Shown: positions 1 through 63,395, numbered from the whole stretch's first letter. The stretch is DNA of 63,395 nt, filler included, from 9 parts of 9 records of this genome joined end to end with filler, not necessarily neighbours in it, one strand, 5' to 3'. Notes: generated from the sequence alone by a model not told the origin. A program made the numbers and translations.

Positions 1-1562
1 GAAATACCAAAGGTTCTTAAAAGTTTGGGAGCTATTTCTCCAGTTTCTTCGTAAGCATCCAATATATCTTTGCCACCATTTCCACAATCATAAAAATCAG
101 AGAGTTCCTTTGCCCAATAATCTATTTCATCTTCCCGATCACGTTTACTATTCCAGGCATAGCGACCCCATGTTTTATACCAAATCCAATCTCGATCTAC
201 TTGCTTTATCCTTGGAGAAGCTTTATCTGCGGTATATGGCCAGTCCCAATAGGAAGTTTGCGGGTATAAATGCAAGCCATTAGCCCCTTGAATATTGTGC
301 ATAGCCAAAGTACTCTTTTGAATGAAATCCGGCGATCCATAACGGAAAGGCTCCAGGTTAGCCAATATATGCACATTTGAAATATGAATTGAACCTAATT
401 TACTCATGCTTTGCGGAATCGTTTCCCATGAATCACGGGGTGTGTAAGTCGTTAAGGACTCCCCATTATACTTCGACATGGTGTAAAGATTCTTGTATTT
501 CGGCAAAGCTGCGTTCATTACTTTTTCACCATCGGTATCATGGCCACGTAAAACAATAGGAGGTTCATTGGTAATTCCTAGTTCTTTAAGTCCGTCCTGA
601 ACACCCGGAATAATCGTTTCATTAAACCATTCCACATCATCTTCAATGGTATGCATGGCCTCACCTAAACATACAAGCAAACCTACGTTTGGATATTTCT
701 CAATAAAAGCAGCAACCGATTTCCTGGTATAATCAGAGATTAATGGAGTAATAGGCCTACTACGACTTTGCGTTTTAATATTGTGATGCTCAGCAAACGG
801 CTTTGAAAGAATGATATTATAAAACATTTGTATCACCCAGATACCCCGCTTGTTTGCCTCAGCCGTAATAAAGCCAAACATCTCTTCGTTAAGCTTGAAC
901 GTTTCATCATCTACTTCAACAGCATAAGGGTAATCATCCAGTTTCACCAATGATGCAAAAGGATGCCCGTTCCACAAATACAAGGAGTTATATCGATTAT
1001 CCACCATCATATCCAGATATTCAATCCAATGTTCCTTATCGTAAAACCAAGGGAAACTCTCTGGAGTATATGGATACTCATAAACATGTCTTCCGGGCAG
1101 ATAGGTCGTTTTCTGCAAGCCAATACAAGTACCTCGCAAAACCATTTCCGGCTGGTCTGTCAAGTCAAGATTCTTTGGAAGTTGACCTTCTTCTTCCAAT
1201 TGGTCAATAAGTTCCAAACAACCATATAACACCCCACTTTGATCAGCCCCACCAATAAGAATTGTGTTATTTTCTGATTTCAGGACAAATCCTTCTTTAG
1301 CAATGCTATCAGATTTAATACCTGTCAATAATGAAGATTCCAACAAGCCAAGCAGAATTTGTTGATCAGCAGTTTCCAACAGTTGATCAGACTTCTGCAC
1401 AGTGTATCCATGCTCCTGCAAAGCATTCGTTAGTTTTTCTACTGCAAATTTTTCACGTGGGGTTTGTTCTTCTGTTACGATTATTACATTTCCTTTTTGG
1501 TTACAGGAGACTACAAAAAAGAGGAGAATTGACAATAATGTTAATCCGAAAGTTTTATTCAT
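1..1562 (-). CDS. GH138-like alpha-galacturonidase (RG-II), lipoprotein; 3' end runs off the window
   Basis: Not in the ORF track because there is no stop in the window. Hand translation: MNKTFGLTLLSILLFFVVSC (lipobox)...YEYPYTPESFPWFYDK...NSLYLWNGHPFASLV...VCLGEAM...KYNGESLTT...HILANLEPFRY, motifs I recall from Bacteroides GH138 (BT0997-type). Confidence 0.75.
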   Translation of the reverse strand, partial: MNKTFGLTLLSILLFFVVSCNQKGNVIIVTEEQTPREKFAVEKLTNALQEHGYTVQKSDQLLETADQQILLGLLESSLLTGIKSDSIAKEGFVLKSENNTILIGGADQSGVLYGCLELIDQLEEEGQLPKNLDLTDQPEMVLRGTCIGLQKTTYLPGRHVYEYPYTPESFPWFYDKEHWIEYLDMMVDNRYNSLYLWNGHPFASLVKLDDYPYAVEVDDETFKLNEEMFGFITAEANKRGIWVIQMFYNIILSKPFAEHHNIKTQSRSRPITPLISDYTRKSVAAFIEKYPNVGLLVCLGEAMHTIEDDVEWFNETIIPGVQDGLKELGITNEPPIVLRGHDTDGEKVMNAALPKYKNLYTMSKYNGESLTTYTPRDSWETIPQSMSKLGSIHISNVHILANLEPFRYGSPDFIQKSTLAMHNIQGANGLHLYPQTSYWDWPYTADKASPRIKQVDRDWIWYKTWGRYAWNSKRDREDEIDYWAKELSDFYDCGNGGKDILDAYEETGEIAPKLLRTFGI

Positions 1563-1596
1563 CGATTTATGATTTTTCTGATAGGTTTTAATTTTT

Positions 1597-4427
1597 TTAA
1601 TCTGCTAAAAAGTTAAAATACAACGCCATTGTTTTACACCTACGCCTCCAATGATCGAACGGGCCGAAATCAAAGAACTGGTTCTTTTGTCCGGAAGGTC
1701 CCATATTAAACGAATCGTTCGTTTTACTACCCATTGCAGAAATGGCATGCATAAATGAAATATCGCCATCAGGGAAAGGAGGTGCTAATCGACGCTCAAA
1801 AGGCTCTGGTTGCTCAGGAGTATAAAGTCTAAGAAATACATCTTCTGAAGCTGTTGCAACAGTAAAGGATTGCTCCTTGCTTTTTATTTCTGCCCAATAT
1901 AGATTGGAATGATAACCCTTAAACTCAGGGTATATTAGCGGAGGAACACCTGTCATTGTGTTATTGTAATCTTTTTCGTGTACGCCTAACTCCACACCAT
2001 GGATGCGGTTTTTCCAAACACGGTAAGGTCCATGCCCCATCCACTTCACGCCTTCAACAAGTTCTTCCGGATACGAAAAGTTTACCCCCATGTACTCAAA
2101 AGGCACATCGTATACTTCAGGTAAATAATAAATATCAAGTTTTGCCAGCCCTGAAGGATAAAATGACCAGGTGAACTCTTTCATTCTTGATTTTTTTCGA
2201 AAGTGCATGTCATCATTAGGGTATCCTTATTCATATTGACAGACATTTTCTTAAAGATTGTTTTTCCTGCGCAAATTACCGGGCCATTGTTAAAAGGAAT
2301 TTCACCTTTGTTATTTACTACTTTCTTTAAAATCCCATCTGATTTCCCAATCGTATATTCAACATCTCCGGCTTTTACAACATAAACAGAGTCTGTTTCA
2401 GTATACTCAACTGTACCAGATTTTGTATGTTCATTCATGATTTCTTCAACAACATCTTTAGGCAAAGCAATAGGCCAGCTCCAAGTATACAATTCATTCC
2501 CAGTGCGATCAGTTGCCGTAACATACAAAACATCAAATGACATCCAATCATCAGGTAAATTTAAATTCAGATGACCTTTTTGCCGGGGTTCAAGATTAGG
2601 GGAAATAGCAACACCTGTTTTCTTCTTTTGATCGTTCATTTCTCCTGAATAATTGAGTTGTTCCAACTCCCAGGTGAATTTGCATTCTTTCAGGTTTGTA
2701 TATAGGTAGCGATTCTCCAGATATAATTTTTTGTCGAAGTCAGCGGTAATATTTCGATTTTCGAATACAACCGGCGACCAAATCTCTTTAATCGCAAAAT
2801 AACTTCCTTCTTTTTCATGAAACGGTCCTAAAATCCCATCTGCCCCTTTTGAATTATATGTGTCCAGCTTTCCATCTAAATCCAATCGAACCACTCCCTG
2901 GTCGGCAAAATCCCAAATAAAACCTCCGGCTGCAATTGGGGTTTTCCACATTTGCTCCCAGTAATCGTACAAAGCAGAACCTTGCCCTCCATCGTGCATC
3001 CCATGCAAAAACTCAGTTGGCAAAACAATGTTGCGGCCATGCCAAAATGTACCTGCTCCATAGTCGTAGCCACGGTAATGCTCAGTTGAAAAACCGTTGA
3101 ACGATTGCCAAGGCTGTAGCACTTCCCTTTTTTGTATATCATATTTTGCGTACAATGGCAGAAGTTCCTCATTATGCCCTCCTTCATTTCCATTGTCCCA
3201 TAAAATTATAGAAGGGTGATTAACATCCCTCAGGATCATTTCTTTCACCAGCTTGCCCCCAACTTCAGTATCGTAGGCATCATGCCATCCGGTAAGCTCA
3301 TTCAAAACAAAAAGCCCCAGCGAATCACAAACATCCAGAAAATGTGAATCCGGTGGATAATGCGCCATGCGCACACCATTCATATTCATACTTTTGATGG
3401 TCAACACATCTTCAATGCTCCTGGCTTTGCTGGATGCCCTTCCGGTAGTTGGCCAAAAGGTATGTCGATTGACCCCCTTGATTTTAATTTTCACACCATT
3501 CACATAAATACCATCCCGCTTTCTAACCTCAATGGTTCTGAAGCCAAAACGTTCGGTATGCTCATGGATAACTTTGTTCTTTTTTTGTAATTGAAATTTG
3601 GCCTTGTATAAATTTGGGAATTCAGGATTCCAGCTTTTTATATTTTCAACTTTACCTTTCAGAGAAACTTTCTTTTCTCCTTTTTTTAAAGCAATAGAAA
3701 AGCTTTCCCCAATATTTTCATTATCCAAGGAAACGATCTGGGCATTAAGCTGGTCAGCATTTTTTATATTCTCCAGAAATACCTCTGAAACGAAAGTACC
3801 ATCTGCCCTGGCATCAATGGCAACTCTTTTAATATTTTCAACAGGCTTAACTTCAAGCCATACAGGACGAAAAATCCCACCAAATATCCAGAAATCAGAA
3901 TAACGCTCAGCCTTGTTCACAGACGTATTGGATGAATGCTTATCAACTTTCACCTCTAAAAGGTTGGCTTTTCCATATTTCAACAAAGAAGAAATATTGT
4001 ACCTAAATTGATAAAATGCCCCCTGATGAATTTCTCCGGCAAGCTTACCATTGATTTTCAATTCGGTATCAGTCATTGAACCATCAAACACAATTTCAAC
4101 CTGACTTCCCTTCCAGTTTGAAGGAACATCAAAACCGTATTTATAAAGTCCTGATTCCTTACCTCTGTCTTCATCTTTTGCATGTCCATAGTTGTATTTC
4201 CCAAAGCCTTCACACTCCCAATTGGAAGGCACCGGAATACTAGTCCATTCTCCAGAGTTCATTCCTTCAGTACAAAAGAACTCCCACTCAACAGTATTAT
4301 CTGCTCCAGTTCCCGACAAGTATACTTTTTCGGTTGCTTGTGCATAAGAGCCAATATGGGCACAACACAATACAACCCCAATCAAAATCAATTTTAATCC
4401 TACATTCATATTTTTATTTTTTCTCAC
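1597..4427 (-). CDS. GH2 beta-galactosidase-type glycosidase, split by one frameshift near 2181-2208
   Basis: GH2 motifs GGIFRPVWL, KGVNRH, RMAHYP, WDNGNE, GGFIWDFADQG in 2181..4427. The C-terminal Bgal_small-like part is in 1597..2208. The break lies at a T7 run. Confidence 0.85.
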
Positions 4428-4676
4428 ATAATAACTTGCACTCTAAAACATCTCTTGCCTCTAATAAAAAAGAAAGAGATTCCTTTAAAATGTACTAAGC
4501 TATTTCCACTTTTTTCTGAAATGCATTTAAGCATTCACCCCTATTTAATCTGTAAACTTTTTAATCAATCCAATAAATACTCCATTCAATTCAACAAAAC
4601 ACTTAATCGATGAGTGTAACAACACTTCAACTGAAGTTGATATTTTGTAATGATTCCTACTATTCTCTTTAAATAT

Positions 4677-5541
4677 TTATTTCCAAGCCAGTATGCATTT
4701 ACCAATGCCATAAAATATTTTATTCTCAAGGTTCATTAACGATGTGTAAACCACTGTAAAAGTACCGTCATCTTCTTCTATTGCACATAGTGGAGTTCTC
4801 ATAGAATGGTCACCATCTTTTCCCCACAAATCATCTTCTTTTTGCACCTTAACACGGACTTCTTTTCCCCAATTTACACCATCATCAGACAAGCTATAGC
4901 CTATTTCCTGATTTCCATACGAATCAAAAACAGCTAAGTATTTTCCATTTTTCAACCTGGAAACAACAGGATTTTCCATAAAATAATCAACAATTGGTAC
5001 AGGATTATACTCTTCTGGCATTCTTTCCCAAGGACCATTTAAATCCTTGGCAGTTGCCAGACCTGTTGGCCATCCTCCGCGTGGCTTGTGGTTGTGGCCA
5101 TCGTAAAATGCATACCACTGCTCTTTTACTTTCCAGGGATTGAAACTCGCAACAGCTTGTTGTCCCTCCCAATCCTGAGAATTTTCATCTGGCTGAAGCA
5201 CTATTTCCATGTCAGCATAAGGTCCGGCAATTCCATCAATTCCAGTATATACAGACTTTGCACGCCAAATGCGACCGCAATAATCTGCTCCGGCAATTTC
5301 TCCTTTTTCAGCATCACCTGCACGATAGGCAACGTAAAAAATATTCCATGCATTTTCATTTTCGTTAAATTCCACCCCTGTCATCCAAAGCTCTGATCTT
5401 GGGTTTGTGGGCGACCTCTCGGGAATACTTTCAAATATTGAGGTTTGCCGCTCCCAATTCACAGCATCAGTACTTGTCCAATAAGAAATACGCATATCTC
5501 TATGAGGGCGAATAAACATCTCATTTACAAACATGTGATAA
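4677..5541 (-). CDS. Five-bladed beta-propeller glycoside hydrolase-like protein (GH43/32/130-like), 5' truncated
   Basis: Repeats WTSTDAVNWE, ATAKDLNGPWE and SLSDDGVNW, plus ENPVV; lies in a glycosidase cluster. Confidence 0.5.
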
Positions 5542-5641
5542 NNNNNNNNNNNNNNNNNNNNNNNNNNNNNNNNNNNNNNNNNNNNTTAATTAATTAANNN
5601 NNNNNNNNNNNNNNNNNNNNNNNNNNNNNNNNNNNNNNNNN
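5542..5641. other. Artificial contig linker
   Basis: N44-TTAATTAATTAA-N44 (stops in all frames); composition changes across it. Confidence 0.98.
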
Positions 5642-5948
5642 GGCTGGAGCGATGATGGGGGTCAACCGGGTACGCGGAACCTTTGCCGTACTGCTGCCAG
5701 CAGCGATGCCGCACATTATGACCGGGTTGCGATTGGGGTTGGGAATCTCATGGGCTTACCTGGTTCTGGGGGAGCTGACCGGAGTGCCGAACGGCCTTGG
5801 TGCAGTGATTATGGATGCTCGGATGCTGGGACGCATCGATATTATTATCGTCGGGATTATCCTGATCGCTTTGATCGGACGCTGCTCCGACTCCCTCCTG
5901 CATTGGCTGCTCAAGGTCTGTTTCAAAAGTGCCAGGAGAACCGCATGA
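5642..5948 (+). CDS. NitT/TauT/SsuC-family ABC permease, C-terminal part
   Basis: LPAAMPHIMTGLRLGLGISWAYLVLGEL...GLG motif. Confidence 0.85.
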
Positions 5949-6736
5949 GCCGACACCTGAAAGTTATTTCTACGGAGAAACCGGCGCTTGAGCGGCCTGT
6001 GTCTTTGGAGATTGAACGCCTGCAGAAAATTTTTGACGGGGGTGGAAATGCGCTAAAAACCGTCCTTCAGGATGTCAGCTTCGAGGTCAAGCAGGGTGAG
6101 CTGATCTGCCTCCTCGGTCGTAGTGGCTGTGGCAAGACAACCCTGCTGAATCTGCTGGCCGGTTTTATGACACCGACCCGGGGGCAGGTGAAACTGAACG
6201 GGCAGCAGGTCCGCAAGCCTGGTCCGGAGCGCTGTGTCGTGTTTCAGGAAGATGCCCTCTTCCCCTGGTTGACGGTGCGTGAAAATATTGCCTTTGGCTT
6301 AACCGGTCAATCTTTATCTCGGGCTGACAAAGACAAGGCAATCGACCGTTTTTTGGATCTGGTGGGGCTCACGGAGTTTGCGGCCTACCTGCCGAGTGAA
6401 ATCTCCGGGGGCATGAAGCAGCGGGTTGCTCTGGCCCGAGTCCTGATCCTCCAGCCGCAGGTCCTGCTGATGGATGAACCCTTTGCCGCTCTCGATGCTC
6501 AGACACGCGACGAGATGCAGGCGCTGGTTCTTGACCTCTGGAGCCAACTGTCCCACACCATCCTGTTTGTGACCCACGATGTCACTGAGGCAGTGTTGTT
6601 GGCAGACCGGATCATTCTCATGGACAAAGATCCGGGCCGGATCAAAGAGGATATCCACATCGACCTGTCACGCCCTCGCAGCAAGGATGACCCCGCCTTT
6701 TCGGAGCTCTGCCAGATGATCCGAAGCAAGATCTGA
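5945..6736 (+). CDS. NitT/TauT/SsuB-family ABC ATPase
   Basis: Walker A GRSGCGKTT, signature ISGGMKQR, Walker B LLMDEPF, VTHD. The likely start ATG at 5945 overlaps the permease stop. Confidence 0.92.
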   Translation: MSRHLKVISTEKPALERPVSLEIERLQKIFDGGGNALKTVLQDVSFEVKQGELICLLGRSGCGKTTLLNLLAGFMTPTRGQVKLNGQQVRKPGPERCVVFQEDALFPWLTVRENIAFGLTGQSLSRADKDKAIDRFLDLVGLTEFAAYLPSEISGGMKQRVALARVLILQPQVLLMDEPFAALDAQTRDEMQALVLDLWSQLSHTILFVTHDVTEAVLLADRIILMDKDPGRIKEDIHIDLSRPRSKDDPAFSELCQMIRSKI

Positions 6737-6747
6737 CAGTCCTCCCT

Positions 6748-7623
6748 TTACAGGTAGTCCGTGATCTTCAGATTTGACAGTCTGGTGCTGACGCTGAGTG
6801 CTGCTTCATAAGCAAGTTCCGTTTGGGTAATGTCACTCATGACCTCGACCAGATCGGTGTCCTGATAGCTTGAGAGTCGCTCTTCCATCTGGAGTTTCAA
6901 ATTCTCCAGCAGGGTCGAAATATCATCCAGGCGACTGTTGATGTTGCCAACTTCGCTCCGCTTTCCACGAACCTGATTGGCTGCTGTTTCCAGATCCGTC
7001 AACGATGTTTCGAGCGCCGTAACGTCACCATTGTCCAGCGCGGATTCCAGGTCGTCCAGAATGGCAAATATATCTGAAGGTGAGGTGAAAACTTCATCAC
7101 CCGTTACGTTGGTCTGGACAGTCATCCCGGCACTGACTTCGACCATTTTATGGTCGCTGGTTCCATTGTAGGTGACAGGGTCTCCGTTAAATGGTTCTGT
7201 CTGGTCTGCGTATCCAGAAAAGAGATATTTCCCATCCACCTGAGCGTTGGCGATGCCAAGCAGCGCAGTTTGTAATTCTTCAACTTCGTCCGCATAGGTT
7301 TGATAATCCTGATCGGTCAGGGTGCCATTAATGGCCGCTGTCGCAATCTCTTTGGGCCGCACCATAATCGCTTCCGCACTGTCGAGATAGCCATCAACAA
7401 TGTCGAGGTTATCTTGAGTGGAACGGGCTGTTTCCAGGTGCCTGTCTGATTTCGTGATCGTGGTTCGTGAACTGAAAACCGAACCGATGGCTGATGGATC
7501 ATCAGAGGCATCGCTTAATTTTTTTCCGGTTGATGCCTGAACATAGAGATCGTTCAGGGCGCTGCTGTTCTGCCCGAGGTTTGCCTGCAGGGTTCGATAG
7601 AGGGCCATTTGAGTTAGTTGCAT
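6748..7623 (-). CDS. flgL: Flagellar hook-associated protein 3
   Basis: STGKKLSDASDDP, GKYLFSG, C-terminal AYEAALSVSTRLSNLKITDYL; follows flgK. Confidence 0.9.
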   Translation of the reverse strand: MQLTQMALYRTLQANLGQNSSALNDLYVQASTGKKLSDASDDPSAIGSVFSSRTTITKSDRHLETARSTQDNLDIVDGYLDSAEAIMVRPKEIATAAINGTLTDQDYQTYADEVEELQTALLGIANAQVDGKYLFSGYADQTEPFNGDPVTYNGTSDHKMVEVSAGMTVQTNVTGDEVFTSPSDIFAILDDLESALDNGDVTALETSLTDLETAANQVRGKRSEVGNINSRLDDISTLLENLKLQMEERLSSYQDTDLVEVMSDITQTELAYEAALSVSTRLSNLKITDYL

Positions 7624-7634
7624 AGTATCCTCAC

Positions 7635-9028
7635 TTAGATGGTCATCAGAATGTCGAGAAGTTCATCGACAGCGGTTAGGTATCGTGCCGCCGCTTCATA
7701 GCCAGACTGGTATTGAACCAACAGCAGCATCTCCTCATCGGTGGAAACCCCTGAGACGGAATCGCGCATGTTCTGAAGCTGGGTCATCGTGTCTTCCGCT
7801 GATTCCAGGGCCGCTGTGTTTTGACTGACTGTCAGGCCAAGATCCGCGACAATGCCGGCAAAATAATCGTTCAGCGTGCTGTTCCCATCGATGACGGATG
7901 TTTCTTGCAGGGCCACCATGTTCAGTGTGTTTTCGTTGTCTCCAGGCTGATTATTCGGTGCTGCTGTCGCTCCGGCAGCAACCTGAGAGGTGTCCGTTAA
8001 TGCCATGGTCAAAGTTGATGCTGCCCCATCCCAGGGATTTGTACCCGCACCGGAATAGGTAAAGAAGTCGGCGCCACTGTTCCCGTCCAGATCGACACCG
8101 CTGTTGTGGATCGCATTCACCGAGGTTGCAACGTTGTAGGCCAGAATATCCAGCTGCTCGGTCAAGTCGGGAATATATTCATCCCGGATCTCCAGCATTC
8201 CACCCAGCTCACCACCGAAAGAGGATCCGCTCAGCTGTTTGGTTGATGCCCCGCTGGTCAGGGTCAGATCCATGACGCCGGAATTCCACTCTGTGTTTAG
8301 AGTGCTGACGGTATCAGCTGTCACCAGCGGCTCACCACCAGCCAGTTGAACCGAGATCATGCCGTTCGCTTCCTCGTAATAGCTGACCCCGGCGATCTCA
8401 GAGACCTCCAATAGAGCCAGATCGCGTTGATCTCGTAATGCATTGGCGGAGATTCCTGTTGATTCGGCGGACACAATCTGAATGTTGAGGTCAGCAATCT
8501 CCTGAAGCTGTTGATTCAGAGTGATAATCTTTCCGTCCAGATCTTCGTTGATACTGTCGGTCACGCTGGCAAGATTGCTGACCATGGTTTGGAAGTCTTC
8601 CGCGAGATTCTCTCCAACTTGCATGACTTGCTGCCGTTCAAGCGATCCCGAGGGATTCTCACTCAGTTCCTGCCAGGCATCGAAGAATTCATCCAATGAT
8701 GTTGAGATGCCACCCTCTTCAACATCAACACTCTGTTCAATTTCAGTCAGGACAATATTCTTTGCGCTCTCTTCACCATAATCGGATGATTTTTGCGTCA
8801 ACTGTTTGTTGACAAAAACATTGGTCTCGCGTGAAATATCACTGATTTGGGCACCGGAACCGATCATCTGGCCACCGTACTCGAGGCTCGGGGTGGACGA
8901 GAGTTCGAGGGTCTGTTTCGAGTATCCTTCGGTGTTGAGATTCGAGACGTTGTTGCCGGCGACCTCAATCCCTTTTGATTGATGGAGAGCCCGTTCGATC
9001 CGATAAATAGAGATGCCGTTAAGCTCAT
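7635..9028 (-). CDS. flgK: Flagellar hook-associated protein 1, frameshift near 8970
   Basis: True N-terminus MSLTASLFIGSNGLSINQKG is in another frame from 9028. It continues GNNVSNLNTEGYSKQ, LRDQRD, SVSGVSTDEEM...YQSGYEAAARY. Confidence 0.9.
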
Positions 9029-9030
9029 GA

Positions 9031-9380
9031 TTAAATCCTTCCCGCGTGGAGAATCCCGGTGTTCCGGAGCTGAACTTTTTGACCTTGGTGTCCATAGCTC
9101 AACGGTGAAATGCTGGTCAGGCATTCGCTCATTGTCTGACGAAAAAAGTTAGCGTGGCATGCAGGAGGCGAGCGTTCCTCCGGTTCTTTTCACGTAACCG
9201 TGCGGCCATTTCTTTCAGTTCGGCCGGGCAGTCACCCTGGAACTTTCGCAATTCGTGCAGCAGCTCACCTTTTTCCTGAAGAGCCTGCAGCTCAGAGACA
9301 TTCAGTCCGATGGCATATTGACGTTCCTGCTCAATCAGCTGTTGCAGTCTGTCCAATGTGTCATAAAGCTCTGTGTTCAT
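9031..9380 (-). CDS. flgN: Flagellar export chaperone FlgN-like, frameshift near 9141-9147
   Basis: Helical protein with LREKNRRNARLL, located between flgE and flgK. The alternative frame continues ...SYGHQGQK...AGRI* to 9031. Confidence 0.65.
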
Positions 9381-9397
9381 ACCGCGCCCTTTTGCGA

Positions 9398-10669
9398 TCA
9401 ACGTTTCAGGTTGATCAGTTCCTGTAACATTTCATCCGTTGTCGTGATGACTTTGGACGACGCTGAATAGCCGTTCTGAATGGTGATCAGATTGACAAAC
9501 TCACTTGCGAGGTCAACATTTGAAAGCTCCAGACTGCTGGTGTAGAGGTATCCCTGCGACGCCCCGGCGGTTCCGACACTGGACGACCCGGATTCTGATG
9601 TCGCCGCATACAGGCTGCCGCCTTCTTTGGAGAGTCCGTCCGGATTGGTGAATGTGGCGAGTGTCAGCATGGCGATATCAATGGTTTCCCCGTTGGAATA
9701 GCTGGCGGCAACGGCTCCACTGCTGTCGATGGAGACTTCGACGACTTCACCCGGAGCGTAGCCGTCCTGGCTCTGTGAGATGACAACGGACGTACTGCTG
9801 AACTGGGTTGTGTCGAAGGACATGGAAATCTCCTGACCTGGATCAGAACCATTGCTCCAGACGATAGATCCGGCCGTTGTGGTTGCTTCTCCACCCGTAA
9901 GGAGATTTCCGGATTCGTCGAACGTCAGAGTGCCACTGCCAATCTCAGTCAGATCGGTCGCCGCTGCTGCAGAGGCATCAAGCTCACTACTGTCTACGGC
10001 TGTGTGCCATTCCCAAGTTTGATCCGCTGTTTTCGTGAAATAAGTCGTCACCAGATGGGTGTCTCCGAGAGAGTCGTAAACCTGAGTCGAGGTTGCGTAG
10101 TTTGACGTGTTTTCGGCGTCCGTTATGTCAAAAGCTGTGATGACATCGGAGCCAGCATCGAGGTTTGTCGTCAGTGTCAGGTTCTCTGTCTGCTGTGCCG
10201 GGATCTGGCTGTCGAAATCGACCGAAATTGTGGTTGGATCGCCCCCCGCGAGCTCGCCGTCACTGCCATAGAGTTTTCCCAGGACCTGATACCCTTCCGC
10301 ATTGACCAGGTAACCGTCGGAATTGAAGCTGAATGACCCGTTGCGGGTGTACAGCGTTTCTTCAGAACCCACTGTGCTGACCATGAAAAAACCGTCACCT
10401 TCGATGGCCAGATCGGTATCACTTGACGTGCTCTGGAAAGATCCCTGACTGAACGTCGTTGAGACGTTAGAAATCTGGACTCCACGCCCAACTTGTGACG
10501 ACCCGCTGGCACTTGAAATGCTCGCGGAGAGAACATCTGAAAAGAGTGTCGAGCTCGACTTGAAGCCGATGGTGTTGCTGTTGGAGATGTTGTTGCCGGT
10601 CACGCTCATCGCTTCCGAGTTGGATTGCAGGCCACTGATGCCGGTATATAGCGTACTTGAAAGTCCCAT
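9398..10669 (-). CDS. flgE: Flagellar hook protein
   Basis: GNNISNSNTIGFK, DLAIEGDGFF, YTRNGSF, VYDSLGDTH, LELSNVDLASEF. Confidence 0.95.
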   Translation of the reverse strand: MGLSSTLYTGISGLQSNSEAMSVTGNNISNSNTIGFKSSSTLFSDVLSASISSASGSSQVGRGVQISNVSTTFSQGSFQSTSSDTDLAIEGDGFFMVSTVGSEETLYTRNGSFSFNSDGYLVNAEGYQVLGKLYGSDGELAGGDPTTISVDFDSQIPAQQTENLTLTTNLDAGSDVITAFDITDAENTSNYATSTQVYDSLGDTHLVTTYFTKTADQTWEWHTAVDSSELDASAAAATDLTEIGSGTLTFDESGNLLTGGEATTTAGSIVWSNGSDPGQEISMSFDTTQFSSTSVVISQSQDGYAPGEVVEVSIDSSGAVAASYSNGETIDIAMLTLATFTNPDGLSKEGGSLYAATSESGSSSVGTAGASQGYLYTSSLELSNVDLASEFVNLITIQNGYSASSKVITTTDEMLQELINLKR

Positions 10670-10690
10670 TTTACTCTCCTTGTGACAGGG

Positions 10691-11002
10691 TCAGGCCGAT
10701 ACGAATGCGACACTGTCAATATTGGTCACAATCTGTTCTTTGAGGGTTTCCTGCCCAAATGCTGTGATAATGATCCGCTTTGCTACACTGATGACGAGTG
10801 CCGTCTGACCGACCATCACCAACGCTGATTGGCAGCCTTTTTGCGCCAGGGAATCGACGGTCATGGCCACATCGGCATAGATGTTTTCAGTCAGTTCAAT
10901 GTTACGTTGTTTCAGACGCTCACTCGCATGACGTGAAAAGCGCAGGGTTGCCGTGTCTGACGATGTGCAGATCGATCGCTGAGGTTTGTTATGTGTCATC
11001 AC
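10691..11002 (-). CDS. Small flagellar operon protein (TIGR02530-like)
   Basis: LRFSRHASERLKQRNI...IITA...IVTNIDSV; typical position between flgD and flgE. Confidence 0.75.
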   Translation of the reverse strand: MMTHNKPQRSICTSSDTATLRFSRHASERLKQRNIELTENIYADVAMTVDSLAQKGCQSALVMVGQTALVISVAKRIIITAFGQETLKEQIVTNIDSVAFVSA

Positions 11003-11010
11003 TTTGCCCC

Positions 11011-11664
11011 TTAGCTTGTTGAGACGGATCTGATGTTGTTCAGATCAAAAGAGCCCTGGTCTGTTTCCAGCAGGGTTCCGTCGCTGGTGTCGACTCCAGA
11101 GACAAGCGCGCGTTGCAAAGAGGCCAGACTCTCACTGCTTTCTTCGTTGTAAATCGCTGTGATATGACAGGAATAAGTCCCGCTGGCGAGCTCATTTCCG
11201 TCGTTATCCAGTCCATCCCAAGTGACAAAAGAGGTCCCTGTTGGCACATCATCGATGTCAATGGTTGAAACGACGCTGCCATCGGCATCCACAATCGTCA
11301 GATTGACAGTTTCCGCTGCAGAATCGAGGGAGAATCCGAGCTCAACAGGGTCGCCCGACAGGGAGAAAGAATCCTCTTCCATAACGATGGTCTGCCCGAG
11401 GAGATTTAAAGCAGACAGCTGCTCGACGGCCTGATTCGTTGACAGGAGCGAATCCAGCTTCTCATTGGTTGTAATCTGTTGTTCGAGGGAGCTGAATTGG
11501 GCAATTTGAGCGATAAACTCTGTGTTGTCCTGTGGCTCCAGGGGATCCTGGTTTTCCAACTGGGCAACCAGCAGGGTGAGAAAGTCCTCCTGGCCGAGGC
11601 TATTGCTGCTTGATGTGCTTGTATAGCTACTGAACGTATCGCTACTGACACTGGAAATTGACAT
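11011..11664 (-). CDS. flgD: Flagellar hook capping protein
   Basis: [40 protein letters not shown] and WDGLDNDG. Confidence 0.95.
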
Positions 11665-11691
11665 GCTGCTCTCCTTTTTGGAATCGGTCTT

Positions 11692-12996
11692 TCAACTGTC
11701 GGAGCTGCTTGAGATTGCATCAAGGTACGATGTCATCGAGTTCATTTCTGACACCAGCTCTTCCATGGCGGTGTACTGTGCCCGCAGGTATTCCTCCCGT
11801 TTCTCCAGGCGCATCTCCATAATTTCAATACGGTTTTCCATGCGGGTAATGTTGGCATCGTTGGTTGTTTGCCGTAATGCGTAGACCCCGGTATCGCTGT
11901 CGGTCTGCCCCTCCAGGTAGGAACTGAAGAGGTCGGCGATGCCATCGGTTTCATCATCGCCTGCCAGCAAGGCGATCACGCTGTCAGGATCATTCTCCAG
12001 GGCGGAGGTGAGGGTGTCGTCGTCTAGGCTTATGGTTCCCGTTTCGTAATCGGTTGAAAGTCCGAGTTGAACCAGGCTGGTCAGGCTTGATGATGCAGAC
12101 ACCTGTGTGGTCAGAAAATTTTGCATTTTCCGCTGGACTGTTTGGATGCTGGAATCATTGCCCCAGGTGTTTTCCTCTTGATCGGAAATCCATTCGATGA
12201 TGTTGTTGTAGGAAGAAACGAACGTATTGATGGCCGAGGCGATGTCGGTGCTGTCTGCGCCGATATTCAGTGTCAGGGAATCCCCTTCATTGGTGTCAAA
12301 GAGATCAATGGTGACACCTTGAACGGCGTCAGTCAGTGTGTTTCCATTGCTGTAGAGATCGACGTTATCAACAACAATATGCGCTTGCGATGCATTGTAG
12401 GTGTGACCGTCACTTTCCGTATCCAATACGATACTTCCCGTGGCGCTGATCTCAGTGGTTACACCGGCTACGTCACCGCTGAGCATTAGCCGATAGCCGT
12501 CATCTGTTCCGTCATTCAGAAGCGATGCCGTGACACCGGACTCGGATTCGTTGATCCTCTCGACAAGGTCGTTCAGTGAAATGTCGGTGTATTCCAGGGT
12601 GGTGTCACCGATTGTCATGCTGCCACTGAGATTTTCTTCGCTGGAGTCAGCGAAACCCTCGTTACTGACATCTTTCTGCGCTTCGGCCAGGCTGATGACT
12701 TCGATATGATAGGTTCCGGCGATGGCGTCATTATCCGTTGTTGCCGTGAGGACACTTGTGTCACTGGAGGTAGCCGAATAGGCAGAGATTTCCTCAACCG
12801 TATCCATGACATCGACCGCCGAAAGCAAATTTTCCAACAAACCATTGAAGGTCTCGAATGCCGTTGTTTCCGATTCAAAATAGGAAATATCATTTTCAAG
12901 AGATTCAACCGGCTCCCTCTCGATTTCCATCAATGATTCGATAATTGAATCGGTGTCCAGCCCTGAAGCCAACCCGCTAAACGTGATTTCACCCAT
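11692..12996 (-). CDS. fliD: Flagellar filament cap protein
   Basis: FSGLASGLDTDSII, AGTYHIEVISLAEAQ, C-terminal LRAQYTAMEELVSEMNS. Confidence 0.92.
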   Translation of the reverse strand: MGEITFSGLASGLDTDSIIESLMEIEREPVESLENDISYFESETTAFETFNGLLENLLSAVDVMDTVEEISAYSATSSDTSVLTATTDNDAIAGTYHIEVISLAEAQKDVSNEGFADSSEENLSGSMTIGDTTLEYTDISLNDLVERINESESGVTASLLNDGTDDGYRLMLSGDVAGVTTEISATGSIVLDTESDGHTYNASQAHIVVDNVDLYSNGNTLTDAVQGVTIDLFDTNEGDSLTLNIGADSTDIASAINTFVSSYNNIIEWISDQEENTWGNDSSIQTVQRKMQNFLTTQVSASSSLTSLVQLGLSTDYETGTISLDDDTLTSALENDPDSVIALLAGDDETDGIADLFSSYLEGQTDSDTGVYALRQTTNDANITRMENRIEIMEMRLEKREEYLRAQYTAMEELVSEMNSMTSYLDAISSSSDS

Positions 12997-13158
12997 TGTG
13001 ATTCTCCCTGCTGTGACGTGGTTTTTTTGCTATTGATCTCGTCGGGAAAATTTGGATTTTTTTGTATAGTTGTTGTGTTGTGAAAGTGTTGAGATCTGAA
13101 GGGTTTCGATAGGTTTTGTTACAAAAGATAAATACAATTGAAACATGAGATCGGGCAC

Positions 13159-13185
13159 AAAAAAACCGACCTGAAAAGGTCGGTT
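13159..13185 (-). terminator. Rho-independent terminator of the response regulator
   Basis: Stem AACCGACCT/AGGTCGGTT with a 4-nt loop, followed by a T-run on the minus strand. Confidence 0.75.
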
Positions 13186-13212
13186 CGAGAGAGCGGAATG
13201 GAAAACTGGGAG

Positions 13213-13477
13213 CTAGGCTTTATCTTCAACCAGTAAGTAGCCTGAGCCGCGTACGGTTTTCAGGTAACGTGGATTGACAGGATTATCACCGATTTTTTGA
13301 CGGATACGAGAGATATAGATGTCGATCGAACGGTCATAGCCATTGTACTCGCTGTTATAGAGGCGCTGATGAATTTTTTCCCGGCTGATGGTTGAGCGGA
13401 CATTTTCCGCCAGACACCATAAGAGATCAAACTCCCGGGAGGTCAGGGAGACTATTTCCCCTGAGGAGTTGACCTCT
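13213..13477 (-). CDS. OmpR/RstA-family response regulator, C-terminal winged helix (5' truncated)
   Basis: Hand translation LTSREFDLLWCLA...YDRSIDIYISRIRQKIGDNPVNPRYLKTVRGSGYLL. Confidence 0.88.
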
Positions 13478-13577
13478 NNNNNNNNNNNNNNNNNNNNNNN
13501 NNNNNNNNNNNNNNNNNNNNNTTAATTAATTAANNNNNNNNNNNNNNNNNNNNNNNNNNNNNNNNNNNNNNNNNNNN
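13478..13577. other. Artificial contig linker
   Basis: N44-TTAATTAATTAA-N44. Confidence 0.98.
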
Positions 13578-13688
13578 AATGTAGTGCCATAAACGAGTTT
13601 TGAAAAAATATTTTTCTTTAATAACAGATAGTTGCATTCTGCTATCGAAAAGATGGGTTAACCGGTGTTATCAACCTGATGAAACAGA

Positions 13689-14198
13689 ATGAGAAACCGG
13701 AGCATATCATTCGTAGAGTGCAGCGGTGCAGCTGACCCGTCACAAGTTTTGATTTGGTTTTCGGATTTAAAGCGCTTCCGGAGTCCATCCATAGTGGAAA
13801 ACGAAATGAGATGGCTGTTCATGTTCACGATGTCGGTGAACATGAAAGAAGTGTCAATATATTACCTGCTGTTCCCACACCTATAAAAGAAAAACATGAC
13901 TTGGTTTTTGAATTCTGGAGCTTCAGATCAAAACGGCCTTTTTCTAAGCGTGCATTTAAAGAATTACTGGAAAATATCCCGCCTGATATTATCCGAGCCA
14001 AAGGGTTTGTTTGTCTATTGGGAGGATCCGGAAGACCCTTTGGTATTGTTTAATTTAGTCGGGCAATGGATTGATTTGGATGTATACGTTGACAAAAAAG
14101 ATGCGCCAATGGAAACAAGACTGGTTTTTATCGGGAAGCCGGGATGGAGGAAACATGACATTGAAAACAGTTTCAATGATTGTATGGCCCAACCTTAG
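13689..14198 (+). pseudogene. CobW/P47K (COG0523) GTPase remnant, frameshifted and truncated
   Basis: FVECSGAADP motif plus CobW_C-like IIRAKGFV...FNLVG...TRLVFIG, spread over three frames. Confidence 0.6.
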
Positions 14199-14359
14199 GG
14201 AAAACCTGATTACCAGGTCAATTTTATGCGACAAACCGTAAATAAACTCACATCGAAAAATCCTCTTTCATAGCTCGGAAGGCGTATCATTTACAAAAGA
14301 AATGGGCTTACAAGCTTTTTTCCGGTATTATCAAATGAATTCTTAATGCTTCATCTCAA

Positions 14360-14478
14360 TTCTCATTAATGATAAATTTCATGATATTGTTCTTAAGAAT
14401 GTAAATAACGCCTTGCGACGATGCTTTTGCCCCCATGATTCATTTGATAAGGTGATCACCTATTCTCAATCCTGAGAA
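14360..14478. promoter_or_regulatory. Two putative enhancer (UAS) sites TTCTCA-N4-TGA(G/T)AA
   Basis: TTCTCA-TTAA-TGATAA at 14360-14375 and TTCTCA-ATCC-TGAGAA at 14463-14478, upstream of a sigma54 promoter. The same motif recurs at 19045. Confidence 0.6.
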
Positions 14479-14613
14479 TGGGTTCTGCAAATAAAACAAA
14501 CCTTCAGAATATTTTTTTAAAAAACACCATCGCCATAACCTGTTAAAATCATATAAAATACCAATAGTACGGCCTCGTTTATTCCACCCTCGTCATCCAT
14601 TTTAAAACGTTTT

Positions 14614-14629
14614 TGGTATTCAATTTGCT
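14614..14629 (+). promoter_or_regulatory. Sigma54 (-24/-12) promoter
   Basis: TGGTATTCAATTTGCT: GG(14615-16)-N10-GC(14627-28). A sigma54 activator is encoded in the same fragment. Confidence 0.7.
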
Positions 14630-14732
14630 CTTATAGTGCCCAACTTCAACGCCGGAGAAAAATTGAGGCCTTAGGCGTATCGGTTTAAAAGTCAATAAGA
14701 CAAATATTTAGATTTTGATAAGGAGACGAGGT

Positions 14733-15973
14733 ATGTCCTATTTATCCATTGATGATCCTGCGCTGTATCAGCTTATCCAAAATGAGACTGAACGGCTTGA
14801 TAATACATTGAATCTAATTGCTGCGGAAAACCACTCTCCCCAGTCTATTCTGGAAGTTATGGGATCCTGTTTCAACACCAAAACCATAGAGGGGTATCCG
14901 GGAAAACGATTTCATGCCGGTTGTATCAATGTCGATCAGGTGGAAAATCTGGCAATTGAGAGGGGAAAAGCCCTTTTCGGTGCTGAATATGTCAATGTTC
15001 AACCCCACAGCGGAACATCAGCCAACCTTGCCGTCTATTTCAGCACTCTGAAAGTCGGGGAGGGGGTGCTTTCCATGAGTCTCCCCCATGGCGGTCATCT
15101 GTCCCATGGGCATCCTGCCTCCATCACCAGCAAATGTTTTGATTTCAGCCATTATAAAGTGAATCCAGAAACGGAGCGGATTGACTATGATCAAATCCGT
15201 GAAATGGCCCATGCTCGGAAACCCAAAATGATCGTGGCCGGGGCCAGTTCATATCCCAGGTTAATCGATTATGAGAAAATCGCAGAGATCGCCAAAGAAG
15301 TTTCCGCATTGTTTCTGGCGGATCTTGCGCATCTGGCAGGGCTTGTGGCGGCAAAGGTGATTCCAAGTCCGGTACCCCACTGCGATTTTGTCACGTTTAC
15401 CTGTTACAAAACCCTGATGGGAGGAAGAGGCGGCGTGATCCTGTGTAAGGAAAAGTTTGGAAAAGCAATTGATAAAGCGGTTTTCCCCGGTTGTCAGGGG
15501 ACCAGTGCGGTGAACCTTTTGGCGGCAAAAGCGTTGATTTTCAAACTTGGCGGAGAAGAAAAGTTCATCTCCATCCAACGAAGGACATTGGAGAATGCCC
15601 ATCTTTTGGCCCGTCTTTTCAAAGAGGGGGGTATCGTATCGTTTCAGGAGGGACGGATAACCATCAAGTGCTCGTCGATCTCACCTCTAAAGGAATATCG
15701 GGAAAAGTCGCGGAAGATTGCCTGGAGTCCGTGGGCATTGTTCTGAACCGAAATGTCATTCCGGAAGACGAGAAGCATCCCGGAAAGGTGAGCGGAATTC
15801 GTATCGGAACCGGTGCGCTCTCTGCCAGGGGAATGGGAGAAGCCCAAATGCGTCAGATTGTAGAATTAATGGATATCACAATGACAAATCGGGACAGAGA
15901 AGAGGTGCTACAGGAAGTTCAAGAAGAGGTGTTGGAATTGTGCCGGTTATTCCCAATAAACGGAGATATCTAA
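14733..15973 (+). CDS. SHMT-family PLP enzyme, non-canonical paralog (alpha-methylserine hydroxymethyltransferase-like); frameshift near 15626
   Basis: LNLIAAEN, KTIEGYPGKRFHAGC, VQPHSGTSAN, GGHLSHG, DLAHLAGLVAA, TCYKTLMGGRGG. C-terminal VSGGTDNH...SGIRIGT is in the second frame; the break is at a G6 run. Confidence 0.85.
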
Positions 15974-16049
15974 TTGGATCTTTGGGCACAAAAGAATTAT
16001 TGTGCTTTTGATTTGAGGCAATATAGTAGTTAATGATGAAAGGAGAGAG

Positions 16050-17248
16050 ATGGCAAAAGAGTTATCATACAAAGAGATTGCAGGCCAACTGGATCGGGAC
16101 TCCCTTGCGCGGACGCTTAAAGAGATGATCGCAATAAAAAGCGAGAATCCTTTTGATGAAGAACCGCGTGAGGGATATCGAGAAAAGGAGATGGGAGAAT
16201 ATCTTGCAGAAAAAATGTCCATGCTTGGAATGGATGTGGAATCAAAGGACGTGTTGCCTGGCAGGCCAAATGTGTTCGGAACAATAAAGGGAGACGGTTC
16301 CGGCCCGACTCTTATGCTGGCAGGCCACATGGACACGGCACGCTCCGACGGGTATGACGCCGCCTACGACGTTCATGAAGAACAGGGACTGATATATGGC
16401 CGGGGGGCATGTGACATGAAGGCGGCCTTTGCAGCGTATTTGGAAATTGCCCGCCTGCTTAAGGCGTCCGGCAAAAGGCTGTGCGGCAATCTCATCATTG
16501 CCGGTGTGATGGATGAAGAATTCCGTATGCTGGGCAGCCAGGATATCGGTAGAAACGGTCCTGCTGCCAATCAGGGAATAATCGGTGAACCTACTGATTT
16601 AACAGTCTGCCCGGCTAACAAAGGCCGCGTCAGTACATTCATCAGAACGTTTGGTAAGGCCGCCCACTCCAGCGTACCGGAACAGGGAACAAATGCCGTG
16701 GTTCAAATGGCAAAAGTGCTCCAGGCATTTTCAGGCTATAATGAAGCCTTGTTGTCCCGCCCCCTCATCCTCTGTGCGGCCATGGCCGATTTAATCCAGG
16801 TGTGATTTCCGGAGGTGTCCAGGTAAACATGGTGCCTGACCGCTGCACACTGGAAGTGGACAGACGTACATTGCCCGGTGAAACCAAAGAAGATGTGTAC
16901 AAAGAGTTTCGGGAGCGGCTGGATGCCATTGCTGAGAATGAAAACGGATTCCGTTACGATATCACGGAACCGTCCTGGCTGATTCCGCCCAACGACATCT
17001 CTTCTGATGAGCCGGTTGTTCAGTCTCTTTTGAACGCCTATCAGATTGTCACAGGGCAAGCCACGAGGGCCACCGCTTTTGCTGCGGGGTCTGATGCGCC
17101 GCACATGGGCTTTCCCACAGTGGTCTGCGGCCCGGGTTCCATTAATCAGGCACACAGCACCAACGAATTTGTCTCCCTGGACCAGGTGGCCGGCGCAGCC
17201 GAAATGTATCTGTGGGCCGTGTATGATCTTTTGGTTTCAAGGGAATGA
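16050..17248 (+). CDS. M20/ArgE/DapE-family metallo-amidohydrolase, frameshift near 16760
   Basis: LAGHMDT, GRGACDMK, DEE, IIGEPT, GKAAHSS; second frame GGVQVNMVPD...GSDA...GPGSINQAHSTNE. Confidence 0.9.
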
Positions 17249-17328
17249 ATGACCAGCCGTCGTTTGGCAGGCTGTCCAGTTTAAAGTGGTCAAAATTTCA
17301 ATTAAAAAAAGCAGGAGGTAATGTATTA

Positions 17329-18147
17329 ATGAGTACCAATGTCTGGACATCTAAAGCAAATGAGTACAAGCTTCACGTCGTTGTTTTAATCATCAGTGTT
17401 CTTGCCGAATTTTTGGCTTTGCAGAAATTTAAAGTGGGGCCTGCAGTTCTGCTTTTGATCCCGTTTGTTTACTCGTTTCTCATCGGGCTTGTTTTGAATC
17501 CGTCTCTCACAGAAAGCTATCTTCCCGGGTTTCGAAAGATTATCGGGACGTTTGAACAAAAAGCGGCCACTCCCTGCATCACTGTCGGGATTATTTTATT
17601 CATCGCAAAACTGGCTGTCCTTGTGGGGGCCAATATGGATAAAATCATAAAAGGGGGCCTGGCAATGGTTTTGCAGGAGTTTGGGAACCTTGGCTGCATT
17701 CTGATTACACTGCCCATTGCCGTTCTTGTTCTCAAAATGGGGCGAGAATCCATTGGCGCTTCGTTTTCCGTCTGTCGCGAACCATCCCTGGCCCTGGCAT
17801 CGGAAAGATGGGGACTGCAAAGCCAGGAAGGCATTGGGGCCATGGGCGCTTATATTGTCGGTACCGTCATCGGTGCTTTGTTTTTCAGCTTTTTAGGATC
17901 CATTTGTGCATCATTTGACATTTTCCATCCCTATGCTTTGGGCATGGCTTCCGGGGTGGGCTCGGCAAGTATGATGACGGCCGCATCAGCCACTGTTAAG
18001 GAATTGGTATCTCCTGAGCAGGCAGATTTGGTCATGGCCTATGCCGCAGCCAGCAACCTTATCACAACGTCCACGGGGATGTACATGTCCATCTACATGG
18101 GTATCCCACTGACCGAATGGCTTTATAAGAAACTGGGAAAAAACTAG
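17329..18147 (+). CDS. DUF3100-family membrane protein (putative transporter subunit)
   Basis: LQEFGNLG...MGRESIGASFSVCREPS, YIVGTVIG, LGMASGVGSASMM; RBS GGAGG upstream. Confidence 0.85.
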   Translation: MSTNVWTSKANEYKLHVVVLIISVLAEFLALQKFKVGPAVLLLIPFVYSFLIGLVLNPSLTESYLPGFRKIIGTFEQKAATPCITVGIILFIAKLAVLVGANMDKIIKGGLAMVLQEFGNLGCILITLPIAVLVLKMGRESIGASFSVCREPSLALASERWGLQSQEGIGAMGAYIVGTVIGALFFSFLGSICASFDIFHPYALGMASGVGSASMMTAASATVKELVSPEQADLVMAYAAASNLITTSTGMYMSIYMGIPLTEWLYKKLGKN

Positions 18148-18253
18148 ATCCGTTTTACTAATAACGGCCATGGCAGACCTGTCTGCCCCAACAGAAGATG
18201 AAAATTCGAGAGCCCGCAACGGCGGGGATTTTTATATATTGAAGGAGAAAAAA

Positions 18254-18772
18254 ATGAGTTCAGATACAAAAACAGAGGCTAAAGCACCGACATTCAGCAT
18301 CTTGGACTGGTCTGCCTTTCTCGTCATTTTTGCAATCATCTCAATGATCGCTCAAGTAGCGAATTTTTATGCGCCCATCGGTATCAGCACCGCAAAAACT
18401 GCCAATATCTGGGATATGGTAATCGGTTATATTATTCTTTATGCAGGCACGGTTGTCGGCCTGATTCTCACCAAAACCGTTAAAATCGGATGGCCTGCAG
18501 TTCTCTGGGTTTCCGTGGTTCTGATTGTGGTATCAATGCCCTGGATGCCGACCCATGATCTGGTCATAAAATACACAACTCCCGTGGCCTTACTACCCAT
18601 GGCGACCCCGGTATTGGCCTATGCCGGATTCGCCATTGCGAAAAATGAACTTAGACTGTTTAAGACAGCCGGCTGGAAAATCGTAATTATCGCTTGTATC
18701 TGTTTTGTCGGCTCTTACATCATGTCCGCCGCAATCGCCCATTTTACGCTTAAACTGACGGGGCAGATTTGA
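18254..18772 (+). CDS. Small membrane partner of DUF3100
   Basis: Hydrophobic protein with PAVLWVS, ATPVLAYAG and WKIVIIA; this partner usually follows DUF3100 genes. Confidence 0.7.
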   Translation: MSSDTKTEAKAPTFSILDWSAFLVIFAIISMIAQVANFYAPIGISTAKTANIWDMVIGYIILYAGTVVGLILTKTVKIGWPAVLWVSVVLIVVSMPWMPTHDLVIKYTTPVALLPMATPVLAYAGFAIAKNELRLFKTAGWKIVIIACICFVGSYIMSAAIAHFTLKLTGQI

Positions 18773-19037
18773 TGTCTGGGGATACGGTTTTTTCAGAGAT
18801 CCAATCGAGAAAGACGGATAGATTGTATCAATTACTTCCGATTGCCCAAGCAAAATAGAGACAGTAGCCTGGCGGTTATTCCGACCAGGCTATGGAAGTT
18901 GTTAAGGCTTTCAGGGATTAAAATAGAAGGGAGACAGAAGCGCAGTTGAGGTACGCCGGGTTTAAAGAATCATCCCACCCTCTGTGGCTGAATCTCCAAG
19001 ATGCATACGGTGGCGAAGAGAGATACGGATTCTTTTG

Positions 19038-19067
19038 ACACTGCTTCTCAAATATGAGAAACAGTGT
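19038..19067. promoter_or_regulatory. Inverted repeat, likely autoregulatory binding site of the sigma54 activator
   Basis: ACACTGC-TTCTCA-AATA-TGAGAA-ACAGTGT; the core equals the UAS motif at 14463. Confidence 0.55.
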
Positions 19068-19182
19068 TCATTATTTCCAATAAACGCGCATGAGCAGCTG
19101 TCTCACAACGAAGGTTGATTGCCTTTGAAAAAGTGCTGCTGAGGTCAATCAAAAAAATACTGACAACGTTGCAAGAGAATCT

Positions 19183-20990
19183 ATGGAGCTTCATATGAGT
19201 AAACTTGAACAGATAAAACAGACCGTCCAGTATGTTGTCAGTGCCATTGCATCTGCAATGGAAATGGATGTGGCATTTATCGACAAGAATTTCAACTTAG
19301 TCGCGACCAGTGCCAATTTCTTGAATAAAAGGGGAATGAAAGTCAATGCGGCTTTTATCCGCGGTGTATTTAAAAAGAAAGTCGTCATTCTTCCCAATCC
19401 GGGATTCAACGAACTTTGCGTAGGATGTGAGAATGAAGGGAATTGTCCCGAATCCGCGGAGTTGATTCGGACCATAGAGTATGACAATGAGATTATCGGC
19501 GTCATCCTGATGGTGGCCTATACGCAAAAACAAAAAGACAAACTTCTCGGTAATACCCCTGCTTTGCTGGATTTCATTGGTGAAATGGCCAATATGGTCT
19601 GTAATCAAATCAAGTTGAATCAACTGTTGGAAAAAGAGACGATTATTCAAAGTCAATTGAAAGCCGTCGTCAACTTTATGGATACCGGCATCCTCACCAT
19701 CGACTCCCAGGGGGTGATCACCCAGGCCAATCCTCATACCATTGAAATATTAAAATTGAGAAGAAGAGCATTCGGTGAACCCCTTGAAAATCACCTGGAT
19801 AAAGAAAATTTTCAATCCCTACTCAAAGGAGAGACGATTAAAAGAAGAGAAGTGAGTTTTTTGATGAATCCTTCTGTCGTCTGCCTGTTGTCCGGTCGTC
19901 CCATCAAAGTGGATAAAAAAGTTGTCGGAGCCATTATATCTTTGGAAAATATTGAAAAAATGCGTTCCGTAGTATACACCTACTCGGAAAGATCGATGAA
20001 AACCACCTTCGAAGATATTCATGGGATCAGTGGTGAAATCGATAAAATTAAGGACTACGCCAAACAGATTGCAATGACTAACTCCACTGTATTGATCCAA
20101 GGGGAGAGCGGTACCGGCAAAGAAATGTTCGCCAGAGCCATCCACAGTGCCGGGTCCCGATCTGAAGCGCCGTTTATCCCGATCAACTGTGCAGCCATTC
20201 CGGAAGCATTACTTGAAAGTGAGCTGTTCGGTTATGAAGAAGGGGCATTTTCAGGTGCCAAAAAAGGGGGAAACCGGGAAAATTTGAAATTGCCAAAGGC
20301 GGTACCGTTTTTTTAGATGAAATTGGAGATATGCCCCTGCACATGCAGGCTAAATTGCTCAGAGTTCTTCAAGAAAAATGCGTTGAACGGGTGGGAGGGA
20401 TTCGCTCCATCAATGTAGATATCCGGCTCATAGCGGCCACCAATCAGAACCTCATTGAGATGCAAAAAGAGGGGGAATTCCGGGAAGATCTATATTTCAG
20501 ACTCAACGTGATGCCGCTTTCCATTACGCCGTTACGAAAACGAAGAGATGACATCATTGCCCTCTCCCACCATTTTTTGAAAAAATACACCCAAAACGTC
20601 CATCAGAAAATAACAGGATTTTCCCAAGAGGCGGAATCCTGTTTAATGGCGTATTCCTGGCCGGGAAACGCCCGGGAACTCCAAAACGCTATTGAATACG
20701 CCGTGAATATGGAAAAAGGCAGTTGTGTAACTCCGGAAAGCCTACCTGGAAGCATTGGTTCTAATAAATCCATGAAACAGCCTCTGACCTTGGCGGTCAA
20801 AATGAAGGAATATGAGCAAACGGTAATTAAACACGCGCTTGACACTCATGGATATGATTTAGAGGGAAAGAAACAGGCCGCAAAAGAGTTGGGTATCAGT
20901 GTGCCTACATTATATCGAAAAATGCAAAGCTTCAAACATGGAAGTGGCGTACATATTTCTCAAGGGTCCAAACGTGAGGCCGAAAAATGA
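19183..20990 (+). CDS. PAS-containing sigma54-dependent activator (bEBP, Fis HTH), frameshift near 20260-20275
   Basis: [80 protein letters not shown]. Confidence 0.92.
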
Positions 20991-21036
20991 CGAGCATTTG
21001 AGTGAGATGAAAAAAGCCCAAACCGACTTTGTTTAG

Positions 21037-21136
21037 NNNNNNNNNNNNNNNNNNNNNNNNNNNNNNNNNNNNNNNNNNNNTTAATTAATTAANNNNNNNN
21101 NNNNNNNNNNNNNNNNNNNNNNNNNNNNNNNNNNNN
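21037..21136. other. Artificial contig linker
   Basis: N44-TTAATTAATTAA-N44. Confidence 0.98.
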
Positions 21137-21231
21137 AAAAAGACAATTCTATCCTTTAAAAGTCTCGAATAAATATCGTATGAGCGCTCACCTCTGTTGG
21201 TTTGCTCAACTACGATTGGAACTAAACTCAT
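21137..21231 (-). CDS. clpP: ATP-dependent Clp protease proteolytic subunit, N-terminus only
   Basis: [31 protein letters not shown], downstream of tig. Confidence 0.92.
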
Positions 21232-21276
21232 AATAGCCCTCCCCTACTAATCTATCCATCTGCTTATAAACAAACT

Positions 21277-22592
21277 TTACTTATCTTCTTTATCAACTTC
21301 TTTTGCTTCACAATAAACAACATTTTCCATTATCATTTCAATGGTTTTGTTTAAGCTTATAGTATCACGGATATATTCTCTTTCGCCATGCTGCATCTTC
21401 TTCTCAAATTCCGATTTTTCCATGTTATAATTCTTAGCAATTTCTGCAATCTTATCATCTAATTCAGCATCTTCGGCTTTAAGTCCTTCAACATCGCGAA
21501 TAGCTTCAATAACTACCCTGTTTTTAACACGCGTTTTTGCTTCACCAGCGTTTCTCTCACGATATTGCTCAAGAGTTGTTCCAGTGTACTGGAAGAAATC
21601 ATCTAGCTTCATCCCTCCGCCGCTAAGATTCGCTTCCATCTCCTGAAGCATATTATCTAGCTGTTCTTCCACCATGCAATCTGGAATATCAGCTTCTGCA
21701 GCTTCAACAACTATTTTCATAGCACGCTCTTCAGTACTATTCTTTGCCTTTTTCTCGCCCTCTTCGATAAGCTTTTTACGTACATCTTCTAAATACTGCT
21801 CTGTAGTATCAAATTCATCACTAATTTCTGTTACAAATTCATCATCAAACTCAGGCAGTTCTTTTTCTTTAATCTCATGAATAACAATCTCAAATACCGC
21901 TTCTTTACCAGCGTATTCCTCAGCAGGATAATCCTCAGGGAAAGTAACAGTAATACTCTTTTCTTCTCCATTACTAGCCCCAACTAACTGTTCTTCAAAT
22001 CCTTTTATAAACATCCCCGAGCCAATGTCAAGTGATGCGTTTTCAGCGCTTCCACCTTGAAACTCTTCTCCATTGATTGAGCCTTTGTAATCAAGTATTA
22101 CTCGATCACCCATTTTCACTTCGCGATCAACATCAACGTAACGTGCTCCTTGGTTTAAAGCTTGATCAATTTGAGCTTGAACTTCAGCTTCGTCTAAAGT
22201 ATACTCAACCTTTTCTACTTCTATACCTTTATATTCACCGAGAATAACCTCAGGTTTTACGTGAACTTCGGCAATAAATATCAAACTTTGTCCATGACCA
22301 ATATTTTCGATAGTAATATCCGGTCTTTCGACTGGCTCAATCTTCTGCTCAATAACAGCAGCTTGATAAGCTACTGGCATAATCTCTTTGAAAGCGTCCT
22401 CAAAAAATATTCCTTCACCATAATGAGATTCAATAACCTTACGTGGTGCACGCCCTTTTCTAAACCCAGCAGCACTATAATTTTTTGCTGTTTTTTTATA
22501 TACAGAATCAAACCTTTTTGAAACGTTTGTGCATCTACTTCAATTGTAAGTTTTACCTTATTTTTTGCAATATTTTCTATTGTACTAGACAT
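21277..22592 (-). CDS. tig: Trigger factor, frameshifted near 22380-22500
   Basis: MSSTIENIAKNKVKLTIEV, GFRKGRAP (alternative frame), LGEYKGIEV, FKBP-like FQGGSAENASLDIGSGMFIKGFEEQL, TFPEDY. Confidence 0.93.
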
Positions 22593-22778
22593 TTATGTTC
22601 CTCCCCAGATATATACCGTAAACGCCCATTTTTTGAGCCTTTCCGTTGCATTCTAAAGTAGTTTATCATAATAATATCTATAATGCAACCTGTCCACATT
22701 CACACTATATTACTGATTATTCCCTTGAATTTTTGTAAAATTTTGCTATTTCTTAAACTTCTTATTTACTAAATTTTT

Positions 22779-24635
22779 TTACACTTTTTTGTCTTGGTTT
22801 TTCCTTTTCCGAATCTTTTTGTTCCTATTTTGAGCCAAATCTTGTGTTTGCCCTTTATTCTTTATCAAACACAATCTTCCTTGCCCGATTAGATCTTCTC
22901 TTTTAGCTTTTATTAATGCTTTTTTTACTAATTCATAGTTAGCTTCACGGTCATATTGCATTAAAGCTCTTTGCATTGCCTTTTCTTCTGGCTTTCGTGG
23001 CACATAAACCCTTTCCATTGTCAAAGGATCATATCCCGAATAATACATACAAGTTGAAAGAGTACCCGGAGTAGGGTAAAAATCCTGCACCTGCTGTGGC
23101 CTGTATCCAGTGTCACGCAAGTATTCTGCTAGTTCAATTGCTTCTTTTATAGAGCATCCAGGATGACTAGACATAAAATATGGTACTATATATTGCTTTT
23201 TCCCTGCTCTAGCACTAAACTTTTCAAACTGCTTCTTAAACGCATCATATACTTCACGACGTGGTTTTCCCATGATCTTTAATACCTTTTTTCGAAACAT
23301 GCTCAGGAGCGACTTTTAACTGTCCACTCACGTTATTCTTTACTAGATGCTGAAAAAACGTCGTATCCTTATCCTGCATAATGTAGTCAAAACGAAGTCC
23401 AGATCTAACAAATACACGCTTTATTCCATCCACCATAGCAATAGCTTTGAGCATCTTCAAATATCTCTTATGATCAACCTTTAGATTTGGACATGGATTT
23501 GGCGTAAGACATCGTCTATGCAAGCAAGCTCCTTCTTTTTCTTGCTTATCGCAGGCAGGTCCAGAAAAATTTGCTGTTGGTCCTCCCACATCATGAATAT
23601 TTCCTTTAAACCCAGATAGCTTCGAAATAATTTCTGCCTCACGAACAGTCGACTCAATACTTCTTGCCTGAACAGTTCTGCCTTGATGAAATGTGAGTGC
23701 ACAAAATGAACATCCTCCATAGCATCCTCTACAACTGTTAATAGAAAAACAATCTCTTCAACCGCAGGAATTCCCGTTTTTTCATACATTGGATGAATAC
23801 GTCTTGTATACGGCAACTCATAAACCATGTCAAGTTCGCTAGTCGAAAGAGGATATGAAGGTGGGTTTTGAACTACCCACATGCTGTCAAACTTTTGTGC
23901 TATCGTTTTACCATGCATTGCATCCTGCTCAACATACTGAGCTTTAAACGCTCGCGCATATGCTTTTTTATTCTCGCAAACAATTTTATAGCTTTCTATC
24001 TCGATTAATTCAGTTTCACTAATGTCATTAGTTTTATAACAAGTGCCTCTAATATAAGTAATATGCATTGCTTCAATCCCTGCATTCAGGGCATGTGCAA
24101 CCTCTGTTATTGCGTTTTCTCCCATTCCATATACAAGCAAATCAGCGTTTGATTCAATTAAAATCGATGGTTTTATATCATTATCCCAATAATCATAATG
24201 AGCAAATCGCCTTAATGATGCCTCTATACCCCCAATTATTACTGGAACATCTCCATAAGCTCTTTTGCACATTCTTGAATAAACGATAGTTGCGCGATCT
24301 GGGCGGCGTCCCATCTGACCTCCAGGAGAAAACGAGTCTCTATTACGCCTTCTCTTAGCAACTGTATAATGGTTTACCATAGAATCCATGTTTCCACTAG
24401 TAACCAAAAACCCTAGACGCGGACGCCCAAATTGTTTAAACGCATTTTCATTATTCCAATTTGGCTGCGATAAGATAGCTACCGTAAACCCTTCTTTTTC
24501 AAGCACTCTACCAATAACCGCCATTCCAAAGGAAGGATGATCAACATACGCATCACCAGTAACCAACACAAAGTCTACTTGCTCATAACCTCTCTTCTCC
24601 AAATCCTTTGGTGAAACGGGCATAAATTCATTCAT
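22779..24635 (-). CDS. YgiQ/UPF0313-family radical SAM protein, several frameshifts
   Basis: [54 protein letters not shown] (alternative frame), [33 protein letters not shown]. Confidence 0.92.
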
Positions 24636-24707
24636 TATGTGCACCATTCTCCTATTCTTCTCGTGCACTCAGTATATCTTTAATATGGTGATTCTTCAAG
24701 GTTACAC

Positions 24708-26950
24708 CTAGTTCATATATATCTTCAAACTAATACTATGGTCTTTGCTATCATCAATCAACTCAATTTCCTCTTGTTGCTGAGCTCCTTGATCGTTTAC
24801 ACATTCAACATCAATGAAATAGCGCGAACTCCCATACTGATATTCGATAGAATACCTTTTCCAATCGCTGTTAACTCGAGGTTTTATTATCAGCTTATTG
24901 CCCCTTTTATGAATTCCAAGCATATGATATATGCACTGCAACATCCACGACGCTGCTCCTGTATACCAGCTCCATCCCGCTCTTCCTTCTTGTCCATCAA
25001 GCGAATATACATCAGCTGATAATACATATGGCTCGCCCTTATACTTTTTCAATAGTGCAGCTGTTTTAGTTCTTTCGACTGGATTTAACATGCTCAACAG
25101 TTCATATGCTTTGTCATATTCACCAATTTCCATCAGCCCAAAACACGCCCATAATGCGCCATGCGTATACTGCCCACCATTTTCTCGTACGCCAGGCAAA
25201 TATCCTCTTATATAACCTGGGCGTTTTTCGCCATCATCAAACGGCGGTGAGAACAATTTTAAAATGCCATTATTTTTGTCTGCCAATATTTTTTCAACAG
25301 AATCTAACGCTTGTTTTGCCTTTTCTTTAGGCGCGGCTTCACTAATTGCAGCCCACGCCTGAGCTATGCAATCAATCTTACACTCATCACTTTCCGCTGA
25401 ACCAAGCTTAGTTCCATCATCATAAAACGCTCGTAAATACCACTTATTATCCCATGCATGAGCATTTATATTGTTCTTAAGAAGTAACGCGGATTCTTCT
25501 AACCTTTTTGCATCATCCTCTTGATCAAACTCATACGCTAGTTTAGAAAAATCTATTAGCACCTTGTACATGAAAAACGCAAGCCACACACTTTCGCCTT
25601 TGCCTCCTTTACCAACTTCGTTCATACCATCATTCCAGTCACCGCCCAGCATAAGCGGCAATCCGTGTTCACCCATTCGATTAAGAGCACAATCTATCGC
25701 CTTAAGACAATGCGAATATATATCCTCTGACACCTCGCTTATTTCTGCTTCAAAATATGCATCTGCCCTATCTGGATCTAATATTTCTCCCTTTAAATAA
25801 TTTGCTTGCTGTCTTAATAAATCAAAATCTTGCGTAACTTCAACATATCTAGCAGTGACATATGGCAAAAACAATAAATCATCACTAATATGCGTACGAA
25901 CACCCGATGTTTTGGGATGCCACCAGTGCTGAACATCTCCTTCAACAAACTGATGTGCAGCACATTTAATTATCTGTGTTTTTACTTGTTCAGGATAGGT
26001 TAATAACAAAGCCAGTACATCCTGTAGCTGATCTCTGAATCCAAACGCACCACCCGCTTGATATGCTGCTGTTCTCGCCCACAATCTGCATGCACTAACC
26101 TGATACGGCAAATATTTGTTTGCCATAACATTAAAAGCTGCATCTGGCGTATTTATCTCCAGCTTACTTAACCTATCTTGCCAAAATAGCTTCATTTCAT
26201 CATATGACTTTGCAATTTCTTGTTCATCTGTCGATTGATTAGCTTTAATAACGGCTGATTGTTTATCTTGAGCATAACCAATAGCAAACTGTACCCTTTC
26301 ATGCTCACCTGGCTTCAATGTAACATCAGTTGAAAGCACTCCACATGCACAACCATAAACTGGTTCAAACGATTTTTCTAAAATCCTAATACCAGATGGC
26401 GCTTCTCGCTTACCATGCCCCAAGAACTTTGCTCTATTGCCCATAGCTTTTACTTCGTCTCTATCACAACGAATATACGCATAACCACCATCATCCATAA
26501 CCGCGCTACTTGCTAGAACCGTTGAATTTTCTTGATCAAACTCACAAAACACCTTGCCTGCGTGATCAAGTTGAGATACACCCATAACCCAATCTGCAAA
26601 ATAACATAGTCTTAAATTCTTTTCACTAGACGAATCATTAACGATATCAATTTGTAAATGCTTAACGCTATCATAAGGATCTACCCATACAGTCAGTACA
26701 TGCTGAACGCCTATACTATGACCTTCATATCTAACGCTCCCTGGTTGAATAATTATTCTAAACGATGACGCATCGACCGGTAATGGAGTTAACGAAGATA
26801 GCTGGTCGGTTTGTTTTTCCCAAACATAGATAGCTTCACCCGGCTTGAATTCAACATTATCGTTATGCCATGCAGTAAGCTTTTTTTGCCTTGAGTTATC
26901 TTCCCAAGTGTATCCAAGCCCTTGAGCCATACAGAGCGCGCCAAACTTTT
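24708..26950 (-). CDS. GH94 glycoside phosphorylase (NdvB/cyclic beta-1,2-glucan-type C-terminal region), 5' truncated
   Basis: QAGGAFGFRDQLQD, GDVQHWWH, GGDWNDGM, RENGGQYTHG, GRAGWSWYTGAASW. Confidence 0.9.
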
Positions 26951-27050
26951 NNNNNNNNNNNNNNNNNNNNNNNNNNNNNNNNNNNNNNNNNNNNTTAATT
27001 AATTAANNNNNNNNNNNNNNNNNNNNNNNNNNNNNNNNNNNNNNNNNNNN
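26951..27050. other. Artificial contig linker
   Basis: N44-TTAATTAATTAA-N44. Confidence 0.98.
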
Positions 27051-27908
27051 AAAGAACCCTGGGGAATAATCATTTTGTTGCTCAAAAATGGACTCACTAG
27101 CATTCATCGGCTCATCAAATATGCTTCTCCATGATGTAGCAAGCGGATAAATACCACTATCAATAATTTCATTCGAAAGAGACAAAGCAGTTCCCCAATC
27201 TTCTTCCATTAGTGCAAGACGCGCTAAATAAGCTTTTGCAGCCCATTTGCTGGCACGACCTTTTCTTAGATTCGTCTCTGCAGCATCAGCATAATTTTCC
27301 AGTACATCTGGCAAATCATTAGCAGCAATCGTCAAGTCCGTTTTTACCTGATTAAGCACTTCTAAATGGGTTGATTTTGCTATTTCATTGTCTTCAGGAC
27401 CACCAGTTTTTAAATCAAGGACGAGTGGTACATCACCCCACATCATTGTTAAATAATAATAACATACACCACGTAAGAAATGACCTTCTGCCAATAACTC
27501 TGTCTTTCTATTCCCCTTGAATTTTTCATCAGGAATTTCAGCAGTCTTTTCTAAAAACAAATTTACGTTAGCAACAGCAGTATACATTCTTGCCCAAGGC
27601 GTATTGTAACCACCTCCCGTAGATGGGTTTTGAGTTAACTGAGTACGGTCTTTTAATTGAAATGACCATCCACTTGGTTGTTTCACATCATCGGTAGAAA
27701 CACGGAAATAACAAATTAACTGTGAATATGCAGACTCGTTAAAGAAGCGATTATAACAACCCGTAATGCCTACTTCTGCAGCACTTTCAGAGTCATATAA
27801 GGCCTCCATCTCAATACTGGCATAAACGTCTTGCTCCAATACCTCCTCACATTGTACAAATAATAATACAACGGGAAGTAATAATAAGTATTTATATATT
27901 TTCTTCAT
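27051..27908 (-). CDS. SusD/RagB glycan-binding lipoprotein, 3' truncated
   Basis: Lipobox FVQC, AEGHFLRGVCYYYL..WGDVPL, GRASKWAAKAYLARL, ESIFE. Confidence 0.92.
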
Positions 27909-27940
27909 TTTTTGAATATTTTTTTAAGTTACAAACCCGA

Positions 27941-30900
27941 TTAGAATGTTAAGTTAACACCAAGACGAAAAGATCTTGATTGAGGATAAGAACCATAATC
28001 ATATCCACGAAGCAATCCACTATTTGATCCGTTATTCACTCCTGTAAAGTGGTCAACCTCAGGATCAAATCCAGAATAATTGGTAAATGTTAGTAGATTG
28101 TTTCCTGTTAGGTAAACCCTTGCAGATTTCAAGTTCAATCTTGATAGAAGACCAGAACCGAAAGTATATCCGACTGTTAACGATTTTACCCTTAAATAAG
28201 ATCCATCTTCTAACCAACCGTCATGAGGAAGATTATAATCATTATTTCTATCATCATAATTAATCACTGGATACTTAGTCACATCACCAGGTTGCTGCCA
28301 TCTATTATCAAAAGCAACCTGCGTAGTGTTACCTCCAATAATTGTCCGGTCATTAAGAGACATGGTTTCCAACCATCTGCGAGTTGCGTTATAAATCTTA
28401 TTTCCATAAGAGTATTGAAGGAAAATAGACAGATCGAAGTTTTTATAGGAGAAGTTATTTGTTAAACCTCCAAAGAATTTAGGGAACGGACTTCCAGACA
28501 AAGTTAAATCTCCCTCGTTTGGCATACCACCACTATCATCTTGGTCTATAATAATAACTGTACCGTCTTCTGGATTAACAAACTCCTCACGTTCATACAA
28601 ATAGAAACTAATAGGTTCACCTACTCTAGCAATACTTCTTCCTCCGGCACCACTTACAATTACATCTTTCCCTCCTAGTAGTTCAAGTACTTTATTGGCA
28701 TTCGATGAAATATTAAAATCAGCATTCCAGTTGAATTTATCGTTGCTAATTATTGTACCATTAACACCAAACTCAATTCCTCTATTCTCCATTTTACCAA
28801 TATTCTCTAGCTTGGATCCAATACCTCGTGTACTCGGAAGTGGAACCTGGAATAAAAGGTTGTCAGTAGTTTTAATATAGTAGTCTGCAGTGAAATTTAG
28901 TCGACTGTTAAGCAAACTAATATCTGTACCAATGTTAAACTGGGTAGTTTCTTCCCATTTCAAATTTGGTGTAGGTAAGCTATTAATTACACCTCCAGTT
29001 TGATTATTATAATTACTACCTTTATTTGTTCCTGTACCAACAGTCATAATACCACGAGCTGCATAGTTTGCAATTTCCTGATTACCTGTTATACCATAAC
29101 TAGCGCGAATTTTCCAGTCATCCATAAAACTAACATCCTGCATGAAAGATTCTTCAGATATTCTCCACGCAACAGATCCTGATGGGAAGAAACCGTAACG
29201 ATTATCTTTACCAAAACGTGAAGAGCCATCATAGCGAGCATTCATTAACAACATGTATTTTCCTTGATAATCATAATTAAAACGACCAAAGAAAGAAGTA
29301 ATACCATATGCTTGTTTATCAGAGTCAGCTACATCAATATCTGTACCTGCATTAAGGGTTGATACTTTATCTGAAACAATACCACTTACCAACACAAAAC
29401 TGTTTTCCCAAATGGTTTCCTGTACAGTGTTACCTGCAAGAAATGTAAAACTGTGATCTTTAACACCTAAGGCGTAAGTAAAATAGTTTTCAAATGTCCA
29501 GGCTTTTTGATCAAAAGTACGTTGAGATTTTTGACCTCTCCAGTCAATTCCTTCAAATGCATTTGTATTTGGTGGGTCAAACCAGTTTTCTAGCTCACCA
29601 CGTAAATCACCAGATGCCTGAACTCTATAATTCAAACCGGGTAATATATCAATTTTCGCATATGCCGAAGCAATAATCCGAGTAACATTTGTTTTAATAC
29701 TTACAGCCAATGCTTGTCTTACCGGGTTACCGTACTCTTTTTGGAAACCATCATTAGAGAATGTTCCATCAGAAAGATATACCGGAGTTACAGGTGCTTT
29801 TATTAAAGCTGAAGAAAGAACAGGGGCTCCATATATGTTGTTCTTATTTGATGCATCTGCTTTTTCGGGGCTACCATCATTTTTAGTCCGGTTTTGATCT
29901 GTATAAGCTGCATATAAACTTGTTCCGATTGTAATATGATCTCCTAAATCCTGATCAATATTTGCACGCATATTGAAACGACTAAAGTCTGAACCGATAA
30001 TAACACCTTCTTGATTATTATAACCTGCACTAACCATGTATTTTGTATCATCAGTCCCGCCACGAAGAGACAAATTGACCTCATTTACTTTACCAACACG
30101 GAAAATTTCATCTTGCCAATCGGTATCAACAGTTGGATTATTAATGAAACTTTCTGGGAAAAAATTAGCATATTCAGGTTCAACATCAGCCAACTGTGCA
30201 CGACCTTCGTTTACCATTCTTGCATAATCAGATGCGCCTAACACATCGTAACGACTAGTTACTTCCGAAATGCCAGTAAACACATCAACAGTTACTTCCC
30301 CTTTTCCGCTTACTCCTCTTTTTGTTGTAATCAGAACAACACCATTGGCAGCACGTGCGCCATAAATAGAAGTTGCAGCAGCATCCTTTAAAATTTCAAT
30401 TGACTCAATATCTGCAGGGTTAATTTGTGACATTCCATTCACCCTGTTTTCTCCAACATTACGGTTACTGGTTTGGGTATTTTCCAACGGAATACCGTCA
30501 ATTACATATAGCGGATCATTTCCTGAACCAATAGAAGTTGTACCACGTACACGAATGGTAACACCACCACCTGGTTCACCAGTATTATTCGTTACTAAAA
30601 CTCCAGCTGCCTTTCCCTGTATTGCTTTATCGATACCAGTTGCAGCCATTCCTTTAATATCTTCAGATGAAACCGATGCAATCGCTGCAGAAACCTTTTT
30701 TCTACTTTGAGAACCATATCCAACAGCAACAACTTCTTCAATACCAATGGCACTTTGTTCCATTTTAATCACAACTTCATTTACCCCTACAATAGAAGCG
30801 TCTGCTTGCTTCATTCCTACAAATGAAACGGAAATTATTTTTGTTGATGCAGGAACAGTGATTGAGAAATTTCCATCAAAATCTGTAATCGTACCAATAG

Positions 30901-31357
30901 TTGTACCTTTTACAAACACTGATGCTCCAGGAACAGGTATTCCATCCTGATCTTTAACCACACCAGTTACTTTTTTCTCATCCTGAGCTGATTCTTTTAA
31001 AGAAGTGTTTGCCTTACGAATAACTATCTGACGTTCATACACATCATAGCGAACAGACTCTTCCTGAAGAACATTATCAAGAATTTGATTGATAGTTGCA
31101 TCTTGAAAATCTACACGAACCTCTTTCGATACATCCAAATCATCTTTCTGATAAAGAAAAATAAATTCACTGTTTTCTTCGATGTATTGAATAACATCAT
31201 TAATTGTTGCTTTTTCCAGACTTACATTCAGTCTGGTGGTCTGTGAGTAGCTATTTGCTGCTACAGACATAAAGCACCCTAAGATAAGTAGCATAGATAA
31301 GCGCATAATTCGCCACATTTTTTTACAACTTCCCCTTTCGGAAAAGCCAGTTAACAA
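27941..31357 (-). CDS. SusC/RagA TonB-dependent transporter with N-terminal STN signalling domain
   Basis: EEVVAVGYG, PLYVIDG, INPADIESIEILKDAAATSIYGARAANGVVLITTKRG, LKWEETTQ, EDGSYLR, YPQSR...LTF. Confidence 0.96.
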   Translation of the reverse strand: MLTGFSERGSCKKMWRIMRLSMLLILGCFMSVAANSYSQTTRLNVSLEKATINDVIQYIEENSEFIFLYQKDDLDVSKEVRVDFQDATINQILDNVLQEESVRYDVYERQIVIRKANTSLKESAQDEKKVTGVVKDQDGIPVPGASVFVKGTTIGTITDFDGNFSITVPASTKIISVSFVGMKQADASIVGVNEVVIKMEQSAIGIEEVVAVGYGSQSRKKVSAAIASVSSEDIKGMAATGIDKAIQGKAAGVLVTNNTGEPGGGVTIRVRGTTSIGSGNDPLYVIDGIPLENTQTSNRNVGENRVNGMSQINPADIESIEILKDAAATSIYGARAANGVVLITTKRGVSGKGEVTVDVFTGISEVTSRYDVLGASDYARMVNEGRAQLADVEPEYANFFPESFINNPTVDTDWQDEIFRVGKVNEVNLSLRGGTDDTKYMVSAGYNNQEGVIIGSDFSRFNMRANIDQDLGDHITIGTSLYAAYTDQNRTKNDGSPEKADASNKNNIYGAPVLSSALIKAPVTPVYLSDGTFSNDGFQKEYGNPVRQALAVSIKTNVTRIIASAYAKIDILPGLNYRVQASGDLRGELENWFDPPNTNAFEGIDWRGQKSQRTFDQKAWTFENYFTYALGVKDHSFTFLAGNTVQETIWENSFVLVSGIVSDKVSTLNAGTDIDVADSDKQAYGITSFFGRFNYDYQGKYMLLMNARYDGSSRFGKDNRYGFFPSGSVAWRISEESFMQDVSFMDDWKIRASYGITGNQEIANYAARGIMTVGTGTNKGSNYNNQTGGVINSLPTPNLKWEETTQFNIGTDISLLNSRLNFTADYYIKTTDNLLFQVPLPSTRGIGSKLENIGKMENRGIEFGVNGTIISNDKFNWNADFNISSNANKVLELLGGKDVIVSGAGGRSIARVGEPISFYLYEREEFVNPEDGTVIIIDQDDSGGMPNEGDLTLSGSPFPKFFGGLTNNFSYKNFDLSIFLQYSYGNKIYNATRRWLETMSLNDRTIIGGNTTQVAFDNRWQQPGDVTKYPVINYDDRNNDYNLPHDGWLEDGSYLRVKSLTVGYTFGSGLLSRLNLKSARVYLTGNNLLTFTNYSGFDPEVDHFTGVNNGSNSGLLRGYDYGSYPQSRSFRLGVNLTF

Positions 31358-31451
31358 TTTTTTTCATAAATTTGGTCAACTTTAATAGTTAATAAATACT
31401 TAATTTATTGGTATTTGTTGTAAGCCGGATCGTGCGTCACCACTTTCCGGT

Positions 31452-32644
31452 TTATTTTATTACATACTTATTATCACTAATTTTTTGGTACTTATTTCTT
31501 GAAACCTTCGATAGGTATTCCAAAACTTCTTCTACATTCTGATGTAAATCAAGCTTACCTGTTATTTTTATGTTCCCCAAAGCCGTATTTTCATAACTAA
31601 TCCAGGTATTATAATACCGTTCTACTTTTTTAATAACACGACTTAGTTGCTCATCCTCGAACTTTATTAGTCCATCAACCCAAATAGTGTAATCAGTAGC
31701 ATTAACATTATAAACCGTAGAATACTCTGTATCTTTATGGAAAACGTTTAATTGATCTGGTTTCAGTATCAGGTCACGGCTAAATAAGCTTGCTCCTTTT
31801 TTCCGAATGGCCACACTCCCTTCCTTCAATACCGTTTTTATTATTTTATCATCAGGATATGCAGACACGTTAAACTCTGTTCCCAATACTTTTATATCTA
31901 GAGCTGTAGTTTTTACAATAAATGGTTGTGCTTCATTGCGAGTAACATCAAAGAAAGCCTCTCCGTATAATCTCACCTCTCTGTTTTTTTCAGTAAACGA
32001 TGAAGGATAAACCAACCGGCTACCTGCATTAAGCCAAACTTGAGTACCATCAGCTAGTGTAATCTGTGAACTGTTACCAAATGGAATAATCATTTGATGA
32101 ATTTTAGGCTTTTGCACATCAACTTTACTTGAATGAAATACTCTTTCCTTATTTAATACAATTTCGCCCCTTTTAGAATAATCTACTGTTGACTCTGATT
32201 TTCGTAGGCCAATCTTATCACTTTCAGAAAGAATTAGAGTGGGTTCATCAACCTGCATTGGCGCAACAGCCAGTTGATCGTAAAATCCAGACTGGTCTTT
32301 TTTCATTTGAAAATAAACAAATACCCCACTAATGCATGAAAAAAGGACTGCGACTGCAGCATAACGCATAACCGAATTGACAAGCCTTATTCTTGTTAGC
32401 TTTTGGTTCTCGCGTTCAATACTTTGCTTAATTTTTAATGAAAGCTGCTTCTTACGATCTTCTGTTAATATGTCATTATTGTGGGTCAACTTCTCAAGAT
32501 TAGTTTTTACATATTTGATAAACTCAACTTCATCTGAATTTGCCTCCATGTATTTCTTCCAATAAAGATCAATCTCATCATTTGAGTTAAAAATCCACTT
32601 GAAAAAAAAGGATTGTCGATATACTTATCAAAGTCTTTCATCAT
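31452..32644 (-). CDS. FecR-family anti-sigma factor, frameshift near 32602-32609
   Basis: ITLADGTQVWLNAGS, GEAFFDV, VLGTEFNV. N-terminal MMKDFDKYIDNPFF...WIF is in another frame across an A8 run. Confidence 0.9.
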
Positions 32645-32713
32645 AAATTTTGAAGCTTGTATATTAACAAGATAGACTTAAGTGTAAAAAGGGGACATAA
32701 AAAACGAAAAAAA

Positions 32714-33301
32714 TTACATTCGAATGGAAATATATAGAAGCTCCATTAATTTTTTTCCAAAATCGTCTCGCAAACTACTGATAAGACGGTAGATTTGTTT
32801 TTTTACAGTTTCCTGTTTCAGGTTAAGTACTTTGGCAATCTCGTTATTACTTAAACCAGTGTAGAATTTAAGATAGAGTAACTCTCGTTTAGAGGAATCA
32901 AGGGTTGAAAGCAATTTCTTGAGAGACTTACTTTGTACATCCAAAGAATCATTTTTAATGTATTCATCCTCCAAATCAAAATTTAAGTTGAAGTTTTGAA
33001 ATTCATCATCGGAAATATTTTTAAATCGTCTTTCTTTCTTTAAACGTAAAAAAATGTTTCGTTTAAGTGCTGTAAAAAGATAATACTCCAGGTGATCTGG
33101 ATTATCTAGCTTCTTGCCATATTTATAGATATTGATAAAAAGATCCTGAATACAATCTTCCAATAGTTCACGATCCTTGGTTATTTTGGAACCATAGGCG
33201 AATAAAACGTCAATGAATTCATTGTAAATTTCTTCATAAGCGAGCATGTTCCCACTTCTGAATAAATCCCATATTTTATGCCAATATTCTTTATCTTTCA
33301 T
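32714..33301 (-). CDS. ECF sigma-70 factor
   Basis: EDCIQDLF, YLFTALKR, LYLKFYTGLSNNEIAKVL...TVKKQIYR; upstream of FecR. Confidence 0.92.
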   Translation of the reverse strand: MKDKEYWHKIWDLFRSGNMLAYEEIYNEFIDVLFAYGSKITKDRELLEDCIQDLFINIYKYGKKLDNPDHLEYYLFTALKRNIFLRLKKERRFKNISDDEFQNFNLNFDLEDEYIKNDSLDVQSKSLKKLLSTLDSSKRELLYLKFYTGLSNNEIAKVLNLKQETVKKQIYRLISSLRDDFGKKLMELLYISIRM

Positions 33302-33378
33302 ACAACTTTTGAAGGAGCACTTCTAAAAATAACCAAATTTCATAAAACGAAGTTCAACTTTAAATAGTTTCAAAACAT

Positions 33379-34782
33379 TCAATATTGAACAACTTCACTT
33401 TTGTACTTCTCAAGTTTTGCTTTAAAAATACTCACAGAGTCTTTTAATTCTGGAGATTCAACAATGTTTACGTTCTCATCCGGATCAGTATAATGGTCAT
33501 ATAACATATTCCCCATCGGATTCCCATTATTACCGAACCATTCGGAATAAATGTAGCGATTTGTGATCACGGACTCACCACGAATAAACCTAGAGAATAC
33601 CGCATCTTTCCATTTCAAGTTTGGATTTTTCATTAAGGGTACAAAACTCGTTCCCTGAAGCTGACCAGGCTCCTCAAATCCTGTCAGTTCGCACAAGGAA
33701 GGAAAAATATCTACAAATTCAACCAGAGCTTTTGTTTTTTTATTTCCCTGAAAACCCGGTGCACTAATTATTAGTGGAGCATTCAGTGAAGTTTTAAAAT
33801 TCGCATGCTTGCACCACAAACTGTGTTCTCCTAACTGCCATCCATGATCCCCCCATAAAATAACAATGGTGTTACCGGCAAGTCCAAGTTCGTCTAAAGC
33901 ATCCAGAAGTCTCCCTATTTGGGCATCAACATAACTTACACAAGCATAATAGCCGTGAATCATTTCTAAGGCCATCTCATCAGGAACTGCACCTCTTTTA
34001 GGTATTCCGTAATAACTTCTTAGCTCACCAAAATTATGCATGGCTGCTATGGGAACATTTTCCGGAGGGAAGTAATTATCCGGTAAAGAAATCCGATCCG
34101 GTGAATATAAATCCCAGTACTTTTTGGGTGCGTTAAAAGGCAAATGAGGCTTTAAAAAACCAGCAGCCAGGAAAAAAGGTTTTCCAGTTTCTTTTAACCT
34201 TTTAAGGTCATTGATTGTTTTTGAAGCAATTTGCCCGTCAAAGTATGCATCATCATTTACATCTGTCATTTCAAATGGATAGGCTCTTTTTCCTGTTGAG
34301 TCTTGAATATGAATATTTTCCTTAGATTGATAGTTTAAATAATTACCTGCTTCGGCTGCAGGACTCCACGCTTTTTCGGACCAACTCTCAGGAATATCAT
34401 CAATATGATGAAATACTTTCCCATTTGAAATTGTTTGATAACCATTATTTTTAAAGTATTCAGGTAAACTCATTGCATCCGGAACATCATTTTTCGCATA
34501 GGTATTATAATCTAAAAACCGGGATTTTGTTGGTCGGATACCTGTTAGCAGGCTCGCTCTTGAAGCGCCACACACAGGAACATTGCAATAGGCATTCTCA
34601 AATACCAAACCCTTTGATGCCAGCCTGTCTATGTTGGGGGAAGTAATGTGCTGTTTACCGTAACAAGCCAATTCCGGTCGTAAATCATCAACAGCAATAA
34701 ACAAGATATTTGGTTTTTCTGAATTGCAGGATAAAACCCCAAACAACATCAAGAGGCAGCTAAGTCTAATTATTCTTTTCAT
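33379..34782 (-). CDS. S1 sulfatase (iduronate-2-sulfatase-like), lipoprotein
   Basis: KPNILFIAVDDLRP, formylglycine motif CGASRASLLTG, GKVFH, KPHLPF, WGDHGW. Confidence 0.92.
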   Translation of the reverse strand: MKRIIRLSCLLMLFGVLSCNSEKPNILFIAVDDLRPELACYGKQHITSPNIDRLASKGLVFENAYCNVPVCGASRASLLTGIRPTKSRFLDYNTYAKNDVPDAMSLPEYFKNNGYQTISNGKVFHHIDDIPESWSEKAWSPAAEAGNYLNYQSKENIHIQDSTGKRAYPFEMTDVNDDAYFDGQIASKTINDLKRLKETGKPFFLAAGFLKPHLPFNAPKKYWDLYSPDRISLPDNYFPPENVPIAAMHNFGELRSYYGIPKRGAVPDEMALEMIHGYYACVSYVDAQIGRLLDALDELGLAGNTIVILWGDHGWQLGEHSLWCKHANFKTSLNAPLIISAPGFQGNKKTKALVEFVDIFPSLCELTGFEEPGQLQGTSFVPLMKNPNLKWKDAVFSRFIRGESVITNRYIYSEWFGNNGNPMGNMLYDHYTDPDENVNIVESPELKDSVSIFKAKLEKYKSEVVQY

Positions 34783-34914
34783 CTCATTAAAATTGGTTAT
34801 TTCGTTTGTATTAGATGGAACTCTCGATGAATTTTCATCCTTCTTTTTTGTGAATTTAAAGAATGAAATTTCATGTTCGTTTCATACTGTATCCTCAACT
34901 TTTCATCAATAAAT

Positions 34915-35700
34915 CTATTTATCATCCAGTTTCATCAACTCAATTTTTCTGAAATCAATGGGTTGCCCTTCAGCCTGAAGAGCAATGTATCCATTATCAA
35001 TAATGGTTCCTACAGGAACATCATAATTTTCTGGCATAAAAATGCCTCCTACTTGCGGTGTTGAACAAGTTAGAACCGTATCTCCATCAATAACATGACT
35101 TATCGATTTTGCTCCATCAACAACAATCTCAACCGTTACCCACTGGTCTCCAAAATAGTTTTTAGAAGTCGAGGGAATAATGTGGTCTTCTGTCATCTGC
35201 CCATTCCAAAAGATAGTTAAACCGGGGGTACATAAATTTGCGGTACGTTGTTGTATTGAATCGGTACTCCCAAGAAACTGAGTTTCCAATGAAACGGGAA
35301 AATCCTGATCAATCCCCATGCTCTCTGCCGATTGAGAATGAAACATAACTCCACTGTTCCGATAACAATAATTTGGAGCATCAGGCATTTTTTCCCCAAC
35401 AAATCGGTATTCAACTTTCAATTTATATTTCGACAACGGTTCTTTATAAAAAAGATGCCCATACCGTCCATCCAATTTGTCGTAGTTACTGTAAGATACC
35501 CGCAACAGTTCATTTTCAACCCGAAATACATTTAAGGTATTTACACCTACGGAATCTCCAGAAACTTTTGGTGTCCATCCGTCCAAATTTTTACCATTAA
35601 AAATATTTACCCACTCTTTTGAATCCTCTGTTTGACTTATCTTTTTTACTGTTGTACCACATGCACCTAATATGAATAAAAGAATAAATATATATTTCAT
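34915..35700 (-). CDS. DUF1080 / 3-keto-disaccharide hydrolase family lipoprotein
   Basis: IFNGKNLDGW, RNSGVMFH, GYIALQAEGQPIDFRKI. Confidence 0.85.
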   Translation of the reverse strand: MKYIFILLFILGACGTTVKKISQTEDSKEWVNIFNGKNLDGWTPKVSGDSVGVNTLNVFRVENELLRVSYSNYDKLDGRYGHLFYKEPLSKYKLKVEYRFVGEKMPDAPNYCYRNSGVMFHSQSAESMGIDQDFPVSLETQFLGSTDSIQQRTANLCTPGLTIFWNGQMTEDHIIPSTSKNYFGDQWVTVEIVVDGAKSISHVIDGDTVLTCSTPQVGGIFMPENYDVPVGTIIDNGYIALQAEGQPIDFRKIELMKLDDK

Positions 35701-35738
35701 GATTGTTGTTTTAAAATTGTTAGAAGCCTCAAAATAAA

Positions 35739-36300
35739 CTACTTGACCTTTATTTTCACAATTCCTTTCTTAAGCCCCTTTGCTGCAGCTTCAAAAGTCA
35801 ATTCTCCTGTAGACTTAGATGCTTGTAATATTGTAGTTAACTGACCATTAAAAACATGCATCTGAGGAAGATGAAACAAATCCAGACAAGTGGCATCTCC
35901 ATTCGCAGAAGCTCTGTATTTCCCAGCTCCTTCGGCAGAAAAATTAACCAACCGTTGATCATTCGGACAAAGGTTACCCTCTTTATCAACCACACGAACG
36001 TTAACATACACCAAATCTTTACCATCGGCTACAATTTCAGTTCGATCAGGAACTAACTCCAAATGATGAGGCTTTCCGGCAGTCTGAACCATTTTCTCGG
36101 CAACTGCATTTCCACTTTCATCATAAGCAATCACTTTTACCTCCCCTGGCTCATATACAACATTCATCCACATTAACCGGTATCGGTTTTGCAACTTCTT
36201 CTTGTTTTTCGATTGTTTGCCATAGCTTTTGCCATTCACAAACAATTCAGCAGAAGTATAATTGGTATAAACAAACACAGGAACATTCTCTCCCTCTTTT
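35739..36300 (-). CDS. GH2 glycosidase C-terminal domains, 5' truncated
   Basis: VYTNYTSAELFVNGKS, YEPGEVK, ADGKDL, VVDKEGNLCP, ANGD, FNG. Confidence 0.8.
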
Positions 36301-36400
36301 NNNNNNNNNNNNNNNNNNNNNNNNNNNNNNNNNNNNNNNNNNNNTTAATTAATTAANNNNNNNNNNNNNNNNNNNNNNNNNNNNNNNNNNNNNNNNNNNN
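36301..36400. other. Artificial contig linker
   Basis: N44-TTAATTAATTAA-N44. Confidence 0.98.
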
Positions 36401-36747
36401 GGGGGCTGAAAATGACAGCGATTGACCTGGCAAGATTTGCCTATTTTATGCTGCATAACGGGAACTGGGACGGTCAGCAGATATTGCCTGAAGCATGGGT
36501 GCAGTCTTTTGTGTCCACACCATATTACCAGAATTTGAGGTCAAATCTGGACGGGTACCTTGGAGAGCGCTACCCGAAGGATATGTATCGCATGTTCGGT
36601 TCTGGGGGTAATTTCGTGTTCGTTATTCCGAGTCACGATATGATCGTTGTCCGGACTGGACGTATGGACAATTTCTTCCTCGATCGACTGGAGCATGATT
36701 TTCTCCGGCGGACATTTAATATGCTTCCCGGTTATAGGGTCAACTAG
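36401..36747 (+). CDS. Beta-lactamase-family serine hydrolase, C-terminal part
   Basis: GLKMTAIDLARFAYFMLHNGNWDGQQIL...GSGGNFVFVIPSHDMIVVRTG. Confidence 0.8.
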
Positions 36748-36909
36748 GGTAAGAGCAGGTGGGGGTAAGATTTCTCCCGGGAGCACGGGAGAGCGGAACC
36801 TTACGGTGACATCACTGAGACCGGTGGTTTTCGTGCATGAAGGAACCGGAAGCCCTGAGGGTTGTTAGTAAACCAACCATCAGGGCTTCCCCATGAAATC
36901 ACCGGAATG

Positions 36910-37492
36910 CTAGTTTCCGTGTACCTGCTTTGCGTATGAGGTAAAGTCGATCGGAACGTTGGGGTTCGCTTTCGAATATCCCTTACCCTTGATGTCTTGG
37001 GCCGCCGAAATAGTCCTGACGACCGCTCCTTTGCTGCCGCTGGAAAAGTCATAGACGGTGATGACGCTCGAGCTGTCGCTGTTGGCGATGCCCTCGTGCG
37101 TGTTGAGGAGCATGTACAGGGTTGCGCTCTGGATCGAAGCCGATGCCGGTATCGAGCTCAGGTCAGCGGTGAAGCGACCGTATTTGCCAGAGGTCAGCTT
37201 GACCAGCAGGCCGCCGGACTTGGAGTGCGTGTAGGTTCCGGCGCTGTGGTTGATTACCAGCTGCGCCGAATCGAACCAGATGCCGCAGTCGGCGCAGGTT
37301 TGGGTCGTCTGCTCGAAAAACAGGTCAAAATTGTTTGACCCGGAAGCGGCCGGAGCGCCCTGGGTTTCCGCCGACGCAGTCGCAACGTCTCCGGTCCCTC
37401 CGGTGGTGCCGCCATCGTCGTCATCACTGCACGAAACAGTCAGGAAGCAGGCTGCCAATACAAGAAGTAACATATGGATTTTTTTCACGATC
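36910..37492 (-). CDS. Lipoprotein with G/T/S linker and DNRLRE-like beta domain
   Basis: KKIHMLLLVLAACFLTVSC lipobox, DDDDGGTTGG linker, DLSSIPASASIQSATLY...IDFTSY. Start position approximate. Confidence 0.55.
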
Positions 37493-37599
37493 ACTCTCCC
37501 ACGAATATGATACGGTGAACCCGGCTTGCATCGTTGCGATTCGAGCCGAAAATAAAATTGCGTCACTATACCACAACTGTCACTCAAGTCCAGTTATCT

Positions 37600-38784
37600 T
37601 TAATCCCGAAGGAGTGAACGGGGGGATCCCTGAGAGGAAGAAGCGGGTCTGGCAAATCGAGCCCGGGAATAGGTCTTTATCCAGCGCCATATGTTTCGCG
37701 GGTGTTCGAACAGCAACGCGTTGCAATAGGGGAGTCTGCCGGTACGACTGTAGTAGACCTGCAGCCACCAGGAAGAGGGGAACGCGGTTTCCATCATGAG
37801 CCTCGGCAATGTGCCGAGTGGTGCATCTTTGATTTTCTCCAGCGGCCAGCCCCGGTACGGACGCGGTGGGCGGCGTGGGGGCCTGGTTGTATCGAGTTGC
37901 AACTCTTCAGCCAGCGCATCCTCCCATGGTGTAATGAAGTGGAGTTGAGAGAGGACGGCTTTGCATTGCGGGAAAATGATCTCAACCCGTTCCCAGTCGA
38001 TCCGTCTGCAACAGCATTCGGTCAGGCTCACCAGATCTGCCACATGAATGAGCCGCAAGGGTTCATAGGTCAGAGGAGCTTTGATCCCGTGAAGATACAG
38101 GTAGTACAGGTTGGCCTCGAAGTATATCGTGTCCGCCTGTGTTCCATTGATGGAGAAAGGCAACAGCTCGTGACTGAAACTGTCGAAGGTCCACACCGGA
38201 TACGGCGCCTGCCTGGGGAGGAGTTCGTGGTGAATCTCGATAGTGACCGGTAGTCCGTTGACGGTCTTGTGCAGCGGCGGAAGATGGTAATAATCGTCTG
38301 CTATCTGGTGGGGGGCCGTGGTAAAACCGTAATCGGCCAGGATTGAGCACGCGGGATCCAAGTCCTGTGTGCGGACGAGGATGTCGATATCACGCATCGG
38401 GCGGAGCCCCGCTTCCTCGTAAACGGTGTTGGCCAGGGCGATCCCCTTGACGAGCAGTACATGAATACCTTCCGCATTCAAGGTTTCCAGAATTTCGGCC
38501 ATCACCCGGTTGCGTATCCGGTTCGCATGTCTGCTCCGCTGGTAGAGCGAGCGGAGAATCCGGTGATGCTCCGGAGGCAACTCCAGGTCGATCGCGGCAA
38601 GGTGGGTGTTGAGAAGAGGGGCGACTCCCTGCCTTTCTGCGTGATGGATCAACGTGCTCAGACAGAGGTCGCGGTCGATGTAGGTTTCGACCTCCTGGCG
38701 GAGCATCTCGTACATGGCCCGGTGACCACGGGCGCGTGCACACAGCCCGAGAATGGTGCGGATTTTCTCCTGCTGGCCTACCAT
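37600..38784 (-). CDS. Nucleotidyltransferase family protein (NTP_transf_5 type)
   Basis: LLVKGIALA...YEEAGLRPMRDIDILV...IEIHHEL. The likely start MVGQQEK at 38784 overlaps the kinase stop. Confidence 0.85.
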   Translation of the reverse strand: MVGQQEKIRTILGLCARARGHRAMYEMLRQEVETYIDRDLCLSTLIHHAERQGVAPLLNTHLAAIDLELPPEHHRILRSLYQRSRHANRIRNRVMAEILETLNAEGIHVLLVKGIALANTVYEEAGLRPMRDIDILVRTQDLDPACSILADYGFTTAPHQIADDYYHLPPLHKTVNGLPVTIEIHHELLPRQAPYPVWTFDSFSHELLPFSINGTQADTIYFEANLYYLYLHGIKAPLTYEPLRLIHVADLVSLTECCCRRIDWERVEIIFPQCKAVLSQLHFITPWEDALAEELQLDTTRPPRRPPRPYRGWPLEKIKDAPLGTLPRLMMETAFPSSWWLQVYYSRTGRLPYCNALLFEHPRNIWRWIKTYSRARFARPASSSQGSPRSLLRD

Positions 38785-39629
38785 GGAATGACTGGAGCGA
38801 GGATGTCGACGAGGCTTGATCCCGAGTCCCGGAATGAGCTGTAGTGGAGGCGGAAGGCGGTGGTTGATGCGGCAAGTTTGACAATCAGTTCGAAACCGTG
38901 GTGCTCGAGGTTGCGCGCATTGACGTGGCACCCCATCAACAGTGTCGTGGTGCGTGCGGTACTGATGGCTTCGATGCGGTTCGGAGAATCTACCTCGAAA
39001 TGCGGAAACAAGATAATGTCCGGGGGGCTGGATTGTGGATTGAACTCGGGATTGAGCAGGCGGTGGGGGAGTAATGCCCCGTTGTGATCTGACAGTATGG
39101 CCGGATCGCGTGGATCCGCGATCAGTTGTGGCAGCAGCGGCAGGGAGCCGTTTTTCAGGCAGACCGGCCGGTTGAAGTAGGAAAGTCGAGGGGGATCCCC
39201 GGCGGAAATGAAAATCAGCTCGTCGCTCAAATACGAACAGCCTTGTGCGGTTAACCAGGCGGTCAGGGAGCTTTTCCCGGACCCGCTGATGCCGGGCAGG
39301 AGTATTACCCGGTCGTTGCGAACCACCGCGCCGGCGTGCAGCGCGACACCGCCGTCAGCCTTGTTGAGCAGGTGGAAAATGACAATGTCGTATAGTCGGG
39401 CGGCGAATTCGACATCGAGGGCTCCCCGGTGAATAATCCGATCTGTATCTGCGAGTACGAAATGATTGCGATCTGATGACCGGCTCAATGAAAGGGTGAT
39501 TGCTCCTTTGCTGTCTCTATCGTCGGTTGCGAGGTCGCCGAACAGGTGAGAAAGAAACTCGGTCGTCAGGTCATCACTGGAGGCTATGGAGACGGCGGAA
39601 TCTGCAAAGCGTATCGAAAAATATTGCAT
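38778..39629 (-). CDS. HprK-related P-loop kinase
   Basis: LHAGAV, Walker A GISGSGKSS, YLSDE. Confidence 0.8.
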   Translation of the reverse strand: MQYFSIRFADSAVSIASSDDLTTEFLSHLFGDLATDDRDSKGAITLSLSRSSDRNHFVLADTDRIIHRGALDVEFAARLYDIVIFHLLNKADGGVALHAGAVVRNDRVILLPGISGSGKSSLTAWLTAQGCSYLSDELIFISAGDPPRLSYFNRPVCLKNGSLPLLPQLIADPRDPAILSDHNGALLPHRLLNPEFNPQSSPPDIILFPHFEVDSPNRIEAISTARTTTLLMGCHVNARNLEHHGFELIVKLAASTTAFRLHYSSFRDSGSSLVDILAPVIPW

Positions 39630-39657
39630 TGAATGTCTGTGAATAGCGGTGGAACGG

Positions 39658-39951
39658 CTATTTCAGCAGGCCGATTTGATTTTCGACCAGTTTGAGAACC
39701 ACATCCTTCACGTCGGCTTCTATCTGCTCACCGCTCTCGGGGTAGATCTCCGTCAATATGGAGATAATGTCGGCCACCGATCGCCTGCCGTCGCACAACT
39801 CCCATATCAGCGCACCTGTCTCGTTCAGGTAGACCGACGTGGTGAGGGTCGGGTGGTAGACGGTGATCTCGCCATCGAACCGTTCGATGAAATAGTCGTC
39901 ATTAATGTGTATGACCTTGTCAATATCCATTGGCAATTTCCCCGGCATCAA
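39658..39951 (-). CDS. PqqD-family (RiPP recognition element) protein
   Basis: YLNETGALIWELCDGRRSVADIISIL...IEADVKDVVLKL; alternative start at 39930. Confidence 0.9.
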   Translation of the reverse strand: MMPGKLPMDIDKVIHINDDYFIERFDGEITVYHPTLTTSVYLNETGALIWELCDGRRSVADIISILTEIYPESGEQIEADVKDVVLKLVENQIGLLK

Positions 39952-40168
39952 TTATTCCACCGTGCTAAGCTAGATTGAAAAGTTGTTTCCTTCAACAAAA
40001 AAATTACCAGGGTACCAGTCGAATTGTGTTCCGAACATCCGGAGCTACGTGGTCCCTGCAGGAATACTCATTCAATTATAATGCTGCTAAGGTTGCCATG
40101 CGCCCCCGAGTCTTGTAATGATGGTCGGGCTGTCCCCATAATTCACTCTTGACTTCAATGGACCTTTC

Positions 40169-41355
40169 ATGGCGCCGGGTTTTCTCAAACAGATTCTGCT
40201 CATCACCCTTTTCAGGCTGCTGATCAATACCGGCCGGCGGTTTGTCTACCCGTTCGCCCCTGCGCTGAGCAGGTCACTGGATGTTCCTCTTACGGCGATA
40301 ACCACAATCATCGCCACGGGACAGTTCACATCGCTGCTGGGAATTTTTACCGGCCCGCTGGCCGATCGTTTCGGCTACCGGATAATGATGCGGTCCGGGC
40401 TGGCGGTTCTCGCGCTCGGGATGCTGATTTGCGGCCTGGTCCCGCTCTATTGGCCGGTGTTTGCCGGGCTGGTTATCGCGAGCTTCGGTAAGACGCTGTT
40501 CGACCCGGCCATTCAGGCCTTTGTTGGCAACAAGGTTCCGTTCGCGAAGCGGGACGGGTTGTCGGGCTGATCGAGACGGCCTGGGCGGGAAGCACATTGA
40601 TCGGTATTCCCGCACTGGCGCTGATCATCGACCATGTCGGTCTGCGCAATTCGTTTTATCTCGTAGCGGTGCTGGCGGGACTCAGCTGGCTCGTGATGGG
40701 CTGGGTGATACAGAAAGATACCGTGCTGCCGGCTGCGGACAGGCAGAAACTCAGTTTCTGGTCTTCCATGAAACAACTGATCAGGATCCGGCCGGCAGCG
40801 GGAATGCTGGCCTTTGGATTCTGGATTTCAGTTGCCAATGATGCGTTGTTCGTCGTGTACGGTGCGTGGTTCGAGCACGCCTTTGCCGTCAGTATCGTTA
40901 CACTGGGGTTCAGTACTGTTGCGATCGGGAGTGCCGAGTTGTTGGGAGAGTCGATGACTGCCCTGTTCTCCGATAAAATCGGACAAAAACGGGCGGTAAT
41001 AATCGGGTTACTGTTATCGACGGGCGCCTATTTCCTGCTGCCTTTTGTCGGGTTCAACCTGGGGATGGCGATGCTCGGGCTGTTCCTGGTCTTTATTTCG
41101 TTTGAGTTCACCATCGTCAGCAGCTTCTCGCTGGCCACAGAGGTGATTCCCGCCGCCCGTGCCACCATGATGGCGGGATTCTATGCAACTGCGGGGCTTG
41201 GCCGGATGTTCGGGGTGCTGATTGCCGGTTTTGTGTGGGATTGGGGCGGCATTGTCGGCATTGCCGTGCTGTCGGCTCTGTTTACCGTTCTGGGCTTGCT
41301 CTCCCTGTTGTGGGGATTGCACGGATGGTCCCCGCAGAACAGCGGGGAGCGTTAG
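40169..41355 (+). CDS. MFS transporter, frameshift near 40555
   Basis: GPLADRFGYR and FSDKIGQKR motif A copies; many transmembrane helices over two ORFs. Confidence 0.85.
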
Positions 41356-41392
41356 CGGCGGCCGGCTCTTCAGTCCGGATGGCTGGCGGAAC

Positions 41393-41722
41393 TTACGCGT
41401 GAGAGTTCGTCTGATAGAATATCGGGGCGAGGATCAGCCACTCGAATTTCTCGCTGAATTCCACTGCGGCCCCGTCTTGCTCATTTCTTGTGACAACGCC
41501 TGAAAGGTTGTCAACAACGAGTCTGCTGTGCGTGCCTTCGAGCACTATTTCTATTTTGTAGATTTTTGTCAGGTCCGGCTTTGCCGCGGTTTCGAAGAAA
41601 AAACCATCCACGCTGAGGTTTCGCAGTGTGCCTTCATGCCGATCGGTATCATTGATCAGGTAACATGCCGCCCTGGACAGATCCATCATCCGGAAGGACT
41701 CTCGTCGGTCTTCAGAAGTCAT
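41393..41722 (-). CDS. PilZ-domain c-di-GMP receptor
   Basis: RRESFR (RxxxR) and NLSVDG (D/NxSxxG). Confidence 0.85.
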   Translation of the reverse strand: MTSEDRRESFRMMDLSRAACYLINDTDRHEGTLRNLSVDGFFFETAAKPDLTKIYKIEIVLEGTHSRLVVDNLSGVVTRNEQDGAAVEFSEKFEWLILAPIFYQTNSHA

Positions 41723-41858
41723 AATCGCTCTCTTTCACAGGTTTGTTCGTCAGTATACAGACGATATAGACCAATGCTGGAAAGTCAAGAACCGTCGTGA
41801 TGAGAGAGCCACTGGAGGCGGCTCGCAGGCATGTGATAAAGAAAACTCCGTTCCAGTA

Positions 41859-42554
41859 TCAGCCTTGCAACTGTGCGATCTTTTTCTCGGCCGCCTTCAG
41901 CTTTACGTTGGCTTCGGCTGCAGCTTCAAAATTGTCTTCAGCTGCCTGAATGGCCTCTTCTTTTGCCTCTTCGGCGTGGGTTATTTTCTGGATGGAAGAC
42001 TGAACCACTTCATCCATCTGTGCGGCAAAATCTTTCTCGACAGAAGCCAGTTTTCGCTCTTTCTCCTCGAGCTGAGCCTTGAGTGCCGCAACCTCTTCCT
42101 GGAGTTTCGCATCACCTGAAGCGGTGGATTCCAGTTCTTGGCGTGAGCGTTCAACGAGCTGCGCCACACTCTTGTCACGCTGCTCCTCTGCCTGCCGGAG
42201 CTGTTCTCTGACCGCGCTGAGTTCTGTCTCGAGCTTATCAAATCCGTCTGCCTGCCCGGTCTGAAAAGTCTTGAGGTCCTCGAGTTCTTCGCTCAGCTGA
42301 GTATTCTGCTCGTTTGATTTTTCAAGTTCGCGGGAGAGCCCCTCCACCCTGCTTTGCAATTCTTTTTCACGTACGACCCTTTCACGCTCGATATCGAGAA
42401 GTTCTCGTTCTTTACTGTCGAGTTGACTCTTCAAGGTGTCGCGTTCATCCTTATATTTTTTTGCATTGCCCGCTTTCTTCTGTAACAGTATGACGGAGAT
42501 ACCCGCAACGATGACCGCGGTTCCGATGATCAGCCACAATACCATGTTATCCAT
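41859..42554 (-). CDS. Membrane-anchored coiled-coil protein, unknown function
   Basis: N-terminal TM helix followed by E/K/Q-rich heptads. Confidence 0.7.
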   Translation of the reverse strand: MDNMVLWLIIGTAVIVAGISVILLQKKAGNAKKYKDERDTLKSQLDSKERELLDIERERVVREKELQSRVEGLSRELEKSNEQNTQLSEELEDLKTFQTGQADGFDKLETELSAVREQLRQAEEQRDKSVAQLVERSRQELESTASGDAKLQEEVAALKAQLEEKERKLASVEKDFAAQMDEVVQSSIQKITHAEEAKEEAIQAAEDNFEAAAEANVKLKAAEKKIAQLQG

Positions 42555-42876
42555 ATGCTTTTCCTGTCTGACGGAGGTTGGTCCGAGGGGAATATGTTTC
42601 AGCCCGCCGGCTGTCTGATGATACCGTTCTCGTTTAACGATACTTCGTTATAGCTCAGCTTACCCTGGAAATTCAAGTAAAGTCTTGAAATAACTTGTGA
42701 CCGGCTTGAGAGCAGCGCTTACCGGCCCCGCTCCAAATTCGCGAGTTGACAAAATCCGCCAGACCAGGAGACTGAATTTTTGCCGCGTTTTGTGCGAAAA
42801 GCATTCTGTCCTCAAGGTGGAATCACAGAAAAGAAATCCAGCTATAATTTCTTTTGTAAATCATGAACGAGCGGGC

Positions 42877-43620
42877 TCAGTCATTGACCACCCAACGGCA
42901 GACATGGTGTTCGACCCGGTCAAGGATCAGATAGAGAAGGAAACCGAGCATCCCCATACAGGAGATGCCGCTGTAGAGGGCGACGTAGTCGGCCCGTCCC
43001 CATGAGTCCATGATGATGTAACCGAGCCCGGTGGTGGTCGCGAACGATTCGGCGAAAAACAGAATGGCCACTGATGTCCCGACCGATATTCTCATGGCGG
43101 TGAGAATCTTCGGCAGTGTCGCCGGGAGGATGACGTGGCGGTAGATCTGGACCCGGGTGGCCCCCAGGGTTTTCATCGAATAATAATAATTGCGGTGAAT
43201 ATTTTTGGCACCGTCGCGCGTGGTGACGAGAATCTGGAAGAAGACGATCAGCGCAATGAGAAATATCTTGGAGAAGTTACCGATACCGAAGAGGATGATG
43301 ATCAACGGCAGCAGCACCACATGCGGGATAGGATAGAGCAGATAGATAAACGGTGACACCCGTTTATGCAGGCTTTTCTCGGCTCCGATTACCAGGCCGA
43401 GCGGCACCGCGGCCCCGAGTGCCAGAAAAATGCCGGCCAGTGCCCTGAACGTGCTCACCGCCAGGTCGTCCAGCAGACTTCCGTCGGCGAGTTTCGAGAA
43501 GAGATCGCCACCGACGGTCACAGGCCGGGGGAGGGCCATTGAATCAAGCAGCAGCGCAGAGATCTCCCAGAAGAGCAGCAGGATCAGTGCGGCAACAACG
43601 ATGTCACGCTTCCTGCCCAT
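42877..43620 (-). CDS. NitT/TauT-family ABC permease
   Basis: YPIPHVVLLP...FGIG, TLGATRVQIYRHVILPATLP, AES...GLGY. Confidence 0.9.
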   Translation of the reverse strand: MGRKRDIVVAALILLLFWEISALLLDSMALPRPVTVGGDLFSKLADGSLLDDLAVSTFRALAGIFLALGAAVPLGLVIGAEKSLHKRVSPFIYLLYPIPHVVLLPLIIILFGIGNFSKIFLIALIVFFQILVTTRDGAKNIHRNYYYSMKTLGATRVQIYRHVILPATLPKILTAMRISVGTSVAILFFAESFATTTGLGYIIMDSWGRADYVALYSGISCMGMLGFLLYLILDRVEHHVCRWVVND

Positions 43621-43695
43621 TGAGTTCCCCTTTCAGAAGTTCCCGGATGCGGGTGCATTGCTCGAAAAAGAGGGTGCTCTGGCGATAGCTGATCT
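43604..43695 (-). CDS. C-terminal end of the cognate ABC ATPase
   Basis: ISYRQSTLFFEQCTRIRELLKGELNGQEA*, overlapping the permease start. Confidence 0.5.
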
Positions 43696-43795
43696 NNNNN
43701 NNNNNNNNNNNNNNNNNNNNNNNNNNNNNNNNNNNNNNNTTAATTAATTAANNNNNNNNNNNNNNNNNNNNNNNNNNNNNNNNNNNNNNNNNNNN
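43696..43795. other. Artificial contig linker
   Basis: N44-TTAATTAATTAA-N44. Confidence 0.98.
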
Positions 43796-45495
43796 CCCGG
43801 TACAGGCAAGGCAGGCTGCTGAAAAAGCCCTGGCCCTCTGCCTGGATCTGGAAAAAAACGCCAGCCCGGAGTATTCCCGTATCATCAGGGCCAGGGCCGG
43901 AACCGCCATGGCCAATGTGGAAAGTAAAGATGAAAAATTTGACAGGGCCGAGGCCCTTTTTACTCAGGTTTTAGACACGAGTCCCGGGTTTGTTCCCGCC
44001 CTCCAGGGGCTGGCCCAGCAATACATGATCCAGGGCAAAATTGACCAGGCCCTGGCACTCAAAACAAAGATTGAAACAATAGATCCGTTAAAGGCCCCTG
44101 CTGCCCTGGCCGATGTAGAGAGCCTGCCTGAAGATGAGGCAACCCTCAAAAAACTGGAAACCGCCGCCCGCATCCCCAGCCTGGAGGGGAAGGTAAAGTC
44201 AGGCTTCCTCTTCAAGCTGGCAGGGGCATATGACAAAAAGGGGAAATTTAACAAGGCCTTTGAATTGGCCCGGCAGGCCAATGAGGCCGGTAAAAATTTC
44301 TCACCTATGATCCCAAAGCCCACCGCAACCATTGCTTCAGGATACGCCAGCGCTTCTCCCGGGCCCTGTTCGACCACCGCAGGGAATGCGGACTTGACAC
44401 CACTTTGCCTGTCTATGTCCTGGGCATGCCCAGATCCGGTACCACCCTTGTGGAGCAAATCATTGCCGGGCACAGCCGGATCTTCGGGGCCGGAGAACTG
44501 GGGATCATCCCCCAGCGGGTCCAGGGATTGAACCGATGGGAACGCCATGTGGGCTCGGGGCGAAAATATCCCGATTGCGTGGATGATCTGACCCCCTATA
44601 TTTCCAGGGGCATTGCCCAAGGTATCCTGGACGAGTTAAAGGCCCTGGGACCAGGGGCGGCCCATGTGGTAGACAAGCTCCCCCACAATTTTGAACACAT
44701 CGGGTTCATCAAGCTGCTCTTTCCAAAGGCAAAAATCATCTCCCTGCGCAGGGAGCCCAGAGACATCGCCATATCCAATTATTTCACAGATTACATGGCC
44801 AGGCACGGGGGCATGGGCTTTGCCTACAGCCTTGGGGATATCGGGGAGCAGCTGGCCGATCACAACCGGCTCATGGCCCATTGGCAGGCCCTTTTTCCAG
44901 GGGAAATTCTGGAGATCCGGTATGAAGACCTGGTGGACGACCTTGAAGGGACGACCAAAAAAATTCTGAACTATATCGGGGTGGACTGGGACCCCCGGAT
45001 TCTGAACTTCAACACCCTAAAGCGGCCGGTAAAGACCGCATCCCTCCTCCAGGTTCGACAGCCCTTGTACAAGACATCCAAGAACCGGTGGGTGAATTAC
45101 AAGGCCCATCTGGCCCCCTGATACAAGGGACCAACGCCCCCATCCTCCCGGATCCTGTGACCGACATGATCACCCTGCCGGTCCCGGGACTGCTCCAGGA
45201 GGGGGTGGCCCGGTTCAAGGCAGGCGATCTTGACGGCGGGGAGCGCTGCTTTAAGAAGATGCGTCATCACAACCCCGGCCACGCCGCCGCCACCTATATG
45301 GAGGGATTGACCTATTGCAGGAAAGGGCATCTGGAAGAAGGGGCCGATCTCATGGCCCATGCCCTTGAAAAGGCCCCCTGGCACAAGGAGTGGCGGCAAA
45401 ATCTGATCACGGCATACGAGAATCTGGGCAAGACCGATGCTGCCCATGCCCTTCGCCGGGAGTCCCCCCAAATACCGGAAGGCGGGACAAATTAA
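43796..45495 (+). CDS. TPR-repeat sulfotransferase (PAPS-dependent), 5' truncated, frameshifts near 44295 and 45115
   Basis: TPR helices; 5'PSB VYVLGMPRSGTTLVEQI, VDKLPHNF, 3'PB RREPRDIAISNY, YEDLV, VKTASLLQVRQP; C-terminal TPRs in 45088..45495. Confidence 0.85.
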
Positions 45496-45548
45496 AAAAC
45501 AGGATACCCCAGTATAATCACAATTAACCCAATCAAAAGGAGGTTCAC

Positions 45549-46052
45549 GTGTCACAACCATTTATCGGTGAAATCCGCATGGCCGGATTCAGCTTTGACC
45601 CGAAAAACTGGGAATATTGCAACGGCCAGATGCTAAGCGTCAATGACTATCCGGAGTTATATACCCTCATCGGAACCACCTACGGCGGAAACGGAATGTC
45701 AACCTTTGCATTGCCGGACCTGCGAGGCCGGGTGCCCGTGCACCAGGGAGGCAGCTATTCTTCAGGGAGTTTCGGAGGCGTTGAAGTGGTCACCCTCAGC
45801 CAGAATACCATGCCCGAACACGGGCATCTGCTCAAAGCCTCCGAATCCCAGGCCCAAGAAACCAGCCCTGAAGGCCATGCCTTTGCAAGTACTGAAACCC
45901 CGATCTATACCAATCAGGCCCCGGACACGGCCATGTATCCCAATTCAGTTTCCCAGACCGGCGGCAGCCGGTGGCACGACAATATGCAGCCCTTTGAGAC
46001 CATTAATTTCATCATTGCCACAAGAGGCCTATGGCCCGAGAAAAACGCATAA
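45549..46052 (+). CDS. Phage tail-collar domain protein 1 (MdpB/microcystin-dependent type)
   Basis: FIGEIRM...CNGQML...LIGTTYGGNG..TFALPDLRGRVP...MPEHGH...HDNMQPF..INFIIA. Confidence 0.92.
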   Translation: MSQPFIGEIRMAGFSFDPKNWEYCNGQMLSVNDYPELYTLIGTTYGGNGMSTFALPDLRGRVPVHQGGSYSSGSFGGVEVVTLSQNTMPEHGHLLKASESQAQETSPEGHAFASTETPIYTNQAPDTAMYPNSVSQTGGSRWHDNMQPFETINFIIATRGLWPEKNA

Positions 46053-46064
46053 AAGGAGAAAACA

Positions 46065-46592
46065 ATGGCAGACCAATTTTTAGGTGAAATACGCATATTT
46101 TCAGGCAATTATGCCCCCATGGACTGGCTGTTATGCAATGGGGCAATTCTCCCTGTTTCCCAGTATTCAGCGCTTTTCTCGCTTCTTGGGACCTATTATG
46201 GAGGGGACGGCAACACCACATTCAAGCTGCCGGATTTTCGAGGCAGAATTCCCATTCACCAAGGGCAGGGTCCGGGACTTAGCAACCGGACTATGGGTCA
46301 AAAGGGCGGAGAAGAAGATGTCTCTCTTACGGTTCAACAACTCCCCGGCCACGGCCATGTACTCATGGGAAAGGGGGCGGATGCTGAGGCGGCCTCCCCC
46401 CAGGGCAACAGCTTTGCCAATACCATTGACGACCACTATTTATACAGGGACGCGGCCGATGCGGCAATGACGGCCCTGGTCGATAATACCCTTGAAGAGG
46501 CCGGAAGCGGTGAGGCCCATTCCAATATCATGCCCTACACGGTCATTAACTTTATCATTGCCTACAATGGTGTTTATCCGACAAGGAAATAG
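46065..46592 (+). CDS. Phage tail-collar domain protein 2
   Basis: FLGEIRIF...CNG...LLGTYYGGDG.TTFKLPDFRGR...LPGHGH...HSNIMPY. Confidence 0.92.
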   Translation: MADQFLGEIRIFSGNYAPMDWLLCNGAILPVSQYSALFSLLGTYYGGDGNTTFKLPDFRGRIPIHQGQGPGLSNRTMGQKGGEEDVSLTVQQLPGHGHVLMGKGADAEAASPQGNSFANTIDDHYLYRDAADAAMTALVDNTLEEAGSGEAHSNIMPYTVINFIIAYNGVYPTRK

Positions 46593-46602
46593 GAGGCCTG
46601 CC

Positions 46603-47148
46603 ATGTCAAACGCATATATCGGTGAAATCAGATTATTTCCCTACAGCTACGCCCCTGAAGGCTGGGCCCATTGCAACGGTCAGACACTGACCATTCAGGA
46701 TCACCAGGCGCTTTTTTCGGTCATCGGCATCACCTACGGCGGGGACGGCAGAACCACCTTTGGGCTGCCCAATCTCAAGGGGCGGGTGCCCATGGGATTC
46801 GGGCAGGGATCTGGGTTGAGCAACTATGTCCAGGGAGAGATGGAAGGCAGCGCCTCAATTGAGCTGAGCCTTGACAACCTGCCCGTCCACAGCCACACCC
46901 TGGAGGTCTCCACCGGGAAAGGCGAGGAATCCGCCATGACCAGCACCAATATCCCCGGGCAGCTGGTGTCTGGTACGGGGAAGCGAGAAACTGTCGAGGA
47001 CGCCTATGCCTCGGACACCCCCACCCAGGCCATGCATGAAAACAGCCTCAGTTCAGCCGGTCAAAGCTCACCCCATGAAAACCGGCAGCCCTTTCTGGTG
47101 GTGCCCTTCTGCATCTGCCTGAACGGACTTTACCCGTCAAGGAGTTAA
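46603..47148 (+). CDS. Phage tail-collar domain protein 3
   Basis: Start MSNAYIGEIRLF after GGAGG; CNGQ...YGGDGRTTFGLPNLKGR...LPVHSH...HENRQPF. Confidence 0.92.
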   Translation: MSNAYIGEIRLFPYSYAPEGWAHCNGQTLTIQDHQALFSVIGITYGGDGRTTFGLPNLKGRVPMGFGQGSGLSNYVQGEMEGSASIELSLDNLPVHSHTLEVSTGKGEESAMTSTNIPGQLVSGTGKRETVEDAYASDTPTQAMHENSLSSAGQSSPHENRQPFLVVPFCICLNGLYPSRS

Positions 47149-47151
47149 AGA

Positions 47152-47634
47152 ATGGCCCGTTTAAAAGAGATCGACCTGCGGCCGGTGGCATCATCGGATT
47201 GGCCTTTTCTTATAGGACTGTTTCAGGATGTCCGCCGGCGGGAATGGGAGATGCTGCCCCTGGACACGGCTCAAAAACGTCAGCTATTTGAATCCCAGCA
47301 GGCCGCCCAGTTTACCCATTATAAAACCGCCTTCCCAAAGACCAGGTTTCTTCTGATTCTTTTCAAGGGGACCCCGGTGGGCCGGTTTTTCACAAGTTCC
47401 TGCGAAGACGGGGAAAGGATTCTGGACATTGCCCTTGAATCAGGCCTTCGGGGAATGGGGATCGGGACCGCCCTTTTAAAGGACTATATTGACAGCGCCC
47501 ATGCCTCGGGCAGGGCCGTCTGTCTGGGTGTGGAAAAAAACAACCCTGCTTTGAAGCTTTATCAGCGGCTGGGCTTTCAAATTGCCTCAAAAACAGATCC
47601 CAGCTTTGAAATGATCCTTGCCCCGGGTCAGTGA
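47152..47634 (+). CDS. GNAT N-acetyltransferase
   Basis: DIALESGLRGMGIGT, NNPALKLYQRLGF. Confidence 0.9.
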   Translation: MARLKEIDLRPVASSDWPFLIGLFQDVRRREWEMLPLDTAQKRQLFESQQAAQFTHYKTAFPKTRFLLILFKGTPVGRFFTSSCEDGERILDIALESGLRGMGIGTALLKDYIDSAHASGRAVCLGVEKNNPALKLYQRLGFQIASKTDPSFEMILAPGQ

Positions 47635-47638
47635 AAAA

Positions 47639-48304
47639 ATGTTCAATGCAACCTTTATCCTGTCTACGGGCAGGTGCGGTACCCAATGGCTTGCCGCCGT
47701 TTTAAGCAGGCATCTTCAGGCCCGGGTCACCCATGAGCCCCTGCACAATGCCTATGCAACCGGTCCTGAGCCCACCCCGGCTGTGGTCCGCCATGCAGGA
47801 ATGATCCGCAAAATCCTGAAGAAAAGCGATTATATTGAATGCGGCCATCCCTGCTGGTCCAGACTGCCCTGGATCTGCCAAAGGCTTGCCAACCGGGTCA
47901 GGATCATCCATCTGACCCGCCATCCTGTGGAAACTGCATATTCCTGGCTGAGCCACGGAGCCTTTATCCCGGCAATTCTGCCCCACCAAAAGGAAAAAAT
48001 CCTGATCTCCCCCAAAGATAAAAATGCGTTATTTCCGGAATACCAACAGGCCTGGGATGGGTTCACCCCCTATGAAAAATGCCTGTACTATTGGCTTGAA
48101 ATCCATGGCCATGCAAAAAAATGGAAAGAGGCGCTCAAGGTGCCCTGGATGCGGATATCTTCAGAGGAGATCTTCAAGGGGCAGGGGGTTGATCAGGTAA
48201 TCGACTTCCTTGGACACGGGCCCAAGCCGCTGCCGGCCGAACTTTTTCAACCCGGATTGACCGGTACCGCAGCCTTGCCATGTCCTGGTCGGAGCCTGAG
48301 CTGA
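47639..48304 (+). CDS. Sulfotransferase-fold protein; C-terminus probably frameshifted, extending to about 48428
   Basis: FILSTGRCGTQWLA (5'PSB-like), HEP, IIHLTRHPVETAYS (3'PB-like). Confidence 0.65.
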   Translation: MFNATFILSTGRCGTQWLAAVLSRHLQARVTHEPLHNAYATGPEPTPAVVRHAGMIRKILKKSDYIECGHPCWSRLPWICQRLANRVRIIHLTRHPVETAYSWLSHGAFIPAILPHQKEKILISPKDKNALFPEYQQAWDGFTPYEKCLYYWLEIHGHAKKWKEALKVPWMRISSEEIFKGQGVDQVIDFLGHGPKPLPAELFQPGLTGTAALPCPGRSLS

Positions 48305-48520
48305 TCCATCGGCATCCTGCCGTGCTTGAAATGGCGGACCTTTTGGGGTATACCCCTCTGGAAATCAACCGGACCGAAATCCTGAAGCGTTACTACGCCT
48401 CCGGCCCCGGAATCTGCCCCCCCTTGAATAAAAGCGATTGACAAAAAATAGCAGGCATTTATATAGTAGAGTCGGCCATGCGGCCGACAGAATTTCAAAT
48501 GGTTAGTCATCAGGAGGAAT

Positions 48521-48946
48521 ATGAAATCTTTCACCGAAGTCAAACCGGGCCGGCGATGGTTTCAGCAGGTCTATCTGGAGATCATGCTCTGGTTTGTGGG
48601 ACGGGCCATCCAGGCGGCCGCCAGGGTGGACAAGGCTGTGGCCAAAGAATTTTCCGCCATGCCCGAGGGGTATACCTTCAGCCTGGGTGCCTTTCCCCAC
48701 GGCCCCCACATGGTGGTGGGCAAGGACGACACCGGCCGGGTCAGATACCTGGGCCGCAACCCGGACAAACAGCCCGTCCACCTGCAAATGATGCTCAAGA
48801 GCATGGGATCTTTGTTTACCCTGTTCACCTTCAGGGAAAGCACCCCGGTCGCCAATGCCCGGTCCAGGCTCTTTGTCACCGGAGATGTACCCCAGGCCTG
48901 CGCCGCCGTGAGGATTCTGGACATTGTCCAGGTCTATCTTCTGCCC
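48521..48946 (+). CDS. Conserved hypothetical protein (possibly SCP2-like), 3' truncated
   Basis: RBS AGGAGG, open frame to the contig end; LFVTGD resembles the SCP2 C-terminal motif. Confidence 0.5.
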
Positions 48947-49046
48947 NNNNNNNNNNNNNNNNNNNNNNNNNNNNNNNNNNNNNNNNNNNNTTAATTAATT
49001 AANNNNNNNNNNNNNNNNNNNNNNNNNNNNNNNNNNNNNNNNNNNN
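48947..49046. other. Artificial contig linker
   Basis: N44-TTAATTAATTAA-N44. Confidence 0.98.
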
Positions 49047-49226
49047 GCGGGACTATCTGATAAAACGCTTTTAGTTGTGTGATGGAAAAAAATATAAAAA
49101 ACTCCCCTTTGACCCTAAAAACTAATCTGCTAAGACAGAAGAAATTAACGGCATGCCTTTCAATTTTTAATTCAAGAGTAGGAACGAAAAATTGAAGCTG
49201 CCACACCAAAAATACAGGAGAACAAA

Positions 49227-49460
49227 ATGGCAGATTTTGAGTGCGAGAGATGTGAACGGGAGTTTGATTCAATAGAATTTGACAGCATTGATGATGAAGT
49301 CAATGAAATGGAGCCCTTGTGCCCTAATTGTCAGGAAGCTTCCAGGATTGAAAAACAAGAGTGTGAATATTGCGACAAGCAAGCAACCCATGAAGCAGGA
49401 GATCTGTACTTGTGCGAAGATTGCTTTGAGGATTGGGCAGACGGATTCCGGCGAGATTAG
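49227..49460 (+). CDS. Small acidic double zinc-ribbon protein
   Basis: RBS AGGAG; four CxxC motifs (CERC, CPNC, CEYC, CEDC). Confidence 0.7.
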   Translation: MADFECERCEREFDSIEFDSIDDEVNEMEPLCPNCQEASRIEKQECEYCDKQATHEAGDLYLCEDCFEDWADGFRRD

Positions 49461-49491
49461 AACAATTATTTTTTTCGGGACCGAACTAAAT

Positions 49492-49516
49492 ACCCACCGG
49501 TTTCAAACCGGTGGGT
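49492..49516. repeat. Perfect 12-bp inverted repeat
   Basis: ACCCACCGGTTT-C-AAACCGGTGGGT. Confidence 0.85.
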
Positions 49517-49602
49517 GTTCTATGCCCTCAAGGGCCAAAACCCTATCGCTTGATAAAAAATAATGGATAAATCTCGAATTCAAAAAATAGCGAGGTATCA
49601 TC

Positions 49603-51202
49603 TTGATTCAGCACAATGTAATATGCAGCATGATTGAAAACGAATTGAAAAAGCATAGCCTCAGTTTAGAGACTGATGATTTAAAAACTTTTTATACAGA
49701 CCCAAATAGTATCACACTTAGAACTGTATCTTCTGGAAGAATTTTGAATGGCACAGGAGGTCTTCACTATTCGGAATATCTATACCATCATTATTTAACA
49801 AAAGAACAAAAAAGAAAAATATTCGTTTCAAGTTATGAAATAGGACATCCCGACCCTATTCCCGACAGGTTAGAAAAGAGTCTATTTGCTTATTTACATA
49901 AAAAATATGGTGGAGGAGATGTAGAAGGTGTAGTCAAAAGGATCAAAAAACAGATCTCAGCATTAACTAATATTCCTTTTAAAAATTTTCTCAATCAGGA
50001 TAGAAACATTGCATACAAAGTTCTGACCTTATTTTACAGAGTTAGTCAACAACACAAAAGCCAACTTTTCACTTTTTTACGTAAGGAGGATGAACAAAAA
50101 GCAGAGTTTGAATTTCGTTCCTCATATCCCTCTGAATTAGATAATGCTTGTCAAAATTCTGCTATCATAGCGGAATTGCTATCTTCTCTTTCTTTCAGTA
50201 TGCCTTTAAACGAATGGACTACAGCTCAACAAATATCTGCAAACTTAGCTGAGGCTGGAAATATTATTAGCGAACGTATTCAGGATGAGATAAAAAAAGA
50301 ATCACAATCATTAGAATACTCACCTAAAGATATCTACGTTAAGTTGAAACAATTATTGCCTGAAGCGATGCAGAAAAGCAACTGTGATAACAACCAATTG
50401 CTTTTTCGTTTATATGCCGCATTAACGTTACAAGAGTATTCGTTTCGTAGTAAATCGAACGAAATATTAGCCAAGTCTGTTTATTCACATCCTATAAAAA
50501 TGAAAACATTGTATCGTGCGAGATTGAAAACATTTAACGATGAAGACGTTTTGCCTTATTTATTAGGTCACAAGATTCCCAGAAAACGATCAGAATTAGA
50601 TCTAAAAGCCAAATTTATCAAAAAAATCATCCTTTCTTATGCCCCCATCAACTCAGAGCTAAGAAAAAGATTCCCTAAAATGAATTTCCAAATCATCAAG
50701 GCAATGATCCTACATGATGAAAAGCTAAATATTAAAATCCCTTCGAAAGTAAAAGGAATAGGAAACACCCCTAACTCGGTAACTTCAATCTTAAAAAATG
50801 CTGTCAAGTATTCAAAAAAGAATTCAAACAGCCTTCCCCCACTGACATTATATCCGGAAGCATTGGTATTGTATTGGCAAATACGCTATCATCTTATCTG
50901 TAATGCATTATTTTCCAAAAACATGGAAACTGTCATAAATAACTATTGTAAAAAATCAGAATTAAACCGGATCGTAGATATTGAATTATTAAACTATTTT
51001 TCATTTCAAGGTTCGTCAACATTCGAAAATATGTCTATATTGTCAGGGGAAAAGTGATAATCTCGTTTTACCCAAAAACATAAGGGATATCGGATATGGG
51101 GCAAGAACTTTTGATGTAGATGGTGCCTACAAATGGCTCACTCAATTAATAAACTCAACTCATAATTATCAAGCTGAAAAATTTCAACCATCAAAATACT
51201 GA
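49603..51202 (+). CDS. Hypothetical protein; track ORF ends at 51057, but a -1 correction at about 51050 extends it to 51202
   Basis: 484-aa AT-rich ORF. The alternative frame SDNLVLPKNIRD...EKFQPSKY* stays open to TGA 51200-51202, inside the attC-like site. Confidence 0.65.
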
Positions 51203-51232
51203 CGGACAAGCCGCAGATTTTGGATGTTCACA
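51182..51232 (+). mobile_element. attC-like site A (short, best preserved)
   Basis: TTTCAAC-CAT-CAAAAT[A]CTG[A]CGG-ACAAG-CCGCAGATTTTG-GAT-GTTCACA: AAC/GTT ends and a perfect 12-bp stem with two extrahelical bases. Confidence 0.7.
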
Positions 51233-51237
51233 AGGAC

Positions 51238-51317
51238 GCCGGACGCGGGGTTGCCAATCGCCCGATAAAATGCTACCGCTGAAGCTTTACCAGCGGGCAG
51301 CTTAACCTTCGTTAATA
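51238..51317 (+). mobile_element. Degenerate attC-like site B
   Basis: GCCGGAC...GGTT/AACC and GCCCG/CGGGC arms...GTTAATA; ATG follows at 51322. Confidence 0.45.
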
Positions 51318-51321
51318 ATAA

Positions 51322-52068
51322 ATGGAATCCTACGACTACAACATCAAATTTTGGGAGCCTTACATCAATCGTCAGTTTATTGATCAAGTTGAATTACTGC
51401 ATAAAACGGTTGGACAACGGCTTATTCCGACCTTCAACTCAGTAGAGCAAGAGGCAGAAGAAATTACTGAAAAAAAATGGAATGAATTAAATTCTTCCGC
51501 ATGCTCTCCTGATATTGATCCAGCAGATTTGGCTGAAGCTGCTGAGGAAGAAGGTGTTAACTATTTTTTAATGCTTGCAGATATCAAGCAGTCTCTGCTT
51601 AATACTACAGCTATAACGTTATTTCATCTATTTGAGCAACAGGTGATTTTTATTTTAAGAAGAGAGATAGTCCATCCCGCAGAGGAATTTTGTGCAAACC
51701 TGATGAAGATCGATGAGTTCAAGAAAAGGCTTTCATCTTCAGGAATCAATATCACCAAATTCAGGTCATGGAATACAATTTGTGAATTAAAATTCCTTGC
51801 CAATGCGACAAAACATGGTGGAGGTTCTTCTGCTGAAAAATTACGAAAACTTCGGCCCGACTTATTCTCACATCCTCTATCTATTGAACGAAAATTAGGG
51901 CAAATAGGCAAATCTCCATCGAAACGGCTCTACTCTCCATTGTCCGGTGAGGATATCTATGTTTCAGAAACGGATTTGACAAAGTACAAAAATGCTATTG
52001 TGAACTTTTGGAAAGATTATATTGAATGCTGTAATAAGAAATTAAAGGATACAATTCAACAAGGTTAA
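51322..52068 (+). CDS. Hypothetical protein, HEPN-like helical fold
   Basis: ITLFHLFEQ...WNTICELKFLANATKHGGGSS (N-x-x-K-H variant). Confidence 0.55.
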   Translation: MESYDYNIKFWEPYINRQFIDQVELLHKTVGQRLIPTFNSVEQEAEEITEKKWNELNSSACSPDIDPADLAEAAEEEGVNYFLMLADIKQSLLNTTAITLFHLFEQQVIFILRREIVHPAEEFCANLMKIDEFKKRLSSSGINITKFRSWNTICELKFLANATKHGGGSSAEKLRKLRPDLFSHPLSIERKLGQIGKSPSKRLYSPLSGEDIYVSETDLTKYKNAIVNFWKDYIECCNKKLKDTIQQG

Positions 52069-52113
52069 TGCAATCTACGTAATAAAAAGCGAGGCTGATT
52101 AGCGGTGTTTAGG
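52054..52113 (+). mobile_element. Degenerate attC-like site C
   Basis: ATTCAAC (RYYYAAC)-AAG-GTTAAT[G]CAATC...GGCTGATTAGC-GGT-GTTTAGG. The upstream stop lies inside it and the next ATG is at 52127. Confidence 0.65.
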
Positions 52114-52126
52114 GACAAATTTTAAA

Positions 52127-52618
52127 ATGGAATTTGAGAAAAATCTATACGAGCAACTTGGGAAAGTTACTGTATTCTATTCAGAACTTGAAGAAGCCCT
52201 TGAATATTTATTATCAGCATTATTAAATCAGCCTTTAAAAGTAGCGGCTATTATTCTTCATAGGCGGCCAATTTCCAATTCAACGAATATTATCGAAGCA
52301 TTATTCAAAGAAAAAATAATCGATACTAATTTGCAGTCACGTATGGATAAATGGCTGCAAGGAATGAGAGATTGCATAAATAAAAGGAACCTGTATGTGC
52401 ATTCAACCTGGTCCATTAGAGATCAGGAATTTACAATACGTAGCAAATCAAAGATAAACAAAAAAGGTTTTAAATCTGACTGGAGTTGGGCAAGGCCAAG
52501 TGAGATCGAAGAACTCGCAAATTCAATAGAGGGCATAACCTTAGAATTGCATGGAATTCTTTTAGAGATGGAGGAGAAAGGATTAACAGATTTTGAAGAC
52601 CTACCATTGGACTATTAA
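52127..52618 (+). CDS. Stand-alone HEPN-domain protein (putative RNase)
   Basis: LGKVTVFYSELEEAL...KRNLYVHSTW, an intact Rx4H motif in an all-helical protein. Confidence 0.65.
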   Translation: MEFEKNLYEQLGKVTVFYSELEEALEYLLSALLNQPLKVAAIILHRRPISNSTNIIEALFKEKIIDTNLQSRMDKWLQGMRDCINKRNLYVHSTWSIRDQEFTIRSKSKINKKGFKSDWSWARPSEIEELANSIEGITLELHGILLEMEEKGLTDFEDLPLDY

Positions 52619-52705
52619 AAGCATTACTTAGCCGATAAATGGAGCAGTATAAAGCGCTTTAGAAAAATATAAGAATAACAAAAACTGAATAGGAGTTTTT
52701 ACTAA

Positions 52706-53059
52706 ATGTCTGAAAAATATCGGTCGTTATTCGGCACCCCTACCAATGATGTGAACAAGGCTTTTCCTGACGTTAAATCGCTCGATATCACCATTGACCG
52801 AGACCCTTATGGCTGGTATTGCAGCAAAAAAGAACAAAAGATTATCCATTTTACAAAATCATCATTACAAAGATTCGTGACCTGCCCAAATCCAAGTTGT
52901 CAACAGGGTGGTCTTGACCTTCAACTAATCATATCCTACCAGAACAGTGATGAGTTTACATTATCATGTAAAGGGCATGAGGGGAGTCCTAAAGGCCGTA
53001 GGAAGGGAGATCCGTGCGACAATGCCTTTAAAATCACTTTGAGGATTGAAAGAGAATAA
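52706..53059 (+). CDS. Small Cys-rich (Zn-binding) hypothetical protein
   Basis: RBS AGGAG; CPNPSCQQGG...CKGHEGSPKGRRKGDPCDN. Confidence 0.7.
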   Translation: MSEKYRSLFGTPTNDVNKAFPDVKSLDITIDRDPYGWYCSKKEQKIIHFTKSSLQRFVTCPNPSCQQGGLDLQLIISYQNSDEFTLSCKGHEGSPKGRRKGDPCDNAFKITLRIERE

Positions 53060-53065
53060 AGGAAC

Positions 53066-53752
53066 ATGGATGATGAAAAAATAATCTATTCCGATTGGTC
53101 CTTCACCAATGAAATCGAAATTGATTATTCTAAAAAAGACACTTGTCAGCTGTGCGGACACAAGGGGTTGAAATATAAATATTATATCCGACACAAAAGC
53201 AAACATGATTTAATGATTGTTGGTTCAAGCTGTATCCTGAAATTCTCGGATATAAAAATTTATTCAAAAGATGGCAAATTAATTTCAAATGAAAAATTGA
53301 GAGAAAAAGCGCTGAAGGATTCTCTTAATGAGCATCTGCGAGAAGCTGCATTAAGTTCTTTGCGCGATTTATACAAAATTAAAGAACTCGAAATTCGGCA
53401 TCTCAAGGACTATTTTACCGATTATAATAATAGACTTAATATTCCAAGACCTTCTCAGGAGGAAAGAGAAAAATATCATTTTTTTAAGGATTTTGAATCA
53501 TCGATCATTGCAGCTAAAGACAATAAAAAACTATCTTTCGAACCCTTGTTTTTAATTCAAGTTTTCAAGGAGTTACATGAGCATGGAATATTCTATGAAC
53601 CTCTGGCTTTTCATATAAGCTTACGAACGCTTTCAGCACAGATTGATTTAAAAGGGTTGATCATAAATAGTTCCTCTGATTTTGAATTGATTAAGTCTTG
53701 TTTAAGCCCTACGCAATATAGAAAATATGTTATTGATTCATCCGGGAATTAG
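53066..53752 (+). CDS. Hypothetical protein with N-terminal Zn ribbon
   Basis: CQLCGH...IVGSSCI; starts 6 nt after the previous stop. Confidence 0.7.
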   Translation: MDDEKIIYSDWSFTNEIEIDYSKKDTCQLCGHKGLKYKYYIRHKSKHDLMIVGSSCILKFSDIKIYSKDGKLISNEKLREKALKDSLNEHLREAALSSLRDLYKIKELEIRHLKDYFTDYNNRLNIPRPSQEEREKYHFFKDFESSIIAAKDNKKLSFEPLFLIQVFKELHEHGIFYEPLAFHISLRTLSAQIDLKGLIINSSSDFELIKSCLSPTQYRKYVIDSSGN

Positions 53753-53765
53753 GATACGAATGGAA

Positions 53766-53817
53766 TCTCAACGACCTAAATACACACGGATAAGCCGGTA
53801 ATTTTGAAACATTCACT
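53766..53817 (+). mobile_element. Degenerate attC-like site D (same family as site A)
   Basis: TCTCAAC-GACC-TAAAT[A]CAC[A]CGG-ATAAG-CCGGTAATTTTG-AAAC-ATTCACT; aligns with 51182-51232, with GTT mutated to ATT. Confidence 0.6.
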
Positions 53818-53836
53818 AAAATAAAGGAAAGGGAAT

Positions 53837-55043
53837 ATGTCGCGTTCTGCTGACTATACGATCCAAGGTTTCTTGTATCAATTCAACAAAACTGCTTTAG
53901 AGATACTGAAAGCACAGGATGATGACATAGTTACAGTTGAGGGCATTGTTGAAGACATTGATGTGGTTAATCCCACGTCGCTGACAGCGGTGCAGTGCAA
54001 GTATCACGAAGCTAAGTATATCCTTTACGGCAAGCAAGGTATACAAGCCCCTGCTCCAGATGCTTAAATATTTTTCTGAGAATCAGACTTCTAACATTCG
54101 TTACGTCCTCTTCGCACATTTCTCTAAAGTCGGTACGCCAGCACCAACTATAAATAAGGCTATCCTGAAAGCTGCCTTGGCCTCCAAGGACAAGAAACTG
54201 GCGAAGTACGTAAATGCAGTGCCACCAGACATCAATCTCAATAGTTTTTTAGATCGATTCACTATGGAGTTTGGCCCCTGCTACGATGAAATTACAAAAG
54301 AGGTCAACAAAGAACTGGAGTCCAACGGGATGCCAACTGACGATATCGAAATACTCACATATCCAAATGCAATCCATATGATCGCCACGCTCAGTGTGAA
54401 ACATGATCCAGCTGAAAGGAGGATAACGAAGAAGAAATTTCTTTCTGATCTGACAGCTATCCGCAAAACAGCCATTTCTCGTTGGACACTGGCACTCAAA
54501 ACCCGGGAGAAACTGCTTCAAGCGTGCCGGAAGCAGCTCAAAATTCACCTGGATAAGAATGCGCGGTTACGCTACTTTGTCATTGATCCTAACGGCATTG
54601 AGGACTATGACAGTGAAATAGTACTTTTTATTTCCGATTACCTCAACAAATACCATTTTAAGCCTGCTCATATCAACACACCAATTATTTGCCTCTGCGC
54701 AAACCAAAATGAAATTCAGAACATTCAGCACCGGCTTTATACAAAGGGTATTGTTGCAACTGATGGCTATATGGGCGGGCAGTTTGAAGGTGCTTTTTTC
54801 TACAGAGAGCCATTGTTTTCTAAGGGTGTTGGGGGCAAAGTGAAACGCGAATTCAGTCTTCGCATTTTAAATTGGGGTGACCATGGGAACGTATTGAATG
54901 ATCGGAAATGTGATGACCTTTTTATAATAGGTGAGCCGGAATGCAACTCGATAGATACTGTGGACGTAAACGTCGAACGTCTGGCCGGAGCAACAATGAA
55001 AGAAATTAAATATATCATGGGGGTAAGCAATGTCTACGAGTAG
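53837..55043 (+). CDS. DUF4297 anti-phage nuclease (PD-(D/E)xK), one extra base near 54014
   Basis: MSRSADYTIQGFLYQF...VEGIVEDIDV...QCKYHE. Removing one A gives ..EASISFTASKVYKPLLQML.., joining 54060..55043; overlaps the herA start. Confidence 0.8.
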
Positions 55044-56805
55044 CATAGGTCAAGTACTCTCTTGTTCTCCAGAAGCCATTATTGTCCTAATTGACGATTT
55101 GAAGGTTTTCGAGGAGTACAAAGCGGCCCTACAAGTGGGACGCTATCTGAGAATTGCCCAAGGAAACAACGATTTCACCGTTGCCGCTATCCGTAATGTC
55201 CGTGGAGTCATAGGACAAGATGATGAGGGCAAGCCAAAGTGGCAGTTTAACATCGAATGTCAAGCAATTGGTACCCTCGTTGGTGGTAGCACATTTGAAC
55301 GTTCAAGCGTTCTCCTGCCAGTGCCTACGGAGCCTGTATTTCCAGCAGAAGAAGATACATTAGAAAAGCTTTTTGCGAAAGATGCTGCCTACCAGTTTCC
55401 ACTCGGCCAATTGTCGATGAACAAAGCAACAGAAATGAAAATCCATGGAGATCGATTCTTCAGTAAGCACATCGCTATCGTAGGGTCCACAGGCTCTGGA
55501 AAGTCATGCACAGTCGCTCGGATTCTCCAAGACGTAGTGGGTATAGCCAATGAAAAGAATACAAATAAAGGGAATCAGAACAACTCTCATGTTGTAATCT
55601 TCGATATCCACGATGAATACACGGCAGCATTCACTCTTGAAAAGGAACAAATATTCACACTTAACCGCCTCGATATAGACAGCCTTCAGCTTCCTTACTG
55701 GCTTATGAATTCAGAAGAACTGGAAAGTATGTTCATCGAAAGTAACGAGCAGAACTCTCACAACCAAGTTAGCCAATTCAAACAAGCCGTAATTCTTAAT
55801 AAGGAGAGACACAATCCTAAAATTAAGGAGATGACATATGACACCCCGGTATACTTTTCGATTACAGAAGTGTATCGCTACATTGAAAATATGAATCGAG
55901 AGATGATAGGCCGGGCTCCGGGAGAGAACAAGCCCAAATTAGATGATGGAACACTGGTTGAGGATAGAAAAGACCACTATTTCGACGAGCAGTGTACATT
56001 CGTTCCTCAATCTAACGCTGCCGCCACAAAAGCTACAAACGGTCCATTTAATGGTGAATTCAACCGTTTCGTGTCGCGTTTGGAAACCAAATTGTCAGAT
56101 AAGCGCCTACGATTCTTGTTACACGCAGCCAAACCCGACGGGAAGATATTCAAGACAGAAGATTTCGAAGAAATAATGAAGCAGTTCATTGGGTATTTGA
56201 ACAAATCGAATGTCACAATTGTGGACCTCAGCGGAATTCCGTTTGAAGTACTGAGCATCACTGTTAGCCTTGTGTCCCGCTTAATATTCGATTTTTGTTT
56301 CCACTATTCGAAGTTGCGCCATGAAAAAAATGTCCTGAACGATGTTCCTGTTATGATTGTTTGCGAGGAAGCCCATAACTACATCCCGCAAAAAGACGCA
56401 GCTGCATATCGATCATCACGGAAATCGATAGAGCGGATCGCAAAAGAGGGTAGAAAATATGGTCTCAGCCTAATGGTCGTGAGTCAACGCCCGTCAGAAG
56501 TCTCTGAGACAATTTTTGCGCAGTGCAACAATTTTCTGGCGCTCAGGCTCACTAACAATGCTGATCAGAACTACGTGCGGAGGCTATTCCCAGACAATTC
56601 AAGCGGGATCACTGACATTCTTCCTAATCTGGCCCCCGGCGAATGTGTTGTTGTAGGTGATGCAGTTTTGCTCCCGGCAGTTGTTCAGATGCCCTTACCA
56701 AAACCGGAACCGCATTCAAGCAGCGTGCGTTTCTACAATGAATGGAAAGAGCCTTGGCGGGATATCACTTTTACCGAAGTATTAAACCGATGGCGAAAAG
56801 AATAG
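55030..56805 (+). CDS. herA: HerA/FtsK-family ATPase of the DUF4297-HerA defence system
   Basis: HAS-barrel-like N-terminus, KHIAIVGSTGSGKS, FDIHDEY, Walker B CEEAH, IAKEGRKYG, SQRPSE. Confidence 0.9.
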   Translation: MSTSSIGQVLSCSPEAIIVLIDDLKVFEEYKAALQVGRYLRIAQGNNDFTVAAIRNVRGVIGQDDEGKPKWQFNIECQAIGTLVGGSTFERSSVLLPVPTEPVFPAEEDTLEKLFAKDAAYQFPLGQLSMNKATEMKIHGDRFFSKHIAIVGSTGSGKSCTVARILQDVVGIANEKNTNKGNQNNSHVVIFDIHDEYTAAFTLEKEQIFTLNRLDIDSLQLPYWLMNSEELESMFIESNEQNSHNQVSQFKQAVILNKERHNPKIKEMTYDTPVYFSITEVYRYIENMNREMIGRAPGENKPKLDDGTLVEDRKDHYFDEQCTFVPQSNAAATKATNGPFNGEFNRFVSRLETKLSDKRLRFLLHAAKPDGKIFKTEDFEEIMKQFIGYLNKSNVTIVDLSGIPFEVLSITVSLVSRLIFDFCFHYSKLRHEKNVLNDVPVMIVCEEAHNYIPQKDAAAYRSSRKSIERIAKEGRKYGLSLMVVSQRPSEVSETIFAQCNNFLALRLTNNADQNYVRRLFPDNSSGITDILPNLAPGECVVVGDAVLLPAVVQMPLPKPEPHSSSVRFYNEWKEPWRDITFTEVLNRWRKE

Positions 56806-56827
56806 ATAACTCAAAAAGCCACATATC

Positions 56828-57448
56828 ATGGTCCCCGATAAAAACAACCCCAATATAATAAAGTTGATTCGAAGGCTACCACTGAAATCAAAACCTATGT
56901 ATGTACCAGTAATACCTGAGAAGTTCGCCAAACCAAATTTCTGTTTTCCTTCGGTAACCAAGAAGATACAAAGAGATGGAGGAAGTATTATTTATGGATG
57001 GCTATTACGACAGGGGAAATATATTATAGAGGCTGAATTCCATGCAGTTTGGAAATCTAATGAAGATAATTTAATCGACATCATGCCACATGAAAATGCA
57101 CCTGAACAAATTTTATTTATACCTGACAATTCAAAAAAATATGATGGTTTGCAAGTGGATAACATTCGATTAAACATCTCAAATAATTCCCTAACGGACG
57201 ATTTTATTAACATTTGTGAGGCTCTCTATCGAATAACAAATCAAGGACATCTTGCCTATGAGACGGGTGAGATAAAATTAACAGATGATTCAGCAAGCAA
57301 TTATCATTTTTTGGCAAATGCAAAAATCGGGGTACTTGGAATGCTGGATCACGGATGTTCAGAAAATAGCCCCTGCTTTTGTGGAACTGTTTTAATGTAC
57401 AAACATTGTCACCGTACATTTATTAAAAATTTAATATCTCTATTATAA
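56828..57448 (+). CDS. SEC-C motif protein with possible Cys-His-Asp catalytic domain
   Basis: NFCFPSV...GW...AEFHAVW...LIDIMP; C-terminal NSPCFCGTVLMYKHCH. Confidence 0.65.
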   Translation: MVPDKNNPNIIKLIRRLPLKSKPMYVPVIPEKFAKPNFCFPSVTKKIQRDGGSIIYGWLLRQGKYIIEAEFHAVWKSNEDNLIDIMPHENAPEQILFIPDNSKKYDGLQVDNIRLNISNNSLTDDFINICEALYRITNQGHLAYETGEIKLTDDSASNYHFLANAKIGVLGMLDHGCSENSPCFCGTVLMYKHCHRTFIKNLISLL

Positions 57449-57497
57449 CCGGTGTCGCTTCGGACCGCCGGGCTTCAACGGTCTGGTGAGGCTAGGC
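57443..57497 (+). mobile_element. Degenerate attC-like site E
   Basis: TTATAAC (contains the stop) ...TCGC/GTGA and GGACCG/CGGTCT arms... GCTAGGC (GTTAGGC variant); ATG at 57505. Confidence 0.5.
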
Positions 57498-57504
57498 AGA
57501 GAGT

Positions 57505-58128
57505 ATGATTGTTACCATGCAAGGATATGTTTATTTTTTGATTAACAAAGCAATGCCTGGTCTACTTAAAATAGGCCACACCACAATATCTGTAAGTGAA
57601 AGATTGGCTCAGCTAAATTCAACAGGAGTCCCTATCCCATTTGAAATTGGGGCTTGCTTTTTTGTCCATGAACCACAAGAATGTGAATCAAAAATTCATA
57701 AGTGCCTTAATTCGTATAGAGTTTCTAAAAATCGTGAATTTTTTAATGTGGCACTTAATGAAGCGTTAAAAGAATCCAGCTTCTTAATATCTAAATATCT
57801 CTTTAAATCGTATGATTCTGGCAGGACTGCTCATATTGAAAGAAATCTTGATCTTTCCGATATTGAAATATCAATTTTAAAACATCTTGCCGACGACTAC
57901 CACAGAAAATATGGCTTTTTAACTTGGCAAATTCAAGACGATTTTAGAGAGGCAGATGCTCTTGATATTGAATATTATCTTGCTTGCCTTAAAGGGCATG
58001 GCTTTATTGAAGAGAAAACTAAAAAAGGTCACCATGATAAAAACTGGAAAATAAACAGCAATGGTATCAAGTATCTATATGACTCAGGTGTTTTTATCAC
58101 AAAACCAAAACCTGAGGAATTCCGTTGA
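57505..58128 (+). CDS. GIY-YIG (T5orf172-type) nuclease with C-terminal winged-helix-like domain
   Basis: GYVYFLIN...LLKIGHT...ERLAQL...TGVPIPF...NREFF; LKGHGFIE...WKINSNG. Confidence 0.85.
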   Translation: MIVTMQGYVYFLINKAMPGLLKIGHTTISVSERLAQLNSTGVPIPFEIGACFFVHEPQECESKIHKCLNSYRVSKNREFFNVALNEALKESSFLISKYLFKSYDSGRTAHIERNLDLSDIEISILKHLADDYHRKYGFLTWQIQDDFREADALDIEYYLACLKGHGFIEEKTKKGHHDKNWKINSNGIKYLYDSGVFITKPKPEEFR

Positions 58129-58140
58129 CATGTTACTTAA

Positions 58141-58188
58141 TTCCAACAAGTGAAATGCTCGCGCCGAGCTAAATCTAGATCGATGGGA
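58141..58188 (+). mobile_element. Degenerate attC-like site F
   Basis: TTCCAAC...GCTCG-CGC-CGAGC...GATGGGA (near complement of TTCCAAC). Confidence 0.4.
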
Positions 58189-58227
58189 TAAGGCATAGGG
58201 CCTTAGAAATTCGATATTGTTACCCAG

Positions 58228-58327
58228 NNNNNNNNNNNNNNNNNNNNNNNNNNNNNNNNNNNNNNNNNNNNTTAATTAATTAANNNNNNNNNNNNNNNNN
58301 NNNNNNNNNNNNNNNNNNNNNNNNNNN
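58228..58327. other. Artificial contig linker
   Basis: N44-TTAATTAATTAA-N44. Confidence 0.98.
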
Positions 58328-58636
58328 ATCCAATGAGGGTGAGGTTTTTCATATAAAGATACCCAAGTAAACTCCGTCACCCATACCACTGCAGTAGAAT
58401 CATGAATATTTGATGGTACACTGTTTATTCTCCCAATAAATCTTAGCCATTGATTTATTGGTATAGAAATGATTATCCGTATCACTATACTTAACATTTT
58501 GCATAAAAACAAACTGATAACAAAGAGATAACCACTTTTAGAATACCTTCAGATCAAGATATGAGATTTTTATCATTACCGCACCCTCTTTTTCCTTTTT
58601 TTTTAAATATTCTTTTATTATGCTCTATCTTCACAT

Positions 58637-59188
58637 GTGGTGAACAACATGCCCAAGAAAAAAGTACCCGGGTGCGGTGAAAAAGATCCCATCAAATTGG
58701 GGTTCATTGCCGGAACCTCTGGAAAGGTGGTCGACCTGGGCATTTCCGGTCACCACTTTGGACAACGCAAAAAGAAATGCAGCCTATCACGTCAAGACCA
58801 AAGATATGCAAAGAATTGTGGCTGTATACGACGGCGCTACGGAACGGCTGATGGAACTTGGAGGCAAGGCCGTTGAAGGGGCAACAACGACCCAGCTGTT
58901 TGACAGAAACAATCCCGAAGAATCATACCAAGCTTTCAGAAAAAAATATCTTGAACGATTTAAACGGGAGCCCGGCTTTGCCGGTGCGTTTGCATGTGAT
59001 GCCACCCAAGTGGTGTTGACGGCGCTTCAACAGCAAAAAAAAATAAAACACTCAAAGAGACCATCTTGTTCATCCCTAAATTTCAGGGGTTGCAAAAGGA
59101 CTTCAGCTTTGATGAGTTTGGCGATGTGGATCGATCGAATCTCTCCATTGCCATGGTACAGAACCGAAAATTTGTTGTTCTGGAATGA
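58637..59188 (+). pseudogene. Internally deleted LivJ-type ABC substrate-binding protein
   Basis: N-terminal GCGEKDPIKLGFIAGTSG is joined almost directly to C-terminal LGGKAVEGA...YLERFKREPGFAGAFACDA...FQGLQKDFSFDEFGDV; several frame changes. Confidence 0.6.
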
Positions 59189-59192
59189 ATCC

Positions 59193-61793
59193 ATGAATAA
59201 AAAAATATCGCTGAATCGCTATTTATCTTTGAAACTTACCTTTGTCGCCATTCTTCCCATCTTTGTCATTGCTGCGTTGTCTTTTCAGTTTCTCGTGCCT
59301 CAATCCAAAAGGCAAATTGCCATCCAGCATGAAAGTATGGCACGCGCCGTTGCCGGTCAGATATCGGCACACCTTAAAGCCGGAGAACGAAAATTAATAT
59401 CATTGTCCAATTTTCTTGAGTCGCAACCGACATGGGACGATTCTAATGTAACCCCACTTTTAACCGCTAACTGCGGCGCCGGAGATTTGTTTGAGACCAT
59501 TTACATCGCCTCGACACAAGAAAATAATATCCGATTTGTAGGACTAGCAAAAAAGGAAACCGAAATCAACAGGTTAAGCCGGGACGACCTATTGGGACTC
59601 GATCTATCCGGCAGCGACTTTATGTTCTTGACGAATACAATAAAAACACCGACATGGTCTGAAACCTTCCTGTCAACGGCAAGCAGCAGTTTAGCTGTCG
59701 CCTTGACGGTACCGGTTCAAAAAGATGTCATTATCGGAGAGATCACCTTGGACAGACTCTCCGAACTCATCAGTCATCTCCCTGTGGAAGCCAATATTAT
59801 TATCTTTGTTTTGGATAGACATGGGCGTATCATTGCAGACTCCGAGCAAGCGCGATGGGGGCGTCAAGTGAATTTGAAGGGACTTCAGAAGCAAAAATCA
59901 ATTTCAAACCAATCTATTTTCTCAACCACTTTCTCGTTGTACGGCAAACAGATGTTGGGCACCAATGTCACGCTTGATCACCTGGGATGGAACGTGTTGA
60001 TTGCTCAGCCGATAAAGACGGCCTACAGCCCACTCATCATCATAATCACTACATTGGTATCGGGTTTGGGATTCGCTTTACTTCTATCATTGATTGTCTC
60101 CTGGCTCCAGGCCGGCAAGTTAACAAACAAGTTTTTATATTATACAAAAGTTGCAAATCAGGTGGCACAGGAAAAGTATGAATTAAAACTTATTCAGGCT
60201 GATATTTCTGAGTTTGATGAGCTGGGAAGACACCTTCAGAGAATGGCCACCTTAATCGGCCGAAGGGAAAAGAAGCTTCGTTTGACTCAAGCGTCCTTTG
60301 ATCACGCTTCAATCAGTATTCTTCAAATGGATGAAAATGGCAAAATATTGAATGCCAATCAATGTGCTTGCAATAGCCTGGGATACACTTTAAACGAACT
60401 CATCGATATGACGATAATGTATATCAATCCGTCTCTTACCATGGAGCAGCATATAAAAAATCACGCAAAACTGGAAAAAGAATCTCAACTCATTTTTGAA
60501 GCCACTCACCAGCGTAAGGACGGATCTGTATTCCCTGCAGAAGTCATGCTCAATCTCCATGAATTTGAGGGTGAAAAAGTAGCGATTGCTTTTCTAAAAG
60601 ATTTAACGGCACTAAAAGAGGCTGAAAGGGAAAAAGAGACAACAGAGAAACAACTGTTACAGTCCCAGAAGCTTGAAGCCATCGGCACCCTTGCCGGGGG
60701 GATTGCCCACGACTTCAACAACATCCTCACCTCGATCATCGGGTTTACTCAAATCACCATGAGCACCCTTTCTCCGGAGAATGACAAATCGCAAAAAAAC
60801 CTTAATAAAGTGCTTCAGGCCGGACTCCGGGCAAGAGATCTGGTGGCTCACATCCTCACTTTCAGCAGACAGGATGAGGAGAAATTTAAATCGCTACAGA
60901 TCACCTCCATCGTTAAAGAAGTGATTAAACTGCTTCGCGCGTCCATCCCTGCAAACATAGAAATCAAATTTCAAAATTCTGCCGGATACTGCTCCGTTTA
61001 TGCCGATCCGGTTCAAATTCACCAAATTCTCATGAACCTTTGCACCAACGCTTACCATGCCATTGGAACGCAGCAAGGTTTGATCAACATTTCTCTGGAG
61101 GAAACGGAGATCGGCCCCAATGATTTTTCCGAAGTATCTGAAATTAAAGCCGGTAAACACTTGAAACTGGGCGTCAGCGATACCGGTCATGGAATAGATA
61201 ACGACACCCTCAACAGAATTTTCGACCCCTATTTTACCACAAAAAGGAAGGGTGAAGGCACCGGTCTGGGATTATCTGTGGTGCATGGCATCGTCAAAAA
61301 GCATCATGGGCATATCACAGCCTATAGCGAACCTGGACAGGGCACTTCCTTTTACATTTACATTCCCTGTACGGAAGATAAGGCATCCGCCGTTCAAAAA
61401 ACCGTTAAACAAGAAGTCCCCACCGGATCCGAGCATGTCTTGGTTGTGGATGATGAATTAATTATCACTGAAATGCTGGAAGGGATTTTGGATCATCTCG
61501 GCTATCGGGTGACTGCGTTCAATGACTCAGAAGCGGCAATTGACTTTTTTGAATCCACCCCCAACGCCTGCGATCTAATTATTACGGATATGAGCATGCC
61601 GATTATGAATGGAGAGGAATTTTCCCGTCGAATCCGGAAAACAGATACACACACTCCAATCATCATCCTGACCGGATTCAGTGAAAAACTCAATCATGAA
61701 GTACTTGGGTCTATCGGTGTAAAAGATGTTTTAAAAAAACCGGTACTTGAACTTGAGCTGGCCCAAAGCATCAGAAAGGTCATCGATCAATAA
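59193..61793 (+). CDS. Hybrid sensor histidine kinase (TM-Cache-TM-HAMP-PAS-HisKA-HATPase-REC)
   Basis: Start MNKKISL then TM; HQRKDGSVFP (PAC), GTLAGGIAHDFNNIL, QILMNLCTNA, PYFTTK..GEGTGLGL, VLVVDDE...ITDMSMP. Confidence 0.93.
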   Translation: MNKKISLNRYLSLKLTFVAILPIFVIAALSFQFLVPQSKRQIAIQHESMARAVAGQISAHLKAGERKLISLSNFLESQPTWDDSNVTPLLTANCGAGDLFETIYIASTQENNIRFVGLAKKETEINRLSRDDLLGLDLSGSDFMFLTNTIKTPTWSETFLSTASSSLAVALTVPVQKDVIIGEITLDRLSELISHLPVEANIIIFVLDRHGRIIADSEQARWGRQVNLKGLQKQKSISNQSIFSTTFSLYGKQMLGTNVTLDHLGWNVLIAQPIKTAYSPLIIIITTLVSGLGFALLLSLIVSWLQAGKLTNKFLYYTKVANQVAQEKYELKLIQADISEFDELGRHLQRMATLIGRREKKLRLTQASFDHASISILQMDENGKILNANQCACNSLGYTLNELIDMTIMYINPSLTMEQHIKNHAKLEKESQLIFEATHQRKDGSVFPAEVMLNLHEFEGEKVAIAFLKDLTALKEAEREKETTEKQLLQSQKLEAIGTLAGGIAHDFNNILTSIIGFTQITMSTLSPENDKSQKNLNKVLQAGLRARDLVAHILTFSRQDEEKFKSLQITSIVKEVIKLLRASIPANIEIKFQNSAGYCSVYADPVQIHQILMNLCTNAYHAIGTQQGLINISLEETEIGPNDFSEVSEIKAGKHLKLGVSDTGHGIDNDTLNRIFDPYFTTKRKGEGTGLGLSVVHGIVKKHHGHITAYSEPGQGTSFYIYIPCTEDKASAVQKTVKQEVPTGSEHVLVVDDELIITEMLEGILDHLGYRVTAFNDSEAAIDFFESTPNACDLIITDMSMPIMNGEEFSRRIRKTDTHTPIIILTGFSEKLNHEVLGSIGVKDVLKKPVLELELAQSIRKVIDQ

Positions 61794-61932
61794 GACCAAT
61801 GATGCGCGTCAATTCTTGTCTAAAAAACCGGCGTTTAATAATTAGGTTCATCGCTTACGGGCCGTCCGCTTTAGATCATTGGAGATAAGGGCCGGTGGCG
61901 ATTGAACCGAAACCGGAGAAATAATCAAAAGA

Positions 61933-63333
61933 ATGGCTCACTTTCTAATTCTGGATGACGATCCCGATATTTGTCTGCTTTTGGAAATGCTCTCTACCAA
62001 CATGGGACATACCTCTCTATCCTTCCATAATCTGGAAGAAGGGCTTCAATCCGCCCGGAAAAATTCATATGATCTGATTCTTCTGGACCTCGATTTCCCG
62101 GAAGGTAACGGGCTTGACATACTCCCGACGCTTATCAATCAGCCTTATGGCCCTGAGGTCCTCATCATCACCGGAACCGGCGATAGCAAGGGGGCTGAAA
62201 TTGCGTTCCAGTATGGGGCATGGGATTATGTGCAAAAGCCTTTCCTGACCGAAGAGATGACCCTGGCAATCTCACGTGCCTTGCAATACCATGAGGGAAA
62301 AGCCCGGACAAATCCCCCAAGGATTCTTAACCGGAAAAATATTGTCGGAGATTCTCCCGCGATTCTCAAATGTTTGGATGAAGTGGCAAAAGCATCCGTA
62401 ACCGACAGCAGCGTTCTGATCTGGGGGGAAACCGGCAGTGGAAAAGAGCTGTTTGCCCATGCTATCCATAAAAACAGCAGAAGAGCCCATAACAAATTTG
62501 TGGTCATCGATTGCGGCGCATTACCTGAAACGTTGGTGGAAAGTCTGTTGTTCGGCCACGGAAAAGGGGCATTTACCGGAGCGACCCGATCAAAACAAGG
62601 ACTTATACCCCAGGCTGATGGAGGCACCCTGTTTTTGGATGAAATCGGGGAACTTCCGCCGACTATCCAGAAAACGCTGCTCAGAACCTTACAGGAACGT
62701 CAGGTCCGTCCGGTGGGTGAAAAAAGGAAGTGTCCGTAGATTTCAGGCTTGTGGCGGCAACCAACCGAAATTTAGATGATATGGCGGAAAAGCAAATATT
62801 TCGCTCGGATCTGCTCTTCAGAATCCGGGGAATCGATATCAAGCTGCCGCCGTTAAGGGAGCGTATTGAAGATATTCAGGGCATTGCCTTTCATAAAATT
62901 AAACAACTATGTAAACTGTACGGTCTTGAAGCCAAAAGTATCTCTTCCGAATTCATTGAGCTTCTCGAAGAATACGACTGGCCGGGGAACGTCCGGGAGT
63001 TGATCAATGTACTTGAACACTCACTGGCCAATGCAGGACCCGATCCCCTATTAGTCCCCAAGCATCTCCCCCAAGTACAGGGCCTCCCTGCTGAAGTGGA
63101 TGCCTGAAGAGCAAAGGCATTTGGATATCCCCTCCCCTCTTGAAAACGGCTTGTTTGTCGGCAATGAGTTCAAGAAGTGGAACGATTTCAAACTTCATGC
63201 GGAAAAGATGTATTTAGAGACCCTTGTTCGAAAATCCCAGGGAAGATGGGAAAATGCCCGTCAGTTGTCGGGATTGTCCAAAACGAGATTATATGAGCTG
63301 TTAAAGAAACATTCCCTTTCATTTCACAAATAG
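61933..63333 (+). CDS. NtrC-family sigma54 response regulator, frameshifts near 62725 and 63070
   Basis: [72 protein letters not shown]. Confidence 0.9.
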
Positions 63334-63395
63334 TAACTTTCTCTATCCCGATTTCAGATAAATTACGATTAGGGAATCCATCACAAATAATCTAC

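Follow-up and report, generated by a model that had tools for sequence, protein, structure and literature searches.

Integron cassettes terminate in attC sites, whose bottom strands fold into bulged hairpins; the tyrosine recombinase IntI cuts between the G and the TT of the right core, whereby cassette circles are excised and re-inserted. The attC repeats of Vibrio are longer than ~50 nt. Clusters of attC that come with no integron integrase are placed by IntegronFinder in the category CALIN. This term is used in PMC7923331, which also gives attC introns in the same orientation as the cassettes as rare, and the group IIC-attC introns treated in PMC3001079 insert into attC at a fixed relative position on the bottom strand, opposite to the cassettes. 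Phage defence genes carried as integron cassettes are described in two reports (bioRxiv 10.1101/2024.07.02.601719; PMC12614218).

Here we describe a contig from a draft genome that, judged by sequence comparison, very probably comes from a chromosomal array of integron cassettes of the Desulfobacterium-like type, of which it is a fragment. As an element it is of a known kind, and the example is new: a sulfate-reducer-like cassette array fragment with an anti-phage gene pair. An earlier note, made from the raw sequence alone, had recognized integron cassette geometry with attC-type sites A, C, and D, in a lineage whose arrays are little studied; this reading is borne out by a lineage-specific covariance model, by breaks of similarity at the cassette borders, and by attC-flanked homologues of DUF4297-HerA and T5orf172.

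Overall organization of the contig

The window, that is, the whole stretch of 63,395 nucleotides analysed, consists of contigs with GC contents of 0.36–0.55 joined with N linkers. Positions 49047–58227 are a single 9,181-bp contig, flanked on both sides by N44-TTAATTAATTAA-N44 linkers and AT-rich (GC 0.383). Since this stretch is exactly one contig between linkers, which the earlier note had overlooked, the GC steps at ~49.0 and ~58.3 kb are joins and not island borders, and the other DNA of the window, being N-joined, is not the genomic context of the contig. The window should be read with caution as a chain of unlinked contigs, in which neither the GC steps nor the "absence" of intI carries weight.

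The co-oriented AT-rich genes with short spacers noticed before are indeed there: we counted 11 ORFs of 76–591 aa, all on the + strand, the least-spaced two being the two pieces of a DUF4297 gene. Seven spacer sites (A–F and a relic between C and D) had been proposed as attC. As proposed, the left ends of sites C, D, E, and F contain a stop codon or have one at most ~14 nt away, and an ATG stands 5–20 nt past the right ends of B, C, D, and E; the stop-codon rule breaks down at site A, which starts 125 nt past the stop of a 484-aa ORF.

A lineage-specific attC model

The repeat pattern of sites A and D matches one place only among 185,579 species genomes, the Desulfobacterium MAG G001. G001 encodes a TIGR02249 integron integrase on the minus strand (373 bits, cut-off 265), and the repeat copies lie on the plus strand downstream of intI, at distances of 5–85 kb. 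Within the 100 kb adjoining intI, the model finds 20 sites at E <= 0.06, every one of them on the + strand. In the alignment of these 20 sites, 93.9% of the cells pair and 7 of the 15 pairs show compensatory changes; the covariation score was reached by 0 of 500 shuffles, and slid controls pair at 31–50%. The ends AA...TT are kept in 20/20 sites and a C-G pair in 19/20, and the bottom strands fold with a mean of −7.3 kcal/mol, three of the 20 at −1.8 kcal/mol or weaker. The G001 array has a GC content of 0.32–0.46 against 0.55–0.58 in its flanks, and its cargo comprises toxin-antitoxin and defence genes, including HepT/MNT, NACHT, and RelA/SpoT. Four of five further family genomes have 2–5 IntI matches each, 2–3 per genome above the curated cut-off, and the repeat families of the window adjoin TIGR02249-positive genes in relatives.

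Two covariance models, R1 and R2, were built from G001 sites only, with the window sequence excluded, although the motif that seeded them came from sites A and D and the choice of reference genome was not blind. In a scan of the whole 63-kb window with filters off, the R1/R2 scores were 64.8/59.9 bits for A, 30.2/27.3 for D, and 17.9/20.9 for C, and the next best match anywhere in the window scored 14.5/11.4. All three sites are on the + strand just past genes. Neither model matched B, the relic, E, or the whole of F. The 20-site model, with its compensatory changes, can be used for mining cassettes in Desulfobacterium-like genomes and metagenomes.

attC sites and cassette borders

Site A (51180–51234, + strand) extends from TTTCAAC (51182–51188) to GTTCACA (51226–51232) and is intact (R2 E = 6e-11). 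Its bottom strand folds at −8.9 kcal/mol, within the range of the 20 G001 sites, with three single-base bulges, and its 29-nt core is identical to a site in the G001 array. Sites A and D represent the same repeat twice, a relation that the earlier note had missed (local alignment z = 5.4; 0/200 shuffles as high). Site D (53764–53819, + strand; TCTCAAC 53766–53772, ATTCACT 53811–53817; R2 E = 1.5e-3) is eroded, the GTT having become ATT and the stem being weak (bottom strand −2.5 kcal/mol); its G067 orthologue retains the GTT yet folds weakly (−1.2). Site C (52052–52115, + strand; ATTCAAC 52054–52060, GTTTAGG 52107–52113), third best in the window with an R2 E-value of 0.039, is a degraded copy of a longer attC subtype, its stem being gone: it aligns to copies in G001 and G158 with z = 8.2 and 13.1 (0/300 shuffles as high), and its bottom strand folds at −1.0 kcal/mol versus −8.3 and −14.6 for those copies. 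Both C and D are probably recombination-dead. The attC erosion proposed earlier holds for C and D, but fixation of the whole array is not demonstrated, as A is intact.

The ends follow RYYYAAC/GTTRRRY at A and C and lack the G at D, and the purine/pyrimidine positions outside AAC/GTT fit loosely. Of the AAC...GTT ends described before, those of A and C were found, D reads AAC...ATT, and the right end proposed for F (58188) is inside a group II intron. The short sites measure ~46 nt from AAC to GTT and the main subtype here about 50 nt; literature attC sizes are ~57–141 nt, and the short sites are smaller than these.

The proposal that most spacers hold imperfect hairpins was not confirmed by folding. 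When the seven sites were folded as DNA on both strands with 300 shuffles each, only site A (1/7) folded beyond shuffles (z = −3.7); site B reached z ~ −2 from two small local hairpins, and C, the relic, D, E, and F gave z between −1.1 and +1.1. None of the seven was picked up by a gapless scan for inverted repeats. A near-perfect hairpin at 49489–49519, after a 77-aa ORF, is the strongest on the contig (inverted repeat I4; DNA fold −13.7 kcal/mol, z = −6.7) and had gone unmentioned in the earlier note; it may be terminator-like or else a very short variant of attC, for which the model score over this region (49454–49525) is only 7.7 bits.

Both contig ends break inside repeats. At the left, positions 49047–49076 (+ strand) hold what the contig end has left of a long attC subtype, its 3' arm with the GTT, and this GTT at 49074–49076 is the start of the first cassette. 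This arm matches G067:C560 and G153:C336 at 27 of 29 bases; in both, a complementary left arm lies ~90 nt upstream and the similarity ends right after the GTT. The first ~31 nt of the contig are also repeated in runs X1 and X4. At the right, site F is not a full attC as had been supposed: the model matches its left half only (58139–58159, + strand; whole stretch 7.5 bits), where the intron interrupts it, and uninterrupted versions in runs X1 and X4 continue differently past 58159. Sites E and the relic find no support as attC, the expected borders at 57449–57504 and 52619–52705 being without attC signal by model and BLAST, which counts against the array reading, as do the HerA-P9 spacer of 22 nt and the finding that one site in seven folds beyond shuffles.

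Three cassette borders are visible as breaks of similarity between assemblies, and these coincide with the predicted G|TT crossover points. At 49076, the match of the left-end repeat to G067 and G153 stops just past the GTT; at 51310/51311, contigs of runs X3 and X4 start to match, with unrelated DNA before; and at 53809/53811, G067, which matches 53066–53809, diverges.

The B module

Site B had also been taken as an attC, and this we rejected: it is a conserved non-coding module of ~88 nt (51226–51313, + strand), unmatched by R1/R2, that stands directly after attC sites in many related genomes. Its left limit is the GTT of site A, and its right limit is a GTT of its own (51311–51313). We aligned 22 further copies from 17 related genomes, and a model-detected attC abuts the module in 14 of the 20 loci examined. 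The aligned copies showed no covariation-supported fold, and the module had no Rfam match and no similarity to intI-proximal regions. Speculatively, and with little expectation on our part, it may be a new integron-associated unit, cassette-like and without an ORF, with two crossover points and a right end that resembles an attI simple site in that, on double-stranded DNA, just 4 nt separate the inverse core from the core. A unit of this sort might act within the array as a landing pad where new cassettes enter, or as a promoter/regulatory module for the next cassette; if true, the module together with the attC-specific cassette-strand group II intron would mark a distinct Desulfobacterota integron biology. 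No attI was found on the contig or in the window.

Group II intron at the contig end

From 58160 to 58227 the + (cassette) strand carries the initial 68 nt of a group II intron, inside which the contig ends. Positions 58134–58227 are 96% identical to G001, where the continuation contains group-II-D1D4-6 (Rfam RF02005, 92.3 bits), an RVT_1 ORF (1.7e-37), and Intron_gpII (RF00029, 47 bits). The junction is spanned by an X1 unitig at depth 66, and in five other genomes the intron stands behind attC left halves, five in all, that differ from one another. This cassette-strand intron, like the B module, is a side feature that may interest integron specialists.

Cassette cargo

As for the known defence system claimed in the earlier note, strong PADLOC matches indicate an anti-phage DUF4297-HerA pair on the + strand. 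The DUF4297 gene (53837–55043) lies in the window as two pieces, 53837–54067 and 54060–55043 (PDLC02187, 7.9e-19 and 2.8e-23; NCBIfam NF042945), and overlaps by 14 nt the HerA helicase gene at 55030–56805 (PDLC02188, 3.3e-179; NF042944, 646.6 bits; Pfam DUF87); the NCBIfam scores of the pair are below the curated equivalog cut-offs. The two pieces arise from a 1-nt frame break, and a contig of run X1 that lacks base 54015 has a single 401-codon frame; the apparent pseudogene is an assembly discrepancy, absent from the second assembly of the likely source sample. Further downstream, a T5orf172 (GIY-YIG-type) gene is found at 57505–58128 on the + strand (Pfam 1.1e-14). Its PADLOC match to the candidate system PDC-S57 (2.8e-30) covers only profile positions 4–88 of 212, which is the T5orf172 domain, and the C-terminal half differs; the gene is like PDC-S57 but does not match it over the full length.

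The check suggested earlier, whether homologues are attC-flanked elsewhere, came out positive at 2 of 8 places for HerA and 2 of 8 for T5orf172 (adjoining attC hits of 58–61 bits). In G153, a DUF4297-HerA pair is followed by an attC 61 nt later (56.5 bits), and in G014 a SIR2-HerA pair is followed by a 26.6-bit attC. In this family, two-gene HerA-type defence systems are documented to travel as integron cassettes; a full-text literature search combining DUF4297 and integron found no paper on the DUF4297 case.

The other genes, all on the + strand, are without an assigned function. The 77-aa ORF at 49227–49460 has CxxC pairs and is zinc-ribbon-like (weak Zn-ribbon Pfam matches, E ~0.02, below cut-offs), and the 484-aa orphan ORF at 49603–51057 had no match in Pfam, NCBIfam, PHROGs, PADLOC, or PDB sequences. 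P2 (51322–52068, 248 aa; phrog_19541, E = 1.2e-15) belongs to a large unnamed family with at least 1001 relatives at E <= 1e-3 and a Pfam match in 0 of 58 members. The AF2 model of P2 (pLDDT 94.8) is a helical bundle that may resemble HEPN toxins, which are its top VIA hits with Z 9.4 (rmsd 4.7, 136 aligned) and 8.2, values below the tool's safe level for helical bundles; Foldseek returned nothing at E <= 0.001, and the conserved residues are N, K, H, and G with no clear Rx4-6H. P3 (52127–52618), a 163-aa orphan, has a weak HepT match far below cut-off (E = 0.019) and a single relative, 97% identical, in a search of 5.8 billion proteins. P4 (52706–53059, 117 aa) ends 6 nt before P5 (53066–53752, 228 aa), and P5 with site D is 88% identical to G067:C271, where a gene pair lies between two attC hits and the upstream ORF is unrelated to P4. 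P9 (56828–57448, 206 aa), only 22 nt after HerA, has a C-terminal SEC-C-like zinc motif (E = 0.009, below cut-off) and matches phrog_37148 (6.7e-31), with matches in 0 of 161 family genomes at E <= 1e-8. The idea that the orphans are defence genes is not supported; its sole basis is their neighbourhood, a weak argument where cassettes are captured independently of one another.

Mobility and alternative readings

From established integron biology, the cassettes here would be excised and re-inserted by IntI acting on attC bottom-strand hairpins. The sites are in mixed states, with A intact, C and D eroded, F split by the intron, and one cut by the contig start. From D to F, 4.3 kb with four genes (DUF4297, HerA, the 206-aa ORF, and T5orf172) contain no recognizable attC, and this block would travel, if at all, as a single unit.

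The cassettes may instead, as the earlier note proposed, be frozen by attC decay in a dead CALIN with no integrase in the genome neighbourhood, which we consider unlikely. Such a state would fit the erosion of C and D, the two expected borders without a recognizable site, the splitting of F, the order P2-C-P3-P4-P5 kept in run X2 at ~97% identity, and the lack of intI, which was correctly noted before and extends to the contig and the whole window (tblastn with the G001 IntI, best E = 4). However, site A scores and folds like the sites of a working array, the 51311 border has differing contexts on its two sides in a further two samples, repeats of these families occur near intI in G001, and weakly folding, eroded sites also occur in that intI-linked array. 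With a repeat interrupted at either end of the contig, the missing intI on 9 kb carries no information, and the contig may be a CALIN or part of a complete integron.

A second alternative, which concerns the location of the element only and not its nature, is that the contig is mis-binned or belongs to a plasmid-borne mobile integron. The mixture of GC contents among the window contigs and the lack of a DNA match in G001 for a 7.3-kb GC-rich window contig would agree with this, but the flanks and array of G001 show the same GC contrast as the window, and related repeats are on multi-megabase contigs in G001, G082, G040, and G100; we regard a non-chromosomal or foreign origin as improbable.

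That a defence island or the remnant of a prophage simply contains ordinary intergenic repeats (REP/MITE-like or terminators), only superficially like attC, is hardly credible: short hairpins past genes can act as terminators, one G001 copy is followed by a T run, three proteins match PHROG families, and the sites are shorter than classical attC, but near a TIGR02249 integrase the repeats are grouped on a single strand and have conserved ends, similarity between genomes breaks at the GTT, a terminator-like scan showed no enrichment (8 observed, 6.8 +/- 3.1 expected), and no IMG/VR contig carries the A/D pattern.

Comparison with known systems

The preferred reading, a fragment of a chromosomal cassette array, invites comparison with CALINs: the contig, too, has two or more attC sites and its sequence lacks intI, although it is a 9-kb contig broken in repeats at both ends. 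There is also a likeness to the sedentary chromosomal integrons, such as the Vibrio superintegron, which are large arrays whose attC sites are homogeneous and host-specific. Both have co-oriented cassettes and one attC family across the array and related genomes, and the AT-rich array within a GC-richer chromosome and the toxin-antitoxin and defence cargo are both seen in the related G001. The differences are the main attC subtype of about 50 nt, several units with 2–4 genes, a Desulfobacterota host lineage, and an integrase seen in relatives only and not on the contig. Compared with the DUF4297-HerA system (PDLC02187/PDLC02188; NF042945/NF042944), the genes are likewise adjacent and overlapping with strong PADLOC matches, but HerA falls short of the NCBIfam cut-off of 850 and the window DUF4297 has the frame break that is absent in the second assembly. 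As in the defence-encoding integron cassettes, defence genes are carried as cassettes, here a two-gene DUF4297-HerA unit of ~3 kb known from sequence alone. The intron, like the group IIC-attC introns, is inserted into attC at a fixed relative position; however, it lies on the cassette strand, whereas the described ones are on the bottom strand.

Contig Structure and Gene Content

The window is divided by eight N44-TTAATTAATTAA-N44 linkers (5542-5641, 13478-13577, 21037-21136, 26951-27050, 36301-36400, 43696-43795, 48947-49046, and 58228-58327) into nine contigs that are 5.1-9.3 kb long and have GC contents of 0.36-0.55. The nine contigs are unlinked and their order is arbitrary; neighbourhood readings across the linkers are unsafe. 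The region studied here is exactly one contig (49047-58227, 9,181 bp, GC 0.383). Because it fills one contig between linkers, the steps in GC on either side of it mark joins, and the adjoining window DNA is not its genomic context. We consider it very likely that this contig represents part of an integron cassette array of the chromosomal type. One of its attC sites is intact, two are eroded, one is split by an intron, and one is truncated; the array carries a DUF4297-HerA pair and a T5orf172 gene.

On this contig every substantial ORF lies on the + strand, in the gene and spacer geometry that the earlier note had described. The first is a 77-aa CxxC-rich, zinc-ribbon-like ORF (49227-49460), 3' of which lies a near-perfect 15-bp hairpin (49489-49519) with GAAC...GTTC flanks; the hairpin is similar to the inner stem in one attC subtype of the Desulfobacterium genome G001 described below, and its surroundings score only 7.7 bits in a small-range model scan. 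There follow the 484-aa orphan P1 (49603-51057), P2 (51322-52068, 248 aa), P3 (52127-52618, 163 aa), and the pair P4 and P5 (52706-53752; 117 and 228 aa, with 6 nt between them). DUF4297 lies in two pieces (53837-54067 and 54060-55043; PADLOC PDLC02187, 7.9e-19 and 2.8e-23), and HerA (55030-56805) matches PDLC02188 at 3.3e-179 and NCBIfam NF042944 with 646.6 bits, under the cut-off of 850 of the latter. P9 (56828-57448, 206 aa) matches phrog_37148 and holds a SEC-C-like motif under cut-off, and the T5orf172 gene (57505-58128) matches Pfam at 1.1e-14 and PADLOC PDC-S57 at 2.8e-30, with coverage of profile positions 4-88 of 212.

When P1, P2, P3, and P9 were searched against PDB sequences, nothing came up under E = 0.02 apart from a 20-residue SEC-C motif, and the orphans other than P2 and P3 are without an informative match. 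P2 belongs to a large, unnamed family of at least 1001 cluster representatives at E <= 1e-3 (125 at E <= 1e-30), with proteins of ~235-245 aa and the invariant columns N, Q, H, G, and G; none of 58 members had a Pfam match. Its predicted structure is a confident helical bundle (pLDDT 94.8). In VIA-align, HEPN toxins rank first (7ae2_A, Z 9.4; 5yep_B, Z 8.2; several more HEPN entries), under the tool's safe level for helical bundles, and Foldseek of the model against the PDB returned nothing at E <= 0.001. HEPN toxins may be the solved folds nearest to the P2 model. P3 has a single relative, 97% identical, on a 1,118-nt contig in a search of 5.8 billion proteins; its single-sequence fold (pLDDT 38.7) is too low to use.

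Identification of the attC Sites

The earlier note had read 49603-58188 as a decayed, fixed, CALIN-like cassette array acting as a defence island, with seven repeat sites (A, B, C, a relic, D, E, and F) and hairpins in most spacers. When the seven were folded as DNA on both strands, with 300 shuffles each, only site A (51182-51232) stood out (z = -3.7). Site B reached about -2, from two separate small hairpins, and the folds of C, the relic (52626-52661), D, E (57443-57497), and F were no different from shuffles. A gapless repeat finder recovered none of the seven, and the terminator-like sites on the contig were not enriched (8 against 6.8 +/- 3.1 expected). The note's statement on hairpins in most spacers is not confirmed.

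Local alignment of all spacer pairs revealed a common ~70-nt repeat in the A and D spacers (z = 5.4, equalled by 0 of 200 shuffles). This kinship was not picked up by blastn-short of sites A-F against the window, where, apart from the sites themselves, only short matches at chance level (best E 0.04) came back. A 28-nt IUPAC pattern taken from the A/D core had no match in IMG/VR and one among 185,579 species genomes, in the 5.77-Mb chromosome of a MAG of an uncultured Desulfobacterium sp. (G001). Near-matches of the pattern in G001 lie on the + strand, 16, 25, and 37 kb downstream of intI, and the integron integrase (433-aa ORF, TIGR02249 score 373 bits where the cut-off is 265) lies on the minus strand, so that the two diverge in the classical way. 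Desulfobacterota are already recorded as carrying integrons (PMC8618304). Four of five further family genomes hold 2-5 TIGR02249 matches each, 2-3 per genome over the curated cut-off. No IntI-like sequence was found in the whole window, in agreement with the note's statement for the fragment.

The TIGR02249-positive frames fall into two length classes, ~433-467 aa and ~333-347 aa (L002:1495-2796 in G001; G082, G040, G100, and G067), which occur together in several genomes; one frame of 535 aa lies outside both. The G001 IntI ORF has an N-terminal extension of ~110 aa.

A lineage-specific covariance model (R1) was built from four G001 sites. Run on the 100 kb beside the G001 intI, R1 returned 20 sites at E <= 0.06, all 20 on the + strand, spanning 2,742,787-2,821,531. 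In their alignment 93.9% of the cells are paired, against 79.9 +/- 1.6 in shuffled alignments and 31-50% with the partners slid; compensatory changes occur in 7 of 15 pairs, and the terminal AAC/GTT are kept in 19-20 of the 20 sites. This alignment supports a real paired structure. A second model (R2) was built from the 20 sites. Window sequence is in neither model; the choice of G001 as reference was not blind, because it was reached via a motif read from A and D.

We scanned all 63,395 bases with R2 on both strands with filters off. Site A (51180-51234, +) scored 59.9 bits (E = 6e-11), site D (53764-53819, +) 27.3 bits (E = 1.5e-3), and site C (52052-52115, +) 20.9 bits (E = 0.039). All three lie in spacers just 3' of ORFs, the rest of the window stays at or below 11.4 bits, and R1 gave like results. 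The note's core reading of an integron cassette array is right. Small-range model scans found nothing at the relic or at E, and only 7.5 bits for the whole of F. About half of the proposed site list stands: A, C, and D are attC sites by the model and F is half an attC, and B, the relic, and E have no model match. Searches of the relic, E, the hairpin spacer, and the HerA-P9 spacer by blastn-short against 266 kb of family DNA gave nothing meaningful, a search that is insensitive because it also missed the eroded site C. An Rfam scan of the contig at E <= 10 returned chance-level matches only. The D-to-F interval is 4.3 kb long and holds four genes without a detectable attC.

Erosion of the Sites and Ends of the Contig

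The bottom-strand fold of A (-8.9 kcal/mol) is within the range of the 20 G001 sites (mean -7.3), of which three fold at -1.8 kcal/mol or weaker. For site D the fold energy is -2.5 kcal/mol, and ATT stands in place of the crossover GTT; the D orthologue in the related genome G067 keeps the GTT, yet its fold is weak (-1.2 kcal/mol). Site C belongs to a longer attC subtype, of which it is a diverged copy (alignment z 8.2 with the G001 copy and 13.1 with the G158 copy, 0 of 300 shuffles equal), folding at -1.0 kcal/mol against -8.3 and -14.6 for these two copies, respectively. Sites C and D are thus truly eroded, and A is not.

The first 30 nt of the contig resemble the right arm and GTT of a long attC subtype (27 of 29 bases in each of G067 and G153). 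In both genomes a complementary left arm lies ~90 nt upstream of the matching right arm, and similarity stops just past the GTT, which sets a cassette border at 49076. With this attC arm at the left and the intron-split site F at the right, both contig ends break in repeats, as expected of short-read assembly of an array. With A uneroded and both ends of this kind, a fixed CALIN is not established.

Cassette Borders and Mobility

Contigs assembled from sequencing runs X1-X4 were compared with the window; parts of the contig without cover in X2-X4 were not counted as evidence. Contigs from X3 and X4 match the window only from 51310/51311, the GTT at the end of B, and carry unrelated DNA before it. 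An X2 contig merely ends at this point and is uninformative for the border. In X2 the order P2 3' part-C-P3-P4-P5 is kept at ~97% identity, which fits reduced recombination at C and the relic. The 1,118-nt contig that encodes the P3 relative has the length of the X2 contig.

The window and G067 have 53066-53809 (P5 and site D) in common at 88% identity and diverge from the crossover onward. In G067 the P5 and D unit lies between attC matches of 51.6 and 28.0 bits. There (L020:1049-2202) P5 is preceded by a 151-aa ORF without relation to the 117-aa P4. Such a pairing suggests that P5 is the second member of a two-gene unit whose first partner can be exchanged.

Defence Cargo

DUF4297 and HerA overlap by 14 nt. 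In a 9,116-nt Logan contig of X1, base 54015 is missing and 54017 is T>C, giving a DUF4297 frame of 401 codons; the frame break in the window is absent there and thus not robust, being an assembly discrepancy or a minor variant. Further differences are an extra A after 49085 and G>A at 57491. X1 is treated as a second assembly and not as an independent organism, because it may be the source sample.

The note had asked whether homologues of the genes are attC-flanked elsewhere. Relatives of HerA at E <= 1e-40 occur in 7 of 161 family genomes, with nine matches that make 8 places, since one ORF holds two of them. Of the 8 places, two are attC-linked: in G153 a DUF4297-HerA pair is followed 61 nt on by a 56.5-bit attC, and in G014 a SIR2-HerA pair by a 26.6-bit attC. 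T5orf172 homologues likewise have an attC beside them in 2 of 8 places (61.2 and 57.9 bits). P9 had no match at E <= 1e-8 in the 161 family genomes, an empty answer that is not proof of absence.

The G001 array beside intI (L001, G001:C1:2742987-2763014) holds a NACHT protein with an inactive-restriction-endonuclease N-domain, a RelA/SpoT-domain protein, a nucleotidyltransferase and HepT pair, a RhuM-family gene, and an rmlC-rmlD sugar-nucleotide pair, a mix of defence, toxin-antitoxin, and metabolic cargo. PADLOC on 11 ORFs from the G001 and G067 arrays gave one weak SIR2-type match only. Because cassettes are captured singly, a defence system says less about its neighbours in an integron array than it would in an ordinary defence island. 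Phage-defence integron cassettes are already published (bioRxiv 10.1101/2024.07.02.601719; PMC12614218); a full-text literature search returned no paper on DUF4297 together with an integron.

The B Module

For integron specialists, two side features of the contig are of interest, the B module and a cassette-strand intron. Site B is rejected as an attC; it is a conserved non-coding unit of ~88 nt (51226-51313) with copies in related genomes. BLAST of the contig against the 161 genomes of the G001 family gave 47 rows from 33 genomes, 28 on the A/B region, 15 on F, and 4 on genes (P5 twice, P2 once, and the T5orf172 3' end once). We aligned 23 sequences, namely 20 fetched loci, two G001 copies, and the window (places of the module besides 51226-51313 are L016:19672-19763, L016:14417-14508, L018:2154-2213, and loci L030-L049); besides the window, the 22 copies come from 17 related genomes, and the BLAST rows indicate further ones.

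The GTT with which the module opens belongs to the attC in front of it, whose subtype varies. An R2 match at E <= 0.01 abuts it in 14 of the 20 fetched loci, and in one more locus it lies behind an intron-split attC. At the other end of the module, an inverse core and a core stand just 4 nt from each other. The DNA after B varies between copies, except in seven loci with a common further conserved non-coding stretch of ~130 nt. Several of the TIGR02249 matches in the further family genomes are located at 16-26 kb from copies of B, and on the strand that would be expected.

A copy of attI was rejected as an explanation of B, since nhmmer against nine intI-proximal regions gave a best E of 0.96 and the positive control recovered three G001-array copies. 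A structured RNA was likewise rejected: RNAalifold of 21 of the 23 copies (L031 and L036, which diverge half-way, were left out) gave -6.1 kcal/mol with a covariation term of +0.17 and 1 of 12 pairs compensatory, and Rfam scans of the contig (E <= 10) and of 11 B loci (E <= 1) returned chance-level matches only.

Site F and the Group II Intron

The end of the contig (58134-58227) is 96% identical to a stretch within the G001 array. Conservation continues well beyond the stop of the window contig in G001 and four other genomes, and the contig of a further one, G151, ends ~46 nt further on. The G001 continuation matches Rfam group-II-D1D4-6 (92.3 bits) and Intron_gpII (47 bits) and contains a 455-aa RVT_1 ORF (1.7e-37); the G001 copy is at L001:3480-5662, and the right half of the attC comes after it. 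Among X1 contigs, a unitig of depth 66 crosses the intron junction, and other X1 and X4 contigs run past 58159 into an ordinary attC interior. Since these uninterrupted versions diverge after 58159, the first base of the intron is 58160, and the window holds 58160-58227 of it. From the G001 continuation and the junction contigs, F is half an attC site split by a cassette-strand group II intron.

Five other intron copies sit behind five different attC left halves. The family occupies the same relative position within attC sites, on the cassette (top) strand, with 1-2 copies per genome in the five genomes checked. IIC-attC introns as described in PMC3001079 lie on the bottom strand, opposite to the cassettes, and same-orientation cases of such introns are reported in PMC7923331 to be rare. 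Compared with these, the intron at F lies on the cassette strand instead.
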